NCBI GenBank assembly: GCA_000092065.1
Contig: CP000591.1
DNA from: Ostreococcus lucimarinus
Taxonomy: Eukaryota
Direction: 5' to 3' (one strand)
Length of the DNA: 64,000 bases
Shown here: one piece after another, positions 1-64,000 of the stretch
How the letters are laid out: each line of letters begins with the position of its first letter
Numbering within the stretch: position 1 is the stretch's first letter
Position numbers and translations under genes: made by a program
The notes under the pieces: model-generated
The model's database searches: none
Seen by the model: only the letters and a program-made list of their open reading frames with translations
What the model was told of the DNA's origin: nothing

Positions 1-1082
1 CGGCGGTCGGGGAGAACCGGGACGAAGTGATGCTCGCACCAGGAACAACGACCGTCGGCGGAGACGAGGACGACTTGAGACGTGCGAGTGCCGCAGTTGG
101 GAAGGCCGGGGAGCTCGCCGGGACGGACGAAGGAGCGCTCGCTTTCGCACGCCTCGATTTGCTCGACGACGAATTCTTCGTCCTCTTCGTCGTCTTCGTC
201 GACGTCGATGTCGATGGAGGCGTCGACGTCGTCGTCGCAGTCCACGTGGCTTTCGCGTCGCCGCCCGCCGGCGACGAAGGATTGCTGGTGTCGCCAGAGC
301 TCTCGCGCCGCCGCGGACGGCGCGGGAGCGTCTCTGTCGCTCGATGAGTACGACAGCCGCTCCGCCGCGTCTATCGCCAGCGGTCGTGCATCCAGAGGAG
401 CATGTAAGACATCGCGAAGCACTTGTTCCTCTAACGCGCGCGTGGGAAGCGCGTCGGCTGAGTACCGCGAATACGCTCGCAAAATCTCCTCGAGCTTCGC
501 CTTCCCGCGCACAACCTTTGGCCACGGCGCGTCCAACACATCGTTCGCCAATCCATACACCCTACCAGCGCGTAACTCCATCGGCGTTTCCGCGTTCGCC
601 GACCCGCGATTTCCGACGTAGTGCGCCGTTCCGCGAGACGCGTCGCCGACGACGAGATTAAATCCGTCAAACCGCATGCGTTTCGCGAACACCTCCATCG
701 CGTACTTTCCCGAATCGATCTCCGGCGACTTTAAATAGTCCGTCACCAACATCCCTCTCGTGACGTACGCACTCACCGTCTTCTTCGGCGACTTGGTCGT
801 CCCGCCGTTCGTCGTCGTCGTCGTCGTCGTCGTCGTCCCGTTCGCGGCGTTCGTCACCAGTCCCCATCGTCCCGTCTTTCGACACATCGCGAACCACGTC
901 CCACCGCCCAGCTCGTCCCGCGCGCCGAAGATTTCGTACGCCTCGTCGTCGCGCTCGCTCGGCCACGCCGCGCACGCCTTGGTCGGTCGCGCGTAATCTT
1001 CGTCGCGATTGAATGCGACGAGGAGTTTTATCGGCGCATTCGCCGACGTCGTGCGCACGAGGGCGATGAACGCGACGCACAT
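1..1082 (-). CDS. TANGO2: TANGO2 (DUF833) family protein; 3' end truncated by window start
   Basis: Hand translation of the minus frame the ORF track omits (it stays open to position 1). It reads MCVAFIALVRTTSANAPIKLLVAFNRDEDYARP...GGGTWFAM...KYAMEVFAKRMRFDGFNLVVGD...HYVGNRG...YGLANDVLDAPWPKV...GTRTSQVVLVSADG. These match TANGO2 hallmarks: Cys2, NRDE, GTW, YxGFNL, YxGNRG, YGLSN..PW, and a C-terminal GTRT..LVDADG. ATG at 1082-1080. The last ~20 codons lie outside the window. Confidence 0.8.
   Translation of the reverse strand, partial: MCVAFIALVRTTSANAPIKLLVAFNRDEDYARPTKACAAWPSERDDEAYEIFGARDELGGGTWFAMCRKTGRWGLVTNAANGTTTTTTTTTNGGTTKSPKKTVSAYVTRGMLVTDYLKSPEIDSGKYAMEVFAKRMRFDGFNLVVGDASRGTAHYVGNRGSANAETPMELRAGRVYGLANDVLDAPWPKVVRGKAKLEEILRAYSRYSADALPTRALEEQVLRDVLHAPLDARPLAIDAAERLSYSSSDRDAPAPSAAARELWRHQQSFVAGGRRRESHVDCDDDVDASIDIDVDEDDEEDEEFVVEQIEACESERSFVRPGELPGLPNCGTRTSQVVLVSADGRCSWCEHHFVPVLPDR
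811..837. repeat. (GTC)9 trinucleotide repeat inside TANGO2 CDS, encoding a poly-Thr run on the minus strand
   Basis: A perfect gtcgtcgtc... run is directly visible. It translates to TTTTTTTTT within the TANGO2 frame. Confidence 0.9.
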
Positions 1083-1336
1083 GCGCGCGAGGACGCGAAC
1101 GTTCGCGCGTCACCGCTCGCGTCGCGTCTCGGTGGCGGCGCGCGCGCGCGTGTGAAGCGGCGGACGATGGCGATCCCATCGGTAGTATCCACGTCAGCCG
1201 AAGATGAAAGATATTTTCCGACGCGCGGCCGGCGAGTTCGCGAGTTCGCGAGTTCGCTCGACGCGACGCGGCGGCGCGAGTGGATCGGGCGCGGCGAAAA
1301 TAGAGACTGCATCGTCGACGACGTGGATATTAAACG

Positions 1337-2779
1337 TTAGACGTCGAATTGACGCTCGAGGACGTCGCGGTTGAGTTCTAGGATGACTTTGGCTAAGGCC
1401 TCGTCCTCTCGCAGGGCGAGACGGGCGGCTTCGACCGGGTCGCCGGATTCCCACGCGAAATCGGGCGTGGGAGCGTTGATGGAGTAGGAAGAACTGTCGT
1501 CGATCTCGACCGCCGCGAGTTTGGTCGTGGCTTTCCAGTTTTCGAACGCCACGAGGGCGTCGAGGGCGTCGCGGCGGTAGCCGCTGTGATAGAGCAAAAC
1601 GCCCATATCGCGTTGCTCGTATCCGACGTTTTCATCGAGCTCGGCGAGTCTTTCGGTGACTAACAGGGCCATTTGAAGGTCCCCAAAAGGTCTACCGGTG
1701 GGCTGGATGATTCCCACCACTCCCGCGGCGGTGTTCATGCGATCATCCTTGCCGTACGCCGCGGCTTCGACGGCGAGAAGGAATCCCGAGTCTCGCGAAT
1801 CGTCCCATTCCCACGGCCAAAATGCGCGCTTAAGCGCCATGAGCTGCATGCGAACGACCATGTCTGGCGTGCAAACCACCGATCCATCGGGCGCGGCGTC
1901 GCTGGCTTTGATTCCCTGCGGTCGGCGCGGCGTTGGGTCCGCCCCGCGTCGCACGCGAAGCAACACCTTGATGTCTCCGCACGCGTCGAGTTCGCCTTTG
2001 GCTTTCAACCTCTCCAAAAATCCGATGTAAATCGCCGCCAAGGTGGCGGGAATACCAACCTTTTGCGCTATAACGTTATGAAAATAAGTCCTGTACGGCG
2101 AAAACGCCTCCCTCCACCCAGTCGGTGTGCGATATTGCTGCTCCTCGAACAGGTATCGCTCGACGGCTTCAATCATCTTGTCCGCGTCCGCCTTATCTTC
2201 CGCGCTCATGTACGACAAATCTCTCTGCACGAACTCATTCACGAGCTTATCCATGCGCTTCGTATACGCCTCCCTCGGCAGACACACGCTCGTGCGGCCT
2301 TGCACCGCGTCATCCTCCACCGCCAGGTGCATCGACGCCGTCACCGCGTCGCCCTTCGCGCCGCGTCGATACTCCTCCACCAACCCCATCCTCGCCTCCC
2401 TCGCGAACGGTTCCCACGTCTCTTTCGGCGATTGCGGTTTTCCAAACGCATACTGCCTCCCCGCGCTCTTCGCCAGCGTCTCCGCTTCCTTCTCCGCGTA
2501 GTTCTTCGCGATCGACTCCGCGTCCCCCGTGCGTCGTCCCGTGCGTCCCAGAAACGTCCGCCCCTCCTCCTCCCCGTCCTCGCTCGTCGCGCCGTCCGTT
2601 CGCGCGTTCGCGCGTCCCCGTCGTCGTCTGAACCCCCCCTCGCGCTCGAATCGCGCCGCGCGCGCCGTCGCGCCGCGCCCGCGCGCGCGCGTCGCCGTCG
2701 TCGTCGTCGTGGATAGCGCGCGCCGCCCTCGTCCTCTCGTCGCCGTCGTCGCCGTCGTCGCGGTCGTCGTCGTCGTCAT
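1337..2779 (-). CDS. conserved hypothetical protein (480 aa); tentatively a transglutaminase-like/TPR (UPF0162-like) fold
   Basis: Long ORF with an ATG at 2779. Poly-Thr/Arg N-terminus, then a globular region (YRTPTGW, NVIAQKVGIPATLAAIYIGFLERL). I could not assign the family from memory. Confidence 0.5.
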   Translation of the reverse strand: MTTTTTATTATTATRGRGRRALSTTTTTATRARGRGATARAARFEREGGFRRRRGRANARTDGATSEDGEEEGRTFLGRTGRRTGDAESIAKNYAEKEAETLAKSAGRQYAFGKPQSPKETWEPFAREARMGLVEEYRRGAKGDAVTASMHLAVEDDAVQGRTSVCLPREAYTKRMDKLVNEFVQRDLSYMSAEDKADADKMIEAVERYLFEEQQYRTPTGWREAFSPYRTYFHNVIAQKVGIPATLAAIYIGFLERLKAKGELDACGDIKVLLRVRRGADPTPRRPQGIKASDAAPDGSVVCTPDMVVRMQLMALKRAFWPWEWDDSRDSGFLLAVEAAAYGKDDRMNTAAGVVGIIQPTGRPFGDLQMALLVTERLAELDENVGYEQRDMGVLLYHSGYRRDALDALVAFENWKATTKLAAVEIDDSSSYSINAPTPDFAWESGDPVEAARLALREDEALAKVILELNRDVLERQFDV

Positions 2780-2960
2780 GACGGCGCGCGCGCGTCGAGC
2801 CCGATCGGTCGACGCGTCGAGCGCGTCGTCGCGTCGTCGACGCGTCTCGCGCGTCGCCCGGTGCGGCGCGCGTCGCCCGGTGCGCCGCGCGGCCGAAGCG
2901 CCGCGACCGACCGTCGTCGTCGCGCGTCGTTCGTGTGGCGTTCAGTGAGGACGCATGTAT

Positions 2961-2998
2961 GGGGTTTATCTGTTATTCTGGGGTTTATCTGTTATTCT
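2961..2998. repeat. perfect 19-bp tandem duplication (ggggtttatctgttattct x2) in an AT-rich divergent promoter/5'UTR
   Basis: Read directly from the sequence. It lies between the ATG of the minus-strand gene (2779) and the 5-phosphatase ATG (3134). Confidence 0.9.
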
Positions 2999-3133
2999 GT
3001 GGCTTCAATACGGGATTTTCTAAGGTGTACGGGCGTGTGTGCGCGTTCCGTGTGTACGCTCGTAACACTCGACGCGCGCGCGACGGACAATTCGACGGAC
3101 GTCCGCACACGGCGCGCGCGCTCGACGACGCCG

Positions 3134-5488
3134 ATGCGCGACGACGGCGCGAGAGACGACGACGACGACGACGACGACGCGACGGCGCGCGCGGACGACG
3201 CGGTGACGGCGACGACGACGACGCCGTCGCGAGAATCGTCGAGCGATGGACGAACGACGGCGAACGTCGAGGGGGGGCGCGCGACGAGCGAGGGCGCGAC
3301 GGCGCGAGCGCTGATGCTGGCGTCGACGAATAGCTTTCGCGCGCCGCGAGCGGGGACGAAGGCGGCGCTGGAGGTGCACGTGTCGACGTGGAACGTGGGG
3401 AATAAGGCGCCGCGAGCGGATGCGGCGAGCGGGTGGTTGAGGGACGCGCGGAGGAGCGATATCGTCGCCGTCGGGGCGCAGGAGGCGAGTTACGTGAAGA
3501 CGAGAAAGACGATAAAACCCGTCGCGGTGAGCGCGGCGTGCGGGGACGAGGCGAATTTCAAATCAAGATTTCGGAAGGGATTTTTCAAATCGACGAAGTG
3601 GACGCGAGTGGGCATGGTCGCGGGCGGCGCGTTCGCGGGAGGGGTCATGGCCGCGCCCGTGGCGCCGATGGGAGTGATGTGCGGTATGTTCACGGGCTGG
3701 TTCGCGAGCAAGAGGCTGGTGCAAGAGATCAAGGTGCGCATACATTGGTTTGATTTCTTGCACTCGGCGTTGGGCCACGAATTCGAGCTCTTGCAGACGC
3801 AAATATTACTGCAAATGCGGCTGGCGGTGTTTGTGAAGAAAGAGCTCGTCCCGAGAATTCGCAGCGTCAAGGTTGGCTCGAAAGCCACCGGGCTCGGAAA
3901 TCTGGTCGGGAACAAGGGCGGGTTGTTGGTGCACATTGAACTCGAAAACGGGGAAACCATCGCCTTCTTGTCGTGTCATCTCGCCGCGCACGAACAACCA
4001 AAGTATTTGGAAGCGCGCAACCACATGGTGCATGAGATCTTAGAAGGGACCTGGATAGATTGCGTGGAAAAGCCCAAGTGCGCGTTGCCCGTGGTAACCG
4101 ACGTGAACTCGGCGTTGTTTGACGCCGGATCAGAAATGATAAACAAGATGAAGGGGACGTCGAGACAGGTGTATGAAAGGACTTCGGACGCGTTCCAGGG
4201 CGCCACGGGGGCCAGACTCGCAATTGGTTCCGGTATGGCTCCGCGAAAGAATCAAGCACCTGAGTTATTGGACGTCGCCACCCACGTCTTCTTCTTTGGG
4301 GATCTCAACTACCGCCTCGATCCCGGGAAAGTCGTCGGGAACGAGTGGGATACTCACTGGGATAAGACGGCGCCGGAAATGACGTCTACAAAATTAGCGA
4401 ACAAATACGACGTCGATAAAGTTCCCCTGAGCAAGTTCCCCGCGGCGAGGCCGGTGGCGCAACCCGGCATGATTGAAGAAGAAAGCGACGACGAAATCAC
4501 CGAGTCGTCGCCATTCCAGATCGGGCGCACGGCCGTAATCGAGTCCGTGGGCGCTCAGGAATTCGATCAATTGGTCAAGGCAGACCAGTTGATCAAATCC
4601 ATGAAGGAAGGAAAGGTGTTTGCAAACTTTCATGAAATGCCCCTCAAGTTTTTCCCGACATTTAAGCGCGCGTCGAACAACTTGAAGGATGGGAAAGGCA
4701 AGAAAGCACCCGCGCAAGAACAATCTGTCGCGGAGCCGGGTTCGGCAGAATATTACAATGAAAAGCGCGTGCCTTCCTGGTGTGATCGCGTGCTTGTACA
4801 CTCGTTAACTGGCGCCAAAGACTCTTGCTCGCCTCTCGAGTACGGGGCGCGTCACGACGTCACGACGTCAGATCACGCACCGGTTTACGCGCGCTTTCGC
4901 GTGCGTCTCCGCGATCTTCCTCCATTGAAAGCACTTCCACGAGCCAAGTTGACGCTCACGAATTTGAGCGTCACTCGTAACACCATCGAGGACGATTTCC
5001 GGGGTTCGAGCGTTTACGTGCACTTGTTCGTTCCGCACACGCGCACAGTCGTTCCAGAGGCTAGAGAAGTGAGCTCGGGGCACGTCGCTCGAGACGAATC
5101 GCAGCCAAAAACGATTGGGAAGTATACTTTCTCTGGGGATGTTCTTCCCTCCTGCATCGTCGGTTACGACGCCGCCGACGAAGTCACCTTTGCTGAGCAA
5201 GAAAAGGCGGCGGCGCGCTTCGCGCTGCTCACCACGGAGGAACGAATCGCGTTGAAGGAAAACGAAGATGCCGAAAAGTCTGAAGAATTACCCACTCCCG
5301 TTGGCATGGACGCGTACGGTAAGTTTGTGGGCATTATCACTCTCGTCGACAGTCGATACGGCGACAAACTAGGAACGTGCACGGTGCTCCTCCCCTCCAA
5401 GGGCTCATCCTCGTTCGACGTCCCCCTCCTGTTGCGTTCTGCAAACGTCGGCCGAATCAAGGGATCGTGGGAGCTCTCTAGTATTTAA
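3134..5488 (+). CDS. inositol polyphosphate 5-phosphatase (endonuclease/exonuclease/phosphatase fold)
   Basis: Motifs STWNVGNK, DIVAVGAQE, FFFGDLNYRLD and PSWCDRVLV (5-phosphatase catalytic signatures). The first ATG in frame is at 3134. The track ORF began upstream at a non-ATG codon. Confidence 0.8.
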   Translation: MRDDGARDDDDDDDDATARADDAVTATTTTPSRESSSDGRTTANVEGGRATSEGATARALMLASTNSFRAPRAGTKAALEVHVSTWNVGNKAPRADAASGWLRDARRSDIVAVGAQEASYVKTRKTIKPVAVSAACGDEANFKSRFRKGFFKSTKWTRVGMVAGGAFAGGVMAAPVAPMGVMCGMFTGWFASKRLVQEIKVRIHWFDFLHSALGHEFELLQTQILLQMRLAVFVKKELVPRIRSVKVGSKATGLGNLVGNKGGLLVHIELENGETIAFLSCHLAAHEQPKYLEARNHMVHEILEGTWIDCVEKPKCALPVVTDVNSALFDAGSEMINKMKGTSRQVYERTSDAFQGATGARLAIGSGMAPRKNQAPELLDVATHVFFFGDLNYRLDPGKVVGNEWDTHWDKTAPEMTSTKLANKYDVDKVPLSKFPAARPVAQPGMIEEESDDEITESSPFQIGRTAVIESVGAQEFDQLVKADQLIKSMKEGKVFANFHEMPLKFFPTFKRASNNLKDGKGKKAPAQEQSVAEPGSAEYYNEKRVPSWCDRVLVHSLTGAKDSCSPLEYGARHDVTTSDHAPVYARFRVRLRDLPPLKALPRAKLTLTNLSVTRNTIEDDFRGSSVYVHLFVPHTRTVVPEAREVSSGHVARDESQPKTIGKYTFSGDVLPSCIVGYDAADEVTFAEQEKAAARFALLTTEERIALKENEDAEKSEELPTPVGMDAYGKFVGIITLVDSRYGDKLGTCTVLLPSKGSSSFDVPLLLRSANVGRIKGSWELSSI

Positions 5489-5593
5489 TCGCGCACGTAC
5501 ATCGTCGTTTTAAGTAATAACAATATACTCGCAACCTCCGCAGCCGTCGCCCGCAACCTCACCGCGCGACGCGCATCGCGCGGTCGAATCGCG

Positions 5594-6451
5594 ATGCCGC
5601 TTCGCGCGCACGAAGAAATCACCGCCGGCTTTCTCGCGGGGTGCGCGGACGCCCTGGCGTGCCACCCCGTGGACGTGGTGAAGACGCAAGCGCACGTCAA
5701 CAGGGGTGCAAATGTCCCATTCACGCAAGCTTTAGTCGCCCAGGCGCGCGCGCACGGCCTCCCGTCGCTGTATCGCGGTGTCTTACCCGCATGCTTACGA
5801 CCTCAGGCGCTGTGCATGTACGTCGGGTACGAATGGAGCAAGAAAGCGGTGTGCGAGGACGCGAAGAAGATGACCACCAGAGAGGCATTCGTCGCGGGCT
5901 GGTTGACGGCATACGTGGAATCGGCGTGCGTGACCCCGTTCGAGACGGTCAAGGTGCGAATGCAAACGAAAGAAAACATGTCGAGGTATGCGTCGTCTTT
6001 GGGGTGCGCGCGAGAGATCGCGCGAACGGAGGGAATGAAAGGATTGTACGCGGGATTTTGGCCGACGTGTTTACGAAACAACGTGTTCAATTCATTTTAT
6101 TTCGGGACGATTCATTACTGTAAGGACGAGTATTTGTCCGCGCCAGATTCGTTGGTAGAGCAAGCAGCGCAAAACGTCGGCGTCGGCATCATCGCTGGGC
6201 TCGTCGCGACGGTGTTTAAGATGCCTTTTGATATATTAAAATCGCGAATGCAAGGACAAGTGCCAAACGCGAGCGGGGCGCTGGAATATCCAACAATGAT
6301 GGAAGCCGCTGTGCGTATATTTCGCAACGAAGGCGTGGGAGCGTTTTATAAAGGCACAGGCGTGACCGCAGCGAGGATAACGCTAGGCTTTCCCGTTTCA
6401 TTCGTAGCCTTCGAAGCCGTAGCTTCGATGTTTGAAAACGAAATCCGATGA
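5594..6451 (+). CDS. mitochondrial carrier family protein (SLC25)
   Basis: Three tandem repeats of about 100 aa. Signatures PVDVVKTQ, PFETVKVRMQ and PFDILKSRMQ. ATG at 5594. Confidence 0.85.
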   Translation: MPLRAHEEITAGFLAGCADALACHPVDVVKTQAHVNRGANVPFTQALVAQARAHGLPSLYRGVLPACLRPQALCMYVGYEWSKKAVCEDAKKMTTREAFVAGWLTAYVESACVTPFETVKVRMQTKENMSRYASSLGCAREIARTEGMKGLYAGFWPTCLRNNVFNSFYFGTIHYCKDEYLSAPDSLVEQAAQNVGVGIIAGLVATVFKMPFDILKSRMQGQVPNASGALEYPTMMEAAVRIFRNEGVGAFYKGTGVTAARITLGFPVSFVAFEAVASMFENEIR

Positions 6452-6543
6452 TTTGATTTGTCAATGATGGATTTATTAGAAATTTAGTCTTCAAGTCATA
6501 GCTCTAGATCTAGCGAGTGACGAATAACAGCTGTAGTGAGAAC

Positions 6544-8163
6544 TTAAGGCGTCAAGCGTTTCGGATCACGCGGAAACATGGAGGTCTTGCGAATGTTGGG
6601 CAAGTTGAGGAACAGCATGGCGACGCGTTCGAGACCGACGCCGCAACCACCGTGCGGCATGGCGCCGTATTTGAACGAATCAATGTACGGTTGAATCGTG
6701 GGAAGCTCGATACCACACGCCTCGGCGCGTTCAGCGAGGAGCTTAGGATCATGAATACGCTGCGCCCCAGAGATGATCTCTTGACCGCGAATGAAGATAT
6801 CAAAAGAGTTGGTGTAGTTCGGATCGTCAGGCGCCGGCATTGTGTAAAACGGTCGGGCGTTGAGGGGATACCGCGTGAGCATGTAGAAGTCCGTGCCGTA
6901 CTTCTCCTTCACCAATCTCCCGAGCACGCGTTCGGTTTCGGTGCCGATGTCGCCGAGCGGATCGACTTCTTCACCCGCCTCCTGGAGCATCTTGACCCCT
7001 TCCTCAAACGTCAATCTCAAAGACGGCCGGCAGTATTGCAGCGGCTCGAACGGGTGCTGCTCGTTCACCACACCGATTTCTCTCTTAAATCGCTCGTTCA
7101 AGCCGTCGAACATGCTCACGAACAACTCATCGAGGACATCCAACACTTCGTCGTAGTGCTCCTTGATGGTCATTTCCATGTCCAACCCGGTGAACTCGCA
7201 CAAGTGTCGGTGCGTGTTCGAGTCTTCGGCGCGGAACACCGGTCCAATCTCAAACACACCCTCCAAATCACCCATGATGGCCATTTGCTTGTATAATTGC
7301 GGAGACTGCGCCAAGCACGCCGGGCCGACTTGCATGTAATCGAGCTTGAAGACGGCGGCGCCGCCTTCGGACGCCCCCGCGATGAGCTTGGGCGTGTGAA
7401 TCTCGGTAAAGTTTCTTCGCAACAGCGCCTCGCGGAACAGCGTCCCGACCCCGGACTGAATCTTAAAAATCGCATTATTCGCCGGCGTGCGCAGATCCAT
7501 CACGCGATTGTTCAATCGCGTGTCCTGCAACACTCGAACGAATTGCGTATCCTCCGCCTCGAACGCGCTATCCGGTCTCGACGCGTCTTCAATCAAAAAC
7601 GGCAGCTCCGGATCCGATCTCGAGATGCAGTGAATTTCCCGACACACGACTTCGACCTCTTTCTGCGTGCACGACTCGATCGGGACCTCGGGATGGACGA
7701 CCAACCCTTTAACGTCCACCACGCTTTCCCGCGCGAGCGCGCTCGCCCACTTCACCATCCCTTTACTCACGTTGACGTCATCCACGAACAGCGTCACCTG
7801 CACCGTCGCCGTCTGTTGTCTCAGCACGATGAACGCGCTCTTCCCCTTCCCTCGCACGTTGTGCACGCGTCCTCGCAGCAGCACCTCTCGATCCTTCAGC
7901 GTTTCGTTCAGCGCGTCCACCCGCGTCCACGCGCGTCCCGTGATTTCCTTCGATTGCACCATCTCCGCGTCACCGTACCGGTGCGCCAGCGCGTCCGGCG
8001 CCGCTTGCAGCGCCGCCATCTTCGCCTCGAGCGCCGCCGCGCGCTCAGCCTTCGATCGCGCCTTCTCGGCCGCCGCCGCCGCCTTTTTCAGCGCCTTCTT
8101 CGACGGGCCTCGGTCGTCGCCCGCCGGCGGCGGCGCGCTCGCGCTCGCGTCGGCGTCGCTCAT
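6544..8163 (-). CDS. DARS: aspartate--tRNA ligase, cytosolic type (class IIb)
   Basis: FREALLRRNFTEIHTPKLI, FRAEDSNTHRHLCEFTGLD, GGCGVGLERVAMLFL, and C-terminal FPRDPKRLTP. ATG at 8163. Confidence 0.9.
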   Translation of the reverse strand: MSDADASASAPPPAGDDRGPSKKALKKAAAAAEKARSKAERAAALEAKMAALQAAPDALAHRYGDAEMVQSKEITGRAWTRVDALNETLKDREVLLRGRVHNVRGKGKSAFIVLRQQTATVQVTLFVDDVNVSKGMVKWASALARESVVDVKGLVVHPEVPIESCTQKEVEVVCREIHCISRSDPELPFLIEDASRPDSAFEAEDTQFVRVLQDTRLNNRVMDLRTPANNAIFKIQSGVGTLFREALLRRNFTEIHTPKLIAGASEGGAAVFKLDYMQVGPACLAQSPQLYKQMAIMGDLEGVFEIGPVFRAEDSNTHRHLCEFTGLDMEMTIKEHYDEVLDVLDELFVSMFDGLNERFKREIGVVNEQHPFEPLQYCRPSLRLTFEEGVKMLQEAGEEVDPLGDIGTETERVLGRLVKEKYGTDFYMLTRYPLNARPFYTMPAPDDPNYTNSFDIFIRGQEIISGAQRIHDPKLLAERAEACGIELPTIQPYIDSFKYGAMPHGGCGVGLERVAMLFLNLPNIRKTSMFPRDPKRLTP

Positions 8164-8409
8164 CGGAGGCTCGCGTTTCGGCGCTCGCGATGCCGCGCTC
8201 GCGTTTCGCGACGCGTTCGGCCGAGGGCGCGCGCGCGTGTGCGGGACGCGCGGCGATCGAGACCGAAAGGCGGACTCGGGGGTGGATGCCCTATCCGCGC
8301 GGGACGCGCGGGACGAGGCGCGGAGCGAGGGCGAGGGACGAGGGACGAGGGCGTCTCGATGTCTCGATGTCTCGAGCGCTGTCGCGAGGAACGATGGTGG
8401 TAATACATA

Positions 8410-9927
8410 TTAAGCGCTAGGAGGGGCGAAGACGGCGCACGCGGCGCGAATGACGTCGCATCGAAACGGACCGTACGGGAACGCGGCGGCGGCGGCGGCG
8501 CGAAACCGCCGCGAGGCGAGGACTTCGCCGTCGACGGCGATGTAACCGCCGCCGCCGGGAGCGGTGGCGTTGGTCTCCGAGGATGCGTCGACGATGGCGG
8601 CGGCGGTGGCGGCGGCGGCGGCGGCGGCGGCGGGGTAGATTTCGAAGGATTTGGCTTTGATGTAACGGACGGCGCGATTGCGCGCGTGGTCGCCGGCGTC
8701 GAAATCGAGCAAAAGTTTGAGCATGTTCTTGCGATTGGTGACGTTCACCAGGACGACGTCGATGGAACCGTCGTCAAACTTCGCGTGAGGAGCCGCTAAG
8801 GTGGACTCGGTGCCCCAAGGCACGTTGAGCGCCCAGAGACCGAGGACGTCGCCGGCGACGCGGCGCCATCCCGGTCGACCCGGCACCGGTTCGCCGTGCG
8901 GCCCGTCGCAGTGTTGGGCGTTGTACGCCTCGCCCTCTTCGGTGGTTTCGTATAAAAGTTCGCACTGGTACTTTCTTCTGGCTAATATCCGCACGATGGC
9001 CTGCAGCGTGAATCGCGCGCCTCCTAGAAATCTAAACCGCTCGCTCTCGATGTCGACGTCGGAGAAAAATCCCCACGAAGTCGACAGCAGCGAGTGCGTG
9101 ACTTTCGAGTCATCCCCCCAACCCGATGCGGTTTTAGAATCTTGAAACCGCACTTCCGATCGATCGAGCGCGCGCGTGCGCCACCGCGCGATCGTCAGCG
9201 CGCAACTCACCGGATCGCACGGTTCGCCGCCGGCGTGCTGAATCGACTTGCACAGCGCGTTCCCCGAACCCGCCGGCACGATTCCGATCGGCATCTTCGC
9301 GTAAATCTCCTCTCGATCCTCGCGTTCGCTCAGCCCTTGAAACAGCTCCGCCACGGTCCCGTCCCCCCCCACGGCGACGACGCCGTCGTACAGACTCGCG
9401 TCGAGCTCTCGCGCGATGTTCGTCGCCTCTCCTCGCGCCTTCGTCGTCCGCGTCGCGCACTCGATGTTCGCCGCCTCCAACACCGCGCGCGCCTTCGTCT
9501 CCCATATCTTCGTCCCCTCGCCTCGTCCGCTTCGCGGATTCACGATCACCAGCACCCGCCGCCGTCTCTCCCTCGCCGTCCCGCTCGCGTCCGCGTCGTC
9601 GAGCCCGCACGCCTCCGCGCACCGCGTCCTCGCCTCGTTCGCCACCGCCGCCGTCGCGCACGCCGTCTCGTGCGTCTTCAACCGTCGCGCGCTTCTCTTG
9701 CGCGTCGATATTCCCGGGAATCCGCGTCGCCGCGCGATCGCCGTCACCGCGAGCGTCCGCGCGTCGTCGTCTTCATCTCGATGATGCCGATGCCGACGAC
9801 GTCGACGCCGAACCTCGACGCGCACGACGTCCTCGACGCGCACGACGCGCGTCCCGTCGCCCAAAACCAACGTCGCGCGCCCGCGCCCGGTCGTCGCGAC
9901 GCGCGCGACCGCGTCGACGGTCGCCAT
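8410..9927 (-). CDS. SPHK: sphingosine (long-chain base) kinase, DAGK catalytic domain
   Basis: VLVIVNPRSGRGEG, VVAVGGDGTVAELFQGL and GIVPAGSGNALCKSI. The first ATG in frame is at 9927; the track start at 9948 is a GTG. Confidence 0.8.
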   Translation of the reverse strand: MATVDAVARVATTGRGRATLVLGDGTRVVRVEDVVRVEVRRRRRRHRHHRDEDDDARTLAVTAIARRRGFPGISTRKRSARRLKTHETACATAAVANEARTRCAEACGLDDADASGTARERRRRVLVIVNPRSGRGEGTKIWETKARAVLEAANIECATRTTKARGEATNIARELDASLYDGVVAVGGDGTVAELFQGLSEREDREEIYAKMPIGIVPAGSGNALCKSIQHAGGEPCDPVSCALTIARWRTRALDRSEVRFQDSKTASGWGDDSKVTHSLLSTSWGFFSDVDIESERFRFLGGARFTLQAIVRILARRKYQCELLYETTEEGEAYNAQHCDGPHGEPVPGRPGWRRVAGDVLGLWALNVPWGTESTLAAPHAKFDDGSIDVVLVNVTNRKNMLKLLLDFDAGDHARNRAVRYIKAKSFEIYPAAAAAAAATAAAIVDASSETNATAPGGGGYIAVDGEVLASRRFRAAAAAAFPYGPFRCDVIRAACAVFAPPSA

Positions 9928-10284
9928 CGACGATCCCGCGGCGCGCACTCCGGCGCGCGGCGTCGCGCGCCGTGACTCCCGTCTTTCGCACGTATTATAC
10001 GAAAGAATCGTACGTACTGACGTACCACTTTAACCGATCGAAAAGGACCACGAAACGCGCGCGACGAAAAAGCGCGCGCGCGTGCAAAGAGATTTTTCGA
10101 CGTCGCGCGTTCGGCGATCCGACCGACCGCGCGTGTGCGATCGAACGGGACTGTTTGCGCATAGGACGACGAAGCACGAATCCCGACGACGGCGCGCGCG
10201 CGTCGGCGTCGCGACGCTTTTTCGCGACGCGCCGGGATCGAATCGCATCGAATCGACGCGACGCGACGCGAAGCGCGAGACGCG

Positions 10285-10851
10285 ATGCGGGCGGTGACGC
10301 GGATGACGCGAACGACGGTTCGCGCGATCGCGCGGCGCGCGTCGATCGCGACGACGGCGCGCGCGGCGGACGCGCCGGCGACGATCGGCGGGAATCGCGA
10401 CGATCCGCGTCAGCACGCGAACGGCGCGACGGCGCGGCGCGGGGGGACGCGCGATCGGTGGTTCGCGGCGGCGAAGAGCGAGGAGATGCCGATGCGAGCG
10501 ATCGCGGACGCGATCGGGGACGCGTTCGGGCCGGCGCTGGACGCGATCGCGGAGGAACGGCGACGACGAGGCGAGGCGAGGCGGGACGGGGGCGAGACGG
10601 AGGACGAGACGGAGGCGGGACTGTACGTGCCGGACATACCGGCGTTTTTGTGCGCGACGCGATTGGCGAGGGATTCACCGATGGTGAGGAGCGTGCTGGT
10701 GGTGGACGAACGCGCGCCGAGGACGAAACCGAGGTTGTCGTGGTACGACGTCGACGACGAAGGCTGGGCGCCGCGGGGGTGGTGGGAGGACGGCGTCAAG
10801 GCTGATTTCGCGTATTACTTTGGCGAACGGCGAGAATCGTCGACGAGATGA
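10285..10851 (+). CDS. small hypothetical protein with an N-terminal mitochondrial-presequence-like region
   Basis: ATG at 10285. N-terminus MRAVTRMTRTTVRAIARRASIATTARAA is Arg/Ala/Thr-rich and amphipathic-looking. C-terminal W-rich tail (PRLSWYDVDDEGWAPRGWWEDG). No family assigned. Confidence 0.4.
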   Translation: MRAVTRMTRTTVRAIARRASIATTARAADAPATIGGNRDDPRQHANGATARRGGTRDRWFAAAKSEEMPMRAIADAIGDAFGPALDAIAEERRRRGEARRDGGETEDETEAGLYVPDIPAFLCATRLARDSPMVRSVLVVDERAPRTKPRLSWYDVDDEGWAPRGWWEDGVKADFAYYFGERRESSTR

Positions 10852-11116
10852 GCGCTTCTCGTCGACGATCGCGCGCGTCGCGATCGTCGACGTTCGCGAC
10901 GCGTCGCGTCGCGCTCACGAGGAGGACGCGTCGTCGTACCCCCGCGCGCCGACCGCGAAACGCAGCCCGCAAAACGCATGTACACCGCACCGATACCGAT
11001 ACCACTCACTACTCTTGTTGTTGTTGTAACCAAGAAACACTGTATGTACACAACTACTACGTCGACGGATCGTCGTTCATCGACCGCGCTAAAAAACTAA
11101 CTAACTATCGAGCGTT

Positions 11117-11656
11117 CTAATCGCCGAGCGCGCGTCGAACGCCGTCGAGCGCGCGCTCGACCGCGGGCGCCACCAACCGACTCGCGAGCTCGGCGGTCGA
11201 TCGCAACTCTCGACACGACGCCTTCAACGCCGCCACGTCCGATTTCACGCGCTCGATCGACGGATTCTCGCGCGAGACGGACGCGCGCTCGACCGCCCAC
11301 GACGCCTTGTCCACCTCGTGCGCGGCTCGCGCCTCCGCCGCCATCTTTCGATATCGCTCCACCCTTCGCGTCCACTCAGAATCCCTCTTTATCAACGCTC
11401 GTCGCAGCGCCGCCATCTCCGCGCTCCACCGCGCCTCGAACTCGCGCTCGGCGTCCGCGATTCGCGTTCGCAACCGCGCGTTCTCTTCCTCCAGCGCGTC
11501 GATCGTCCGCGCCGTCGCCGCCGCCGTCTCGTCGCCTCGCCGACGTCGACGCGCGTCGTCCTCGTCCTTCGCGCGTCGTCCCGCGGCGATCCACGCCGGC
11601 GTGCGTTCGAGCGCGACGTTTTCGTCGTCGTCGTCGGAATCATTCGCCCCGCGCAT
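11117..11656 (-). CDS. hypothetical coiled-coil protein (179 aa)
   Basis: ATG at 11656. Heptad-like E/R/A-rich stretches. A 3' AT-rich island lies downstream. Confidence 0.4.
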   Translation of the reverse strand: MRGANDSDDDDENVALERTPAWIAAGRRAKDEDDARRRRRGDETAAATARTIDALEEENARLRTRIADAEREFEARWSAEMAALRRALIKRDSEWTRRVERYRKMAAEARAAHEVDKASWAVERASVSRENPSIERVKSDVAALKASCRELRSTAELASRLVAPAVERALDGVRRALGD

Positions 11657-11751
11657 CAGCGCCGACTGCGCGTCGGAATCGTCGCGTCGTCAGTCGCGCC
11701 GCGCGTCGGCGAATCGAATCGCATCGCGCGCACCGGCAGCGACCACATGGA

Positions 11752-11782
<31 letters not shown>

Positions 11783-11817
11783 CGCATCGCGACGTCACAG
11801 CGCGTCGCGCTGTGTCG

Positions 11818-12446
11818 ATGCGCATCGCCACCGCCGTCGCGCGCGCGCGCGCGGCGTCGGCGCCGCCGCGCGCGGCGCACCGCGCGCGCGCGAACGCGTC
11901 GCGCGTTTCGCGCGCGCGTCGCCGCCGCGCGTCGACGCCGGCGGCGTCGTCGACGAGGTTTGATTTAATTCTCCCGGGCGACGACGCGTTCGAGCGCTTG
12001 CGACCGCGCGACGACGACGAGGACGACGACGACGAGGACGACGACGACGAGGACGAGGACGACGCGACGGCGCCGCGCGCGCCGACGGTCGGTCGCACGG
12101 GTCGCGCGCTCGTGGCGCGGTGGCGCGTGGACGCGCGGTTCGGACGCAAGGCGGCGGCTCGGGACGCGCTGAAGCTCTGGGCGCGCGCGATCGGCGCCGA
12201 GGCCGGCGTGTCGAGCGATAGGTTTACGGTGTGCTCTGGGTACATCGGTGGACGGGAGGGCGCGCTGGAGCTCAGGGTGGATGGGTTCGGGACGCTCGGG
12301 GAGGTGGAGGCGTTTCTGAGCGGCGTGCCGCGGGAAAAACACGCGGCGTGGGGGAACGCGTTCGCGGAGAACATCGTCGATGGGACGCCGGAGTGGGTGA
12401 TCATGGACGTGAGTGGGGTCGGGGAGAGCGCGGGAGGGGAAACCGG

Positions 12447-12482
<36 letters not shown>

Positions 12483-12630
12483 CGCGCGGACGCCGAGGAA
12501 AAAGTACGAAGACGTCGACGAGAGCGAGCTCGTGCCGGGAACGACGCTTCCGGACGGACGCGTGGTCGTGGAAGATTGGAAGGGAGACCCGATGGTTTTG
12601 AACCCGGGAGATAGGATGCCGAGGTTCTAA
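11818..12630 (+). CDS. hypothetical protein with an acidic low-complexity insert
   Basis: ATG at 11818. Conserved-looking core (FTVCSGYIGGREGALELRVDGFGTLGEVEAFL, WGNAFAENIVDGTPEWVIMDVSG). An AT-rich terminator-like island follows. Confidence 0.45.
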
Positions 12631-12789
12631 TTTTTGCTCGGACGCGCGCGATGCGGGCGCGAGGGATTTCTTTCTATGTGCGTGTAATGTTTTCAACAAG
12701 TTTTCGTCTAAAATTTCAACTGTTTCTCGTCGGCGCGCGCGGCTATGTTGATTGTCGTGTCGTTAGCGTGGAATCACCTCGTCGTCGCA
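12631..12789. terminator. AT-rich convergent 3' intergenic island with a TGTAA-like element
   Basis: Local GC drops sharply (gtgtaatgttttcaacaagttttcgtctaaaatttcaactg). Both flanking genes end here. Confidence 0.4.
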
Positions 12790-13605
12790 TCACTGCGTCA
12801 TAGTGATAAAGAATTCATCGTCTCCGCCGCTCTCGCTCGTGGGAGAACGAGTGAGAGGCGAATACGGGTGCGCGCGAGAGCTCGACGACGCCTCTCGCTC
12901 CGCCGCGAACCGCGGCGCTCGCGGAGGCAAACCCGCATCGTACGCGTCCGTACCGGTGTCTTGACTCAGCGACACCATACCGGGCGTTCCAGGCGTTCGC
13001 GCGGAATCGCTCATCGAACCCATTCCTGGGCTCAGCGTACCGTTCGCGATCGCTCGCGCTCGCGCCAAACGAATCGCATCCGTCGCCCGTCGACTGCGCG
13101 CGATGATTCGATCGCGAATCCTGTGCTTCTCCCGCTCCTCGCGCACGTTCTCCGGCGTGAACCCTCTAGGTAACGGCGCTTGACACGTCGGACACTTTTG
13201 AATATTATGTTCCCTGCACTGCACCAAACAGCATCGATGAAACACGTGTCGGCACGTCAACCCGGTGACGAGTTCCACTTTATCTGGATTATCGCTCGCC
13301 TCCGGCCTCGTTCGATCCAACGGGCTCTGACACACCGCGCAATCGCTCTCACCGTACGCATACCTCGGCGTCTTCACGCTCCCCGGGGTTTTCATCACCA
13401 ATCCTCGTCCGCCGCTCGTCGCCTTGGGCGTGGCGAACAGCAACCCGTCCCGAATCGCATCCGCCAGCATTTCCGCCGCCTCCTCGCTCGACGCGCTCCC
13501 GACCGACGCTCGAGAGAGCGGCGGTGACGAAGAAAATATAGAATCGCGCTCCCGAGACGTCGTCGACGTCGGCGTCGACGTCGGCGTGCGCATGATATCC
13601 GTCAT
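12790..13605 (-). CDS. RING-H2 zinc-finger protein (E3 ligase-like)
   Basis: CAVCQSPL...CRHVFHRCCLVQC...CPTCQ, a C3H2C3 spacing. ATG at 13605. Confidence 0.75.
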   Translation of the reverse strand: MTDIMRTPTSTPTSTTSRERDSIFSSSPPLSRASVGSASSEEAAEMLADAIRDGLLFATPKATSGGRGLVMKTPGSVKTPRYAYGESDCAVCQSPLDRTRPEASDNPDKVELVTGLTCRHVFHRCCLVQCREHNIQKCPTCQAPLPRGFTPENVREEREKHRIRDRIIARSRRATDAIRLARARAIANGTLSPGMGSMSDSARTPGTPGMVSLSQDTGTDAYDAGLPPRAPRFAAEREASSSSRAHPYSPLTRSPTSESGGDDEFFITMTQ

Positions 13606-13849
13606 TTCGCCGTCGATTCCAAAACCAAACGCCGCGCTCTCGAACGAATCGAGCGCCGCTCGCGCGGTCGTCGCGCCCGTTCCGACGCGTCGCCGCGCGC
13701 GCAGAACGCGCGGTGACGCGCGTTACGTTCGCCGACCGCGTCTCGCGCGGCACCGGGCGACGTCGGCGTCGTGGACTGACGCGCGCGTCTCGACCGGGAC
13801 GCCGCGTTTGAATCGGCGCCGTCGTTCCCCTCTGCGATCGAGCGACGCG

Positions 13850-14641
13850 TCAGAGCAATATCGAGACGCGAGTGAGCACGGCAACACCGATGGCGAGCAA
13901 AATGAAGGCGAACACACACGACCTGTGCGCGCAAAAGGCGTGAACGATGGCGTACGCGCACGCCAACGGAGCGCACGCGTACAGGCAGCACCGCTCGCCG
14001 CGCGAGACGTCGCCGATTCGCTCGGCGCCGATTTCCAAGTCGCGCGCGCGCGCGTCGTCGTCTCGCGCGTCGTCGTCCCTCGCGCTCGCGCTCGACGACG
14101 ACGACACGGTTCGAGCGCGATACTTCTCGCGACGTAATCGTCGCTCCTTTCGCAGCTCGGCGCGCGTCGGCACGTTCGTCATTCGCTCGAGACAAATTTC
14201 GCAGTCGGCCGACTTGCGCGGCGCGCGCAGCACCCACGCCTCTAGACACTCGGCGTCGACGTGCACGACTCCCGAAACGCACGCGCACCCCAGTCGTACC
14301 GCGCGCGCATCGCGTATATCTTCGCGCGTGACGTCGAACAAACAGACCCGACACGCACCGACGAAGTCTTCTTCTTCTTCTTCTTCGTCGTTCGCGTCGT
14401 TCGCGTCGTCCCCGTCGTCCCGAACTCCATCGCCCGCATCGTCCCCATCCCGCGCGCTCGCGCCCATCGCCCACCCCCCGGTCTCGCGTACGACCACGAC
14501 CACGTCGTCGCCGCTTCCGCGATCCCTCCGCGCCGCTTCCGCGTCGTCGTCGTCTCCCGTCTCGCGTCCCTCGCGTCCGTCTCGCGCCCGCGTCGCCGCC
14601 GCGCGCGTCCTCGTCGTCACCGCGTCGTCCTCGGCGCCCAT
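13850..14641 (-). CDS. RING-CH (MARCH-type, C4HC3) membrane E3 ligase-like protein
   Basis: CRVCLFD...GCACVSGVVHVDAECLEAW...CEICLERM, followed by two hydrophobic helices. ATG at 14641. Confidence 0.7.
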   Translation of the reverse strand: MGAEDDAVTTRTRAAATRARDGREGRETGDDDDAEAARRDRGSGDDVVVVVRETGGWAMGASARDGDDAGDGVRDDGDDANDANDEEEEEEDFVGACRVCLFDVTREDIRDARAVRLGCACVSGVVHVDAECLEAWVLRAPRKSADCEICLERMTNVPTRAELRKERRLRREKYRARTVSSSSSASARDDDARDDDARARDLEIGAERIGDVSRGERCCLYACAPLACAYAIVHAFCAHRSCVFAFILLAIGVAVLTRVSILL

Positions 14642-14805
14642 CGCGCGCGTCGTCTCCCCGCTCGCGTCGGGTCCTCGCGTCGTCGACCGGTCGTTCGACC
14701 GCGCGTCGCTCGTCGTCGCGATGTGACGCGCGCGCCGTCGTCGTCGGACGCGCGTCGCGCGCGAAAACGGCGGTTCGAATCCCCGAGCCTCGGCGCGTCG
14801 GTATC

Positions 14806-14833
14806 AACCCTAAACCCTAAACCCTAAACCCTA
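14806..14833. promoter_or_regulatory. interstitial plant-type telomere repeat / telo-box cluster (AACCCTA)x4
   Basis: aaccctaaaccctaaaccctaaacccta is visible. It sits in the 259-bp divergent region between the RING-CH ATG (14641) and the DEAD-box ATG (14900). Confidence 0.85.
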
Positions 14834-14899
14834 CTCGCGAGGCGACAACCGCCGCCGCCGCGCGCGCGACGGCACTCCGACGCGCGCGGCGCCGTCGCG

Positions 14900-15223
14900 A
14901 TGGCGCTCGACGACGACGACGACGGCGCGTTCGTCCTGAACCTCGCCGACGACGGCGACGCCGGCGTCAGGGCGCGCAAGGGCAACCCGCGGCGACGCAC
15001 GGTGGCGCGCGCGTCCAAGAAAGGATGGCGCGGCGGCGGCGACGACGGCGCGACGCGCGCGCGCGAGGGACGGACGAGAGAAAAGCGCGCGCGAGACGAA
15101 GGCGAATGGAATCGCGGACGGGCGCGGACGAAGCGGGAGACGACGCGGGACGGCGCGAGGGGAGGGCGAGGGGCGGGACGCGGGACGCGCGCGCGGGACG
15201 CGGGAGAAGGACCGAAGACGCGG

Positions 15224-15255
<32 letters not shown>

Positions 15256-17233
15256 GGGGGATGCGTTCGAAGTCGTCGGCGCGCGCGATGGTGGGGAAGA
15301 CGACGGGGAGGCAGAGCGCGCGCTGACGTTCGATCCGCGAGATTGGGCGAGTTTGATGAAGCGCGCGGCGGGGACGTCGACGCGCGGCGAAGACGACGGC
15401 GAGGGCGAAAGCGAGAGCGATGGTGAGAGGGACGGCGCGGAGAGACATCGCGCGCGGGTTTTCGGGAAGGAACCGACGTCGTTCGAAGAGTGCGGGCTTC
15501 CGGCGTCGATGGTGAAGCACTTGATGGAGAATGTGGGGTTCGGCGCGCCGACGGCGGTGCAGGCGAAGACGATTCCGCGATTGTTGGCGGGACGGGACGT
15601 TTTAGTGCGCGCGGAGACGGGGTCGGGGAAGACGCTGAGTTACATCGCGCCGTTGTATAGTAAAATTGGAGGGATCACGCCGCGAGTGACTCGAGAGGAA
15701 GGCACGCGAGGGTTGGTGCTCGTGCCGACGAGAGAGTTGGCGACGCAAGTCGAGGACACGGCGCGGCGCGTCGGACGGCCGTTTCATTGGGTGGTCACGA
15801 GCTCGATCATGGGAGGCGAAAATCGGGCGAAAGAGAAAGCGCGATTGCGCAAAGGCGTTTCGCTGTTGATCGCCACTCCGGGTCGGCTTTTGGACCACTT
15901 GCGCATGACGGAGTCGTTCAACGTCGACAACTTGCGATGGCTCGTCCTCGACGAAGCCGATCGACTATTAGATTTGGGATTTGAAGAGGATTTGAACGCG
16001 ATTCTCAACGAAATCGGTCGACGCACCGAGGGCGCGAGTCTGTGCACGGCGCTGTTGTCCGCCACGCTCACGCCCGGGACGGCGCGTTTGGCCGAGCGAA
16101 TGACGGATCCGGTGACCATCGTCGTCGAGCCGGAAAAGGACGATTTGGAAATCGTCGGCGCCGACGGGAGCGATGACGAGGAAGGAGGCACGATGGACGT
16201 CGATGGATTAAAGCGCATGGCGAAAATAATGGCTGGTGGCGAGCGCGTGCGCATGCCCGAAGGGTTGAATCACACCGTGGTCGAAGTTTCCATGAAGGCG
16301 CGACTGCCCGCGTTGGCCGGTTTACTCGCTGGTTGGATGCAAGGATCAATTTCCAAAGCGATCGTGTTCTTTTCCTCGTGCGAATCCGTGGAGTATCACT
16401 ACAAAACCTTGCGCTGGCTCGCCGCGGGAGGCAAAGGAAAGGTGAAAGACGACGATGATTCGATTCAAGGGCCGTACGAAATTTTCCGCCTCCACGGCTT
16501 GCTCAGCCAGGGCGACCGCGCGAGCGTGTTTAGGAACTTTGCCAACACCAAAGCGGGCGTGTTACTGTGCACCGACGTCGGTGCGCGCGGCTTAGACTTC
16601 GTCGGCGTCGGAGCAACGGTGCAAGTCGACGCTCCGACGGACGCGACGACGTACATTCACCGCGTCGGGCGCACCGCCCGCCTCGGATCTGAGGGCGAAG
16701 CCGTGCTCTTTTTACAACCCAAGGAGCGGGAATTCGCAGAAGTGCTCACCGAAAAAGGCGTAAACTTCGCCAACGGTTCCGTCGTCGCGATGTTAGACGT
16801 CTTAGAAGACTCCAAAGACGCGAGCGAACGAGACAAATCGATGTTCAAGAGCATGCCCCATCTCCATCCCGCGTCCCAGCGCATGCTGAAGAAGCTCGTC
16901 GCCAAAGTCGCGAGCGACAAGCAGTACGACGTCTTGGCCAAGGACGCGTTCCGCGCCCACGTACGCGCCTACGCCACCTTCCCTTCCGCATTCAAGCACA
17001 TCTTTCACGTCAAGCGTCTCCATCTCGGTCACGTCGCCGCCGCCTTCGGCTTAAAAGACGCCCCTCAACTCATCGGCGCGAGCGCCACGAAAGCCGCGCT
17101 CAAGGCGCAAAAAGACGCCGCGAGGAAGAAATCCAACGTCGACGCCAGGCGCAAGAAGGATCAGCGCCAGGCCAAGCGCGCGAAAAAGCTCGCACCGCGC
17201 GCCGCGAGTTCTCTGCCCATCGGCGCCGCCTAG
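14900..17233 (+). CDS. DEAD-box ATP-dependent RNA helicase (DDX31/Dbp7-like, ribosome biogenesis)
   Basis: Q-motif region, ETGSGKT, PTRELA, DEAD (VLDEADRLLDLGFE), SAT, HRVGRTAR. Acidic N-terminus. ATG at 14900. Confidence 0.85.
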
Positions 17234-17370
17234 CGACGCGATCGCCGCGTCATGTAATCATCCGCCGCGCGCGCGCCGCGCGCTGACTGTACCGCGCAGA
17301 CCTCGACCGACGCGTCCACCGCGCTCGACCGCGCTCGACCGTCACACGCGCGCGCGCGCACGAGCCCGAC

Positions 17371-18468
17371 ATGCGCGCGCACGCGCTCTCGCTCTCGCTC
17401 TCTCTCTCTCGCGCGCTCGATGGACGCCGCGCGCGCGCCCCGCGTCGCGCGCGCGTCGACGATTCGACGGCGCGATCGACCTCGACCTCGCGGGGACGCA
17501 TTCGCGCCGTTGGCGGCGACGCGGGACGCGGCGCGCGCGCGATCGAGACGCGAACGAGCGCGCGAAAGACGCGAGACTGCGCGATGGAGGCGTCGAGCGC
17601 GTCGAGCGAACCGCCGAGCGAGTGCGAAGCGAACGGAATCGGGTGCGACTTGGAATTCATGAAGATGGTGCGGGACGACGCGGACAGACCGACGACTGGG
17701 TACGCGCTGCAGGCGACGATATTGGGGTCGTGCGTCCTGATGGGATTGATACTGTACATCTCGTTGGATTTAGGGTCGACGACGTTCGTGAATAACGCGT
17801 GGCAAAAGGTGGTGAACGCGACGGCGAAGAGCGGGTTCACGGCGGCGTTCGCGCTCATCTTCGTGAGCGAGCTCGGGGACAAGACTTTTTTCATCGCGGC
17901 GTTGCTAGCGATGCGCTTAGGAAGGTTGCGAGTGTTGGTAGGGGCGACGAGCGCGTTGGCGGCGATGACGGTGATATCGGTGGCGATCGGGAGGGCTTTT
18001 CAGCGATTACCGAGCTCGTTGATGACGACGCTGCCGGTGGGAGAGTACGCCGCGGTGGCGATGCTCTTGTTTTTTGGGATAAAGACGTTGAGAGACGCGC
18101 TGAGCATGGATCCGAGCGGGGCGACGCCCGAGGACCACGGAGAGTTAGCAGAAGCCACAGAGGTGGTGTGTAAGTCTACGAGCGCGCAAAAGCGCTCGCC
18201 AGGCTTGGCGGCTTTGATCGAGACTTTTTCGTTGATTTTCATCGCCGAGTGGGGCGACAGGAGCATGCTCGCCACCGTCGCGCTCGGCGCGGCACAAAAT
18301 CCCGTCGGCGTCGCTTTCGGCGCGTCGCTCGGACATTTTATCGCCACCTCGATCGCCGTCGTCGGCGGATCGTTACTATCGAAGAGAATCAGTGAACGCA
18401 CAGTCGGCATCGTCGGCGGTTCCCTCTTTCTCGTGTTCGCGTTGTTCACCGCCTTGGGCGTTTTTTAG
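17371..18468 (+). CDS. GDT1: UPF0016/GDT1 family cation (Mn2+/Ca2+) transporter (TMEM165/PAM71-like)
   Basis: Two E-x-G-D-(KR)-(TS) motifs (ELGDKTFF, EWGDRSML) in antiparallel TM repeats. ATG at 17371; an alternative in-frame ATG lies at 17584. Confidence 0.8.
   Translation: MRAHALSLSLSLSRALDGRRARAPRRARVDDSTARSTSTSRGRIRAVGGDAGRGARAIETRTSARKTRDCAMEASSASSEPPSECEANGIGCDLEFMKMVRDDADRPTTGYALQATILGSCVLMGLILYISLDLGSTTFVNNAWQKVVNATAKSGFTAAFALIFVSELGDKTFFIAALLAMRLGRLRVLVGATSALAAMTVISVAIGRAFQRLPSSLMTTLPVGEYAAVAMLLFFGIKTLRDALSMDPSGATPEDHGELAEATEVVCKSTSAQKRSPGLAALIETFSLIFIAEWGDRSMLATVALGAAQNPVGVAFGASLGHFIATSIAVVGGSLLSKRISERTVGIVGGSLFLVFALFTALGVF
17383..17408. repeat. (CT)n / CTCTCG microsatellite in the 5' end of the GDT1 ORF
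   Basis: The run ctctcgctctcgctctctctctctc is visible. It would encode LSLSLSLS if translated. Confidence 0.85.
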
Positions 18469-18546
18469 TTAGACCGATCTCGAGTTATTAAATAAATAAA
18501 TTACGAAAGACGATGAATGTGTGTATTACGTATTACGTCGACGCAG
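18469..18546. terminator. AT-rich convergent 3' island
   Basis: ttattaaataaataaattacgaaagacgatgaatgtgtgtattacg lies between the GDT1 and rhomboid stops. Confidence 0.4.
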
Positions 18547-19497
18547 TCACGGTGGAACCATGCGCGTGAGAAAGAAGATCAATAAAACACCCGCGAACGC
18601 GCCGCCGAGGTGCGCGACGTGATTGACGTTGCCCGCGCCGACGCCGCTCCCCGCCGCGGCGACCATTTTCGCCTCACTCAGAAATCTATCGACCACGAAT
18701 TGCCCGAGAATCACCACTTCTAACAATCTTCGCCAGTTCCAGCTCAATTTCACCAACACACTCACCGCGAACAGCCCGAACACAGCGCCCGAGGCGCCCA
18801 AACTCACCGTCGCCGCGCCGCCGATGCCGAGCACGCCTCCGACGCTCTTAGGCAACAACAACCACGACGCCACGTTCGCCCCGATCCCGGTGACGAGATA
18901 CGACATCCACACCCCGAAAGCTCCCTCCTCTTCCTCCACCAGCTTCCCGAAGATGTACAAAAAAAAGATGTTCGAACTCAAGTGCGCCCAGTTCGCGTGA
19001 CAAAACGTCGACGTCGCGAACTGCCACCACGTCGGTTTCGCGTGATTCAAATACAGCGTCTTCACGAACGCCATGTGCGCCCAGTGATCGCACGCGAACA
19101 ACGCAAAGTTTATGAACAGCAGCGCGAACACGCCGTCGTACGCCGCCGTCCGTCGCGACGGTCCGGCGCCGCGCAGCGCGCCCTTGGCCGCCCGCGCCGC
19201 CCCTCGCGCCGCGTCCCCGGCGTATTTCGCCATCAGCGCTTCCGCGTCCGGCAGCCCCGGGACGTCTGGGAACGAATCGTTTCGTCCCCCTTTCGCCTCG
19301 ACGCGCGCGTTCGCCCTCGCGCGCGCCGTTTCGCGCGTCCGAGGCGCGGCACTTTTGCGCACCTCGACGCGCTTGTCCCCCTCGACGCGTTGAAACGCCC
19401 TCGCGACGCTCTCGCGCGCCCTCGCGCGCGCGCGCGACGTCGACGGCGTCGCGACGCAGCCCCTCGACGCGCTCGCGCGCGCGCGCGCGATCGCCAT
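18547..19497 (-). CDS. rhomboid-family intramembrane serine protease
   Basis: GASGAVFGL (GxSG catalytic Ser) and AHLGGAFAG (catalytic His) within six TM helices. ATG at 19497. Confidence 0.75.
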   Translation of the reverse strand: MAIARARASASRGCVATPSTSRARARARESVARAFQRVEGDKRVEVRKSAAPRTRETARARANARVEAKGGRNDSFPDVPGLPDAEALMAKYAGDAARGAARAAKGALRGAGPSRRTAAYDGVFALLFINFALFACDHWAHMAFVKTLYLNHAKPTWWQFATSTFCHANWAHLSSNIFFLYIFGKLVEEEEGAFGVWMSYLVTGIGANVASWLLLPKSVGGVLGIGGAATVSLGASGAVFGLFAVSVLVKLSWNWRRLLEVVILGQFVVDRFLSEAKMVAAAGSGVGAGNVNHVAHLGGAFAGVLLIFFLTRMVPP

Positions 19498-19591
19498 GGC
19501 GCGCGCGCGACGAACAGTGCCGAAAACACGAATCCAAAAGCGTCCCGAAAAGCGTTAAAGCGTTCGATCCGGAATGGACGCGTCAGAACGA

Positions 19592-19660
19592 CGCGCGACG
19601 TCGGGCGGCGATCGATCGCGCGCGCGACGTCGCGCGCGCGGCGATCGATCGCGCGCGCGC
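19592..19660. promoter_or_regulatory. about 33-bp tandem repeat x2 containing the palindromes GACGTC and CGATCGATCG, in a bidirectional promoter
   Basis: Two copies of gcgcgacgtcg and two of ggcgatcgatcgcgcgcg alternate. They lie between the rhomboid ATG (19497) and the ferrochelatase ATG (19838). Confidence 0.6.
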
Positions 19661-19837
19661 GGACTCGGCGTCGCCACCGCGCGATCGCGCGCGTCGCCGC
19701 CGCGAGAGGTCGCGATCGAGGCGCGAAAACGCCGCCGACGTCGACGGAAAGCGGCGGCCGAGCCCTGATCGGATTGCTCGGAGAATCCGCGCCGTCGCGC
19801 GCGACCGCGGGCGCGCGAGGACGCGAGCGAACGAGAG

Positions 19838-21505
19838 ATGATGCTCGAGAGTCGCGCGGTGATGAACGAACGCGCGATGACGAGCGCGCGGTGCGCGTCG
19901 ACGAGCGGAAAGGCGAGGGCGGGACGAGGGGGCGCGAGGCGGGCGCGAGGGCGAGGCGGACGCGCGAACGCGTTCCGACGAGACGCGTCGCCGTCGAGCA
20001 CGTGCGCGTCGACGCGAGGGAAAAACGATGGAAAGAAAGACGAGAGCGATCGGGGGAAGGCGGAGGGAGGGGCGTTCTCGAGGTATGGGAATAAAAGGTT
20101 GAACTACAGCGACGCGGGGCTTGGGCGGTCAAGGTCAAAGGCTCGAGACGGCGTCGCGAGAGCGTTGGTGGACGTCGAGGGTTATTCCTCGGATCCGAAG
20201 AGTTTTTATAACAGCGTCGATGAGGATGATGAATACAAAGTCGGGGTGTTGCTGCTGAATCTCGGGGGACCGGAGACGTTGGATGACGTGCAGCCGTTTT
20301 TGTACAATTTATTCGCCGACCCGGATATCATTCGTCTGCCGCCTCCGGTGCAGTTTTTACAAGGGTTTTTGGCGAACACGTTGAGCGCGTCGCGGGCGCC
20401 GAAGAGTCGTGAGGCGTACGAGTCCATCGGTGGTGGCTCTCCGCTGCGGAGGATCACCGAGGATCAGGCGAACGCGCTGCAGGCGGCGATGCAAGCGAGA
20501 GGGATCCAGGCGAAGACGTACGTGGGGATGCGATATTGGAAACCGTTCACGGAAGATGCGATCGATGCGATCAAACGAGACGGAGTGACTCGATTAGTGG
20601 TGTTGCCTTTGTACCCGCAGTTCTCCATCAGCACGTCCGGGTCGAGTTTGCGATTGTTGGAGCAATACTTCGCGGAGGACGAAGAGTTGGCGTCGGTTCG
20701 GCACACGGTGATTCCGTCGTGGTATCAGCGTCCAGGGTACGTCAAAGCCATGGCGGTGATGATCGCGCAGACATTGAAGACAAAGTTCGAGGATGACAAG
20801 GAACCGCTCATCTTTTTCTCCGCCCACGGTGTCCCGGTGTCGTACGTAGAACAAGCCGGGGATCCGTACAAGGATGAGATGGAGGCATGCGTGCGTCTCA
20901 TCACGGAGGAGCTCGGCTCGATGGGCGTCAACAACGAGCACGTATTGGCGTATCAATCGCGTGTCGGGCCGGTGGAGTGGCTCAAGCCGTACACCGACGA
21001 CACCATTCGCGAGCTCGGGAAGAAGGGGACAGAGGCGTTGTGCGCCGTGCCGATTTCCTTTGTCAGCGAACACATCGAAACCTTGGAAGAGATCGATATG
21101 GAGTACCGTGAATTGGCCGAAGAGAGCGGCATAAAAAAGTGGGGCAGAGTTCCCGCGCTAGACACCGATCCACTCTTCATCGATGACCTGGCCGACGCCG
21201 TCATCGAGGCTTTGCCGTACACCACGCGCATGAGCAAAACTCGCGCCTCTGCCTCGGGACTCAACGTCCCTCCAGCCGAAGTCGGCGAGCTCCTCGCCTC
21301 TTACGACCGCGCCAAGCTCGCCATCCCCGTGCCCGACAGCTCTCTCCGCACCACCTCGAGCACGAAGCGCGCGGATCAATTCAACGGTTCCTCCGGCGAC
21401 CTCGTCAACGTCGCCATCGTCGTCTTCTTCGTCTTCGTGTTTCTACAATATGTTGCCGGCGCCAACGGTTTATTCGGCCAATTCGGCGTCTTTAGCAACT
21501 GGTAG
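19838..21505 (+). CDS. FC: ferrochelatase (protoheme ferro-lyase), plastid type with a C-terminal hydrophobic extension
   Basis: [51 protein letters not shown], and a C-terminal TM segment ([17 protein letters not shown]). ATG at 19838. Confidence 0.9.
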
Positions 21506-21667
21506 ACGAGCAATCATAGCTTAAGCATAATCATGAAATTTTACAGCATCACGTAGACCTTTCTTCCGCTTTCGTTCCTCCTTCCCTTCGCCCTCGCGTT
21601 CGGTCGGTCGGTCGGTCGGCGAATCGACCGCGTCACCGTCACTCGTCGCCGCGCCTTCCCGACGCCG

Positions 21668-23407
21668 ATGCGCCACGCGCTCGCCCGCGCGCGCGTCGCC
21701 CTCGCCCGCGCGTCCGCGCGCGCCCCTCGCGCGCGCGCGAGCGTCCGTCGCGTCGTCGCGCTCGCGCCGCCGTCGAATCCGCGCGCGCACGCGCAAAAAT
21801 GTTTCCTCGCGCGCGCCGCGCTCGCGCCGTCGAGGGCGCTCAGACCGACGGCGCGGTCGCGCGCGATGGCGCGAGCGACGTCGAGCGGCGCGCGCGCGCG
21901 CGACGAGGCCGAGGCCGAGGCCGAGGACGAGGACGGGCTGGATGACGAATTCGCGGAGAGCTTTTACGTGGGCGAGACGGAGTGCGCGTGCGACGTCATG
22001 ATCATCGATGAGGACGAACACGAGCCGCGAGTGGTTCGAGAGGAAAACGTGGACGTGAGAACGCTGCGTCGAGAGATGGAGGAAGACGCGATGGCGGTGA
22101 TGACGCTGTTGTTGACGAATGAAGGGAAATCAAAGGCGGTGGCGCGAGCGCGAGGAACGCTGCCAAAGTCGATGTCGCACTGCGAGTTGAGCGTGGCGCT
22201 GTGCTCGGATGAGTACATTCGAAGCTTGAACGCGGGGTATAGAGAGAAAGATAGCGCGACGGATGTTTTGAGCTTTCCTGCGGAGAGTTTCGGGCCGATG
22301 GCAGTGCTCGGGGACGTCATCGTGAGCGTGGACACGGCGAGCGCCCAGGCGCGGGAGGTGGGGCATTCTTTGCGGGATGAGTGCCGAGTTTTGCTCGTGC
22401 ACGGGACTTTACATTTATTAGGTATGGATCACGAAGTCAGCGAAAGCGAGGCGGAGGTAATGGCGGCGGCGGAGCAAGAGGTCTTGAAGGCGCTCGGATG
22501 GAAAGTCACCGGGCTCACGAGACGCGCGTCGGGAGAATCGACGTCCGACTCTTCTTCGACGACGCTCACGACACAGAGAAGTGTGCTCGTGACGGATTTA
22601 GACGGCACGCTATTAAATGAAAATAGTGTCATCACGCCTCGAGTCGCCGATGCTTTGCGCCGGGCGATGGCGTCGGGAGTCGAAGTTGTCGTCGCCACGG
22701 GCAAGGCGAGACCGGCGGCGATTAAAGCCGCCGCCACGCAAGGATTAGACGGCATTATCGTCGGTAAGAACACACCTGGGGTGTTCTTACAAGGTCTAGA
22801 AGTGTACGGTCGAGGCGGTGCTCTGGTCTATGAAGCGAAAATGCCCGAAGACGTCACGAGAGATGCCTTCATGATGATGGATGACGTCGTGCACGACGGA
22901 TTGGCGCTCACGGCGTTTTGTGGCGACAATTGCGCGACGCTTGCGCCGAGCGTACTCTTGGACGAGCTCCACCACACCTATCACGAACCAGCCAGCGAAA
23001 TCGCCGGATCGGTGGATGAGATACTATCCAATAACACCGTTCGTAAACTATTATTAATGGGACCGAGCAAAGAGAGCATTGACGGCGTTCGATCGATTTG
23101 GGAAGCCGCATTCAGGGGTCGAGCGGAGGTCACACAAGCGGTGGCGGATATGCTAGAAATATTACCCCTTGGGAACGATAAGTCAAAGGGCGTTCGAGCC
23201 GTGTTGAAATCCATGGATGTGAATCCGATGACGGACGTTGTCGCCATCGGCGACGGCGAAAACGATGCCGAAATGCTTCGATTCGTCGGTTGCGGCGTCG
23301 CCATGGCGAACGCCACGGAAAAGACAAAAAGCGGTGCCGCACACGTCCTCGATGCTTCAAACACGCAAGACGGTGTCGCGGAAGCGATTGATAGGTTTGT
23401 TTTGTAA
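21668..23407 (+). CDS. YBEY: YbeY endoribonuclease fused to a HAD (Cof-type) hydrolase domain (plant chloroplast YbeY architecture)
   Basis: HGTLHLLGMDH (H3xH5xH metal site) after VLSFP. C-terminal HAD motifs VLVTDLDGTLL and VVAIGDGENDAEML. ATG at 21668. Confidence 0.8.
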   Translation: MRHALARARVALARASARAPRARASVRRVVALAPPSNPRAHAQKCFLARAALAPSRALRPTARSRAMARATSSGARARDEAEAEAEDEDGLDDEFAESFYVGETECACDVMIIDEDEHEPRVVREENVDVRTLRREMEEDAMAVMTLLLTNEGKSKAVARARGTLPKSMSHCELSVALCSDEYIRSLNAGYREKDSATDVLSFPAESFGPMAVLGDVIVSVDTASAQAREVGHSLRDECRVLLVHGTLHLLGMDHEVSESEAEVMAAAEQEVLKALGWKVTGLTRRASGESTSDSSSTTLTTQRSVLVTDLDGTLLNENSVITPRVADALRRAMASGVEVVVATGKARPAAIKAAATQGLDGIIVGKNTPGVFLQGLEVYGRGGALVYEAKMPEDVTRDAFMMMDDVVHDGLALTAFCGDNCATLAPSVLLDELHHTYHEPASEIAGSVDEILSNNTVRKLLLMGPSKESIDGVRSIWEAAFRGRAEVTQAVADMLEILPLGNDKSKGVRAVLKSMDVNPMTDVVAIGDGENDAEMLRFVGCGVAMANATEKTKSGAAHVLDASNTQDGVAEAIDRFVL

Positions 23408-23493
23408 AAGTAATAAATGTTCAATGTTTAATCGATGGTGCGCCGCGTTCGCACCGACGAGGGCGCGACAACTGCCACACAATCTGACGCTCC

Positions 23494-24678
23494 ATGCGCG
23501 CGTTGCTCACCTTGATATGCGCACTAGCGCTCGCGCTATGCAACAAGCTCGTCGCCGCGAGTCCTGTGCGCAAACCGTACATCGTCTCGTACGATGGTGC
23601 CGTCGATGAAATCTGTGACGCCCTGGAGTCGACGACGAAGCATATGAATTTTCATTGTCTGTGGCATTTGAAGATAAAATGTCGTCGGCGAATGCGATTC
23701 GCTCGTTTATTTGCCGTGTTTGCCGACGACAAGGAAGTCAACGCACTTCGCACGTGCGTTCCCGCGCTAGATTTCGAAGAAGACGTTGAAGTGTTTTCAC
23801 AAGGCGTGACAACCTGGTCCAGAGACCGTCTGAACGGTAGAGACGGGCTTGATGGTAAGTTGCTTCCTCGCGATCCCCCTGAAGATGGCTATGGGAGCAT
23901 CGTGCACGTTTATCTGCTTGACACGGGTGTGAGAAGGACGCACGTGGAATTCAAAGATCAAGCGTTTGGGCGCGGCGTCGATTTAGTCGACGATGACGCC
24001 GAACCTGATGACTGCGATGGTCACGGTAGTCACGTGGCTTCGACCATCAATCAAATCGCGTATAGCGGCAAGACAGTTCTCCACTCTGTGAGAGTTCTCG
24101 ACTGTAACGGAAATGGTGAGCTCTCGGGGCTGATTGAGGGACTTGAATGGGTGCTCGGTGTGGCGACGCCGTCCGAGCCAGCCGTGGTCAGTTTAGCGCT
24201 CGGAGTGCGAAATGGAATTTGGTCACGCGCACTCGAACGCGTCGTCCAAACGCTCACTGGACGTGGAGTATTCATCGTTTGCGCCGCTGGTAACCAAAAA
24301 GGAGACGCATGCACGATTTCGCCTGGAAACGTCGCGGAGACGCTGACTGTCGCAGCCAGCGATCAAGCAGACGCGCCGTACGCCTATGGAAACTCTGGAA
24401 GGTGCGTTGATTTATTCGCGCCCGGCGTGCAAATTCTCGGTGCATGCGGTGGAAGCACTGCGTGTGAGCATCCAAGCGACACGGCATATGCATTTCAAAG
24501 CGGTACGAGTATGGCGGTCGCGCACGCCGTCGGCGCAGCGACGCGCCTTCTTATGTTTTCCCCACGCATGAGCCCTGAAAATTTGAAGAAGCATCTCACA
24601 TCAACTGCGTCGCGCGACAAAATTCGAGGTGGGTCATTACTCCCAGGAACTCCGAATCTACTGTTGTACGTGAAATAA
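23494..24678 (+). CDS. secreted subtilisin-like serine protease (peptidase S8, proteinase K-like)
   Basis: Signal peptide MRALLTLICALALALC. Catalytic triad contexts: Asp (HVYLLDTGV), His (DGHGSHVAST) and Ser (GTSMAVAHAVGA). ATG at 23494. Confidence 0.85.
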   Translation: MRALLTLICALALALCNKLVAASPVRKPYIVSYDGAVDEICDALESTTKHMNFHCLWHLKIKCRRRMRFARLFAVFADDKEVNALRTCVPALDFEEDVEVFSQGVTTWSRDRLNGRDGLDGKLLPRDPPEDGYGSIVHVYLLDTGVRRTHVEFKDQAFGRGVDLVDDDAEPDDCDGHGSHVASTINQIAYSGKTVLHSVRVLDCNGNGELSGLIEGLEWVLGVATPSEPAVVSLALGVRNGIWSRALERVVQTLTGRGVFIVCAAGNQKGDACTISPGNVAETLTVAASDQADAPYAYGNSGRCVDLFAPGVQILGACGGSTACEHPSDTAYAFQSGTSMAVAHAVGAATRLLMFSPRMSPENLKKHLTSTASRDKIRGGSLLPGTPNLLLYVK

Positions 24679-24789
24679 ATCATTATCACATTTGCTCCGC
24701 CGCTAAGCGCACGGCATCGATCGGGATTACGTGAAATAAATCATTATCACATTTGTTCCGCCGCTAAGCGCACGGCATCGATCGGGATT
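24668..24789. repeat. 61-bp tandem duplication (2 copies, 1 mismatch) spanning the stop codons of both convergent protease genes
   Basis: acgtgaaataaatcattatcacatttg[c/t]tccgccgctaagcgcacggcatcgatcgggatt appears twice. Unit 1 contains the subtilisin TAA. Unit 2 contains the Deg stop, which is TGA on the minus strand. Confidence 0.9.
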
Positions 24790-25523
24790 GCGAAGTTCAC
24801 GCCTTGCGGATCTCGCTTTTGCGATCCCGCGTACGCGACGACGTTCAATCCAATCACCCGTCCAGCACTATCGCACAACGCGCCCCCACTCGTAAACTCC
24901 GTGACTTGCGCGTCCGTCTGAATCAAACCTTTCAACCCAACCCCGTTCCTGCTCGGAATTTTCCTCTTCAATCCATTAATAGTTCCAGAGCTCAGCACGG
25001 CCGCGCCGTCCTCTTCAAATCCCAACGAGAACGCGCTCTGCCCGACGCGCAAATTATCGCTCGTCCCGATCTTCGCCGCCACGGGCGCGTCCGCACCGAA
25101 ACTGCCAATAGGTACCTTCAAAAACCCAATATCGGTGCTTCTGTTGACGAAATACGATGCGTCTTTATCCAATGCCGCCGCGGCGCCGCTCGCGAGCATC
25201 ACGACCAACTTTTCGTTTTCATTCCCCTTCACCACGCAGTGCGCGTTCGTCGCGATGTAGGCGTACGCATCGTCGATGTACCACACCACACCACTCCCGC
25301 GGCCGCTAATCTCGCCATTGGGCGCGACAACGGCGACGCGCGCGACGCTTTTCGACGTCTCTGCGAACACTCTGGTCGCCGACGTTTCGTCGACGAGCGA
25401 CGCGCGCGCGGGGCGAACGAGGCAGGACGCGAGCAAGGGCGCGATGAACGTATCACGTCGACGTAATGTGGTGCGCGGCGCGGTCGAAGGCGTCGGGGAG
25501 GCGACGGCGACGATTCGGGACAT
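24747..25523 (-). CDS. Deg/HtrA-like trypsin-fold serine protease (S1C), no obvious PDZ
   Basis: TNAHCV (His), a GDSGG-like region (EFTSGGALCDSAGRVIGLNV), and N-terminal targeting-like sequence. First ATG at 25523; the track start is a TTG. Confidence 0.65.
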   Translation of the reverse strand: MSRIVAVASPTPSTAPRTTLRRRDTFIAPLLASCLVRPARASLVDETSATRVFAETSKSVARVAVVAPNGEISGRGSGVVWYIDDAYAYIATNAHCVVKGNENEKLVVMLASGAAAALDKDASYFVNRSTDIGFLKVPIGSFGADAPVAAKIGTSDNLRVGQSAFSLGFEEDGAAVLSSGTINGLKRKIPSRNGVGLKGLIQTDAQVTEFTSGGALCDSAGRVIGLNVVAYAGSQKRDPQGVNFAIPIDAVRLAAEQM

Positions 25524-25618
25524 CAATCAACGCCGTCGCAGTGTGCGGCAAACGGTGGTGTCGACGTCGTATTAATTTATTCATACAGTAGCACCGTGCT
25601 ACTGTCTGCTAACGTGTC

Positions 25619-27421
25619 CTACGCCGAACCATCACCCCAAGGATCTGAATCTAACTCTTCATCGAATAACTCGTCGTCGTCAATGGTGTCGTCGGCGGGC
25701 GAGGCGGCGTCCTTGAGCTTGCGAGACCACCTCACAGTGGGCGACGCCGAAGACTCCATATTCGCGACGTCGGTGCGAACGATGACGTCGTCGACGTCGT
25801 CGGCGGTCTTGTCGTTGACTCCTAATTCGGGATCAGAATCTTCCGTGGACTCGCCGCCGGAGTCAGAGGCGCTGTCGTACCTACTTTTGCGCGCGCTCCA
25901 GTCGTGCTTGAAATCGCGCGTTCGCACGACTTGCTCTGGGGTGAGCTTACCAGCACTGATGAGCGCCATGCGCGCGGCAGCGAACGCAGATTCACCCGCA
26001 ATTTGATCGCTATGGCCTAGTTCGTACGAAGGTCGATGATCAAAATCTCCGTCGGGGTATTGCGCGCAATCGATGTCCTCGAGCGCGATGTCCTTGCGGA
26101 GTGACGCTTGACGTCGAAATATTGCGTACTTCTCCGATGGCGACAGCGTGAGCTGTGGTCGAGCGCCGATGTTTTCAGGAGTTTCATCGTCGGTGTCCTC
26201 TTTACCTTCCGTCGCGCTGGTAAATAAATCTGCAGACCCGCTCTCGACGTCCCGGTTCATCGACTCTGGCCGAGGTGTCAGCGGTGAATCCTGCGCATCA
26301 TATCTCGACTTCCCGACCACTGCTGCCGCCTTGACGATATTCCCAGTCATTACGCCGTTATCCTTACGCGGGCTCATGAATAGTTTACTCACCGTGCGCT
26401 GCTCGAGCGGAGTCACGAGCGGGGGTCTGCATCCGCAAAGCCGCGGGCACATGTGTTTCCAACAGCAATCCATCGTCTCCTCGGGCGTCTGCACTTCATC
26501 GATGCGTGTGATCAAGAAAGCGGCCGCACACCACCGCACAGTGAGTGCAAATGGGCTAATGACGGTCAAAGAAAAGCCTTGATATAATCCGAAGACGTAT
26601 ATGTACGCCACAAACGTGTTAAACGCGTCGCCGCATCCGTCGGCAGGATTCGCCAAGTGCGCCCAAAGCGAACATACCAAAACGTTCACAAATGAGAACG
26701 CGACGCACGCTTCAAGAAGACGATACTGAGTCAAATTAAACGCATGCGAAGCCTTGATTCCCATCTCGATCAGCTGCTCCTCGTCTTCCAAGTCTTGAAT
26801 TTCCCCGCTCTCGGCGCACATGAAACCGACGTTTTCCGCCGCTTCAAAACTTACCTTCGTCGCCCCTAAAGTCGCCAATCGCAGCGCGATCCCGAGCACG
26901 ATGTCATACGTCAACAGCAACACGAATACCCATATCTGATTGGTCCAAAACCCACCGCTCACGCGAGCGCTCGTTAAATCCGTCAGCACCATAGAAGCCG
27001 CCGCCGTGCTCGCCAACTCCGTCGCCAAGTGCGCGAACCGCCCTCGCTGCGTTATGAACGCCGCGTCGCCAGCGAATATATTCAATATGTCGTGTCGCTC
27101 CTTGATGAAATCCCACCACGGCGTCAGCTTCCCCGTGCGCCAATCGAACACCCCGTACCCCAACAACCGCGCCGCCAAGCACCACGGCACGCTCATCAAC
27201 GGTTTCCTCCTCGGAAACACTCGCTGCGGCGGCGGCCACTTCTTTACCGCCACGATCAAGAACACCACCGCCATGCAAAGCATGACTAGCCACGCGATGA
27301 AGCGCATCCATTCGCCACCGGTGTGATTCGAGCTCGCGTGCGCGGCGTCGCCCCAACAGTGGTCGAGTAAAGACCGCCCGCGGCGCGTCGTGAGCGCGCG
27401 CGCGGCGTCAACGGCGTGCAT
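25619..27421 (-). CDS. hypothetical 7-transmembrane protein with a long acidic/Ser-rich C-terminal tail
   Basis: ATG at 27421. I count about seven hydrophobic helices by eye. A Ser/Asp/Glu-rich cytoplasmic tail of about 200 aa follows. No family recognised. Confidence 0.5.
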   Translation of the reverse strand: MHAVDAARALTTRRGRSLLDHCWGDAAHASSNHTGGEWMRFIAWLVMLCMAVVFLIVAVKKWPPPQRVFPRRKPLMSVPWCLAARLLGYGVFDWRTGKLTPWWDFIKERHDILNIFAGDAAFITQRGRFAHLATELASTAAASMVLTDLTSARVSGGFWTNQIWVFVLLLTYDIVLGIALRLATLGATKVSFEAAENVGFMCAESGEIQDLEDEEQLIEMGIKASHAFNLTQYRLLEACVAFSFVNVLVCSLWAHLANPADGCGDAFNTFVAYIYVFGLYQGFSLTVISPFALTVRWCAAAFLITRIDEVQTPEETMDCCWKHMCPRLCGCRPPLVTPLEQRTVSKLFMSPRKDNGVMTGNIVKAAAVVGKSRYDAQDSPLTPRPESMNRDVESGSADLFTSATEGKEDTDDETPENIGARPQLTLSPSEKYAIFRRQASLRKDIALEDIDCAQYPDGDFDHRPSYELGHSDQIAGESAFAAARMALISAGKLTPEQVVRTRDFKHDWSARKSRYDSASDSGGESTEDSDPELGVNDKTADDVDDVIVRTDVANMESSASPTVRWSRKLKDAASPADDTIDDDELFDEELDSDPWGDGSA

Positions 27422-27529
27422 GACGCGCGTGTCTGTCGTTTGCGCGTCTTTGAGACTCAGCGCCGCGCCATGCGCGTCCGAAGAAGTGTGTCCTCAAGCG
27501 AAGGAATGCGGCGTCGGCGGGACGCGGCG

Positions 27530-29131
27530 TCAACGCGAGACGCTCGCGAGGAGACGGGACATGTACCGGCTTCCAGGTTTCTCGATCGTGTGATGCGCGA
27601 CGAAAGAGAGCAAAACTAGGAAGAACAAAAACACCAAGACGACTACGTTGGGAAGATTTTGCTTTTCGTCGAAGTTGCGGAAACAATCGGCCCAGACTTT
27701 GATACTCGGCGACGTGCGGTCGCAGGCGGGGAATACGCGCATGGTGTCGTACTCGAGGGCGGCCCAAGAGGTGTAAAGGGGAAGGTGTAGGAGGTACATG
27801 GCGTAAGACCACGTACCGATGGCTTGGGCGACGGGATTCCTGAGGACTTGGACGGTGTATGATTTGCGCGTGACGGTTAAACCGTACAGCCAAAACGCGC
27901 ACGGCGCCGTGAGAAAGAATTCGTTAAAGATGCGCACGTTCTTCGAGTCTGCGACCAAGCCGGATGTAATGACGGAGCCAATCAGCCAAGAAGCGAAGCC
28001 CAATGAGAAGTAATCGGTGAACTTTGCCCAAAATCTCTCAGTTTGAGGTGTCACACCGCGCCGCGCTAAACGCAGACGCATCGCGCCGACAAGCATGCCC
28101 ATGAAGAAGAGCGGTATTCGCACAGGGAACCACGCTCGACCGCAAAAGTATGCGCGCATACCATCCATATCACCATCTAACGCGGTCACGACGACGTGTG
28201 CTCGAGACTCGAAATTCGCGTCACGCCACACATTTCGAAACGCTGGAGAGTTAACAGCGCCCATGACGCCGAGTGGGGCCATGTAGGACGCGTGATAGGC
28301 GTACATAAGATACTTTCGGCAAGACTTTTGAACCGAATCGAAGCGAGAAGATTCAGTACTGGATTTATTTTCGAGATCGTCCGCGATGGGAAAGTCGATC
28401 GCCGCTTTCTCCTCGAATTTGCGCACCAACGCGTTGAGCTTGCGCGTCAGCCACGGAAAGCAAAAGTAATACCCCAGTTGACAACTCAGACTCCAGCACA
28501 CAGAATTCCAGTAGCATAGAGAAAATATCCAAGATTGCATCAATAATGGTGTCAGGACGATGCCCATGATCAGGTTCACCTCACCACTCTTGTTCTGCCA
28601 GAAATTGTAATCCGCCACGATTGTTCTATAATTAAACGCCAGGAACGGCGCGAACCACGCAAGCGCAAACCAATGGAGAGGTAGCACTCGAATGTAGCGC
28701 CGTTTGATGAACTCCCAATACTTGAAGCCTTGTTTTTCTACTTTCTCGTGATACGCAATGTACATGACGAATCCAGTGATGAGAAAAAAGATGCTCACGG
28801 CGACGCCGCCTTGAAAGTCCAAGTACGGCGATTCGCTGTTTCCGTAAAAGAGTAACCAGTGCCCGCATGCGATTTGCAACGCCGTGATGGCGCGCAGACC
28901 GGTGATTGCGCTCGTATCAATCTCATCGACGTTTAATACACGCTGCGCCACAACAGGAGCTCCGCCCGACGCCTCATCCGGGCTCTGATCAACCATCTCC
29001 GCGCGCGGGTTCGGTTGACTCTCTCCTGCGGCGTCGCCGTGAGACTCAGCAGCTGTCATTTCAATCTTATCCTCCGCCACCGTGCGCTCATTGACGTCAT
29101 CGCGTGGACGACGAACGATGAACTTCATCAT
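27530..29131 (-). CDS. acyltransferase-3 family (OafA/OpgC-like) integral membrane O-acyltransferase
   Basis: ITGLRAITALQIACGHWLL is the characteristic LRGxAAxxVxxxH N-terminal motif. At least ten TM helices follow. In-frame ATGs lie at 29131/29128 and again at about 28996. Confidence 0.7.
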   Translation of the reverse strand: MMKFIVRRPRDDVNERTVAEDKIEMTAAESHGDAAGESQPNPRAEMVDQSPDEASGGAPVVAQRVLNVDEIDTSAITGLRAITALQIACGHWLLFYGNSESPYLDFQGGVAVSIFFLITGFVMYIAYHEKVEKQGFKYWEFIKRRYIRVLPLHWFALAWFAPFLAFNYRTIVADYNFWQNKSGEVNLIMGIVLTPLLMQSWIFSLCYWNSVCWSLSCQLGYYFCFPWLTRKLNALVRKFEEKAAIDFPIADDLENKSSTESSRFDSVQKSCRKYLMYAYHASYMAPLGVMGAVNSPAFRNVWRDANFESRAHVVVTALDGDMDGMRAYFCGRAWFPVRIPLFFMGMLVGAMRLRLARRGVTPQTERFWAKFTDYFSLGFASWLIGSVITSGLVADSKNVRIFNEFFLTAPCAFWLYGLTVTRKSYTVQVLRNPVAQAIGTWSYAMYLLHLPLYTSWAALEYDTMRVFPACDRTSPSIKVWADCFRNFDEKQNLPNVVVLVFLFFLVLLSFVAHHTIEKPGSRYMSRLLASVSR

Positions 29132-29133
29132 GG

Positions 29134-30792
29134 TCAAGGTCGATACCGCCCGCCGTTGTGTGCCTCCTTCGCTCGGCCTTCCAAAAAAAGACTGGTGGAA
29201 GTCAAAACGTTGTTAACCGTGGCGTACGTTTTCCTCCTGCGATTGCTGTCGACGCGCAAGGCGTTGTAAGATGGCTCCGGACGAGGCATGTCGTCATCAC
29301 TCGACGAAGCTTCAGATGCTGGAGACTGTAACGACGAGTGTGTTCGACGACGTAGCCTTCGCCGTGGGACGTTCTCTACGTCTAACATTCGATTATGCGA
29401 CATCGATGGCTCGACACCGTCGTGATCTGAATCACGGTATCGTGCTGAACACTGAGAGCGAGCGAATAGCACGCAAATGGCGAGCAAGACAACCAAACCG
29501 AGTGCAACAGAACCAGCGATACTTGGTGAAACGCCGAGCCACTTGCGAGCGCGCTTTACGATGTTTCCATCGCCAGAGTCCGTATCATTGAGAGGCGGCG
29601 TCGGCGGAGGCGGGGTTGGAGCCGCGGATGCGCACACACCGAACGCCATGAGTTTGCGTCCCGAAGCCGGTGGAAACGAAAACGGCGAAGCTTGATTTGG
29701 CGGCGGACTCGGCGGCGGACTCGGCGGCGGACTGGGTGGTGGACTGGGTGGCGGACTGGGCGGCGGACTGGGCGGCGGACTGGGCGGCGGACTCGGCGGC
29801 GGACTGGGCGGCGGACTGGGCGGCGGACTGGGTGGTGGACTGGGTGGCGGACTGGGCGGCGGACTGGGCGGCGGACTCGGCGGCGGACTCGGCGGAGGAT
29901 TTGGTGGCGGACTCGGCGGAGGATTTGGTGGCGGACTCGGCGGCGGACTCGGCGACGGACTCGGCGGTGGATTTGGTGGTGGACTCGGCGGTGCATTTGG
30001 TGGCGGACTCGGCGGTGGATTTGGTGGCGGACTCGGCGGTGGATTTGGTGGTGGACTCGGCGGTGAATTTGGTGGCGGACTCGGTGGCGGACTCGGCGGC
30101 GGACTCGGCGGCGGACTCGGCGGCGGATTCGGCGGCGGACTTGTTGGCGACGCCGAAGGCGTTGGTGGAAATTGCGGTAGTGGCGGATTTGGCGGCGGAT
30201 TTGGCGGCGGACTCGGCGGTGGATTTGGTGGTGGACTTGGCGGCGGACTCGGCGGCGGACTCGGCGGCGGACTCGGCGGTGGATTTGGTGGTGGACTCGG
30301 CGGTGGATTTGGTGGCGGACTCGGCGGTGGATTCGATGGTGGACTGGGCGGTGGATTTGGTGGCGGACTCGGCGGTGGATTTGGTGGTGGACTCGGCGGC
30401 GGTGGATTCGGCGGTGGATTTGGTGGCGACGCCGAAGGCGTTGGTGGAAATTGCGGTAGTGGCGGATTCGGCGGCGGACTTGGCGGTGGATTCGGCGGCG
30501 GACTGGGCGGCGGACTTGTCGGTGGACTCGGCGGCGGATTCGGCGGCGGATTCGGCGGTGGATTCGGCAGTGCCACCGCCGTAGGCGGCGGCGGCGCATT
30601 TGTAAGAACACCATCTGACGCACAAATTCCACTATCGCATTGATAGTCCGCAAAACACGGCGCTCCGGCTTCCAAAGCGCGCGCGCTGACGAATGAGAAG
30701 ACGTAAACCGTCGCGACGACGCCGAGACGAAGCCTCCATAAATTCCGCGCACTCCACCGCCGCGACCGTCGTCGACGATCGGCCCTTATCAT
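29134..30792 (-). CDS. proline-rich (SPPPNPPP)n extensin/HRGP-like type I membrane glycoprotein
   Basis: Signal-peptide-like LGVVATVYVFSFVSARA, a Cys-containing head (CFADYQCDSGICASDG), and about 300 aa of 8-aa SPPPNPPP repeats. A single TM (VALGLVVLLAICVLF) and a cytoplasmic tail complete it. First ATG at 30792. Confidence 0.65.
   Translation of the reverse strand: MIRADRRRRSRRWSARNLWRLRLGVVATVYVFSFVSARALEAGAPCFADYQCDSGICASDGVLTNAPPPPTAVALPNPPPNPPPNPPPSPPTSPPPSPPPNPPPSPPPNPPLPQFPPTPSASPPNPPPNPPPPSPPPNPPPSPPPNPPPSPPSNPPPSPPPNPPPSPPPNPPPSPPPSPPPSPPPSPPPNPPPSPPPNPPPNPPLPQFPPTPSASPTSPPPNPPPSPPPSPPPSPPPSPPPNSPPSPPPNPPPSPPPNPPPSPPPNAPPSPPPNPPPSPSPSPPPSPPPNPPPSPPPNPPPSPPPSPPPSPPPSPPPSPPPSPPPSPPPSPPPSPPPSPPPSPPPSPPPSPPPSPPPSPPPSPPPNQASPFSFPPASGRKLMAFGVCASAAPTPPPPTPPLNDTDSGDGNIVKRARKWLGVSPSIAGSVALGLVVLLAICVLFARSQCSARYRDSDHDGVEPSMSHNRMLDVENVPRRRLRRRTHSSLQSPASEASSSDDDMPRPEPSYNALRVDSNRRRKTYATVNNVLTSTSLFLEGRAKEAHNGGRYRP
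29690..30585. repeat. about 900-bp coding minisatellite of 24-bp period (ggcggcggactcggcggcggactggg-like units)
   Basis: The periodicity is directly visible. All six frames stay open across it, and the track shows three alternative long ORFs. Confidence 0.9.
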
Positions 30793-31134
30793 CAATAAAT
30801 ATACCGACGACTCCAACGCGCGCGCGCGCGCTCGAGCGAGGTGTGTCGTCCGATCAACCGTCCCCGAGCCGACGCCGCTATTTATATCGCCGCGCGCCGC
30901 CTAACATCGTCGCGCGCGATACCTCCCAGGACGTCATCTCGCGCGTCGACGCCCGTCACCGCGCGCGACGCTCGCGGGGTAATTTTAATCGCGCGCACCG
31001 CGCCGTCGACCGACGCGCGCGCGGTCGCGCGCGTCCGATCGTTCGATCGTCCAACCGTCCGACGCTCCGCGCCAACCAACTCACTTCCAACTTCACTTCC
31101 AACTTCACTTCCCGCGCCGCGCGCGCACCGCGGG

Positions 31135-31185
31135 ATGAAGATCACCAGCCGCGCGTTCGAGAAGAACGCCAAGGGTTGGATAAAG
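31135..31185 (+). CDS. PELO: Pelota/Dom34 exon 1 (MKITSRAFEKNAKGWIK)
   Basis: The Pelota N-terminus is split from the main ORF. ATG at 31135. GT donor at 31186 (aag|gtgcgc). Confidence 0.7.
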
Positions 31186-31317
31186 GTGCGCGCGCGAAGC
31201 CGTCATCGCGCGCGTCCGCGCGACGCAATGGCGCCGTCCCGATCGTCTCGCGCGTCGCGCCGCGCCCGCGCGGGACGAGACGAAGACGAAGACTGACGCC
31301 CCGCGACGCGCGCGCAG
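31186..31317 (+). other. spliceosomal intron, 132 nt, phase 0, CTGAC branch-like motif 21 nt before the AG
   Basis: gtgcgcgcg...gactgacgccccgcgacgcgcgcgcag|ttcgtcccc. It restores the conserved Pelota sequence ...WIK|FVPESADDVWHAYNLI. Confidence 0.65.
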
Positions 31318-32418
31318 TTCGTCCCCGAGAGCGCGGACGACGTGTGGCACGCGTATAATTTGATCGCCGTCGACGACGAGGTCGAGTGCGCGACGATGCG
31401 GAAGCTGAAGAACGAGCACGCGGGCGAGCTGAGGGAGTCGTCGAGCAAGGTGGTGAAGCTGACGCTGCGCGTGCGCTGCGAAGACGTGGAATACGACGCG
31501 GAAGGCGCGACGATCAGGGTCAAGGGACAGAATAAAACGGAATGCGAAGAGGTGAAACTGAACGCGTATCACACGCTGGAGATAGGGATCGGGCGGGCGG
31601 TGAAGATTGAAAAGACGGCGTGGGATAGCGTGGACGTCGGGCGGTTAGAGGAGGCGGCGGATCCGTCGGCGACGGCGGATCTGGCCGCCGTGCTCATCGT
31701 CGATGGCTTAGCGAACGTAGTTTTAGTCGGAGCGACGCAGACGATCGTGAAAGGGAAGATCGAGGCGTCGATGCCTCGAAAGCGAGGGATGGCTTTGATG
31801 GGATACGAAAAGGCGGAGACGAAATTTTTTAGCAACGTCGCGAGCGTCGTCGAGAGACACGTAGATTTCGACAGGGTGAAGTGTTTGGTGATCGCGGGAC
31901 CGGGATTCACGAAAGATACGTTCACGGACTTTTTGAAGCTCGAAGCCGTGCGGAAGAACTGGAAGACGCTTCAAACAAATTTCAGTCGCGTCATCAAGGC
32001 GCACGCGTCGAGCGCGTACGTGCACTCACTGAGTGAAGTCTTGGAGAACCCCACGGTTCGAGCTTTGATTTCCGATACCAAAGCGGCGAGCGAAGTGAAA
32101 GCGCTCGATGACTTCTTCGAAATGCTCGCTAATGATCCCGCGCGCGCGTTTTACGGTCCCGCGCACGTCATGGCGGCGCACGAGCTGAACGCCATCGACA
32201 AGCTTTTGATCACGGATACGGTGTTTCGAACGCGCAACGTCGCGCAACGAAAAATGTGGGTGCGCGTCACCGAAGAAGTCACGAAATCTGGTGGAATCGT
32301 GCACATTTTTTCATCCGCGCACGCGAGCGGGGAGCAGCTCGAGCAAATCACGGGCGCGGCGGCGATTTTGCGATTTCCACTACCCGACCTCGCCGACGCC
32401 GAGTTGCCGGCGCTCTAG
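31318..32418 (+). CDS. PELO: Pelota/Dom34 exon 2 (mRNA surveillance/no-go decay factor)
   Basis: WHAYNLIAVDDEV..., a central domain, and a C-terminal eRF1-like domain. Same frame as track ORF 31342..32418. Confidence 0.85.
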   Translation, partial: FVPESADDVWHAYNLIAVDDEVECATMRKLKNEHAGELRESSSKVVKLTLRVRCEDVEYDAEGATIRVKGQNKTECEEVKLNAYHTLEIGIGRAVKIEKTAWDSVDVGRLEEAADPSATADLAAVLIVDGLANVVLVGATQTIVKGKIEASMPRKRGMALMGYEKAETKFFSNVASVVERHVDFDRVKCLVIAGPGFTKDTFTDFLKLEAVRKNWKTLQTNFSRVIKAHASSAYVHSLSEVLENPTVRALISDTKAASEVKALDDFFEMLANDPARAFYGPAHVMAAHELNAIDKLLITDTVFRTRNVAQRKMWVRVTEEVTKSGGIVHIFSSAHASGEQLEQITGAAAILRFPLPDLADAELPAL

Positions 32419-32488
32419 TCTTTTAGTGAACAACGTAGCGGTCATCATTCATAAACAATTCTTTCGTCGCTAAATTTTACGAGACGAT

Positions 32489-33298
32489 CTAAAACAACAA
32501 ATCTTCGTCGTGCTCGCTTTCGATCAAATTCCCTCCCGCCCCGCGTCCGCCCTCACCTCCGATGACGTCCCCGAACGCCCGCAACTCCGCATCCACGGCT
32601 TGCGTGATCCGTTTCTCTTCCTCCGCCTCCATCATCTCCGTCTCCTCGATGTCTTTCTTCTTCTTCGCCTGCACCTTTTTCAACCTAAAGAACTCCTCCC
32701 GCTCGAGTTCGTCCAACTCGCTCAAGATGTACTTCACCGTGTTCTGCAATCTCGGCGTCACGTAATTCTCCAACGCGTTCACCCGTCGATTCGTCGTCTT
32801 TATCGCCTCGTCCAGCGTCACGAACGCCGTCTGCAAGCTCGCTAATTCGCTCAACAATCCAATCGCCTCGCCGTACGACGCCTTCGCCTCTCGCACGCGC
32901 GCCCCCCCCCGCGCCAATCCCGTCAGCTCCATCCTCCGTTCGTCCGCCCCGCACTTCCTGCACGTAAACTTCGGTATCTTCACTCCCGCCACGTTATCCT
33001 CGTGCGCCATCACTCGCACGTTCGCCCGGTCCACGCCGTCCAGCACCGCGTGCTTCACCGCGTCCCCCCCCGCGTACTTCGCCCGCGTCCACGCGAAGTG
33101 CGCGTCCCGCATCGACGTCGCCAGCTTACGCTTCGCCTCGACGATGTCGCGCAGGATGCCGCGATACCGCAGCGTCAGCGCGTCCGCCTTCTTCTTCAGC
33201 AATCGATGCCCGCGCTGCGCGCCCGCGAGCCGAGATTTGATCACCGCGAGCGTCGTCACCGTCGGCGTCACGTTCAATCGCGCGCCCGCGCTCGACAT
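32489..33298 (-). CDS. VATD: V-type H+-ATPase subunit D
   Basis: MSSAGARLNVTPTVTTLAVIKSRLAGAQRGHRLLKKKADALTLRYRGIL closely parallels the eukaryotic V1 subunit D N-terminus. First ATG at 33298. Confidence 0.85.
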   Translation of the reverse strand: MSSAGARLNVTPTVTTLAVIKSRLAGAQRGHRLLKKKADALTLRYRGILRDIVEAKRKLATSMRDAHFAWTRAKYAGGDAVKHAVLDGVDRANVRVMAHEDNVAGVKIPKFTCRKCGADERRMELTGLARGGARVREAKASYGEAIGLLSELASLQTAFVTLDEAIKTTNRRVNALENYVTPRLQNTVKYILSELDELEREEFFRLKKVQAKKKKDIEETEMMEAEEEKRITQAVDAELRAFGDVIGGEGGRGAGGNLIESEHDEDLLF

Positions 33299-33402
33299 GA
33301 CGGCGATTGAATGATCCGCGCGTCGGGTCGCGGCGTTCCTATCGCGTCGGCGCGCGATGTGCGGCGTCACATCGCGCGCCGCATCCATCCATCCATCGCG
33401 CG

Positions 33403-34578
33403 ATGCGCGCGCGCGGCGTCGCGCGCGTCGCGTCGGGACGTCCATCGACGCGCGCGAGGCGCGTCGTCCATCGACGTCGCGCGCGCGCGTCGATGGACGA
33501 CGCGCGAGGCGCGAAGCGGGCGTCGCCGACGCGCGAGACGACGACGATGGCGAATCTGGACTCGGCGCTGGGGACGCGCGCGCGCGACGGCGACGGCGCG
33601 GCGACGCGCGAAGCGCGATCGACGCGCGACGAGGCGTCGGACGACGCGACGCGCGGGCGCGCGGATCCGCTGGCGGCGTACGACGCGGATCGGGATTGGC
33701 TCGGCGCGGGGCCGCGATGGGACGTCCCGCACGGCGGCGCGCGCTTCGCGGCGACGATGCTCGCCGTGGACGCGAGCTTCTACGCGGCGGGGTGCTTGGC
33801 GCCGATGGTTGAGCACGCGGCGAGGGCGAGTCGGGAAGGGCGGGACGCGCCCGAGAGCGCGGAGGCGCTGGCGGAGGATTTGCGACGCGCGTTCGACGAC
33901 CCGAGCGCGTTCGCGGATATTCTACTAGACGCGGAGATTATTCAAATCGCGCTCGGCGCGGGGATTTTGGCGCTGAGCGTGAAGAAGTTCGCGCCGCTGC
34001 CGTTGGGGTGGTTTAACGATGCGTTCTCGTCGAGTGATGCGGCGGTCAACGCGACGGGTCGCGACGCGTCGAAGTGGAAGCGAGACGCCGCGGCCAAGGC
34101 GCAAAACGAACGCGCGAGCGCGAGCGCGAGCGAGGCGGGAAGGGCGATTTTAGGCACGTTTTTAGGCGTCGCGCTCGTGACGTGGGTTTTGTACGCCGCG
34201 GGATTACGCGGAGGCGATGGGAATGGGTCGTCTAGCGTAGACGTCATCGAAAAGGCGTTCGCGGCGGGCCCTCACGGAATCGCGAATCTCGTCGTCACGA
34301 CGGTGATTTTGGCGCCGATTTTTGAGGAGACCGTGTTTCGCGGGTACATGTTGCCGTCGCTCACGAAATTTATGGACACCACCCCAGCCATCGGGGTGTC
34401 GGCGCTGATTTTCGCGTTGATTCACCAGCACGGCGTCGGCGACACGGTGCAACTCGTCGCCGTTGGGTTGGCGACGGGCATCGTGTACGCGAGGACGAGA
34501 AACTTGGCAGCATCCATCGCGGTGCACGCGGCGTTCAACGCGAGCGTCATCGCGTTGTTCGCTTTGTGGGTAAGTTGA
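33403..34578 (+). CDS. CPBP (CAAX protease/Abi) family intramembrane metalloprotease
   Basis: EETVFRGY (EExxxR), FALIHQ (FxxxH) and HAAFNASV (HxxxN). The start is ambiguous, with candidate ATGs at 33403, 33493 and 33544. Confidence 0.65.
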   Translation: MRARGVARVASGRPSTRARRVVHRRRARASMDDARGAKRASPTRETTTMANLDSALGTRARDGDGAATREARSTRDEASDDATRGRADPLAAYDADRDWLGAGPRWDVPHGGARFAATMLAVDASFYAAGCLAPMVEHAARASREGRDAPESAEALAEDLRRAFDDPSAFADILLDAEIIQIALGAGILALSVKKFAPLPLGWFNDAFSSSDAAVNATGRDASKWKRDAAAKAQNERASASASEAGRAILGTFLGVALVTWVLYAAGLRGGDGNGSSSVDVIEKAFAAGPHGIANLVVTTVILAPIFEETVFRGYMLPSLTKFMDTTPAIGVSALIFALIHQHGVGDTVQLVAVGLATGIVYARTRNLAASIAVHAAFNASVIALFALWVS

Positions 34579-34616
34579 GCGAGTAACGCAGCAACTAGTA
34601 TATTTTATTCAATTGA

Positions 34617-35762
34617 TTACGCGCTAGAAAGAAATTCATCCGCGTCCAACGCTCGGCGCACGCTAAATCGCTCGTTCGGATCGACGGCGGCTAATCTCGT
34701 GATCGTCGCCCACGCGCCCAATTCATCCAATAATGTGAAATCATTCACCCCTGGCACGCACACCTCGCGACGCCAAAGGTCTAAATCTCCCCCGCACGCG
34801 TCAATATCCTTTCGCGCGCGCACGATGGCGCTTTCCCCGCGAAGAGACGGCACGCCGCATCTGAGGAGCGTGACGCCGAGCGAGTACGCATCGAGCAACA
34901 CCGTCGGTGGCTCTCCACTCGGCTCGAGCGTAAAACCATTCGCGGAACTCGCTTCGGCGTTTTTCTTCCTCCCGAACAACCCACCGATGCTCGGAAATCC
35001 ACCGAGCGGCGGCGAACTCGCCACTTTACGAAACTGCTCCGGAGCGCCGTACGTCGGATCAAATATCGCCTCCGCGCCGTCCATATTCCGACCCGTCTGC
35101 ACGTCCGCGCACGCCCCCACGTCGCACAACAACGTCCGCTTTCGTGCGTCGGATAAAATGACATTCGCCGGTTTCACATCCCTGTGTATCATATCGAACG
35201 CGTGCACCGACGCCACGGCTCGCGCGAGCGTCGACGCGAGAAATCGAAACGCCGCCGCGTCGTCGCTCAAATCCCCAAACGTCTCCCTCGCCAGCGCCAG
35301 CCCATCGCCGCGCGCGAGAACGTCCTCTAAAGTCACTCGTCCGACGTCTTCCCACACGAGCCACTGTCCGACGCCGGCGGCGCCCATGAAGGGCGCGACG
35401 CCGTCGCAGTCGCGCAGCGCTCGCGCGCTCTCGAGCTCGTCCGCGTAAAAGCTTTCCACGTCCCGGCCTCGCACGTCCACGCGATACCGCTTGGCGACGA
35501 CGTTCGCAGAATCCTCGTACGTGCCGCGGAAGCACTCGGAGAAGGCGCCGCGACCGACGACGGCGCGCTCGTCGATGCGAAGTTTCGCGAGCGTGAGCTC
35601 CGGGACAGCCGATGTCCCGGAGGTGAAATCCGCGCCGTCTTGCTCGTAAAACGAGCGCCGTCGGCCGAGCGCCGTTCGAGATCGCGCGCGCGCGCGTTGC
35701 GACGCCGTGCGCGCGCGTGCGAGGGCGCGCGCGGGCGCGGGCGTCGATGGACGCGCGCGCAT
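34617..35762 (-). CDS. serine/threonine protein kinase
   Basis: VVGRGAFSECF (Gly loop), VAKRY (VAIK-like), HRDVKPANVIL (catalytic loop), DVGAC (DFG-like), YGAPEQF (APE). ATG at 35762. Confidence 0.75.
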   Translation of the reverse strand: MRARPSTPAPARALARARTASQRARARSRTALGRRRSFYEQDGADFTSGTSAVPELTLAKLRIDERAVVGRGAFSECFRGTYEDSANVVAKRYRVDVRGRDVESFYADELESARALRDCDGVAPFMGAAGVGQWLVWEDVGRVTLEDVLARGDGLALARETFGDLSDDAAAFRFLASTLARAVASVHAFDMIHRDVKPANVILSDARKRTLLCDVGACADVQTGRNMDGAEAIFDPTYGAPEQFRKVASSPPLGGFPSIGGLFGRKKNAEASSANGFTLEPSGEPPTVLLDAYSLGVTLLRCGVPSLRGESAIVRARKDIDACGGDLDLWRREVCVPGVNDFTLLDELGAWATITRLAAVDPNERFSVRRALDADEFLSSA

Positions 35763-35842
35763 GGCGTCGCGTTGTGCGGACGAGCGCGCGAGCCGAGTAC
35801 GATTTCGATCGAGTCAACGCGCTCGCACGAGTTACATGACGC

Positions 35843-36781
35843 CTACACCGAGTCGAAGAGTTTTTGCCACTTCTGCACGTCGTCCTGCGGGCCGTCGCCG
35901 CCCTCGGTGCTTCCGAGCTCGTACGCTCGACCGGCGGCGCTCGCGCACACGAGCGCCGCGCACGCGGCTTCGGCGACGACGAGCCTGGACGTCGCTTCGG
36001 GCAGCAGCTTGTCGTCGCCACCGCCGATCTGCACGTCACGACGCGCGCCAGACGTCGCCTTGAGCAGGGTGTTTAAATCGTACGACGTGTACGGGCCGTC
36101 GGTGAGTCGACCGGGGCGTAAAATCGTATACGGCAACCCGGAATTCTCCACGCACTCCTCACCCTTCCTCTTCCACTTCAGCACCCCGAACGCGTTCAAG
36201 ACGACGAACGGCATCACGTTCGTTCTCAAAACGCCCACGCTGGACACGAAGACGAATCGCTTCAAATTCGGCGCTAATTTCTTCGTCGCCTCGACGACGT
36301 TTCGCGCGCCGACGTAATCCGTCGCCTCCGGCCCGTTCGTAAACTTCCCATCCTCATCCCGCCATCGCGCGCTCGGAAACGCCGTCGTCCCGAGACAACA
36401 CACCACCGCCTCGACGTCGCCGTCGAACGCGCCCGACGCCTCGATCGAACGCGCGTCTCGACAATCGACGCCGCCGACGCTTCGCGGCCCCGTCGTCGTC
36501 GTCTCCTCCGTCCCGCGCCCTCTCGACACCGCCACGACGTCGTACCCGCGCGCGTGCAGTTTCGCGCAGATCACCTGTCCGACCCCACCGCGCGCGCCGA
36601 CGACGACGACGCGCGCCCCGCGCCCTATCGTCGTCGTCGTCGTCGTCGTCCCGTTCCCATTCGCATTCGCATTCGCGCCGCCGCGTCGTCGCCCTCGCGC
36701 GTCGCGTCGTCGCCGACGGTCCACCGCCCCGCGCGACCGCACCGCGACGACCGCCGCGTCTCTCGCGCGCGCCGTCGACAT
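35843..36781 (-). CDS. NAD(P)-binding Rossmann-fold protein, NmrA/atypical SDR-like (Tic62/HCF244-like)
   Basis: VVVVGARGGVGQVICAKLHARGYDVVAVSR (GxxGxxG). First ATG at 36781 with a transit-peptide-like N-terminus. Confidence 0.65.
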   Translation of the reverse strand: MSTARARDAAVVAVRSRGAVDRRRRRDARGRRRGGANANANGNGTTTTTTTIGRGARVVVVGARGGVGQVICAKLHARGYDVVAVSRGRGTEETTTTGPRSVGGVDCRDARSIEASGAFDGDVEAVVCCLGTTAFPSARWRDEDGKFTNGPEATDYVGARNVVEATKKLAPNLKRFVFVSSVGVLRTNVMPFVVLNAFGVLKWKRKGEECVENSGLPYTILRPGRLTDGPYTSYDLNTLLKATSGARRDVQIGGGDDKLLPEATSRLVVAEAACAALVCASAAGRAYELGSTEGGDGPQDDVQKWQKLFDSV

Positions 36782-37386
36782 CGCGCGTCGCGTCGTCGCC
36801 TGGCGCCGCGACCGTCGACGCGATGCCCCTGAACCCTCGATAAATCTCTCCCGTGTGCACAAACACTACGAACAGTACTAAAACGCACGTCAATCATTAC
36901 ATAGCGATAAAGGACATAGAATGCGCGTAAACGAACGGCCGAGCGCGACCGACGCGCGCGCCACATCGCGCCCGACCATGCGCGCGGCGCTCGTCGCGAG
37001 CGGTGGAGGTGCGCGACGCGACGCGACGCGCGCGACGCGCGCGAAACCAAACGCGACGCGACGCGCGCGCGCCTCGAACGCGCGATGGACGACGCGCGAA
37101 ACGCGAAAACGATGGCGTCTCGAGACGAACGATCGACGGATCGACTGACGACGACGACGACGACGACGACGATAGGAATCGCGCGCGTGAGTCGCGAACG
37201 AAAGACGCGAAGCGGACGCGTTAAGGATAGACTCGCGATGCGAGCGACGCCGGCGAGCGCGCAGGCGGCGGCGACGGCGGTGAAGGTGCGACGACGACGA
37301 CGAGACGCGGCGACGCGAGACGAGCGGACGACGCGCGCGGACGACGAGACGCGGAGACTGACGAAGGCGCGACGCGATGGACGCGG

Positions 37387-39159
37387 ATGGGGACGCAGGG
37401 CGGCACGGCGCTGATAAGCACGACGGCGGAGTGGCGAGCGCTGAAGGAACACTTCGCGAATGAGATCGATAAGACGCACCTGAGAGATTTGATCGCGGAC
37501 GCGAAGCGATGCGAGGAGCTCGTGATTGAGAGCGACGGGGTGTACTGCGACTTTGCGAGACAGCGAGTGACGCACGATACGATGACGAAGTTGTACGATC
37601 TCGCGCGCGCGGCGGGGGTGAAGGAGAAGATCAATGCGATGTTTAATGGGGAGGCGATCAACTCCACGGAGAACCGGGCGGTTTTGCACGTCGCGACGCG
37701 GGCGCCGAAGGATAAGGTGATCAACGTCGACGGGAAAAACGTGGTGCCGGACGTGCACGACGTCTTGGATAAGATTAAGGACTTTTCTGAGCGCGTGCGC
37801 AACGGGGAATGGGTCGGGGAAACGGGTAAGCCGTTGAAGGATGTCGTGGCGATCGGGATTGGTGGATCTTTCCTCGGCCCGCTCTTCGTGCACACGTCGT
37901 TGCGCACGAACCCGGAAGCCGCCGACGAGGCGCGAGGGCGTCAGCTTCGGTTTTTGGCCAACGTCGACCCGGTCGACGTCGCTCGCTCGTTAAACGGTTT
38001 GGATCCGGAAACGACGCTCGTGATCGTGGTTTCGAAGACGTTCACCACGGCGGAGACTATGTTGAACGCGCGCACCGTGCGCGCGTGGATTCGCGCGTCC
38101 CTCGGCGAAGCCGCGGTGTCAAAGCACATGGTGGCCATTTCGACCAACTTGAAGCTCGTTGAAGAGTTTGGCATCGACCCTGATAACGCTTTCGCCTTCT
38201 GGGATTGGGTTGGCGGGCGATACTCCGTGTGCAGCGCCGTGGGGATGTTGCCGCTTTCGCTCCAGTACGGCTACGACACGATGGAGCAATTCTTGAAGGG
38301 CGCGTGGTCGATGGATCAACACTTTGCCAACGCGCCGTTCGAGAAGAACTTACCGCTGACGCTCGGTATGTTGTCCGTGTGGAACGTCAGCTTCCTGGAT
38401 TGTCCGGCTCGCGCCATTTTGCCGTACACGCAAGCGCTCGCCAAGCTCGCGCCGCACATTCAGCAAGTCGCGATGGAATCCAACGGTAAGGGCGTCGCCA
38501 TCGACGGCACCCCGCTCGATTACGAAACCGGTGAGATTGATTTCGGTGAGCCCGGTACGAATGGTCAGCACTCCTTCTACCAGCTCATTCATCAAGGTCG
38601 CACGATTCCGTGCGATTTCATCGGCATCATCAAATCGCAGCAAAGCGTGTACTTGAAGGGTGAAATCGTCTCCAACCACGACGAGTTGATGTGCAACTTC
38701 TTCGCCCAAGCCGACGCGCTCGCGGTTGGGAAATCCGCCATCGAGCTTCGTGCGGAATCTTGCCCGGATGCGTTGATCCCGCATAAGACTTTCACCGGTA
38801 ACCGTCCGTCGTTATCCATTTTGCTCCCCGAGCTCAACGCGTACACCACCGGTCAGCTCTTGTCGCTCTACGAGCACCGCGTCGCGACGCAAGGCTTCGT
38901 CTGGGGCTTGAACTCGTTCGATCAATGGGGCGTCGAGCTCGGCAAGGTGCTCGCCTCCCGCGTGCGCACGTCCATGAACAGCAAGCGCACCAAGGGTGAA
39001 ATCATGACCCCCGGCGACGGCTTCAACCCGTCCACCACCGCCCTGTTGAACCGCTACCTCGCGGGCAAGGCGAAGCTCATCTATCCGGAGCCCAAGGACG
39101 TGTTCCCGTGCGATTTGATCGACGGCGACGAGTGCCGTCCGCCCACGTCGTACGTATGA
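37387..39159 (+). CDS. PGI: glucose-6-phosphate isomerase (cytosolic type)
   Basis: [31 protein letters not shown] and [21 protein letters not shown] at 37387. Confidence 0.9.
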
Positions 39160-39369
39160 TCGCGCTCGACCGCGGCGTACATGTAACAAGCACACTAAAT
39201 TCGCGAGCGCCTTCCCCCTCGCGCGCGTCGCGCCTCGCCTCGCCGGCTGACGCGGACGCGTCGACGCATCGCGACGCGATCACATCGTCGCGCCGCGCGC
39301 GTCAGCCGGCGAGCGTCGACGCTCCGAGCGCGCGAAAGAGCGCGACGAACCGTTCGCGTCGCGCGCGCG

Positions 39370-40218
39370 ATGGCCTCGCGCGCGTCCGCGCCGTCGGCGC
39401 GCGCGACGTCGACGAAAACTCGGCGCGCGACGGGGAATCATCGCCGAACGATGATCGCGCGTCTCGCGCGTTCGCGCGTCGCGCGCGCGTCGAACGGCGA
39501 GGGAGACGAAGAATTTCGAGCGTCCGTGGATGGATTGAGGGAACCGTGCGACGATTTCGTGTGCAAGAGCTCGCCCGCGGTGGAGAACACGCTAAAGTCG
39601 TTGATTAAGGACATCAACGCGGCGCGAGGGACGAATCGAAGCGCGGCGCCGTACTCGCCCGACGTGACGTACGACGACGGCGCGCTGCGATTCGCGGGGA
39701 GCGAAAAGTATAAGCGGTACTGCTCGTACATCGAGAATAATCTGAGGCAGGTGACGACGAGGGTGACGGAGATATCGATGGAGGGGTCGCTGGACGTCGC
39801 GACGGTGAAGTGGGAGTTGAACGCGGTGAACGACATCGGAAGAGTCGGCGTGGACGTGACGGCGACGTATAAGATGAATTTGATCACGGGGCGAGTGTTG
39901 GAACACAGAGAGCAATGGGTGGTGAATCCAGCGAGGACGGATGCGCAGGCGGGGGCGTTGTTGGAGTCGACGCGAAAGGCGCACGCGTTGCCGCTCAACG
40001 CCATGGAGGTGGCGGACGAGGCGAAGAAGAAGTTTCGAGAGATTTCGAAATCGTTCGCGTCGGAGGACGACCAAGAAAATAGTAACATATACGTCGACCC
40101 GAACGACCCGATGAAGTTTTTCCAGCAAGACGACACGTCAAAGACGGATCTCTTGCAGTTGAGTCTCGTCGCCGCCGTCATCTATCTCCTGACGAAGGTT
40201 TTTCAAGTCTTGAATTGA
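39370..40218 (+). CDS. hypothetical protein with a C-terminal transmembrane anchor
   Basis: ORF with an Arg-rich N-terminus and a C-terminal hydrophobic segment LSLVAAVIYLLTKVF. No family recognised. Confidence 0.4.
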   Translation: MASRASAPSARATSTKTRRATGNHRRTMIARLARSRVARASNGEGDEEFRASVDGLREPCDDFVCKSSPAVENTLKSLIKDINAARGTNRSAAPYSPDVTYDDGALRFAGSEKYKRYCSYIENNLRQVTTRVTEISMEGSLDVATVKWELNAVNDIGRVGVDVTATYKMNLITGRVLEHREQWVVNPARTDAQAGALLESTRKAHALPLNAMEVADEAKKKFREISKSFASEDDQENSNIYVDPNDPMKFFQQDDTSKTDLLQLSLVAAVIYLLTKVFQVLN

Positions 40219-40251
40219 TATCGCTGTAATATTTATCACATCTGTGCCGCG

Positions 40252-41238
40252 CTATTCGATATCGTACGAGTCGCCAAACATCATGCGTCTCGCTTCGCCT
40301 TCCGAGCGAAGATGCTTGAGCGCCGTCGCAGCGCGCCGATCGACGCTGCCTCCTCCGCTCGAGCCACCGTCTCGCCGTCCTTTGTTCTTCCCTTTCTTTT
40401 TCCCTCGCCTCCTTAAAGACGTCACCGCGTCTTCGCCGTCCCGTCCCGACGCTGACGCCGACGCCGACGTCGAAGCATCGCTCGTCTCCGTCGCCTCCGT
40501 CGTCTCCGCCTTCTCGTTCTCCGGAATGCGTCCTCGCAGTCTCGCGAGTAACTTCCCACCCGTCGTGTGCTCCCATCCCGTCAAATCCGTCAGCCCAAAC
40601 TCCACCAAAAACTCTTCAAAATATTCCTCCGCCGTCACGCGATCGGGCTTTGGTAAGTTCTTATTCCTACTCTTTAACTTTTGCAAATAAAAGGCGCTCT
40701 GCATCAACGATTGCTTGTCCGCCGCTCTCGAAGTGTACTGCGCCACCGAAACGAACGACACACAAAACGCCGTAAACACCGTCATCACCAACCATGCGCT
40801 GAATTTCACCTCCTCCTTATCAAACGCGCTTCTCTTTCCAAATTTCGGTCTCGCAAACTTCGGCAACGACGCGATGACGTCGTCGTACTCTTTCCGCAGC
40901 GTCTCGTCGAGCAAAATTTTCTTCGCCTCGGCGATGACTTCAAAATGTTTCTTCGCCTTTTGGCGCTGCGCACGGTCCATCTCCTTCGGCAGTTTGTCCG
41001 GGTGCAAGCTCAGGGCGAGTTTACGGTACTTCTTCGCGATGATCGTGCTATTGGCGTCTCGTGCGACGTCCAGAGCGCCGTAAAAGTCGTTTCGAGCGTA
41101 GTGGATGAACTCATAGGTTGTCGACGCTTCGACGCCGCGCACGCGCGACGCGACGCACGCAAACGCGGATGCGCACGCGAACAAGGTCACATACCACGTC
41201 GCACGTCGGCGCGTCGCACGCGAACGCGCGTTCGACAT
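40252..41238 (-). CDS. DnaJ (J-domain) membrane protein, ER DNAJC1/DNAJC25-like topology
   Basis: Signal-like N-terminus and a J domain (YGALDVARDANSTIIAKKYRKLALSLHPDK). A TM follows (WLVMTVFTAFCVSFVSV), then a K/E-rich tail. ATG at 41238. Confidence 0.7.
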   Translation of the reverse strand: MSNARSRATRRRATWYVTLFACASAFACVASRVRGVEASTTYEFIHYARNDFYGALDVARDANSTIIAKKYRKLALSLHPDKLPKEMDRAQRQKAKKHFEVIAEAKKILLDETLRKEYDDVIASLPKFARPKFGKRSAFDKEEVKFSAWLVMTVFTAFCVSFVSVAQYTSRAADKQSLMQSAFYLQKLKSRNKNLPKPDRVTAEEYFEEFLVEFGLTDLTGWEHTTGGKLLARLRGRIPENEKAETTEATETSDASTSASASASGRDGEDAVTSLRRRGKKKGKNKGRRDGGSSGGGSVDRRAATALKHLRSEGEARRMMFGDSYDIE

Positions 41239-41379
41239 CGAGTCTCGTCGCTCGAGCGCGGGAATGTGTGGTTCTCGTCGTCTGGGCGGCGCTCGGGCGC
41301 CGCCGCGTCTCAGTTGTTTTTACAAACGCGCTATTCGCTGCGGCGCGTCGATGGTTTCGACGCGACGGTGACTGTGACT

Positions 41380-42402
41380 CTAATTTTTCGACTTTTTCCT
41401 AGGTGACCCGAACGCGTGCTCCGGTGGGCCTTGCGCATCGACGGCGCGAAGCGCGACGTCGCGCTCGACCTCGTCGATCATGGAGAACAAAAATTCGCCC
41501 AGCTCGTCGTCGGCGTCCATGAGGGATTGCATGACGTTCTCCACCGTGCCCTCGTCGATGAGTTCGCCCTTCGCTGGATCACCGTATTTCGACAGTTGCA
41601 CCTTACCGCGACCGCCGAGCGCGCCGACGATGACGTCCGCCATCTTCTTTTGCGCCGCGCCGTCGGCGAGCTCTGGCATGTGAAACGGACGCAGCGACCC
41701 GAGCGGCGCCTTCGCGCTCAACGGCGTCAGTTTCGGCGTCCCGTGCATCGATCGCGCCCCACTCGTAGACGCGACCGCGTTCCCGTTCGCCGTCGGCCCT
41801 CGTCCGGGAACGAACCGTTTCGGCGCCACGCTCGCCTTTTTCCGTCGATTCGAACCCGCCGGCGCCGGCGCCGCATCCGCCGCTCGTCTCGTCGCCGCGA
41901 TTTCCCTCTCCACGATTTCCTCCGATTCCGACTCCGACCTTTCGTCGTCATCCACCGCATCGCTCTCGCTCCCCGACGCTCCGCTCGCGTCGTCTCTCGT
42001 CCCTCTCCGTCCCCGTCCGCGTCCTTCGTCTCGCGACTTCGACTCGCGTCCCGCCAGCGCGTCGTCGATCACCTTCATCATCTTCCCCACCACTCCCGTG
42101 CAATGTCGTCGTCGATGCTCCGCGTCCTTCAACCGCACGTATTCATCGATCACGCGCTTCAAATCCTTCGTCTTTCTCCCCCCTCCGCGCGGCGCGTCGT
42201 CGCCGAGCGTCGTCGCCGCGTCTTTTAAAAACGCCTTTCTCGCGCCTTCGTACCCTTGTCGTTCGAGATAGCGCAGCACGACGCGCGCGACGTCCGCGTC
42301 GTCCACGCGCGCGGGTTTCGTCGCGCGCTTCATCGTCGCGCGCGCGTCGGAAGAGCGCGTCGCGGCGGCGTGTGACGCGCCGATGAGGATTCGCGCTGAC
42401 AT
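41380..42402 (-). CDS. LisH-motif-containing hypothetical protein
   Basis: DVARVVLRYLERQGYEGARKAFLKDA resembles a LisH helix pair. Acidic/Ser-rich middle. ATG at 42402 (alternative at 42333). Confidence 0.4.
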   Translation of the reverse strand: MSARILIGASHAAATRSSDARATMKRATKPARVDDADVARVVLRYLERQGYEGARKAFLKDAATTLGDDAPRGGGRKTKDLKRVIDEYVRLKDAEHRRRHCTGVVGKMMKVIDDALAGRESKSRDEGRGRGRRGTRDDASGASGSESDAVDDDERSESESEEIVEREIAATRRAADAAPAPAGSNRRKKASVAPKRFVPGRGPTANGNAVASTSGARSMHGTPKLTPLSAKAPLGSLRPFHMPELADGAAQKKMADVIVGALGGRGKVQLSKYGDPAKGELIDEGTVENVMQSLMDADDELGEFLFSMIDEVERDVALRAVDAQGPPEHAFGSPRKKSKN

Positions 42403-42468
42403 CGTTATCTAACCGTCGTCGTCATTCCGCGACGCGACGCGCTCTTCCGACGCCGAGACGCGCGCGCG

Positions 42469-44076
42469 ATGCTGCGACGATGCGCGAAACGCGTCCTCAC
42501 GTCGTCCGCGACGCTCGTCCGCGACGCGCGATCGACGCACGCGCTGGAACCGACGCGAATGATGTTTTCGAGCGTCGCGATCGGGACGCCTCGTAAACTC
42601 GTCACCCCTCGGAAACCGCTCGCGAGGACGCTCGCGCGCGCGTTCGCGACGTCGGGCGAAGAGCAAGACGTCGTCATCGTCGGCGGTGGGCCGGGAGGGT
42701 ACGTCGCCGCGATCAAGGCGGCGCAACTCGGGTTGAAGGTGACGTGCGTCGAGGGACGAGGGACCCTGGGCGGGACGTGCCTGAACGTCGGGTGCATCCC
42801 GAGCAAAGCGCTGCTGAACGCGAGCCACAAGTACGAGGAAGCGAAACATGGGATGGCGAAACACGGAATCACGTTCGGCGGTGAGGTCGCGATCGACGTG
42901 GAGACGATGATGGGACACAAGAGTAAAGCGGTGACGGGGTTGACCAAAGGCATCGAGGGACTGTTCAAGAAGAATAAGGTGACGTACGCGAAAGGGTGGG
43001 GGAAGCTCTTGAGCGCGAACGAAGTGAACGTGACGATGGAGGACGGAAGCTCGGAGGTGATTAAGACGAAGAATGTGGTGCTGGCGACTGGGTCGGTGCC
43101 GAGCGCGTTGCCGGGGGTGGATGCGGATGAGGAAACCATCGTCACGAGCACGGGGGCGCTGGAATTGAAAAAGGTTCCGGAAACCATGGTTGTTATCGGA
43201 GGCGGGGTCATCGGACTCGAACTTGGCAGCGTGTGGAGCCGATTGGGGGCGAAAGTCACCGTGGTGGAATTTGCGGATAAAATTTGCGGCGCAGGGATCG
43301 ACGACGAGATTCGCACGACGTTTCAGCGCTCGCTCAAGAAGCAAGGATTCAACTTTAAGTTATCCACTAAAGTCACCAAGGCGGTCAAGAAACCGGAAGG
43401 TGGAGTCACTTTGACCCTCGAACCGTCCGCGGGCGGTGAGCAAACCGAACTCGAGGCTGATATCGTGCTCGTGTCCACCGGGCGCCGTCCGTTCACCGAC
43501 GGTCTCGGATTGGAAGACGTCGGCGTGGAGACGAACAGGATGGGTCAAATTGTCATTGAACCGCACACTTTCAAGACCAACGTCCCGGGCGTGTTCGCGA
43601 TCGGTGACATCGTCGCGGGTCCGATGCTGGCGCACAAGGCTGAAGAAGAAGGCGTCTCCGTCGTCGAGCAAATCGCCGGTAAAAAGGGACACGTCAACTA
43701 CGACACGATCCCCTCCGTCATTTACACCCACCCCGAAGTCGCTTGGGTCGGGAAGACTGAGGCGGAAGTCAAAGAAATGGGCATCGAATACATCGTCGGT
43801 AAGTTTCCGCTCGCCGCCAACTCTCGCGCGCGGGCCAACGACGATTCTGAAGGCGTGGTGAAATTCCTCACCGACAAGGCCACCGGGAAGATTCTCGGCG
43901 CGCACATCGTTTCCGGCGGTGCCGGTGAACTTCTCGCCGAGTGCGTGCTCGCCATGGAGTACGGCGCTACGGCTGAAGACATCGCGCGCACGTGCCACTC
44001 GCACCCGACGGTTTCTGAGGCTGTCAAGGAAGCCGCGATGGCCGCGACGCCGGGAATGGGTTCCATTCACTTTTAA
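42469..44076 (+). CDS. LPD: dihydrolipoamide dehydrogenase (E3), mitochondrial
   Basis: Presequence, then VVIVGGGPGGYVAAIKAAQLG, redox CLNVGCIPSK, an NAD-binding GGGVIGLE, and an interface domain. ATG at 42469. Confidence 0.9.
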   Translation: MLRRCAKRVLTSSATLVRDARSTHALEPTRMMFSSVAIGTPRKLVTPRKPLARTLARAFATSGEEQDVVIVGGGPGGYVAAIKAAQLGLKVTCVEGRGTLGGTCLNVGCIPSKALLNASHKYEEAKHGMAKHGITFGGEVAIDVETMMGHKSKAVTGLTKGIEGLFKKNKVTYAKGWGKLLSANEVNVTMEDGSSEVIKTKNVVLATGSVPSALPGVDADEETIVTSTGALELKKVPETMVVIGGGVIGLELGSVWSRLGAKVTVVEFADKICGAGIDDEIRTTFQRSLKKQGFNFKLSTKVTKAVKKPEGGVTLTLEPSAGGEQTELEADIVLVSTGRRPFTDGLGLEDVGVETNRMGQIVIEPHTFKTNVPGVFAIGDIVAGPMLAHKAEEEGVSVVEQIAGKKGHVNYDTIPSVIYTHPEVAWVGKTEAEVKEMGIEYIVGKFPLAANSRARANDDSEGVVKFLTDKATGKILGAHIVSGGAGELLAECVLAMEYGATAEDIARTCHSHPTVSEAVKEAAMAATPGMGSIHF

Positions 44077-44126
44077 ACTCGCAGCGCTGCTTCATGTACA
44101 GTTTTAAGAACAAACAAATCTACTGA

Positions 44127-44936
44127 CTACATCCCAAACGCGTCCGTCTTCGCGCGCTGAATCTGAAACGCCGGCGACACCCACGCGCCGCACGAGCACT
44201 GAATCCCCGCCCAGTCAAACGCGCCGATTTTCGTCTCGCATTGCGGGCAGCACAATTTCCCGCGCGTCTCGCCGCCGTCGCCATCTTCGATGCCTTTCAT
44301 CCAGCTCAATGGCGTGAGAAACATCGACGAGCACTGCCTCGCACCCGCACAATCTCTATTTATGCCTTTTGAGCCTTCCTTACGTCGTGCTTTCCAACTA
44401 AACGCGTCGATGCCTTCGCCGTGTTCGTGACACAACACGTGCGTCGACCGCGCCAGCCGGCGTCGACATTTGCGACACGCGAGCCAACCGCCTCCCTCGG
44501 GATCGTCCACCGCATCCGCCGCTCCGGGGTCACGCATCACGCTCGTCGATTCCAAGTACCCGCGCTCGTCGCGTTCGCGCGCGACTTTCGCCACGGACCA
44601 CAATTTATACGCCTCGTTCGCCGTCGACACGCGACACCCCATTTGCGCCCACAACGACAACTGCGCCTGAAATCCCTCGTTAGGTGCCCCCCCGCGCGCT
44701 TCCACGCTCGCCATCGCCTGTTCTATTTCTAATTGTTCAAAGCGCATTAAATACGCCGCGACGACGGCTGCCGAGCGCGACTCGCCCGCGTGACAGTGCA
44801 CGGCGACGACGCTCGAGCTCGCGCTCGCGAGCGCCGTTTCAATAAAAGTCGTCGCCTCGGGCACGACGCCCAAGAGATCGGCCAGGTCATCGTCGGGAAG
44901 CGGCACGACGAGCGTGCGCGACGCGTCGATGCGTCC
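44127..44936 (-). CDS. DUSP12: dual-specificity phosphatase 12 (YVH1-like) exon 2: DSP domain plus C-terminal Cys-rich zinc-binding domain
   Basis: VHCHAGESRSAAVVAAYLM (HCxxGxxRS). C-terminal Cys/His cluster (CRKCRRRL...CHEHGEG...CCPQCETKIGAFDWAGIQCSCGAWVSP). Confidence 0.8.
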   Translation of the reverse strand, partial: GRIDASRTLVVPLPDDDLADLLGVVPEATTFIETALASASSSVVAVHCHAGESRSAAVVAAYLMRFEQLEIEQAMASVEARGGAPNEGFQAQLSLWAQMGCRVSTANEAYKLWSVAKVARERDERGYLESTSVMRDPGAADAVDDPEGGGWLACRKCRRRLARSTHVLCHEHGEGIDAFSWKARRKEGSKGINRDCAGARQCSSMFLTPLSWMKGIEDGDGGETRGKLCCPQCETKIGAFDWAGIQCSCGAWVSPAFQIQRAKTDAFGM

Positions 44937-45000
44937 CTGGCGGCGCAAAACCCGTCGCGCGTCAGTCGAGAGCTTCGGGACAAAAAGTGTACTTTCGCAC
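44937..45000 (-). other. spliceosomal intron, 64 nt, phase 0, with a CTGAC motif
   Basis: On the minus strand: cag|gtgcgaaag...ctcgactgacgcgcgacgggttttgcgccgccag|ggacgc. Without it exon 1 hits TGA after 8 codons. Confidence 0.6.
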
Positions 45001-45126
45001 CTGCGTCGGGTCTTCGGGCGGCGGCCAGCCGATGGAGACGACGTGGGTCACACTCTGCGCGTCGCATATCGATGGGAGATCATGCTCGGCGCAGAAGATC
45101 AAGCGCGCCGGGTGGACGGACGACAT
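45001..45126 (-). CDS. DUSP12: DUSP12 exon 1 (MSSVHPARLIFCAEHDLPSICDAQSVTHVVSIGWPPPEDPTQ)
   Basis: ATG at 45126. Typical DSP N-terminal beta-strand region. It joins in frame to exon 2 (…PTQ|GRIDAS…). Confidence 0.6.
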
Positions 45127-45221
45127 GATGTGCGGTGACGCGACGCGTGACGCTCGTTGAGGCTAAACGGTTGTTGAGCTTTTAGAGTCGCGGCGCGCTG
45201 CGCGCTGAAATTATCATTATA

Positions 45222-46592
45222 TCACGCGAGACTGGCGGTTTTGTTGTGGAATTCGGCGAGCAGCTTTTCGCGCCCGCATTCGATGGCCGCATCCATGGCT
45301 TCGCGCTCGCGTCGAGAGGCGTCGAGTTCGCGGCGCTCGAGCTCGAGCCGAGCTTCGCGCTCGGCGAATTTTTCTTCCGCCAAACGACGCACCTCTCTGG
45401 AGTGTTCGAGAAGTTTCATGCGGCGCTTTTGTGCGCTCAGTTGCTCCACGCGATCGTCTTCAGCGAGCTTTGCGGCGAGATCTCGCTGAAATTGTTTCTT
45501 TTCTTCCAAAGCTTGAGCCTCTCTCGCTTCTCGCGCGGCGACGGCGGCTTCGTATTCGCGACGCTGCTCATCGCGTCTTCGCGCAGCATTTTCGCGCTCT
45601 TCGGCTTCTTTCACGCGACACGCCTCTTCAAATTCTTCAAATCGCAATCGCGAAATCAGTTCGTCAAAGTCTGCGCGCTCTTGCGCGGCGCGCGTCTGCG
45701 AAGTCTCGACGGAAACGCGAGCGCGTTCTTTACGCTTCTCTTCTTTACGCTTCTCTTCTTCCTCTTTCGCCTCTCGCCGCGCCACCATCTCATCGTGTCG
45801 CATGATTTGCTCTTCCAACGCCTTCACCGCCTCAGCTTCGCGCGCGACTCGCGCTCGTTTCTCCTCCAGCGCCTTCGCCGCGTCGCGTTTCGCGCACTCT
45901 CTTCTCGCGATGGCTTCTCGTCTTTCCTCTTCATCTTCCGCCTCAATCTTTTTCACTAACTGCGCCATCTTCCGTCGCTCGTCCTCCTTCTCCATCGCTC
46001 GTTTGCTCATGCGAAGCGCCCGCTCCGCGTGCTGCGCGTCGAGCGCCTCGCGCGCCGCGATTTTCTTTGCCAACTTTGCCGCTCTCTCTCTCTCATCGCG
46101 CGCCACCCCTTCCAATCTCTCGCGTTCCATCTCCGCATCCAGCGCGCGCTGCCGCTCCATCTCCAACTTTTCCAACGCTTTCTTCTCCTCGATCTGGTTA
46201 TTTCGAATCGCGTGCGTCTCCATCGCCGACAGCCTCGCTCGCAGCGCTCGCATCGCGTCCGTCTCCAGCGCGCGCGCCGCCGTCGACGCCTCTCGACTCG
46301 CCCGCCGTTCCTCGTTCGCCTTCGCCCTCGACGCTCGCTCCAGCGTCGACGCCCGTCGCATCGTATCGTCTCGCGCGCCGTCTCGACCGCCTTCCGTCGC
46401 GTCGCCGCGCGTCGCCGCCGTCGTCGCGCGCGCCGCGTCGTCACCAAACTCGGCGTCGAGCGCCTCCAATCGTCTCTGCAGCGCCTCCTCCCGCGTCCCG
46501 CGTCGCAGCGCCTCGCGCACGTCGCGATTCCATCGCTCGCGCTCTCGAGCCTCGAGCTGTCGCGCCTCGCGCTCGCGCGCCAGCGCGCGCAT
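45222..46592 (-). CDS. E/R/K-rich coiled-coil protein (TPH/trichoplein-like; possibly flagellar MNS1/CFAP-like)
   Basis: ATG at 46592. 456 aa of near-continuous ERE/KRE heptads. Confidence 0.45.
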   Translation of the reverse strand: MRALAREREARQLEARERERWNRDVREALRRGTREEALQRRLEALDAEFGDDAARATTAATRGDATEGGRDGARDDTMRRASTLERASRAKANEERRASREASTAARALETDAMRALRARLSAMETHAIRNNQIEEKKALEKLEMERQRALDAEMERERLEGVARDERERAAKLAKKIAAREALDAQHAERALRMSKRAMEKEDERRKMAQLVKKIEAEDEEERREAIARRECAKRDAAKALEEKRARVAREAEAVKALEEQIMRHDEMVARREAKEEEEKRKEEKRKERARVSVETSQTRAAQERADFDELISRLRFEEFEEACRVKEAEERENAARRRDEQRREYEAAVAAREAREAQALEEKKQFQRDLAAKLAEDDRVEQLSAQKRRMKLLEHSREVRRLAEEKFAEREARLELERRELDASRREREAMDAAIECGREKLLAEFHNKTASLA

Positions 46593-47205
46593 CGCGTCGC
46601 GTCGCTTCGCGCTGTGACGATTTATGTCGCGCTCAACGCTAATTTTAGCGCGCGCTATAAATATCGCGCGACGCGACGCGCGTCGATCGACGCGCGCGCG
46701 AGATCCGAGATCGCGTTGTTACCGTTCGCATTACACCCGTCGCCGTCGCCCTCGCGCGCTCGAGCGCTCGCCCTCGCGCGCGCTCGACCCTCGCCGACCC
46801 TCGCCGACCCTCGTCGCGATCGCTCGATCGCCGCGCGCGTCGCGCCGCGCCGCCCTCGCGCGCGTCGCGCCGCGCCCATCGACGTCGCGCGTCACGCCGC
46901 GTCCGATCTCGCGCCCTTGGCGCGTCGCGCCTTGTCCGCGGCGACGTAGACGGCGAACGCGCCGGCGCCGAGCGCGAGCCCCGGGAACGCGCGCGACCAC
47001 GGTTTGTTCAGCAGCGGGTGCGCGCGCCACGCGTCGGCGCGCGCGAACGGGTTCGACGTCGGCATCGCGCGCGTTCGCGCGCGGTCGCGAGAGGCGGCAG
47101 CGCGCGCGTGTGACGCGCGCGCGAAGCGTCACCGTTTCGAATTCGACTCGACTCGACAGCGCGGCGCGCGACGTCGCGTCGACCGCGCGCGCGTCGTGCG
47201 CGACG

Positions 47206-48297
47206 ATGCCGCCGCGGCGCGACGCGCCGCTCGAGGCGTGCGAGGCGTGCTCGACGGACGACGAGGACGCGCTGCGAGCGACGCTCGCGACGACGCCGTG
47301 CACGATCGTGGACGCGCGCGGGAACACGCTCCTGCACCTGTGCTGCGCGAACGACGCGCTGCGATGCGCGAAATTAGTCGTGTCGCGGTGCGTGTTCGCG
47401 TCGACGCCGCCGGAGCGGGCGTACCTGACGCTGAGGAACTCGGACGGGGAGACGGCGGCGGATGTCGCGGAGGCGTGCGGGAGCGCGAGGTGCGCGGAGT
47501 GGTTGGCGAAGATGACGGGCGCGGAACGCGTCGCGACGAACGATGCGCGACGAAAAGACGTGGGGAAGGGCGAGAGGCGACGCGCGGACGACGAACGGCG
47601 ACGAAAGAGGTCGGGAGATGGGGAGACGGAGGCGACGACGCGCGCGCGGGAATCGTTGGTGCGGTCGATTCGAGAGGCGCTGAATATCGGGCCAGGGGAC
47701 GACGGCGACGAGCGGGCGGCGGTGCGGCAGGTGTTGAGGGAGGTTTTGAATCTCGTGAGCGATCGCGAGAGCGCGCGAAGGGAGTTGGAGGAGGCGCATC
47801 GAAAGATTGAAGCGATGGAACGAGACGCGGAGCGGGAACGCGCAAACGTCGTCGAGGCGCTGGGGATGGCGGAGAAGCGGGCGAAGGAGATGATTTCGGA
47901 GCGCGAAGCGCGCGAAAAGGACATCTGCGCGGAGAAAACGGCGCTGAGTGAGGCCCTGAACGCGACTGGGGCGGAGTACGAAGCGGGATACGCGAAGGGG
48001 TGGGCGGACGCGTTGCAGCTGCCGAGTCGCGAATACGTTCGCGCGCAGATGAAGCTCGAGAAGAGCGCTTCCGCGAGCAGCGCGTCGGAGAGCGCGACGC
48101 CGGCGCTGGCGACGGATGATGCGTGCGAAGCGTTCGCGGACGTATCGCTCGATGGTTCCGCGTCCATCGCGTCGCGCGTGACCAACGTTTTTAAGGAAAC
48201 ATTCGTCGGCGTGAAGAAGCGCGTAGATGAGCTAGAAAAGTCGCTCACGGGGAGCGCCGAGAAGAAGAATCCTCCGCGCGCGTCGCCGTCGTCGTGA
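47206..48297 (+). CDS. ankyrin-repeat protein with a C-terminal coiled coil
   Basis: GNTLLHLCCANDALRCAKLVV ankyrin consensus and a second repeat. First ATG at 47206; the upstream part of the track ORF is R-rich non-ATG. Confidence 0.55.
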   Translation: MPPRRDAPLEACEACSTDDEDALRATLATTPCTIVDARGNTLLHLCCANDALRCAKLVVSRCVFASTPPERAYLTLRNSDGETAADVAEACGSARCAEWLAKMTGAERVATNDARRKDVGKGERRRADDERRRKRSGDGETEATTRARESLVRSIREALNIGPGDDGDERAAVRQVLREVLNLVSDRESARRELEEAHRKIEAMERDAERERANVVEALGMAEKRAKEMISEREAREKDICAEKTALSEALNATGAEYEAGYAKGWADALQLPSREYVRAQMKLEKSASASSASESATPALATDDACEAFADVSLDGSASIASRVTNVFKETFVGVKKRVDELEKSLTGSAEKKNPPRASPSS

Positions 48298-48345
48298 GCT
48301 GATTCGAATCGCTCACCGGTTGTACTGTGTTGTAATTCGTATGTA

Positions 48346-49458
48346 TTAAACGTGCCAGCACCGCACGCTCTTGTCGTAAAAGCTACACGTCACGAGGACG
48401 TCTGACGAATCGTCGTCGCCGTCTAATTGCACCCAATCCGCGCCGTAAACTATCGACTCGTGTTCATCGTACGTAAATACCTCCTTGAGTGCGCCGCTGG
48501 CGTCGTCGACGTCGACGAGCACGGCGCCACCGCCCATGGCGGCGCACGCGAGCGCGTTTCGCGTCGGATGCCATCGACATCGCCACGCGCCGCCGCCGAC
48601 GTTCAGCTCGCTCACGGGGGATTTCATCGACCTGACGTCCCACAACCGCACGTGATCGTCGTAAGATCCCGTGACGACGGTATTTTCATCTCGCGGCGAC
48701 GGCACGACGCACGTCACGCCGGCGCAGTGCGTCTTACGATTGACCATTTGCGCCCTCGACGCGTCGCGCAAATCCCAAGCCTTGAAAGCGCAATCATCCG
48801 CGCCCGTGTACAGCACGTCCGCGCGAGTCGCGTCGAACGCGATCGCCCACATCTCTAAATCGTGTGCACCCTCGACGGTATCCACGATCTCGATCGCAGA
48901 CGCGTCCTCGCGCATCACTCGAAAACTCCCATCGGCGGCGCTCGCCGCGAGCGCGCCGTCGGATCGCCAATCCAAACACGTCGCCATCCCGAGCCCACCG
49001 CCGCCGCAGTGCACTTTCGCGAGCGTCTGAAACTCAATTCTCCACCCCGCGTCCTCGCCGTCGCTCTCTCGACTCCCCTCGACGTCCTCCGCGCGCGCCA
49101 GCGTCAAAAACCCGTCGGCGTCCGCGAACGCGCACCGATTCCAATCCCCCTCGCGCGCGCTCCAGCGCGCCTCGAAAACCGCCCCGATCGCGTTCGACGC
49201 GTCATCGTCCGCGTACCGCCCCACCTGTCGCGCGCGAACGACGGCGCCGCCATCGTCGTCCGTCGCGCGCTCGACGCCGTACGCCCTCGCGCCGCCCACC
49301 CGTCGCCCTCTCGACGCCTCGTGTTCGTATTCCGTCACCAGCACCACCCCCCGGCGCGCCCCTCCGCGCGCGCGACGACTCTCCACCCCGCACGCGCCGT
49401 GATTCGTGCGCAGCGCCGCGTGCGTCGTCGCCCGACGGCGATCTTCCGTCTCGACCAT
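48346..49458 (-). CDS. WD40-repeat protein (possibly DPH7/WDR85-like)
   Basis: Several WD units ending AWDLR, LWDVR, CWHV. ATG at 49458. Confidence 0.55.
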   Translation of the reverse strand: MVETEDRRRATTHAALRTNHGACGVESRRARGGARRGVVLVTEYEHEASRGRRVGGARAYGVERATDDDGGAVVRARQVGRYADDDASNAIGAVFEARWSAREGDWNRCAFADADGFLTLARAEDVEGSRESDGEDAGWRIEFQTLAKVHCGGGGLGMATCLDWRSDGALAASAADGSFRVMREDASAIEIVDTVEGAHDLEMWAIAFDATRADVLYTGADDCAFKAWDLRDASRAQMVNRKTHCAGVTCVVPSPRDENTVVTGSYDDHVRLWDVRSMKSPVSELNVGGGAWRCRWHPTRNALACAAMGGGAVLVDVDDASGALKEVFTYDEHESIVYGADWVQLDGDDDSSDVLVTCSFYDKSVRCWHV

Positions 49459-49840
49459 TCGCGCCTCACCGCGCCTTCGCGCCCCTCCGCGCGCGCGCTC
49501 TACGCGCTCTCGGCGCCGAAGAGCGCCTGCACGACGTACGTCGAGGCGCGAATAACGCCGCACCAGGCGAGGAGGTACGTCGCGTGACGCTTGAGTTCGT
49601 CGTTTTTCATCGCGCGCGTTGTTGAGTGCGGATGCGCGCGGGCGCGATGTCCCGAGGCGCGCAGAGCGCGACGCGGCGGCGCGCGCGCGGAGAAACGCGC
49701 GCGCGCGAACGGTCGCATCGCGCGCCGTCGTCGCCGCGCGATCGGGCGCGCGGACGCGCGCGTGAGGTCGGCGTCGACGCGGCGTGACGCAAAAGACGGT
49801 TCGTGTCCAGAGCTATTTTTAAGCGAGCGGTTCGACGCGA

Positions 49841-51058
49841 ATGGCGACGCACGTCGGCGCGAACGCGCGCGTCGGAAGCGCGCGCGCGCCGGAGGCTTCG
49901 TATATGAAACCGCTGGCGCGCGCGCGAGGGGAGAGCGGCGAGAGCGGAGGGACGGAGGTCGGCGGCGGCGCGACGCTCGAGCGAGGATGGACGGGCGAAG
50001 CGCCGGCGACGCCGCGGGCGAGCTTCGTTCGGCGACGGGATTCGGCGCCCGTGCATCCGACCGCGGACGACGATGGCATCGATGGCGACGGTGACGGGTT
50101 CGTCGATGGCGAGGACGATGGTGAGGATCGGTCGAGTCGACCGACGCCGTCCGCGCCGCCCGCGCCGAGATCCGCGGGAGCGCGTCGGCGAGCGACGCCC
50201 GACGTCGCCGCGCCGATGTCGTGTCCGGCACCGTTGCCGCCGTGGGCGGACGCACGCGCGAGGCGAAAATTCACACTCGAAGCTTTGCCGAACGACGGCA
50301 CGCACGCGAGATGCCACGTGCTGCGCAAGCGCGGGCCGCTCGGCGTCTTTCCGACGTACGTGCTGTATTTGGACGGACGCGAGACCACGACGGCGACGCT
50401 GGGAGACGCGGTGCCCATCTTGGTCGCGCGAAAGCGTAAAAAGTCGAAGTGCACGCACTACGTCATCGGGGACGACGGCGCCGAGCGTGCGGTGAATGAG
50501 GCGCACGCCAGCTACGTGGGCAAGCTCAAGGCGAATTTCATCGGCACGCACTTCGAGTTGTTAGACTCCGGTGTCAGACCGCGCGCGTGGGGCGCGCCTC
50601 GACATCTCGACGACGAAGCTGACGACGAAGAGCAAGGGCCACCGCGTCGCGCGCTGGCGAACATTCGATACGCCGTCAACGTTCTGGGCGCCGGCGGTCC
50701 GCGCGCGCTCTCCGTGTCGCTCCTCGGCGACGACGTCGATGATCCGAACGCCGTCGCGCACGAGCTCGAAAGCGCGCGCCCGACCTGGAATCCATCCGCG
50801 CAGGCGTACGTCTTAAACTTCAACGGCCGAGTCACGCGTCCGAGCGTGAAAAACTTCCAACTGGTTTCCAGCGGGCTCGCCGCCGCGGGCGCGCCGTCCC
50901 GAGCCGACGCCGAGTCCCGCACTCTCACGCGCGGCGTCTTACAGTTCGGCCGCGTCGATGACGACCTATTCACTCTGGACTTTGCGCATCCCCTGAGCCC
51001 GCTCACCGCCTTCGCCGCGTGTCTCAGCGCGTTTGAATCCAAGTTCGCGCGCGAGTGA
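49841..51058 (+). CDS. TULP: Tubby-like protein (TULP), C-terminal tubby domain
   Basis: KFTLEALP…FPTYVLYLDG…NFQLV…VLQFGRVDDDLFTLDFAHPLSPLTAFAACLSAFESKFARE*, a canonical tubby C-terminus. ATG at 49841, with a TATA-like ctatttttaag 30 nt upstream. Confidence 0.85.
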   Translation: MATHVGANARVGSARAPEASYMKPLARARGESGESGGTEVGGGATLERGWTGEAPATPRASFVRRRDSAPVHPTADDDGIDGDGDGFVDGEDDGEDRSSRPTPSAPPAPRSAGARRRATPDVAAPMSCPAPLPPWADARARRKFTLEALPNDGTHARCHVLRKRGPLGVFPTYVLYLDGRETTTATLGDAVPILVARKRKKSKCTHYVIGDDGAERAVNEAHASYVGKLKANFIGTHFELLDSGVRPRAWGAPRHLDDEADDEEQGPPRRALANIRYAVNVLGAGGPRALSVSLLGDDVDDPNAVAHELESARPTWNPSAQAYVLNFNGRVTRPSVKNFQLVSSGLAAAGAPSRADAESRTLTRGVLQFGRVDDDLFTLDFAHPLSPLTAFAACLSAFESKFARE

Positions 51059-51068
51059 GAGAGCGCTC

Positions 51069-51566
51069 ATGCCGGAGCGTCCCGGGACATCGTTCAATCG
51101 CGCGCGCGCGCCTCCGGATATCGCCGACGCGGTCGCGGTCGAAGACGTCGTGCGCGTGACGTCGTGGCACGACTTCGACGGGGACGCGCGCGTCGCGCGG
51201 TCGACGATCGAGGGCGCTGGATACGGATTGTTCGCGCGGCGGCGGTTAGCGACGGGAGACGTCGTCGAGCGGGCGACGTATTCAGGCGATGTTTTGAGCT
51301 TGGCGGAGGCGTTGAAGCTCGGAGATGACGAGAAAGCGTACGTCATGGCGATGCATTTCAACGTGCACGTAGATGCGAGACGACATTATGGGTATTTGGC
51401 GCGGTACGTCAACGACGCCGAGGGGACGCCGTTTGAGACGAATGTGAAATTCGAAAAAGATGTGGCGCAACGTCGAGCGACGCTGCGCGCGGTGAAAGAC
51501 GTGGAAGTTGGGGAAGAGTTGTTCGCGGCTTACGGACGAGGTTACTGGCGCGCGAAAGTGGGGTAA
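51069..51566 (+). CDS. minimal SET-domain protein (lysine methyltransferase-like, vSET-sized)
   Basis: GYGLFARRRLATGDVV…YVNDAEGTPFETNVKF…EELFAAYGRGYW (SET motifs: GxG, NH/ND-like, ELxxxYG). The only upstream in-frame ATG is at 51069, 10 nt after the Tubby TGA. Confidence 0.7.
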   Translation: MPERPGTSFNRARAPPDIADAVAVEDVVRVTSWHDFDGDARVARSTIEGAGYGLFARRRLATGDVVERATYSGDVLSLAEALKLGDDEKAYVMAMHFNVHVDARRHYGYLARYVNDAEGTPFETNVKFEKDVAQRRATLRAVKDVEVGEELFAAYGRGYWRAKVG

Positions 51567-51646
51567 TAAATATGAATTCTTTCGATGACAAAACAATCAA
51601 CGCGGCGCTCCTAATAAAATACTAACTCGCGAAAAGCGGGTGAGAT

Positions 51647-54001
51647 TCAAACCATAACCATGTCGTCGGGCTTCACGACGCTTGAACGTTCCTTCTCGTC
51701 TTCCTGTGCTTGTGCCTTCCACATGGCGGCGTACATGCCAATCTTTGTGCCGCGACTCGTACCGTCGAGCAACTCGGCGTGCGTGCCTTCCTCGACAATT
51801 CTACCTTGTTCCATGACGATGATGCGATCGCAAGATCGAACGGTGGAAAGACGATGAGCGACGAAAACCGCAGTACGACCGCGAGCCACGTCTTCGAGAC
51901 TCTCTAAGATGCCTTGTTCGGTCGCGGTGTCCAACGCGCTCGTCGCTTCATCGGCGACTAGCATGCGCGGTTCGCGCAAAAACGCGCGCGCGATGGCCAC
52001 ACGTTGCTTTTCGCCACCGCTTAGCTTCACACCACGCTCTCCAACCATTGTTTCTCGCCCCTTGGGCATCTGTTCGATCGTCTTGTTCAAGCGCGCGCGC
52101 GTCGCCGCCATGGCCACCTCGTCGTCATTCGCCGTCGGTCTGCCGTAGCGAATGTTGTGGTCCAGCGTGTCGTTGAAGAGCACGGTATCTTGAGGGACCA
52201 CGGCGACGGAGTCACGAAGAGAATCGATCTTCAAGTCACGCACATCGTAGCCATCGATGGAAATTTTCCCGCTCGATACGTCGTACACGCGCAAAATGAG
52301 TCGGAGCAAGGTGCTCTTCCCAGAGCCGCTCGGGCCGACGATGCCGACGGATTCACCCGGCTTGAGTTTCAAAGAGACGCCTTTGAGAACGTCGCGACCG
52401 TTGCCGTATCGGAACGTCACGTTATCTAGCTCGAGATCTGCACCGCCCGCGTGCGCGGGCAAGGCGATTTCACCGTCGGGGATTTTCGTTTCCGTCGCCA
52501 TGATGTCGAACATTGCCTCCATGTCGACGAGCGACTGACGCAATTCTCGATAGAAGAAACCCAAAAACTGCAGAGGCGCCCAAAGCTGAAGTAAAAGTCC
52601 GTTTGCCATGACCAAGTCACCCACACGAGACGCCAATCCACCCGCAGGATCTACTTTCCACAGCCCCAACGCCGCGCACGATAAAATTGTCGTCATCCCA
52701 CATGCCAAAATAACCGCCTGCCCGGCGTTCAAAAGACTCGACGCTCGCTCGCTTCCGAGCGCAGCTTCGTGGTAGCCGCGCAGGAGTTTGTCGTACTGCT
52801 GACTTTCTAACTCTACGTTCCCGAAGAACGTCACCGTTTCGTAGTTCAACAGCGCGTCCACCGCCTTGCCGGTGGATAAACCGTCCATGTGATTGGCCAA
52901 CTTTCTCTTCTCCGCGCTCACGCCCGTCATGTGCATCGTCCACCACACGTACGCCACGAACGTGGTCAAGACGATGACGACAAAGTGCCAAGAAAACGCG
53001 TGCCAAAGCAACCCGCACACCAGCGCGAGCTCCATCGCGGTCGGTAAAAAGGTAAACACCACGGCGCGAAACACCATGCTCACCGACCGCGTGCCGCGAT
53101 CGATGATTCTCTGCAGCGCCCCCGTGCGTCGCTCGAGGTGAAAGCTCAAATCTAAGTTTAACACGTGATTAAACACCTCCAACGCCACCCTGCGTCCCGA
53201 AGCTTGCGCCACTGGGGTAAACATCACCGTCCTCAGCTCCGTGGCGACGCCGCTAATCGCCTTCAAGCACCCCGAAACCAACAACGCCGCCGCCGCCGCC
53301 TTGGCCGCTTCCGTCGCCACCATCCCCGTCGCCGCCGCCGCCGCCGTACAATGATCTACCGCAACCTTAAAAAGCACCGGCACCGCCAATCCAAAGCTCT
53401 TCTGAATCACTAAAAACGTCAAAGCCGCGCACAACCGCCAAGCCGTGCCCCTCCGCGACAGCGACACCGCGAAAAGATACGGCAGCACATCCCTCAGATC
53501 GCTCGTTCGCGGCGGCGGCGGGATCGGTCCGTCCAGACTCACGTCCCCGGCGCGAAAATACGCGTTTTCATCGCCGCTCTCGCGCGCGGGCATCGCCATC
53601 GCGGCCGCCGCGTTCGCCTTCGTCCGCGCGGATAAGCGTCCCGCGCCGCCGCGCCGTCCCGGTCCCACCGCGATCGCCCGCGTCGTCGTCCGCGCGCTCG
53701 CGCGCGACGAAACGCGCGCCCGCGCGCCGTCGGTCCCGTCCACGGCGCGCGTCGCGCGCGTCGTCGCGTCGGGCGCGCGCCGCGCGACGGCGAAACCGCG
53801 TCGACGTGGCAGCGGCGATTCCGTCGTCGCGTCGCGCGCGCGCGCGGACGCGCCGTCGGCGCGCGCGCGCGCGGCGACGCGCGCGGCGACCATCATCGCG
53901 CGCGTTTCGGCCGTCGGCGACGACGCGCGCGGCGGTGTGAAGACGCGGCTTCGCGCGGCGTTTTCGCATTTCGACGCATTTCGACGCATTTCGCGCGACA
54001 T
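51647..54001 (-). CDS. ABCB7: ABC transporter, ATM1/ABCB7-type mitochondrial half-transporter
   Basis: Six-TM domain, then an NBD: GPSGSGKSTLLRL (Walker A), LSGGEKQRVAIARA (signature) and ILVADEATSALD (Walker B). The start is uncertain; the first ATG after the Arg-rich leader is about 54001. Confidence 0.85.
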   Translation of the reverse strand: MSREMRRNASKCENAARSRVFTPPRASSPTAETRAMMVAARVAARARADGASARARDATTESPLPRRRGFAVARRAPDATTRATRAVDGTDGARARVSSRASARTTTRAIAVGPGRRGGAGRLSARTKANAAAAMAMPARESGDENAYFRAGDVSLDGPIPPPPRTSDLRDVLPYLFAVSLSRRGTAWRLCAALTFLVIQKSFGLAVPVLFKVAVDHCTAAAAATGMVATEAAKAAAAALLVSGCLKAISGVATELRTVMFTPVAQASGRRVALEVFNHVLNLDLSFHLERRTGALQRIIDRGTRSVSMVFRAVVFTFLPTAMELALVCGLLWHAFSWHFVVIVLTTFVAYVWWTMHMTGVSAEKRKLANHMDGLSTGKAVDALLNYETVTFFGNVELESQQYDKLLRGYHEAALGSERASSLLNAGQAVILACGMTTILSCAALGLWKVDPAGGLASRVGDLVMANGLLLQLWAPLQFLGFFYRELRQSLVDMEAMFDIMATETKIPDGEIALPAHAGGADLELDNVTFRYGNGRDVLKGVSLKLKPGESVGIVGPSGSGKSTLLRLILRVYDVSSGKISIDGYDVRDLKIDSLRDSVAVVPQDTVLFNDTLDHNIRYGRPTANDDEVAMAATRARLNKTIEQMPKGRETMVGERGVKLSGGEKQRVAIARAFLREPRMLVADEATSALDTATEQGILESLEDVARGRTAVFVAHRLSTVRSCDRIIVMEQGRIVEEGTHAELLDGTSRGTKIGMYAAMWKAQAQEDEKERSSVVKPDDMVMV

Positions 54002-54439
54002 TTCAAGACGCCGACGCGTCGAACGCGCCGCTCGCCGCGCGTCGCGCTCGGACGGCGCGCTCTGTCGCGCGTCGCGCTCGGGCGCCGACGCCGAGGGCGC
54101 GCGCGCGCGCGCGCGCGGCGGACGAGAGGAAAAGCGCGAGCGCGAGACGCGCGGCGGTTTCGTGAATCGACGCGAAAATACGAAATGACGACGCGCGTCG
54201 CGGTCATCGCGGCGCGGGTCGCGCGTCAGGGAGGCGTGACGCCTTCGTCGTCGATCAGGGCGTGCGCGAGCGGACGACAGGCGTGGGCGACGCGCGGAGG
54301 GCTGGGAATGAGCGGAGGGCAAACCTGGACGGCGAACGGCGCCGTCGCGTCGCCGGCGGCGCGACGACGGACGGGACGGCAGAACGCGACGACGACGCGC
54401 GCGCTGGGAGAGCGAGGGAAGGAAAGTCGCGGTGAAAGG

Positions 54440-56104
54440 ATGGCGATGAAGTCGTCGAAGAGCGCGACGCACGTGTCGAACTTGAACGCGGCGGCGACGC
54501 AAGAGTTGAAGCATTGGTCAACGACGAACGAAGCCGAACGAGCGGAACGCGCCGCCACAAAGGTGTTTTGCAATCGAAGTCTGAACATGAAACGAATCAA
54601 CGCGATTGGATTCGACATGGACTACACGTTGGCCATGTACAAGCCGGAGACGTTCGAGATGATGTCGTATTCAGAGACTAAAAAAAAGCTGGTCGAGTCG
54701 TACAACTACCCGCGCGCGTTGCTCGAGTCGTTCGAGTTCGATCCGGATTACATGGTGCGCGGGTTGGTGGTGGATAAGAAGAGAGGGAACGTTTTAAAGA
54801 TGGATCGACACAACTATGTCAAGGTGGCGTATCACGGATTCACGGCTTTAGACACCGATGAACGGTTGGCGACGTATTGCGAGACGAGCAAGCGTCAAAG
54901 TTTTGACGGTCCCGAATTTAGCGCTTTAGACACATTATTTTCCATGGGCGAGGCCTACCTGTTCAGCCAGCTCGTGGAGGCGAAAGATTCGGGCAAGCAT
55001 GGCGAGTTTTTTGAGAGAAAGACATTCATGCAAATGTACGACGAGATACGAGCGGCGGTTGACTTGTGTCACAGAGACGGCTCGTTGAAGCACGCCGTGG
55101 CGGAAAATCCGAGCAAGTACATCACGAAGGACGCAGACTTGGTTCCTTTGCTAAAGGCTTTGCGAGCGAGCGGGAAACAAGTGTTTTTGCTTACGAACTC
55201 TCTGTGGGATTACACAAACGTCGTCATGAATTATCTCATCGACGACAACGTTGGCGACCAAAAAAAACTCGAATGGCTCAACTTGTTTGACGTCGTTGTG
55301 ACTGGCTCGGCGAAACCGGGCTTCTTCGCTAACGATTCGGCGACGATATTCGAAGTCGACACCGCGACTGGGCTTTTGCACAACACCGACAACGGCGCAC
55401 CATTGACTCCAATCGGCAGCGTGTCGGATTCGACGCACAAACGAGCGCTCGCGAGTGGGTTGCGCGCCACGGGCAAAGGTCCGGCGAGGGTGTACCAAGG
55501 CGGTTCGTACACGCACCTTCACGCCATGCTCGGCATTGAGATTGGCTCGAGATTGCTTTACGTCGGCGACCACATTTATGGCGATATTTTGCGAGCGAAG
55601 AAAGAGATTGATTGGCGCACGATGCTCGTCGTCCCCGAACTCGCGCACGAAATCGACTGCCTGGAACGCATGAAGGAAAAACCGCACGCGCTCAGGCGTT
55701 TGCGCACGCTGCGCGATTCTTTGGACGATCAAGTCGCGCGTCACGCCTGGCTCGCGGCGAACGCCGCCGACCCGAAAGCAAACGAAGAGGAGTTAGAACG
55801 CGCGAGACAACTGTCGGCGACGGCGCGCACCGCGCATCGCGAGGGTATGCGCGAGTATCACAAGTCGTTTCACTATGTCTGGGGTCAACTCATGAAGGCT
55901 GGGTCGCAGAACTCTCGTTTCGCGTTTCAAGTTGAGCGGTACGCGTGCCTGTACACGTCGCACGTGAGGAATCTGTGGGGCTACTCGCCCGAGAAGGTTT
56001 TCCGCGCCCCCGCTGACTTTTCGCCGCACGACTTGGACACGGACTACGACTTTCACGACTTTGACGCCGCGGTTTTGGACGACCCATCGTCCATGACTTC
56101 TTAA
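54440..56104 (+). CDS. NT5C2: cytosolic purine 5'-nucleotidase (NT5C2/HAD-IG family)
   Basis: VFCNRSLNMKRINAIGFDMDYTLAMYKPETFE, LYVGDHIYGDILRAKKEIDWRTMLVVPEL and an acidic C-terminus, near-collinear with animal NT5C2. First ATG at 54440. Confidence 0.85.
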   Translation: MAMKSSKSATHVSNLNAAATQELKHWSTTNEAERAERAATKVFCNRSLNMKRINAIGFDMDYTLAMYKPETFEMMSYSETKKKLVESYNYPRALLESFEFDPDYMVRGLVVDKKRGNVLKMDRHNYVKVAYHGFTALDTDERLATYCETSKRQSFDGPEFSALDTLFSMGEAYLFSQLVEAKDSGKHGEFFERKTFMQMYDEIRAAVDLCHRDGSLKHAVAENPSKYITKDADLVPLLKALRASGKQVFLLTNSLWDYTNVVMNYLIDDNVGDQKKLEWLNLFDVVVTGSAKPGFFANDSATIFEVDTATGLLHNTDNGAPLTPIGSVSDSTHKRALASGLRATGKGPARVYQGGSYTHLHAMLGIEIGSRLLYVGDHIYGDILRAKKEIDWRTMLVVPELAHEIDCLERMKEKPHALRRLRTLRDSLDDQVARHAWLAANAADPKANEEELERARQLSATARTAHREGMREYHKSFHYVWGQLMKAGSQNSRFAFQVERYACLYTSHVRNLWGYSPEKVFRAPADFSPHDLDTDYDFHDFDAAVLDDPSSMTS

Positions 56105-56168
56105 ATTCGTTCGTTCGGCGCGAAATTGTTGTTGTATTACGTACATATTAATATCACATCGTTCGAGT

Positions 56169-57185
56169 TCATCGACGAATCTTCACCTTGAGCACGCGAT
56201 CGTCGCCCTCGTCGTCGTCGTCGACGTCCACCGCGATCGCGCGCGCGAGATACCCATCCATGTGTTCGATCAACTCGACGCCGACTTTACACGCGAGCTT
56301 GCGCATTGCCTGCGCCGTGCCTCGATCAAGACTCTCCCCTCCCGCGCCAAACTCGGCACAAATCGTCCCTTCACGATCGACACCGACGCTCATCGTCGCC
56401 TCCGAACACGCCGTCTCCTCCTCCGTCGCGTCCACGACGCCGTGTCTTCCAATCTTCGTCGTCGTCACCACCACGCCGCACCTCGACACGTCCACGCGCG
56501 AGCACGCCTCGGGATCGTCATCAATCTCCAACTCCCCGCCCGCACCATCCTCACCCACGCCCGCGACCGTGACTTTCGGAATCTTCGTATCCGCCAACGC
56601 CGCTCGCACGCCCACGCTCAGCGCATCCAACATCGACCCTCGATCGCACGCGCACGCGCAGTCCACCGTCAGCGTCCACCGCGCTCGCCCCGGTTTCACG
56701 CACAACGATTTCAAATCGATCCCGAACTGCTCTCGCTTCCCCATCCCTCGCGCGATCGCCCCATCTTCATCTCCCGCTTCCTCTCCCTCGCGTCTCCGCA
56801 CCGCTTCGCGTCCGATGAGCACGGATTCCAACGCTCGCGCGTACGTCGCCCCCAGGTTTTCCGCCGCCTCCTCCCGCGCGCGTTCGTTCCCTCCCTCCCG
56901 CGTCTTCACCGTCGCGCTCGCGTCCACGCGCACGACCACGCGTCCGCAATCCTGATCATCGTCGCTCTCTCGCACCGCCGTCACGTCCGCGCGCACCGCG
57001 ACGACGCACCGCGTCGCGTTCGCGCCGTCCCCCAGCGCCACCGCCGCGCTTCCGCTCGCGCTCGGCACCGCGCGCAGCGTCACGGCGCACGCGCGGTGGT
57101 CGTCCAGCGCGCGTCCGTCGTTTCGCGCGCGCGCCGCGACGCCCGCGACGACGTACGCGCGCTCGGCGCGCGACACCGTCGCCAT
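56169..57185 (-). CDS. exosome complex RNase PH-like (non-catalytic) subunit
   Basis: RNDGRALDDHRACAV...ALGDGANATRCVV...LDGSMLDALSVGVRAAL fits the RNase PH domain I/II pattern. First ATG at 57185. Confidence 0.55.
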   Translation of the reverse strand: MATVSRAERAYVVAGVAARARNDGRALDDHRACAVTLRAVPSASGSAAVALGDGANATRCVVAVRADVTAVRESDDDQDCGRVVVRVDASATVKTREGGNERAREEAAENLGATYARALESVLIGREAVRRREGEEAGDEDGAIARGMGKREQFGIDLKSLCVKPGRARWTLTVDCACACDRGSMLDALSVGVRAALADTKIPKVTVAGVGEDGAGGELEIDDDPEACSRVDVSRCGVVVTTTKIGRHGVVDATEEETACSEATMSVGVDREGTICAEFGAGGESLDRGTAQAMRKLACKVGVELIEHMDGYLARAIAVDVDDDDEGDDRVLKVKIRR

Positions 57186-57364
57186 TCGTCGCGTCGCGCG
57201 ATGGCGTCGAATCCGATCGCGACGACGAATCTGCACTCGGTGACGCGTCGCGACGCGCGCGAACGCCCGCGCGACGCGACGCGGGACGCGAAAAGCGCGC
57301 GCGCGGTCGACGCCGTCGAGGCGCGCGCGCGCGACGAAAGGCGCGACGAGAGGCGCCGATCGAC

Positions 57365-57538
57365 ATGATGCTGCAGCGACCGCCGAATCGCGACCGAACG
57401 CGCGAATTCGCCGCCGTCGCGGACCGCGTGCGGAAGACGATGGGCGCGAGCGCGAGCGCGGACGATCGGACGTCGACCGTGGGCGCGGAGGGGGCGAAGA
57501 CGGCGGCGGGGGGAGGGAACGCGAGCGATTTCGCCAAG
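57365..57538 (+). CDS. STX5: syntaxin-5 (SYP3/Sed5) exon 1 with the DRTxEF Sly1-binding N-peptide
   Basis: MMLQRPPNRDRTREF...SDFAK. GT donor at 57539 (aag|gtgcgc). Confidence 0.7.
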
Positions 57539-57669
57539 GTGCGCTCGATCGTTTATTCGAGCGCGAACGCGCGACGAAGGACGACGCGGCGACGACGCGC
57601 GCGGACGAGCGTTTCGAGGACGCGCGACTGACGACGAACGCGTGAACGATGGGTCGCGACGCGAATCAG
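57539..57669 (+). other. spliceosomal intron, 131 nt, phase 0, with a CTGAC motif
   Basis: gtgcgctcg...gcgcgactgacgacgaacg...gaatcag|atggcg. The spliced product …SDFAK|MASAIGHGIHRTSLKLERLNQLAK aligns with plant SYP31 (SEFNKKASRIGLGIKETSQKITRLAKLAK). Confidence 0.7.
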
Positions 57670-58515
57670 ATGGCGTCGGCGATCGGGCACGGAATTCATC
57701 GAACGTCGCTGAAGCTCGAACGGCTCAATCAGCTCGCGAAGTCGTCGTCGCTGTACGACGATAAATCGAGAGAGATAGCGGAGACGAGCGCGGTGATCAA
57801 GCTGGACATTCAAGCGCTGAATGAATCCATAGTTGAACTGCAGGGCGCGGCGGCGAGGACGCGAGAGCGAGGGGAGGCGAATAAGTCGGCGAGCGATCAC
57901 AGCGTCACGGTGGTGGATACGTTGAAGAATCGACTGGCGACGGCGACGAAGACGTTTAAGGAGACATTGACGACGAGACAGGCGAACATCAAGGCTGGAG
58001 AAGAACGAAGGGCGATGTTTGGCGCGAGCGCGGGACCGAGCGCGTTCGATGGTGGGTTGGACTACCTCGGCGACGACGCGTTTTCGCGCGCCATGCGAGA
58101 AGGCGCGAGCGGATTCGGCAACTTGCAGGGGAACGCGAACGCGTTCGTGCCGCGCCCGAGCGCGCCGGGCGCAGGCGTTTCTGGGGCGCCGATGATGCAA
58201 ACGCAAGGTCAAATGCAGCTTTACAATCAAAACACCGCCTACGCCGATTCGCGGCAGGAGGCTTTGCAAAACGTCGAGCGCACCATCACCGAGCTCGGCG
58301 GCATTTTCCAGCAGCTCGCCACCATGGTGAGCGAACAGGGCGAACTCGCCATTCGCATCGACGAAAACGTCGACGACACCCTGGCCAACGTCGACAGCGC
58401 GCAAACGCAGCTGTTAAAGTATTTGAACACGGTGAGCAGCAACCGGTGGCTGATTCTAAAAATCTTCGCCGTGTTGATCTCCTTCTTTAGCTTCTTCATA
58501 GTCTTCATCGCGTGA
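57670..58515 (+). CDS. STX5: syntaxin-5 exon 2: Habc, SNARE motif, C-terminal TM
   Basis: QEALQNVERTITELGGIFQQLATMVSEQGELAIRIDENVDDTLANVDSAQTQLLKYLNTVSSNRWLILKIFAVLISFF is near-identical in pattern to the SYP31/32 SNARE domain. Confidence 0.85.
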   Translation: MASAIGHGIHRTSLKLERLNQLAKSSSLYDDKSREIAETSAVIKLDIQALNESIVELQGAAARTRERGEANKSASDHSVTVVDTLKNRLATATKTFKETLTTRQANIKAGEERRAMFGASAGPSAFDGGLDYLGDDAFSRAMREGASGFGNLQGNANAFVPRPSAPGAGVSGAPMMQTQGQMQLYNQNTAYADSRQEALQNVERTITELGGIFQQLATMVSEQGELAIRIDENVDDTLANVDSAQTQLLKYLNTVSSNRWLILKIFAVLISFFSFFIVFIA

Positions 58516-58589
58516 GCGAAACGAAACATTGTCATAATTCATTCCCCGCCTCCGCAAGCGTTGTCCGCGCGTCGTTCGCCGTCGTATCG

Positions 58590-59654
58590 ATGTCCGATTT
58601 CTCGGCGCGGTCGCCGCCGCACATCATGAAGCGCGGTTCCGATGCCGACGACCCGCGCGCGCCCGCGCTCACCTCCGTATCGCGCGCGGTGAGCGGTGAA
58701 ACCTTTCGTATACTCACTCGCGCGTCGACGTCCGCGATCGACGTCTCCGCGCGCGACGCGAGCGGGAAAACCTTTGTCGGAAGATTGGATTTGCAACGCG
58801 CGCCGTTTGAACGTTTCGGTGAATTCGCGCGCGCAGCGCTCGGCGATCCGCGACGCGAACGCGTCGAACGCGCGTTCACGTTCACGTTCGAGCGCGCGGA
58901 GGAGAACGGGGACGAGTACGAGCTCGTGTGGCGGTTTAGGGAGGCGGAGGCGGAGGCGACGCTGGACGACGGTGCCGAGTTTGCGACGACGCGAGCGAAG
59001 ACGGCGAACGACGGGAAGAATTACGGCGCCGTTCGCACGGGTGTGTGCGGTATGAGGCGCGTGGAGAGCGACGACGCGTTTTGTGATGGAGGATTCGCGT
59101 ACGAGGCGTTGGGGGAGGCGTTGGAGATGGAGGCGCGACGACGCTTCAACGCCGAGCGAGACGGGAAGAGGGCGATCGAGGCGCGCGAAAGGGCGAATGA
59201 GAACTGCGAAACGGCGCTGCGAGAGATGGATGCGTTGAAGGAGCGATTAGCGCAAAACTTTCTATCGCTTTTAAACGAGAAAAAGAAGGGCATGAGGAAA
59301 ATGGCCGAAGAGTTGGAAGCCGCGAGGGCGGAGAACGACGAGTTGAAGGCTGACCTGGCGAGCGCGAGACTGGAACACTCGAAGCCCGACGTCGACGGTT
59401 TCGTGGCGGTCAAAGGCGAGCGAAGCGTCGATGCAGACGTCGACGAGGACCGCGACGAGAGCGAGGACGAATACAACACGGATGATGAAACGGAACGAAC
59501 GCGAAGGCGCGGTCGCAAACGCGACGCGTCGCAACCGTCGCAGCGAAAATCGCAGCCATCGCAGTCGCAACCGTCGCAAAAACGCGCCCGAAATGCGACG
59601 GCGAAAAAGAAATCCTTTTTAGCCGACACCTTAGCCCTGCTCGACGCCGATTAA
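58590..59654 (+). CDS. XRCC4: XRCC4-family DNA repair protein (NHEJ scaffold)
   Basis: Head-domain motifs (AFTFTFERAEENGDEYELVWRF, compared with human VYTFNFSKESCYFFFEKNL). Coiled-coil LAQNFLSLLNEKKKGMRKM compares with LYKRFILVLNEKKTKIRSL. C-terminal SQ-cluster (SQPSQRKSQPSQSQPSQKRAR) and an NLS. First ATG at 58590. Confidence 0.65.
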   Translation: MSDFSARSPPHIMKRGSDADDPRAPALTSVSRAVSGETFRILTRASTSAIDVSARDASGKTFVGRLDLQRAPFERFGEFARAALGDPRRERVERAFTFTFERAEENGDEYELVWRFREAEAEATLDDGAEFATTRAKTANDGKNYGAVRTGVCGMRRVESDDAFCDGGFAYEALGEALEMEARRRFNAERDGKRAIEARERANENCETALREMDALKERLAQNFLSLLNEKKKGMRKMAEELEAARAENDELKADLASARLEHSKPDVDGFVAVKGERSVDADVDEDRDESEDEYNTDDETERTRRRGRKRDASQPSQRKSQPSQSQPSQKRARNATAKKKSFLADTLALLDAD

Positions 59655-59697
59655 CGACGACGACGTCGATCGAAACAAACATTTAGTATTCATTCGA

Positions 59698-60168
59698 TTA
59701 CAACAAACCGTGCTCCGCCATGTACTTGGCCGCCGTGCCGTTATCGTCCTCCACCAACTGCCCGTTCTTCCAGCACCCCGTCGCCTCACCGATCTTCTTA
59801 TGCTTCGCGTACTCCGCCTCGACCTCGGCCTTCGTCCCTTTCCACCCTTTCGGATACCTCGACAGCGACTGCGTCCCCATCAACCGCGCCGCCTTCACCC
59901 TCAGGTTCAGCGTGTCCCAATCCGGCAGCAAATTCTCCCTGATCGTCCCCCACTCCTGTATCCCGTACGTCTCGATCCCCTCGTACAGTTTCGCGCGCTC
60001 CTCGTCCCCCCACTTCTTCGCGCGCGTCTCGAACACCACGCGCTTCGGTTTAAAAAATTGTTGGTCTATCGATCCATCGTCGTTCAGCGCGTCCCGTCGC
60101 GTGACGCACAGCCGCATCGCGTTCGCCCACGCGACGCGATCGTTCGCTTCGTCGCTCACCGCCGTCAT
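59698..60168 (-). CDS. small hypothetical protein with a Myb/SANT-like tryptophan spacing
   Basis: WGDEERAKLYEGIETYGIQEWGTIRENLLPDW. ATG at 60168. Confidence 0.4.
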   Translation of the reverse strand: MTAVSDEANDRVAWANAMRLCVTRRDALNDDGSIDQQFFKPKRVVFETRAKKWGDEERAKLYEGIETYGIQEWGTIRENLLPDWDTLNLRVKAARLMGTQSLSRYPKGWKGTKAEVEAEYAKHKKIGEATGCWKNGQLVEDDNGTAAKYMAEHGLL

Positions 60169-60299
60169 CGCGAGTCCGTCGCGTCCGTCGTTCGCCGTCG
60201 TCGCGCGCGCGCGTGTGCGGATTTCAAATCACATCGCGTCGACGCGGCGACCGACCGACCGCACGCTCGCACTGTTTGCGCATACGCGCGTCGCGCGCA

Positions 60300-60445
60300 G
60301 ACCTCGCCGCGCGCGTCGACGCGACCGCGCGACGCGACCGAACGACGCGAGCGAACGAGCGACCGCGCGACCGCGCGAACGAGCGAACGACGCGAGCGAA
60401 CGACGCGAGCGAACGACGCGACGAAACGACGCGACGAAACGACGC
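60300..60445. repeat. degenerate tandem repeats (gcgaacgac / gcgacgaaac units) in the divergent promoter/5'UTR
   Basis: cgagcgaacgacgcgagcgaacgacgcgagcgaacgacgcgacgaaacgacgcgacgaaacgacg is visible. Confidence 0.7.
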
Positions 60446-60449
60446 CGCC

Positions 60450-60875
60450 ATGAGCAAAAAGAATAACCGAACGACGGCGGCGAATCGCGTCGAACACGCG
60501 AAGCGCGTCGAGCGCGAGGCGCTGGTGAAGAAAGAGGCGCGACGGGTGCGAAAGATGGCGGCGATGGCGCTGGCGTCGGACGCGATGGCGGTGGACGGCG
60601 CGGGAGGGAAGGGAGGGACGGCGGGGAGGGCGAGGCTGGAGGCGAAAAACGTGCGCAAGGCGCAGAGCCTGCGCCTCGCGGGAGGGGTGCGAAAGGTGCG
60701 AGCGGGGAAGAACACGCACAAGGTGGTTCGAGGCGTGCCGGTCGGGAAGGCGAAATTGCGAAAGAATGCGGTGGTGATGGGGATTAAGATTGTGGACGCG
60801 GCGACGAAGCAGGCGGCGCTCGACGCCATAGCGGAGGCGCGCGGCGACGGCGGCGCGACGGCGATGCGAAGGTGA
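60450..60875 (+). CDS. small basic (K/R-rich) hypothetical protein, 141 aa
   Basis: ATG at 60450 in the track frame. Composition resembles nucleolar/ribosome-associated basic proteins. No family assigned. Confidence 0.4.
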   Translation: MSKKNNRTTAANRVEHAKRVEREALVKKEARRVRKMAAMALASDAMAVDGAGGKGGTAGRARLEAKNVRKAQSLRLAGGVRKVRAGKNTHKVVRGVPVGKAKLRKNAVVMGIKIVDAATKQAALDAIAEARGDGGATAMRR

Positions 60876-60977
60876 CCTGGCGTCGCGTCGTTTTTGATTC
60901 TAAGATTTGAGTGTACTATTGAGAGCTACCGCTACTGTCTATCGCTACGATTGCGCGCGCGGCGCGCGAGCGACGCG

Positions 60978-61658
60978 TCACGCGTCTCTGTCGCACCGCA
61001 AGACGAACAACGCCTCCTCGTCCGCGTTACACGAGCTCACGAGCGAACATCGCAGACCGTCGCGACGCATGATCTCCATCACCTCCTCGGGCTCGTTCTG
61101 CGCTAATAAAATGCACAAAAACATCCCTCTCGGCGCCAACGCGCTTCGCACGCTCGGCAACAGTCGGTCGAGCACCTCGCGCCCTCGCGCGCCGCCCGCC
61201 CACGAGGCCTCGATGCCGCGCCCGCCCACTTCTTCGCTCGGCGTGACGACGTATGGTGGATTGAATACGAGCACATCGCACCCACCGGCGTCGGCGAGCG
61301 CGTCGGCGTGCGGTTCGAGCAAGTCGCCGAGCGCCGTCGCGCACTCCGTCCCGCTCACCCCGTGCGCCTCGCACGTCGCTCGACACGCCGCGACGGCGTC
61401 GGGATTGATGTCAGACGCGCGCGTGCGCGTGACGTCGCCGCATCCGTGCGCGCGCGCGAGCAGGGCGTTGGAACACGCGATGTAACCGCTTCCAGTACCG
61501 AGCTCTATGCAGAGTTTGGGACGCGAGCGCGCGAGCTCGTCGTCCCAGAGCGCGGCGAGGGCGTCGACGAGGAGGAAGGAGTCTTCCGCGGGAGGGTACA
61601 CGCTTTCGTGCGTCGCGATCTTCGCCATGGAGGCGAGATTCGACGGTGACGGCGCCAT
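60978..61658 (-). CDS. N6AMT1: HemK2/N6AMT1 (Mtq2) protein-glutamine / N6-adenine methyltransferase
   Basis: VYPPAEDSFLLVDAL, the SAM motif LELGTGSGYIA, and the NPPY catalytic motif (VLVFNPPYVVT). ATG at 61658 or 61628. Confidence 0.85.
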   Translation of the reverse strand: MAPSPSNLASMAKIATHESVYPPAEDSFLLVDALAALWDDELARSRPKLCIELGTGSGYIACSNALLARAHGCGDVTRTRASDINPDAVAACRATCEAHGVSGTECATALGDLLEPHADALADAGGCDVLVFNPPYVVTPSEEVGGRGIEASWAGGARGREVLDRLLPSVRSALAPRGMFLCILLAQNEPEEVMEIMRRDGLRCSLVSSCNADEEALFVLRCDRDA

Positions 61659-61751
61659 GGCCGAGGCGGCGTGTGAAGAAGGACTTTGCGGTGTCGTTTT
61701 TGTTCTCTCGCTTTGGCGAATGCTGGCGGTGGCTGCATTCCTAACGCTACA

Positions 61752-63932
61752 CTAACTATGGGTGGTGTGAACGCCGTCGCCGTCGACGAAGCGCTCGCCG
61801 CGGGCGAACGCGGTGAGCTTCGCGCGAAGGGTTTCGCTCCGCCGCTTGCGGTGCTCGACGTTTTCGACCAAGGACATCTTGGCGGAAAAGACGTTCGATT
61901 TCATGTCGATGAGTCTCGCCGCGAGACGGCGGCGCTCGGCGTCGACGGTGGCGACGTATTTGGTGGCTTCGTCTTTTGCGTCGGCGATGAGATCGGCGGC
62001 GGGTGTGTGGGCGTCGATCTCGTCCTCGAGACGGCGCGTCGCGAAGTCGCGCTTTTCGTCGAGCGCGGCGTAGAGCGCCTCGGATTTCAAACGCAATTTC
62101 GCCGTGGTTTCGTCGAAGCGACGCATTTCGTCGATTATTCGCGCACCAACGAGGTTGCGGGAGACGATCATGTCGTTGTAATCCTCGTCACGGTCAAGGG
62201 AGTGCTTTTCTCGAAGCGCAAACGCGGACGCGCATCGTTCGCGTTCTGCTTGACGCTCAAACGCCGCTGTGGTTTCTTCCACATCTTTCGCCGCGTGAGA
62301 TGCGGTTGAACATAGCTCGGCGCGCGCATTGAGTTTGCACGACACCTTATGACACATTGTTTCGAAACTTGCGAAATCGGCGAGCATCGCTTCGCGGTTG
62401 CGTTGCATGCGTTTCAACAACTCAACAGCGTCGACTTGATCATCGCTCGGCGCGCTCACGAATTCGGAGACACCATCTGTGCCGAACGCCACGTGTGCGA
62501 CGTGTTCGGGGAAACATTCTATGGCGTGCTGTCTATAGTGCTCTTTTGGAACCTTCACATCGCATCCAAACCGCGCGTGCTCGCACACAGACTCAATCAT
62601 CGGGCACGTCGTCTTTTCATGTGATTCGCGTTGCTCAGCGGGCATGATGCGCCGGCACAGTGGGCATTGAAACTCCCTAGCTTTGCATCGTAGCTTGTGA
62701 TCGCCCATTCTTCGTAAGCTCACTTCGCGAGTGCAGTATTCACACGGTCGTTGTTGGTACTGACACGACGCTCTGTGCTGAGCGATGCGTTCGCGCGGCA
62801 CCGTCTCTTTGCAAGTCTCTCGCGTTTCCGAATCTTCGAGTCGACACACGACGGGGTGCAACAAACATTCTGTTGCCACGTGCGCGTCGACGCCGTCGCG
62901 AGCGCCGCGCCACTTACACCGTCTATACGGACAGTGCACTTCAATTTGACCACAAATCATCACGTGTGCGCGCATCTTACGCACTTGTACCGATCGATCG
63001 CAGTCGGCGCACTTTTGAATCCTGTATTCGCACGTCGCTCGGTGCGAATCCATCGTGCGTCGCGGCACCACCGCGTGGCATTTCTCTGCCTTGTTCGTGC
63101 TCTCTGCCGGCAACGAGCACCTCATAAGCGTGTACTCGCACGTTTCCTCGTGCGCGCGCACTTTGCCCAGCGTGGAAACCGCTCGGCAGCCGTCCAAGGC
63201 GACTTTCCACACTAAATTGTCCCCACCCGCGTGCGGCGTCGCCACGTTGCAGCACATAACCGGTAACGCATCTAAGCGCATCTGCGTCTGTACGTCCAAC
63301 CCAAAAAGCTTCGCGCGCGCATCTCCCTCATTTTCGCGTCCACAAGGCGCGCAAAACAACCGCCCCTGCGCGTTCACCAACGGCTCCGCGGCAAAGTCTC
63401 TACACGTGTGACATCGCAACTCATCCGGCGGCGGCGTCAACACCATCGTCCCCGCGCGTCGCCACCGCGTGAGCGACTCCGAAAGATGAAACCAATTATG
63501 TATCATTAGTTCCGACGTCGCCATCGTTCCCTCGGGCACGATACCTTCCTCTTCCGCTCGTTTCGCCTCCGCCGCGCACGCCTCCGCCGCGCTCTTCGGC
63601 GTCGTCACCGCCGTCAGCGGCCACCACTTTCCCCTCTCCTCCTCGCTCGCGTCGCTCTCCGTGTCGCTCTGATCGCGTCCATCGTGCGCCACCTCTTCGC
63701 ACCGCGCGGCGTACAGTCTTTCGACGTCTTCCGCTAATAACGCGCCCTTGGCGTTGGCGATGGATTCAACAAACTTTTGCGTCGTCAGATGTTTATCGCG
63801 CCGTCGCGCGCGGGCCTCGTCCTCGCTCGAATCGCTCGATCGCGCGTCGTCGCGCGTGCGCACGGGTGCGTCTTCCACGGCGGGCGCGAGCGCGCGCGCG
63901 CCGCGGACGGCGTCGCGGCGGGGGCGGGACAT
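61752..63932 (-). CDS. TRAF-type zinc-finger-rich protein with a C-terminal coiled coil (E3/adaptor-like)
   Basis: Three to four tandem Cys/His modules (HEETCEYTLMRC, HRATCEYRIQKCADC…HCPYRRC, HRASCQYQQRPCEYC…CPLCRR). An N-terminal RING-like CHTC…CAPC. ATG at 63932. Confidence 0.55.
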   Translation of the reverse strand: MSRPRRDAVRGARALAPAVEDAPVRTRDDARSSDSSEDEARARRRDKHLTTQKFVESIANAKGALLAEDVERLYAARCEEVAHDGRDQSDTESDASEEERGKWWPLTAVTTPKSAAEACAAEAKRAEEEGIVPEGTMATSELMIHNWFHLSESLTRWRRAGTMVLTPPPDELRCHTCRDFAAEPLVNAQGRLFCAPCGRENEGDARAKLFGLDVQTQMRLDALPVMCCNVATPHAGGDNLVWKVALDGCRAVSTLGKVRAHEETCEYTLMRCSLPAESTNKAEKCHAVVPRRTMDSHRATCEYRIQKCADCDRSVQVRKMRAHVMICGQIEVHCPYRRCKWRGARDGVDAHVATECLLHPVVCRLEDSETRETCKETVPRERIAQHRASCQYQQRPCEYCTREVSLRRMGDHKLRCKAREFQCPLCRRIMPAEQRESHEKTTCPMIESVCEHARFGCDVKVPKEHYRQHAIECFPEHVAHVAFGTDGVSEFVSAPSDDQVDAVELLKRMQRNREAMLADFASFETMCHKVSCKLNARAELCSTASHAAKDVEETTAAFERQAERERCASAFALREKHSLDRDEDYNDMIVSRNLVGARIIDEMRRFDETTAKLRLKSEALYAALDEKRDFATRRLEDEIDAHTPAADLIADAKDEATKYVATVDAERRRLAARLIDMKSNVFSAKMSLVENVEHRKRRSETLRAKLTAFARGERFVDGDGVHTTHS

Positions 63933-64000
63933 CGCGGCGACGTCCCGGCCCGCGGCTCGCAGTGGCGCGTCGCGGCGCGGCGTCGCGGTTCTCTGATGGC

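Follow-up and report, generated by a model that had tools for sequence, protein, structure and literature searches.

A four-unit telomere-type repeat in the spacer between a RINGv-like gene and a DDX31/Dbp7-type helicase gene of Ostreococcus lucimarinus: a candidate short interstitial telomeric sequence shared with one sister species

The stretch of Ostreococcus lucimarinus DNA analysed here (64 kb, referred to below as the window) holds 42 mostly intronless genes at 62.5% GC; its phosphoglucose isomerase (PGI) shares 90% identity with the enzyme of Ostreococcus tauri, as suits a species of Ostreococcus other than O. tauri. The locus of interest consists of two divergently transcribed genes and the spacer between their start codons (Table 1). 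The rightward gene encodes a helicase with Pfam domains DEAD, Helicase_C and CTE_SPB4, the last being an SPB4-type C-terminal extension; members of its cluster and its homologues carry the names DDX31/DBP7 or plant RH17 in their sources, and the DDX31/Dbp7 type given in a preliminary description of this DNA is thereby borne out. The start of the helicase is backed by an N-terminus conserved in the orthologues (GFVLNL...GNPRRRTVAR..KKGWRGGG). The exact protein was matched on marine metagenome contigs only, and the closest named relative, from Micromonas commoda, shares 62% identity. The leftward gene had been described as a RING-CH neighbour; its ORF does diverge from position 14641, but the RING-CH assignment is marginal, the RINGv match (E=3e-4) scoring 21.2 bits against a cut-off of 21.6 bits. 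The spacer is as tiny and as divergent as described, measuring 258 bp and not 259 bp, and is presumed from its geometry to act as a bidirectional promoter.

Table 1. Features of the helicase locus (positions in the window) and neighbourhoods of the Mamiellales-like telomere-type arrays found in metagenomes.
Feature	Position	Strand	Basis or remarks
Divergent gene, 263 aa, marginal RING-variant (RING-CH) finger	13850-14641	-	Pfam
Spacer between divergent ATGs, 258 bp	14642-14899	.	ORF geometry
Block AAAACGGCGGTTCGAATCC	14764-14782	+	Contains tRNA B-box-like GGTTCGAATCC; partly kept in sister species as AAAACGTCGGTTCGGGTC
Telomere-type array (AACCCTA)x4	14806-14833	+	Direct read, pattern search, Tandem Repeats Finder
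Fourth unit and junction with unique DNA	14827-14838	+	Hypervariable among haplotypes; also diverged in sister species (TTGTTAGGGTT)
DDX31/Dbp7/RH17-type DEAD-box RNA helicase, 777 aa, intronless	14900-17233	+	Pfam, named homologues
Mamiellales-like array			Divergent spacer between molybdopterin (Mo-) oxidoreductase gene and cytochrome b5-domain gene
Mamiellales-like array			25 nt upstream of NUDIX gene
Mamiellales-like array			Between ORF of no assigned function and FUN14 gene
Mamiellales-like array			5 nt past stop codon of mRNA cap methyltransferase
Mamiellales-like array			Overlaps stop codon of Fe-hydrogenase-like gene converging on WD40 gene
Mamiellales-like array, four units	L157:1591-1618		Few nt from probable 3' splice site (CCCTCCTAG, then exon) of minus-strand gene
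Mamiellales-like arrays			Three loci without identifiable neighbours

The array was read directly and recovered both by pattern search and by Tandem Repeats Finder (period 7, 4.0 copies, 100% matches), which confirms the four tandem AACCCTA units and the interstitial plant-type telomeric array of the preliminary description. It represents the C-strand of TTTAGGG telomere DNA and extends over 28 bp in a single orientation, sense with respect to the helicase gene; three AAACCCTA telo-box octamers overlap within it. The gap to the helicase ATG is 66 nt, so the array does lie close upstream of the gene, at one nucleotide less than the 67 nt first reported. The pattern search found no AACCCTA heptamer in the 64-kb window other than these four; chance alone would supply ~1 single heptamer over that length, and a perfect 28-mer is not expected. 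When one mismatch was allowed, AAACCCTA was not commoner elsewhere in the window than in shuffles.

Neither site II, TEF or TATA motifs nor a tRNA or Rfam family was found in the spacer. The block that precedes the array, ~25-40 nt 5' of the repeat, includes a perfect tRNA B-box-like element. This element, counted at 30 nt upstream, prompted consideration of a tRNA or SINE remnant, a candidate that was rejected; ARAGORN reported no tRNA in the window. An Rfam search at E<=1 returned three sub-threshold chance matches only, none of them covering the array. A telomerase RNA template was considered and set aside: such templates are roughly 1.5 units long, the array has four full units, and no RNA family was matched.

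Other tandem repeats were observed in the window. A perfect 19-bp x2 duplication (TGGGGTTTATCTGTTATTC) occupies positions 2960-2999, in an AT-richer island of the divergent spacer between the genes at 1337-2779 (-) and 3134-5488 (+); a 12-bp unit, GGCGGCGGACTC, is repeated ~72 times at 29699-30568 as a long coding minisatellite within the ORF 29556-30614 (-). A 61-bp x2 duplication with 98% matches (24667-24789) runs from the end of the intergenic DNA after a peptidase S8 gene ~40 bp into the 3' end of a trypsin-like protease ORF (24747-25523, -), and falls in a lower-GC stretch of the window (22-30 kb, GC about 0.56-0.58).

The telomere unit of all Mamiellophyceae is CCCTAAA/TTTAGGG (PMC11106453; also PMC5455958). 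The array is genuine telomere-type sequence for this organism because its unit is identical to that of the group; the check on the true telomere repeat that had been advised thus came out in favour of the telomeric identification (PMC11106453), and a different repeat in the species can be discounted. POT1 of O. lucimarinus binds GGGTTTAGGGT (PMC2794166). The species also has telobox Myb proteins (PMC4700174), which probably bind the array. Canonical TRB proteins are reported from Klebsormidiophyceae onward and as streptophyte-specific (bioRxiv 10.1101/2022.11.23.517682), and the telo-box regulon of ribosomal-protein genes is reported as land-plant specific (PMC3212954).

Within the species the array is present in all seven population haplotypes compared (the window and L001-L006), and its first three units are unchanged in every one. 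Five allelic forms of the fourth unit and the adjoining junction occur among the seven (AACCCTAC, AACCCT-, AAAACC, AAAACCC and AAAA); the rest of the alignment, ~300 nt, differs by just two SNPs and one 3-bp indel. Three of the haplotypes (L002, L005 and L006) retain only three C/G tracts, as does the closest sister species, L007. That species has ~2.7 copies, CCCCTAAACCCTAAACCCTA and then TTGTTAGGGTT, equally placed with respect to the ATG; the distance from the first CCC to the ATG is 92 and 93 nt in the two species, and one inverted partial unit, TTAGGGTT, follows the array in L007.

The sister species are close, with 91% overall DNA identity over 9.7 kb, 93.5% protein identity between their helicases and 91% identity at four-fold sites of the helicase gene. 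The spacer is 68% identical by full-length blastn alignment, a figure that replaces the 63% of an earlier MAFFT alignment and is in line with several other spacers of this species pair (69-71%). Along the contig, spacers 12631-12789 and 13606-13849 are 91-95% identical to L007 and four other spacers (within 14642-19837) only 68-71%, alongside the 91% of the helicase four-fold sites. The longest perfect run between the two helicase spacers is a 19-nt core, CCCTAAACCCTAAACCCTA, which belongs to the array. Its conservation is suggestive at most and statistically weak: the two species are too close for it to be decisive, and 0.06-0.7 runs of at least 19 nt would be expected by chance in the spacer, depending on how gaps are counted (own calculation).

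Beyond this pair the array disappears. No telomere motif lies upstream of the orthologous helicase in seven Ostreococcus-like lineages (L008, L009/L010, L011, L192, L193, L196 and L197), whose helicases are 68-80% identical to that of the window, nor in two Micromonas-like lineages (L194 and L195; helicase 55% identical). The array-less Ostreococcus-like relatives share with the window the order RING, RINGv, helicase, GDT1, rhomboid, ferrochelatase wherever their contigs reach far enough. The outgroup spacers measure 95-212 bp and do not align with that of the window; the boundaries of an insertion, or an empty site, are not definable because these spacers are too diverged. Because the array is absent from nine other lineages and gene order is unchanged in the Ostreococcus-like ones, the sequence comparison identifies it as a gain in the ancestor of the two sister species, neither an ancient element nor a fusion point. 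The "conserved regulatory use" originally proposed is not supported for a motif that was seen in this species and one sister only and is missing at the orthologue in those nine lineages.

The motif was surveyed in ~74 kb of the species, namely the 64-kb window and 10 kb beyond its end (L198), with Pfam-annotated genes. Neither the window nor the other loci include a ribosomal-protein gene. No AACCCTA was found in the spacers of ~49 other genes over this length; those without it include RNA-processing and translation genes, namely a Bmt2 rRNA methyltransferase, an RNase PH exosome subunit, a class II aminoacyl-tRNA synthetase (aaRS), an eRF1/Pelota-like gene and a YbeY fusion. The telo box occurs in ~10% of Arabidopsis genes (PMC3022908, PMC2576244), and at such a frequency zero in ~49 genes would have a probability of 0.9^49, about 0.006 (P<0.01); over-representation at ribosome-biogenesis and translation promoters was not found within the ~74 kb sample. 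In plants, the telo boxes of ribosome-biogenesis genes come together with site II and TEF motifs (PMC3022908); TGGGCY/RGCCCA, even as the shorter GCCCA/TGGGC, and the TEF box are all absent from the 258-bp spacer and from that of L007. The array fails the defining tests of a plant telo-box module, namely partner motifs, gene-class enrichment in ~74 kb and orthologue conservation. Of the intergenic bases of the window, 89% sit in divergent or tandem, promoter-containing spacers, and a neutral insert would for this reason almost always look as if it were "in a promoter". A literature search found no paper on telo boxes or interstitial telomere repeats in Mamiellophyceae.

Short arrays of the same unit do occur at other loci. 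Metagenomes were scanned for CCCTAAACCCTAAACCCTA flanked by CGCG, a pattern that selects at least 2.7 copies with CGCG flanks, and at least 120 loci were returned; among the matches listed, 10 are Mamiellales-like by tetranucleotide profile (r>=0.7 to the window), corresponding to ~8 distinct loci. Each carries ~3-4 copies, and none of the 10 is the window locus. In this small sample of ~8 distinct loci no gene class stands out among the neighbours, and some sites lie 3' of genes (Table 1). The array of L157 would form part of a polypyrimidine tract.

Arrays outside the Mamiellales-like set were also observed. In many freshwater metagenome contigs that are not Mamiellales-like (L118, L116, L165, L108, L103 and others; GC 0.50-0.57), as many as a dozen short telomere-type arrays fall within 1-5 kb; these contigs may represent subtelomeres or dispersed repeats from other eukaryotes. 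A scan of IMG/VR viral contigs returned phage-like or low-GC viral matches, not algal ones. In phage-like contigs (L016:7363, L027:944, L029:6666, L039:2954; GC 0.53-0.62) (CCCTAAA) x2.7-4 lies 4-20 nt before an ORF ATG, and this position just 5' of viral start codons is unexpected for a eukaryotic telomere-type repeat; a further group of viral contigs (L040, L017, L056, L066, L038, L043 and L012; GC 0.47-0.49) has two to four separate 2-3-unit telomere-type repeats each, with inter-repeat spacings that recur among some of them.

With modest confidence, the array is considered to be a short interstitial telomeric sequence (short ITS) that arose where a break in open promoter DNA was repaired and has persisted without a dedicated, conserved regulatory role. 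It has features of such a sequence, with few exact units in one orientation within unique DNA, a restricted clade, and flanks that are collinear in Ostreococcus-like relatives without it; set against its relatives, it looks like a young, lineage-restricted insertion. In the ancestor that this species shares with its closest sister, a break or a free 3' end would have arisen in the DNA of the open, nucleosome-poor RINGv/helicase spacer; telomerase would have extended the free end by a few TTTAGGG units before repair. The insert would then have persisted with its first three units stable and its distal unit mutating fast, and the hypervariable distal unit fits a mutationally unstable repeat edge. 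Excess mutation near telomere repeats has been reported in mutation-accumulation lines of Mamiellophyceae (PMC5455958), although those repeats are subtelomeric and serve as an analogy only. The array would lie in a promoter since almost all non-coding DNA here is promoter-bearing, and not through membership of a ribosome-biogenesis regulon; binding by telobox Myb proteins could incidentally alter transcription or nucleosome positioning of both flanking genes. Telomerase acting at promoter breaks has been proposed as the route by which plant telo boxes spread (Gaspin et al. 2010, PMC3022908). At this locus the telomerase origin is itself inferred, the outgroup spacers being too diverged to give boundaries, and the comparison set of other Mamiellales arrays is small (~8 distinct loci).

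Several observations count against this reading and favour an exapted cis-regulatory element, whatever the origin of the array. It would then be a telo-box-like site through which telobox Myb proteins activate, time or insulate the transcription of the helicase gene, the RINGv gene or both, comparable within this lineage to plant telo boxes and yeast Rap1/Tbf1 sites; this is regarded as possible, if clearly the less probable account. The perfect 19-nt core in a spacer of 68% identity and the at least three units kept in all seven haplotypes are compatible with purifying selection; the sense orientation, 66-93 nt before the ATG of a nucleolar, ribosome-biogenesis helicase, is as expected of a plant telo box; telobox Myb proteins able to read the array exist in O. 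lucimarinus (PMC4700174); and rRNA-processing genes are marked by telo boxes in plants (PMC3022908). However, the sister species are too close, at 91% DNA identity, for a core of this length to weigh heavily against the 0.06-0.7 chance runs, and the array is missing from nine other orthologous promoters. The other promoters in ~74 kb, those of ribosome-biogenesis (RiBi) and translation genes included, are free of the motif, the site II and TEF partners are lacking, and the arrays elsewhere in Mamiellales lie beside unrelated genes, some on the 3' side; these findings also oppose the conserved use that had been suggested. The regulon is moreover reported as land-plant specific (PMC3212954) and TRB proper as streptophyte-specific (10.1101/2022.11.23.517682). 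Telobox Myb binding is plausible, and expression of the helicase or RINGv gene may therefore still be affected locally. The fuller version of this idea, that Ostreococcus, a chlorophyte outside the lineage with documented TRB proteins and telo-box regulon, has recruited the telomere repeat, read by telobox Myb proteins, as a working promoter element of the nucleolar helicase, is considered doubtful. It would be an independent and recent birth of the control of ribosome-synthesis genes by telomere proteins that plants and yeasts display, still at a one-gene stage and with repeat number varying among natural alleles.

The remaining alternatives carry much less weight. A G-quadruplex formed by the bottom strand, (TTTAGGG)x4, with an i-motif on the top strand, could modulate the promoter, and the window allele has exactly the four GGG tracts, separated by 4-nt loops, that are the minimum for an intramolecular G4; this capacity is not conserved because three of the seven haplotypes and the sister species are three-tract, and a role of this kind is very unlikely. 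An ordinary slippage microsatellite that resembles the telomere unit by chance is highly improbable: the window is rich in short tandem repeats (298 TRF rows) and the edge of the array varies in a slippage-like way, but rotations and complements of the telomere unit make up 14 of the 16,384 heptamers (own calculation), an AT-containing unit is atypical of a CG-rich genome whose repeats are of CG/CGN type, and short arrays of this very unit recur at other Mamiellales-like loci. The chromosome-fusion scar that had been offered as an alternative, in which two telomeres would have fused by their ends and left this trace, could appeal to the interstitial position of the repeat and to the inverted partial unit in L007; it is ruled out for practical purposes by gene order that is identical on both sides in array-less relatives, and by an array that spans 28 bp in one orientation, lacking any subtelomeric sequence or head-to-head arrangement, inside a 258-bp spacer.

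Set beside known systems, the array would work, and probably arose, much as short ITSs and plant telo boxes do. It resembles the plant telo box (AAACCCTA, in the 5' regions of translation-apparatus genes; PMC3022908) in that its sequence is identical and is the organism's own telomere unit, in its sense orientation close upstream of a coding region with an rRNA-processing helicase downstream, and in that the telomerase-mediated route suggested for plants would hold for it too. In RiBi genes the plant element sits at -50 to +50 around the TSS or in the 5' UTR; the array is placed relative to the ATG only (66-93 nt), which is compatible with this but not informative. It differs from the plant element in having four tandem units and not one or two, in lacking site II or TEF, in being absent from nearby RiBi and translation genes and from orthologues beyond one sister species, and in its host, a chlorophyte, for which there is no report of the regulon and which reportedly lacks canonical TRBs.

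For the short ITS known from vertebrates and plants, telomerase-mediated repair of double-strand breaks is the reported source (Nergadze et al., among others). The array shares with them few exact units in one orientation, collinear unique DNA, a narrow clade and outgroups without the repeat; unlike them it lies in a 258-bp divergent promoter of a genome with almost no neutral DNA, and the outgroup spacers are too diverged to mark its boundaries. Yeast Rap1/Tbf1 sites in ribosomal-protein and snoRNA promoters are sites of telomere proteins put to new use, a parallel already drawn for plants (PMC3022908). As in yeast, a telomere-like sequence stands upstream of a ribosome-synthesis gene and a telomere-binding reader of Myb type is plausible; no regulon-wide distribution of the array was seen, however, in ~74 kb.

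Whichever reading holds, the locus gives no demonstration of an ancient, conserved telo-box regulon in green algae. If the array is an insertion scar, it is a clean, small case of telomere units landing in promoter DNA of a genome with almost no neutral sequence; its two-species age bracket and hypervariable edge would help to date such events, and it would support the model in which telomerase acting at promoter breaks gave rise to plant telo boxes. An array that affects expression would illustrate the de novo birth of a telo-box-type element outside land plants; with natural three- and four-unit alleles at hand and a transformation system for O. tauri, an effect on expression is directly testable.
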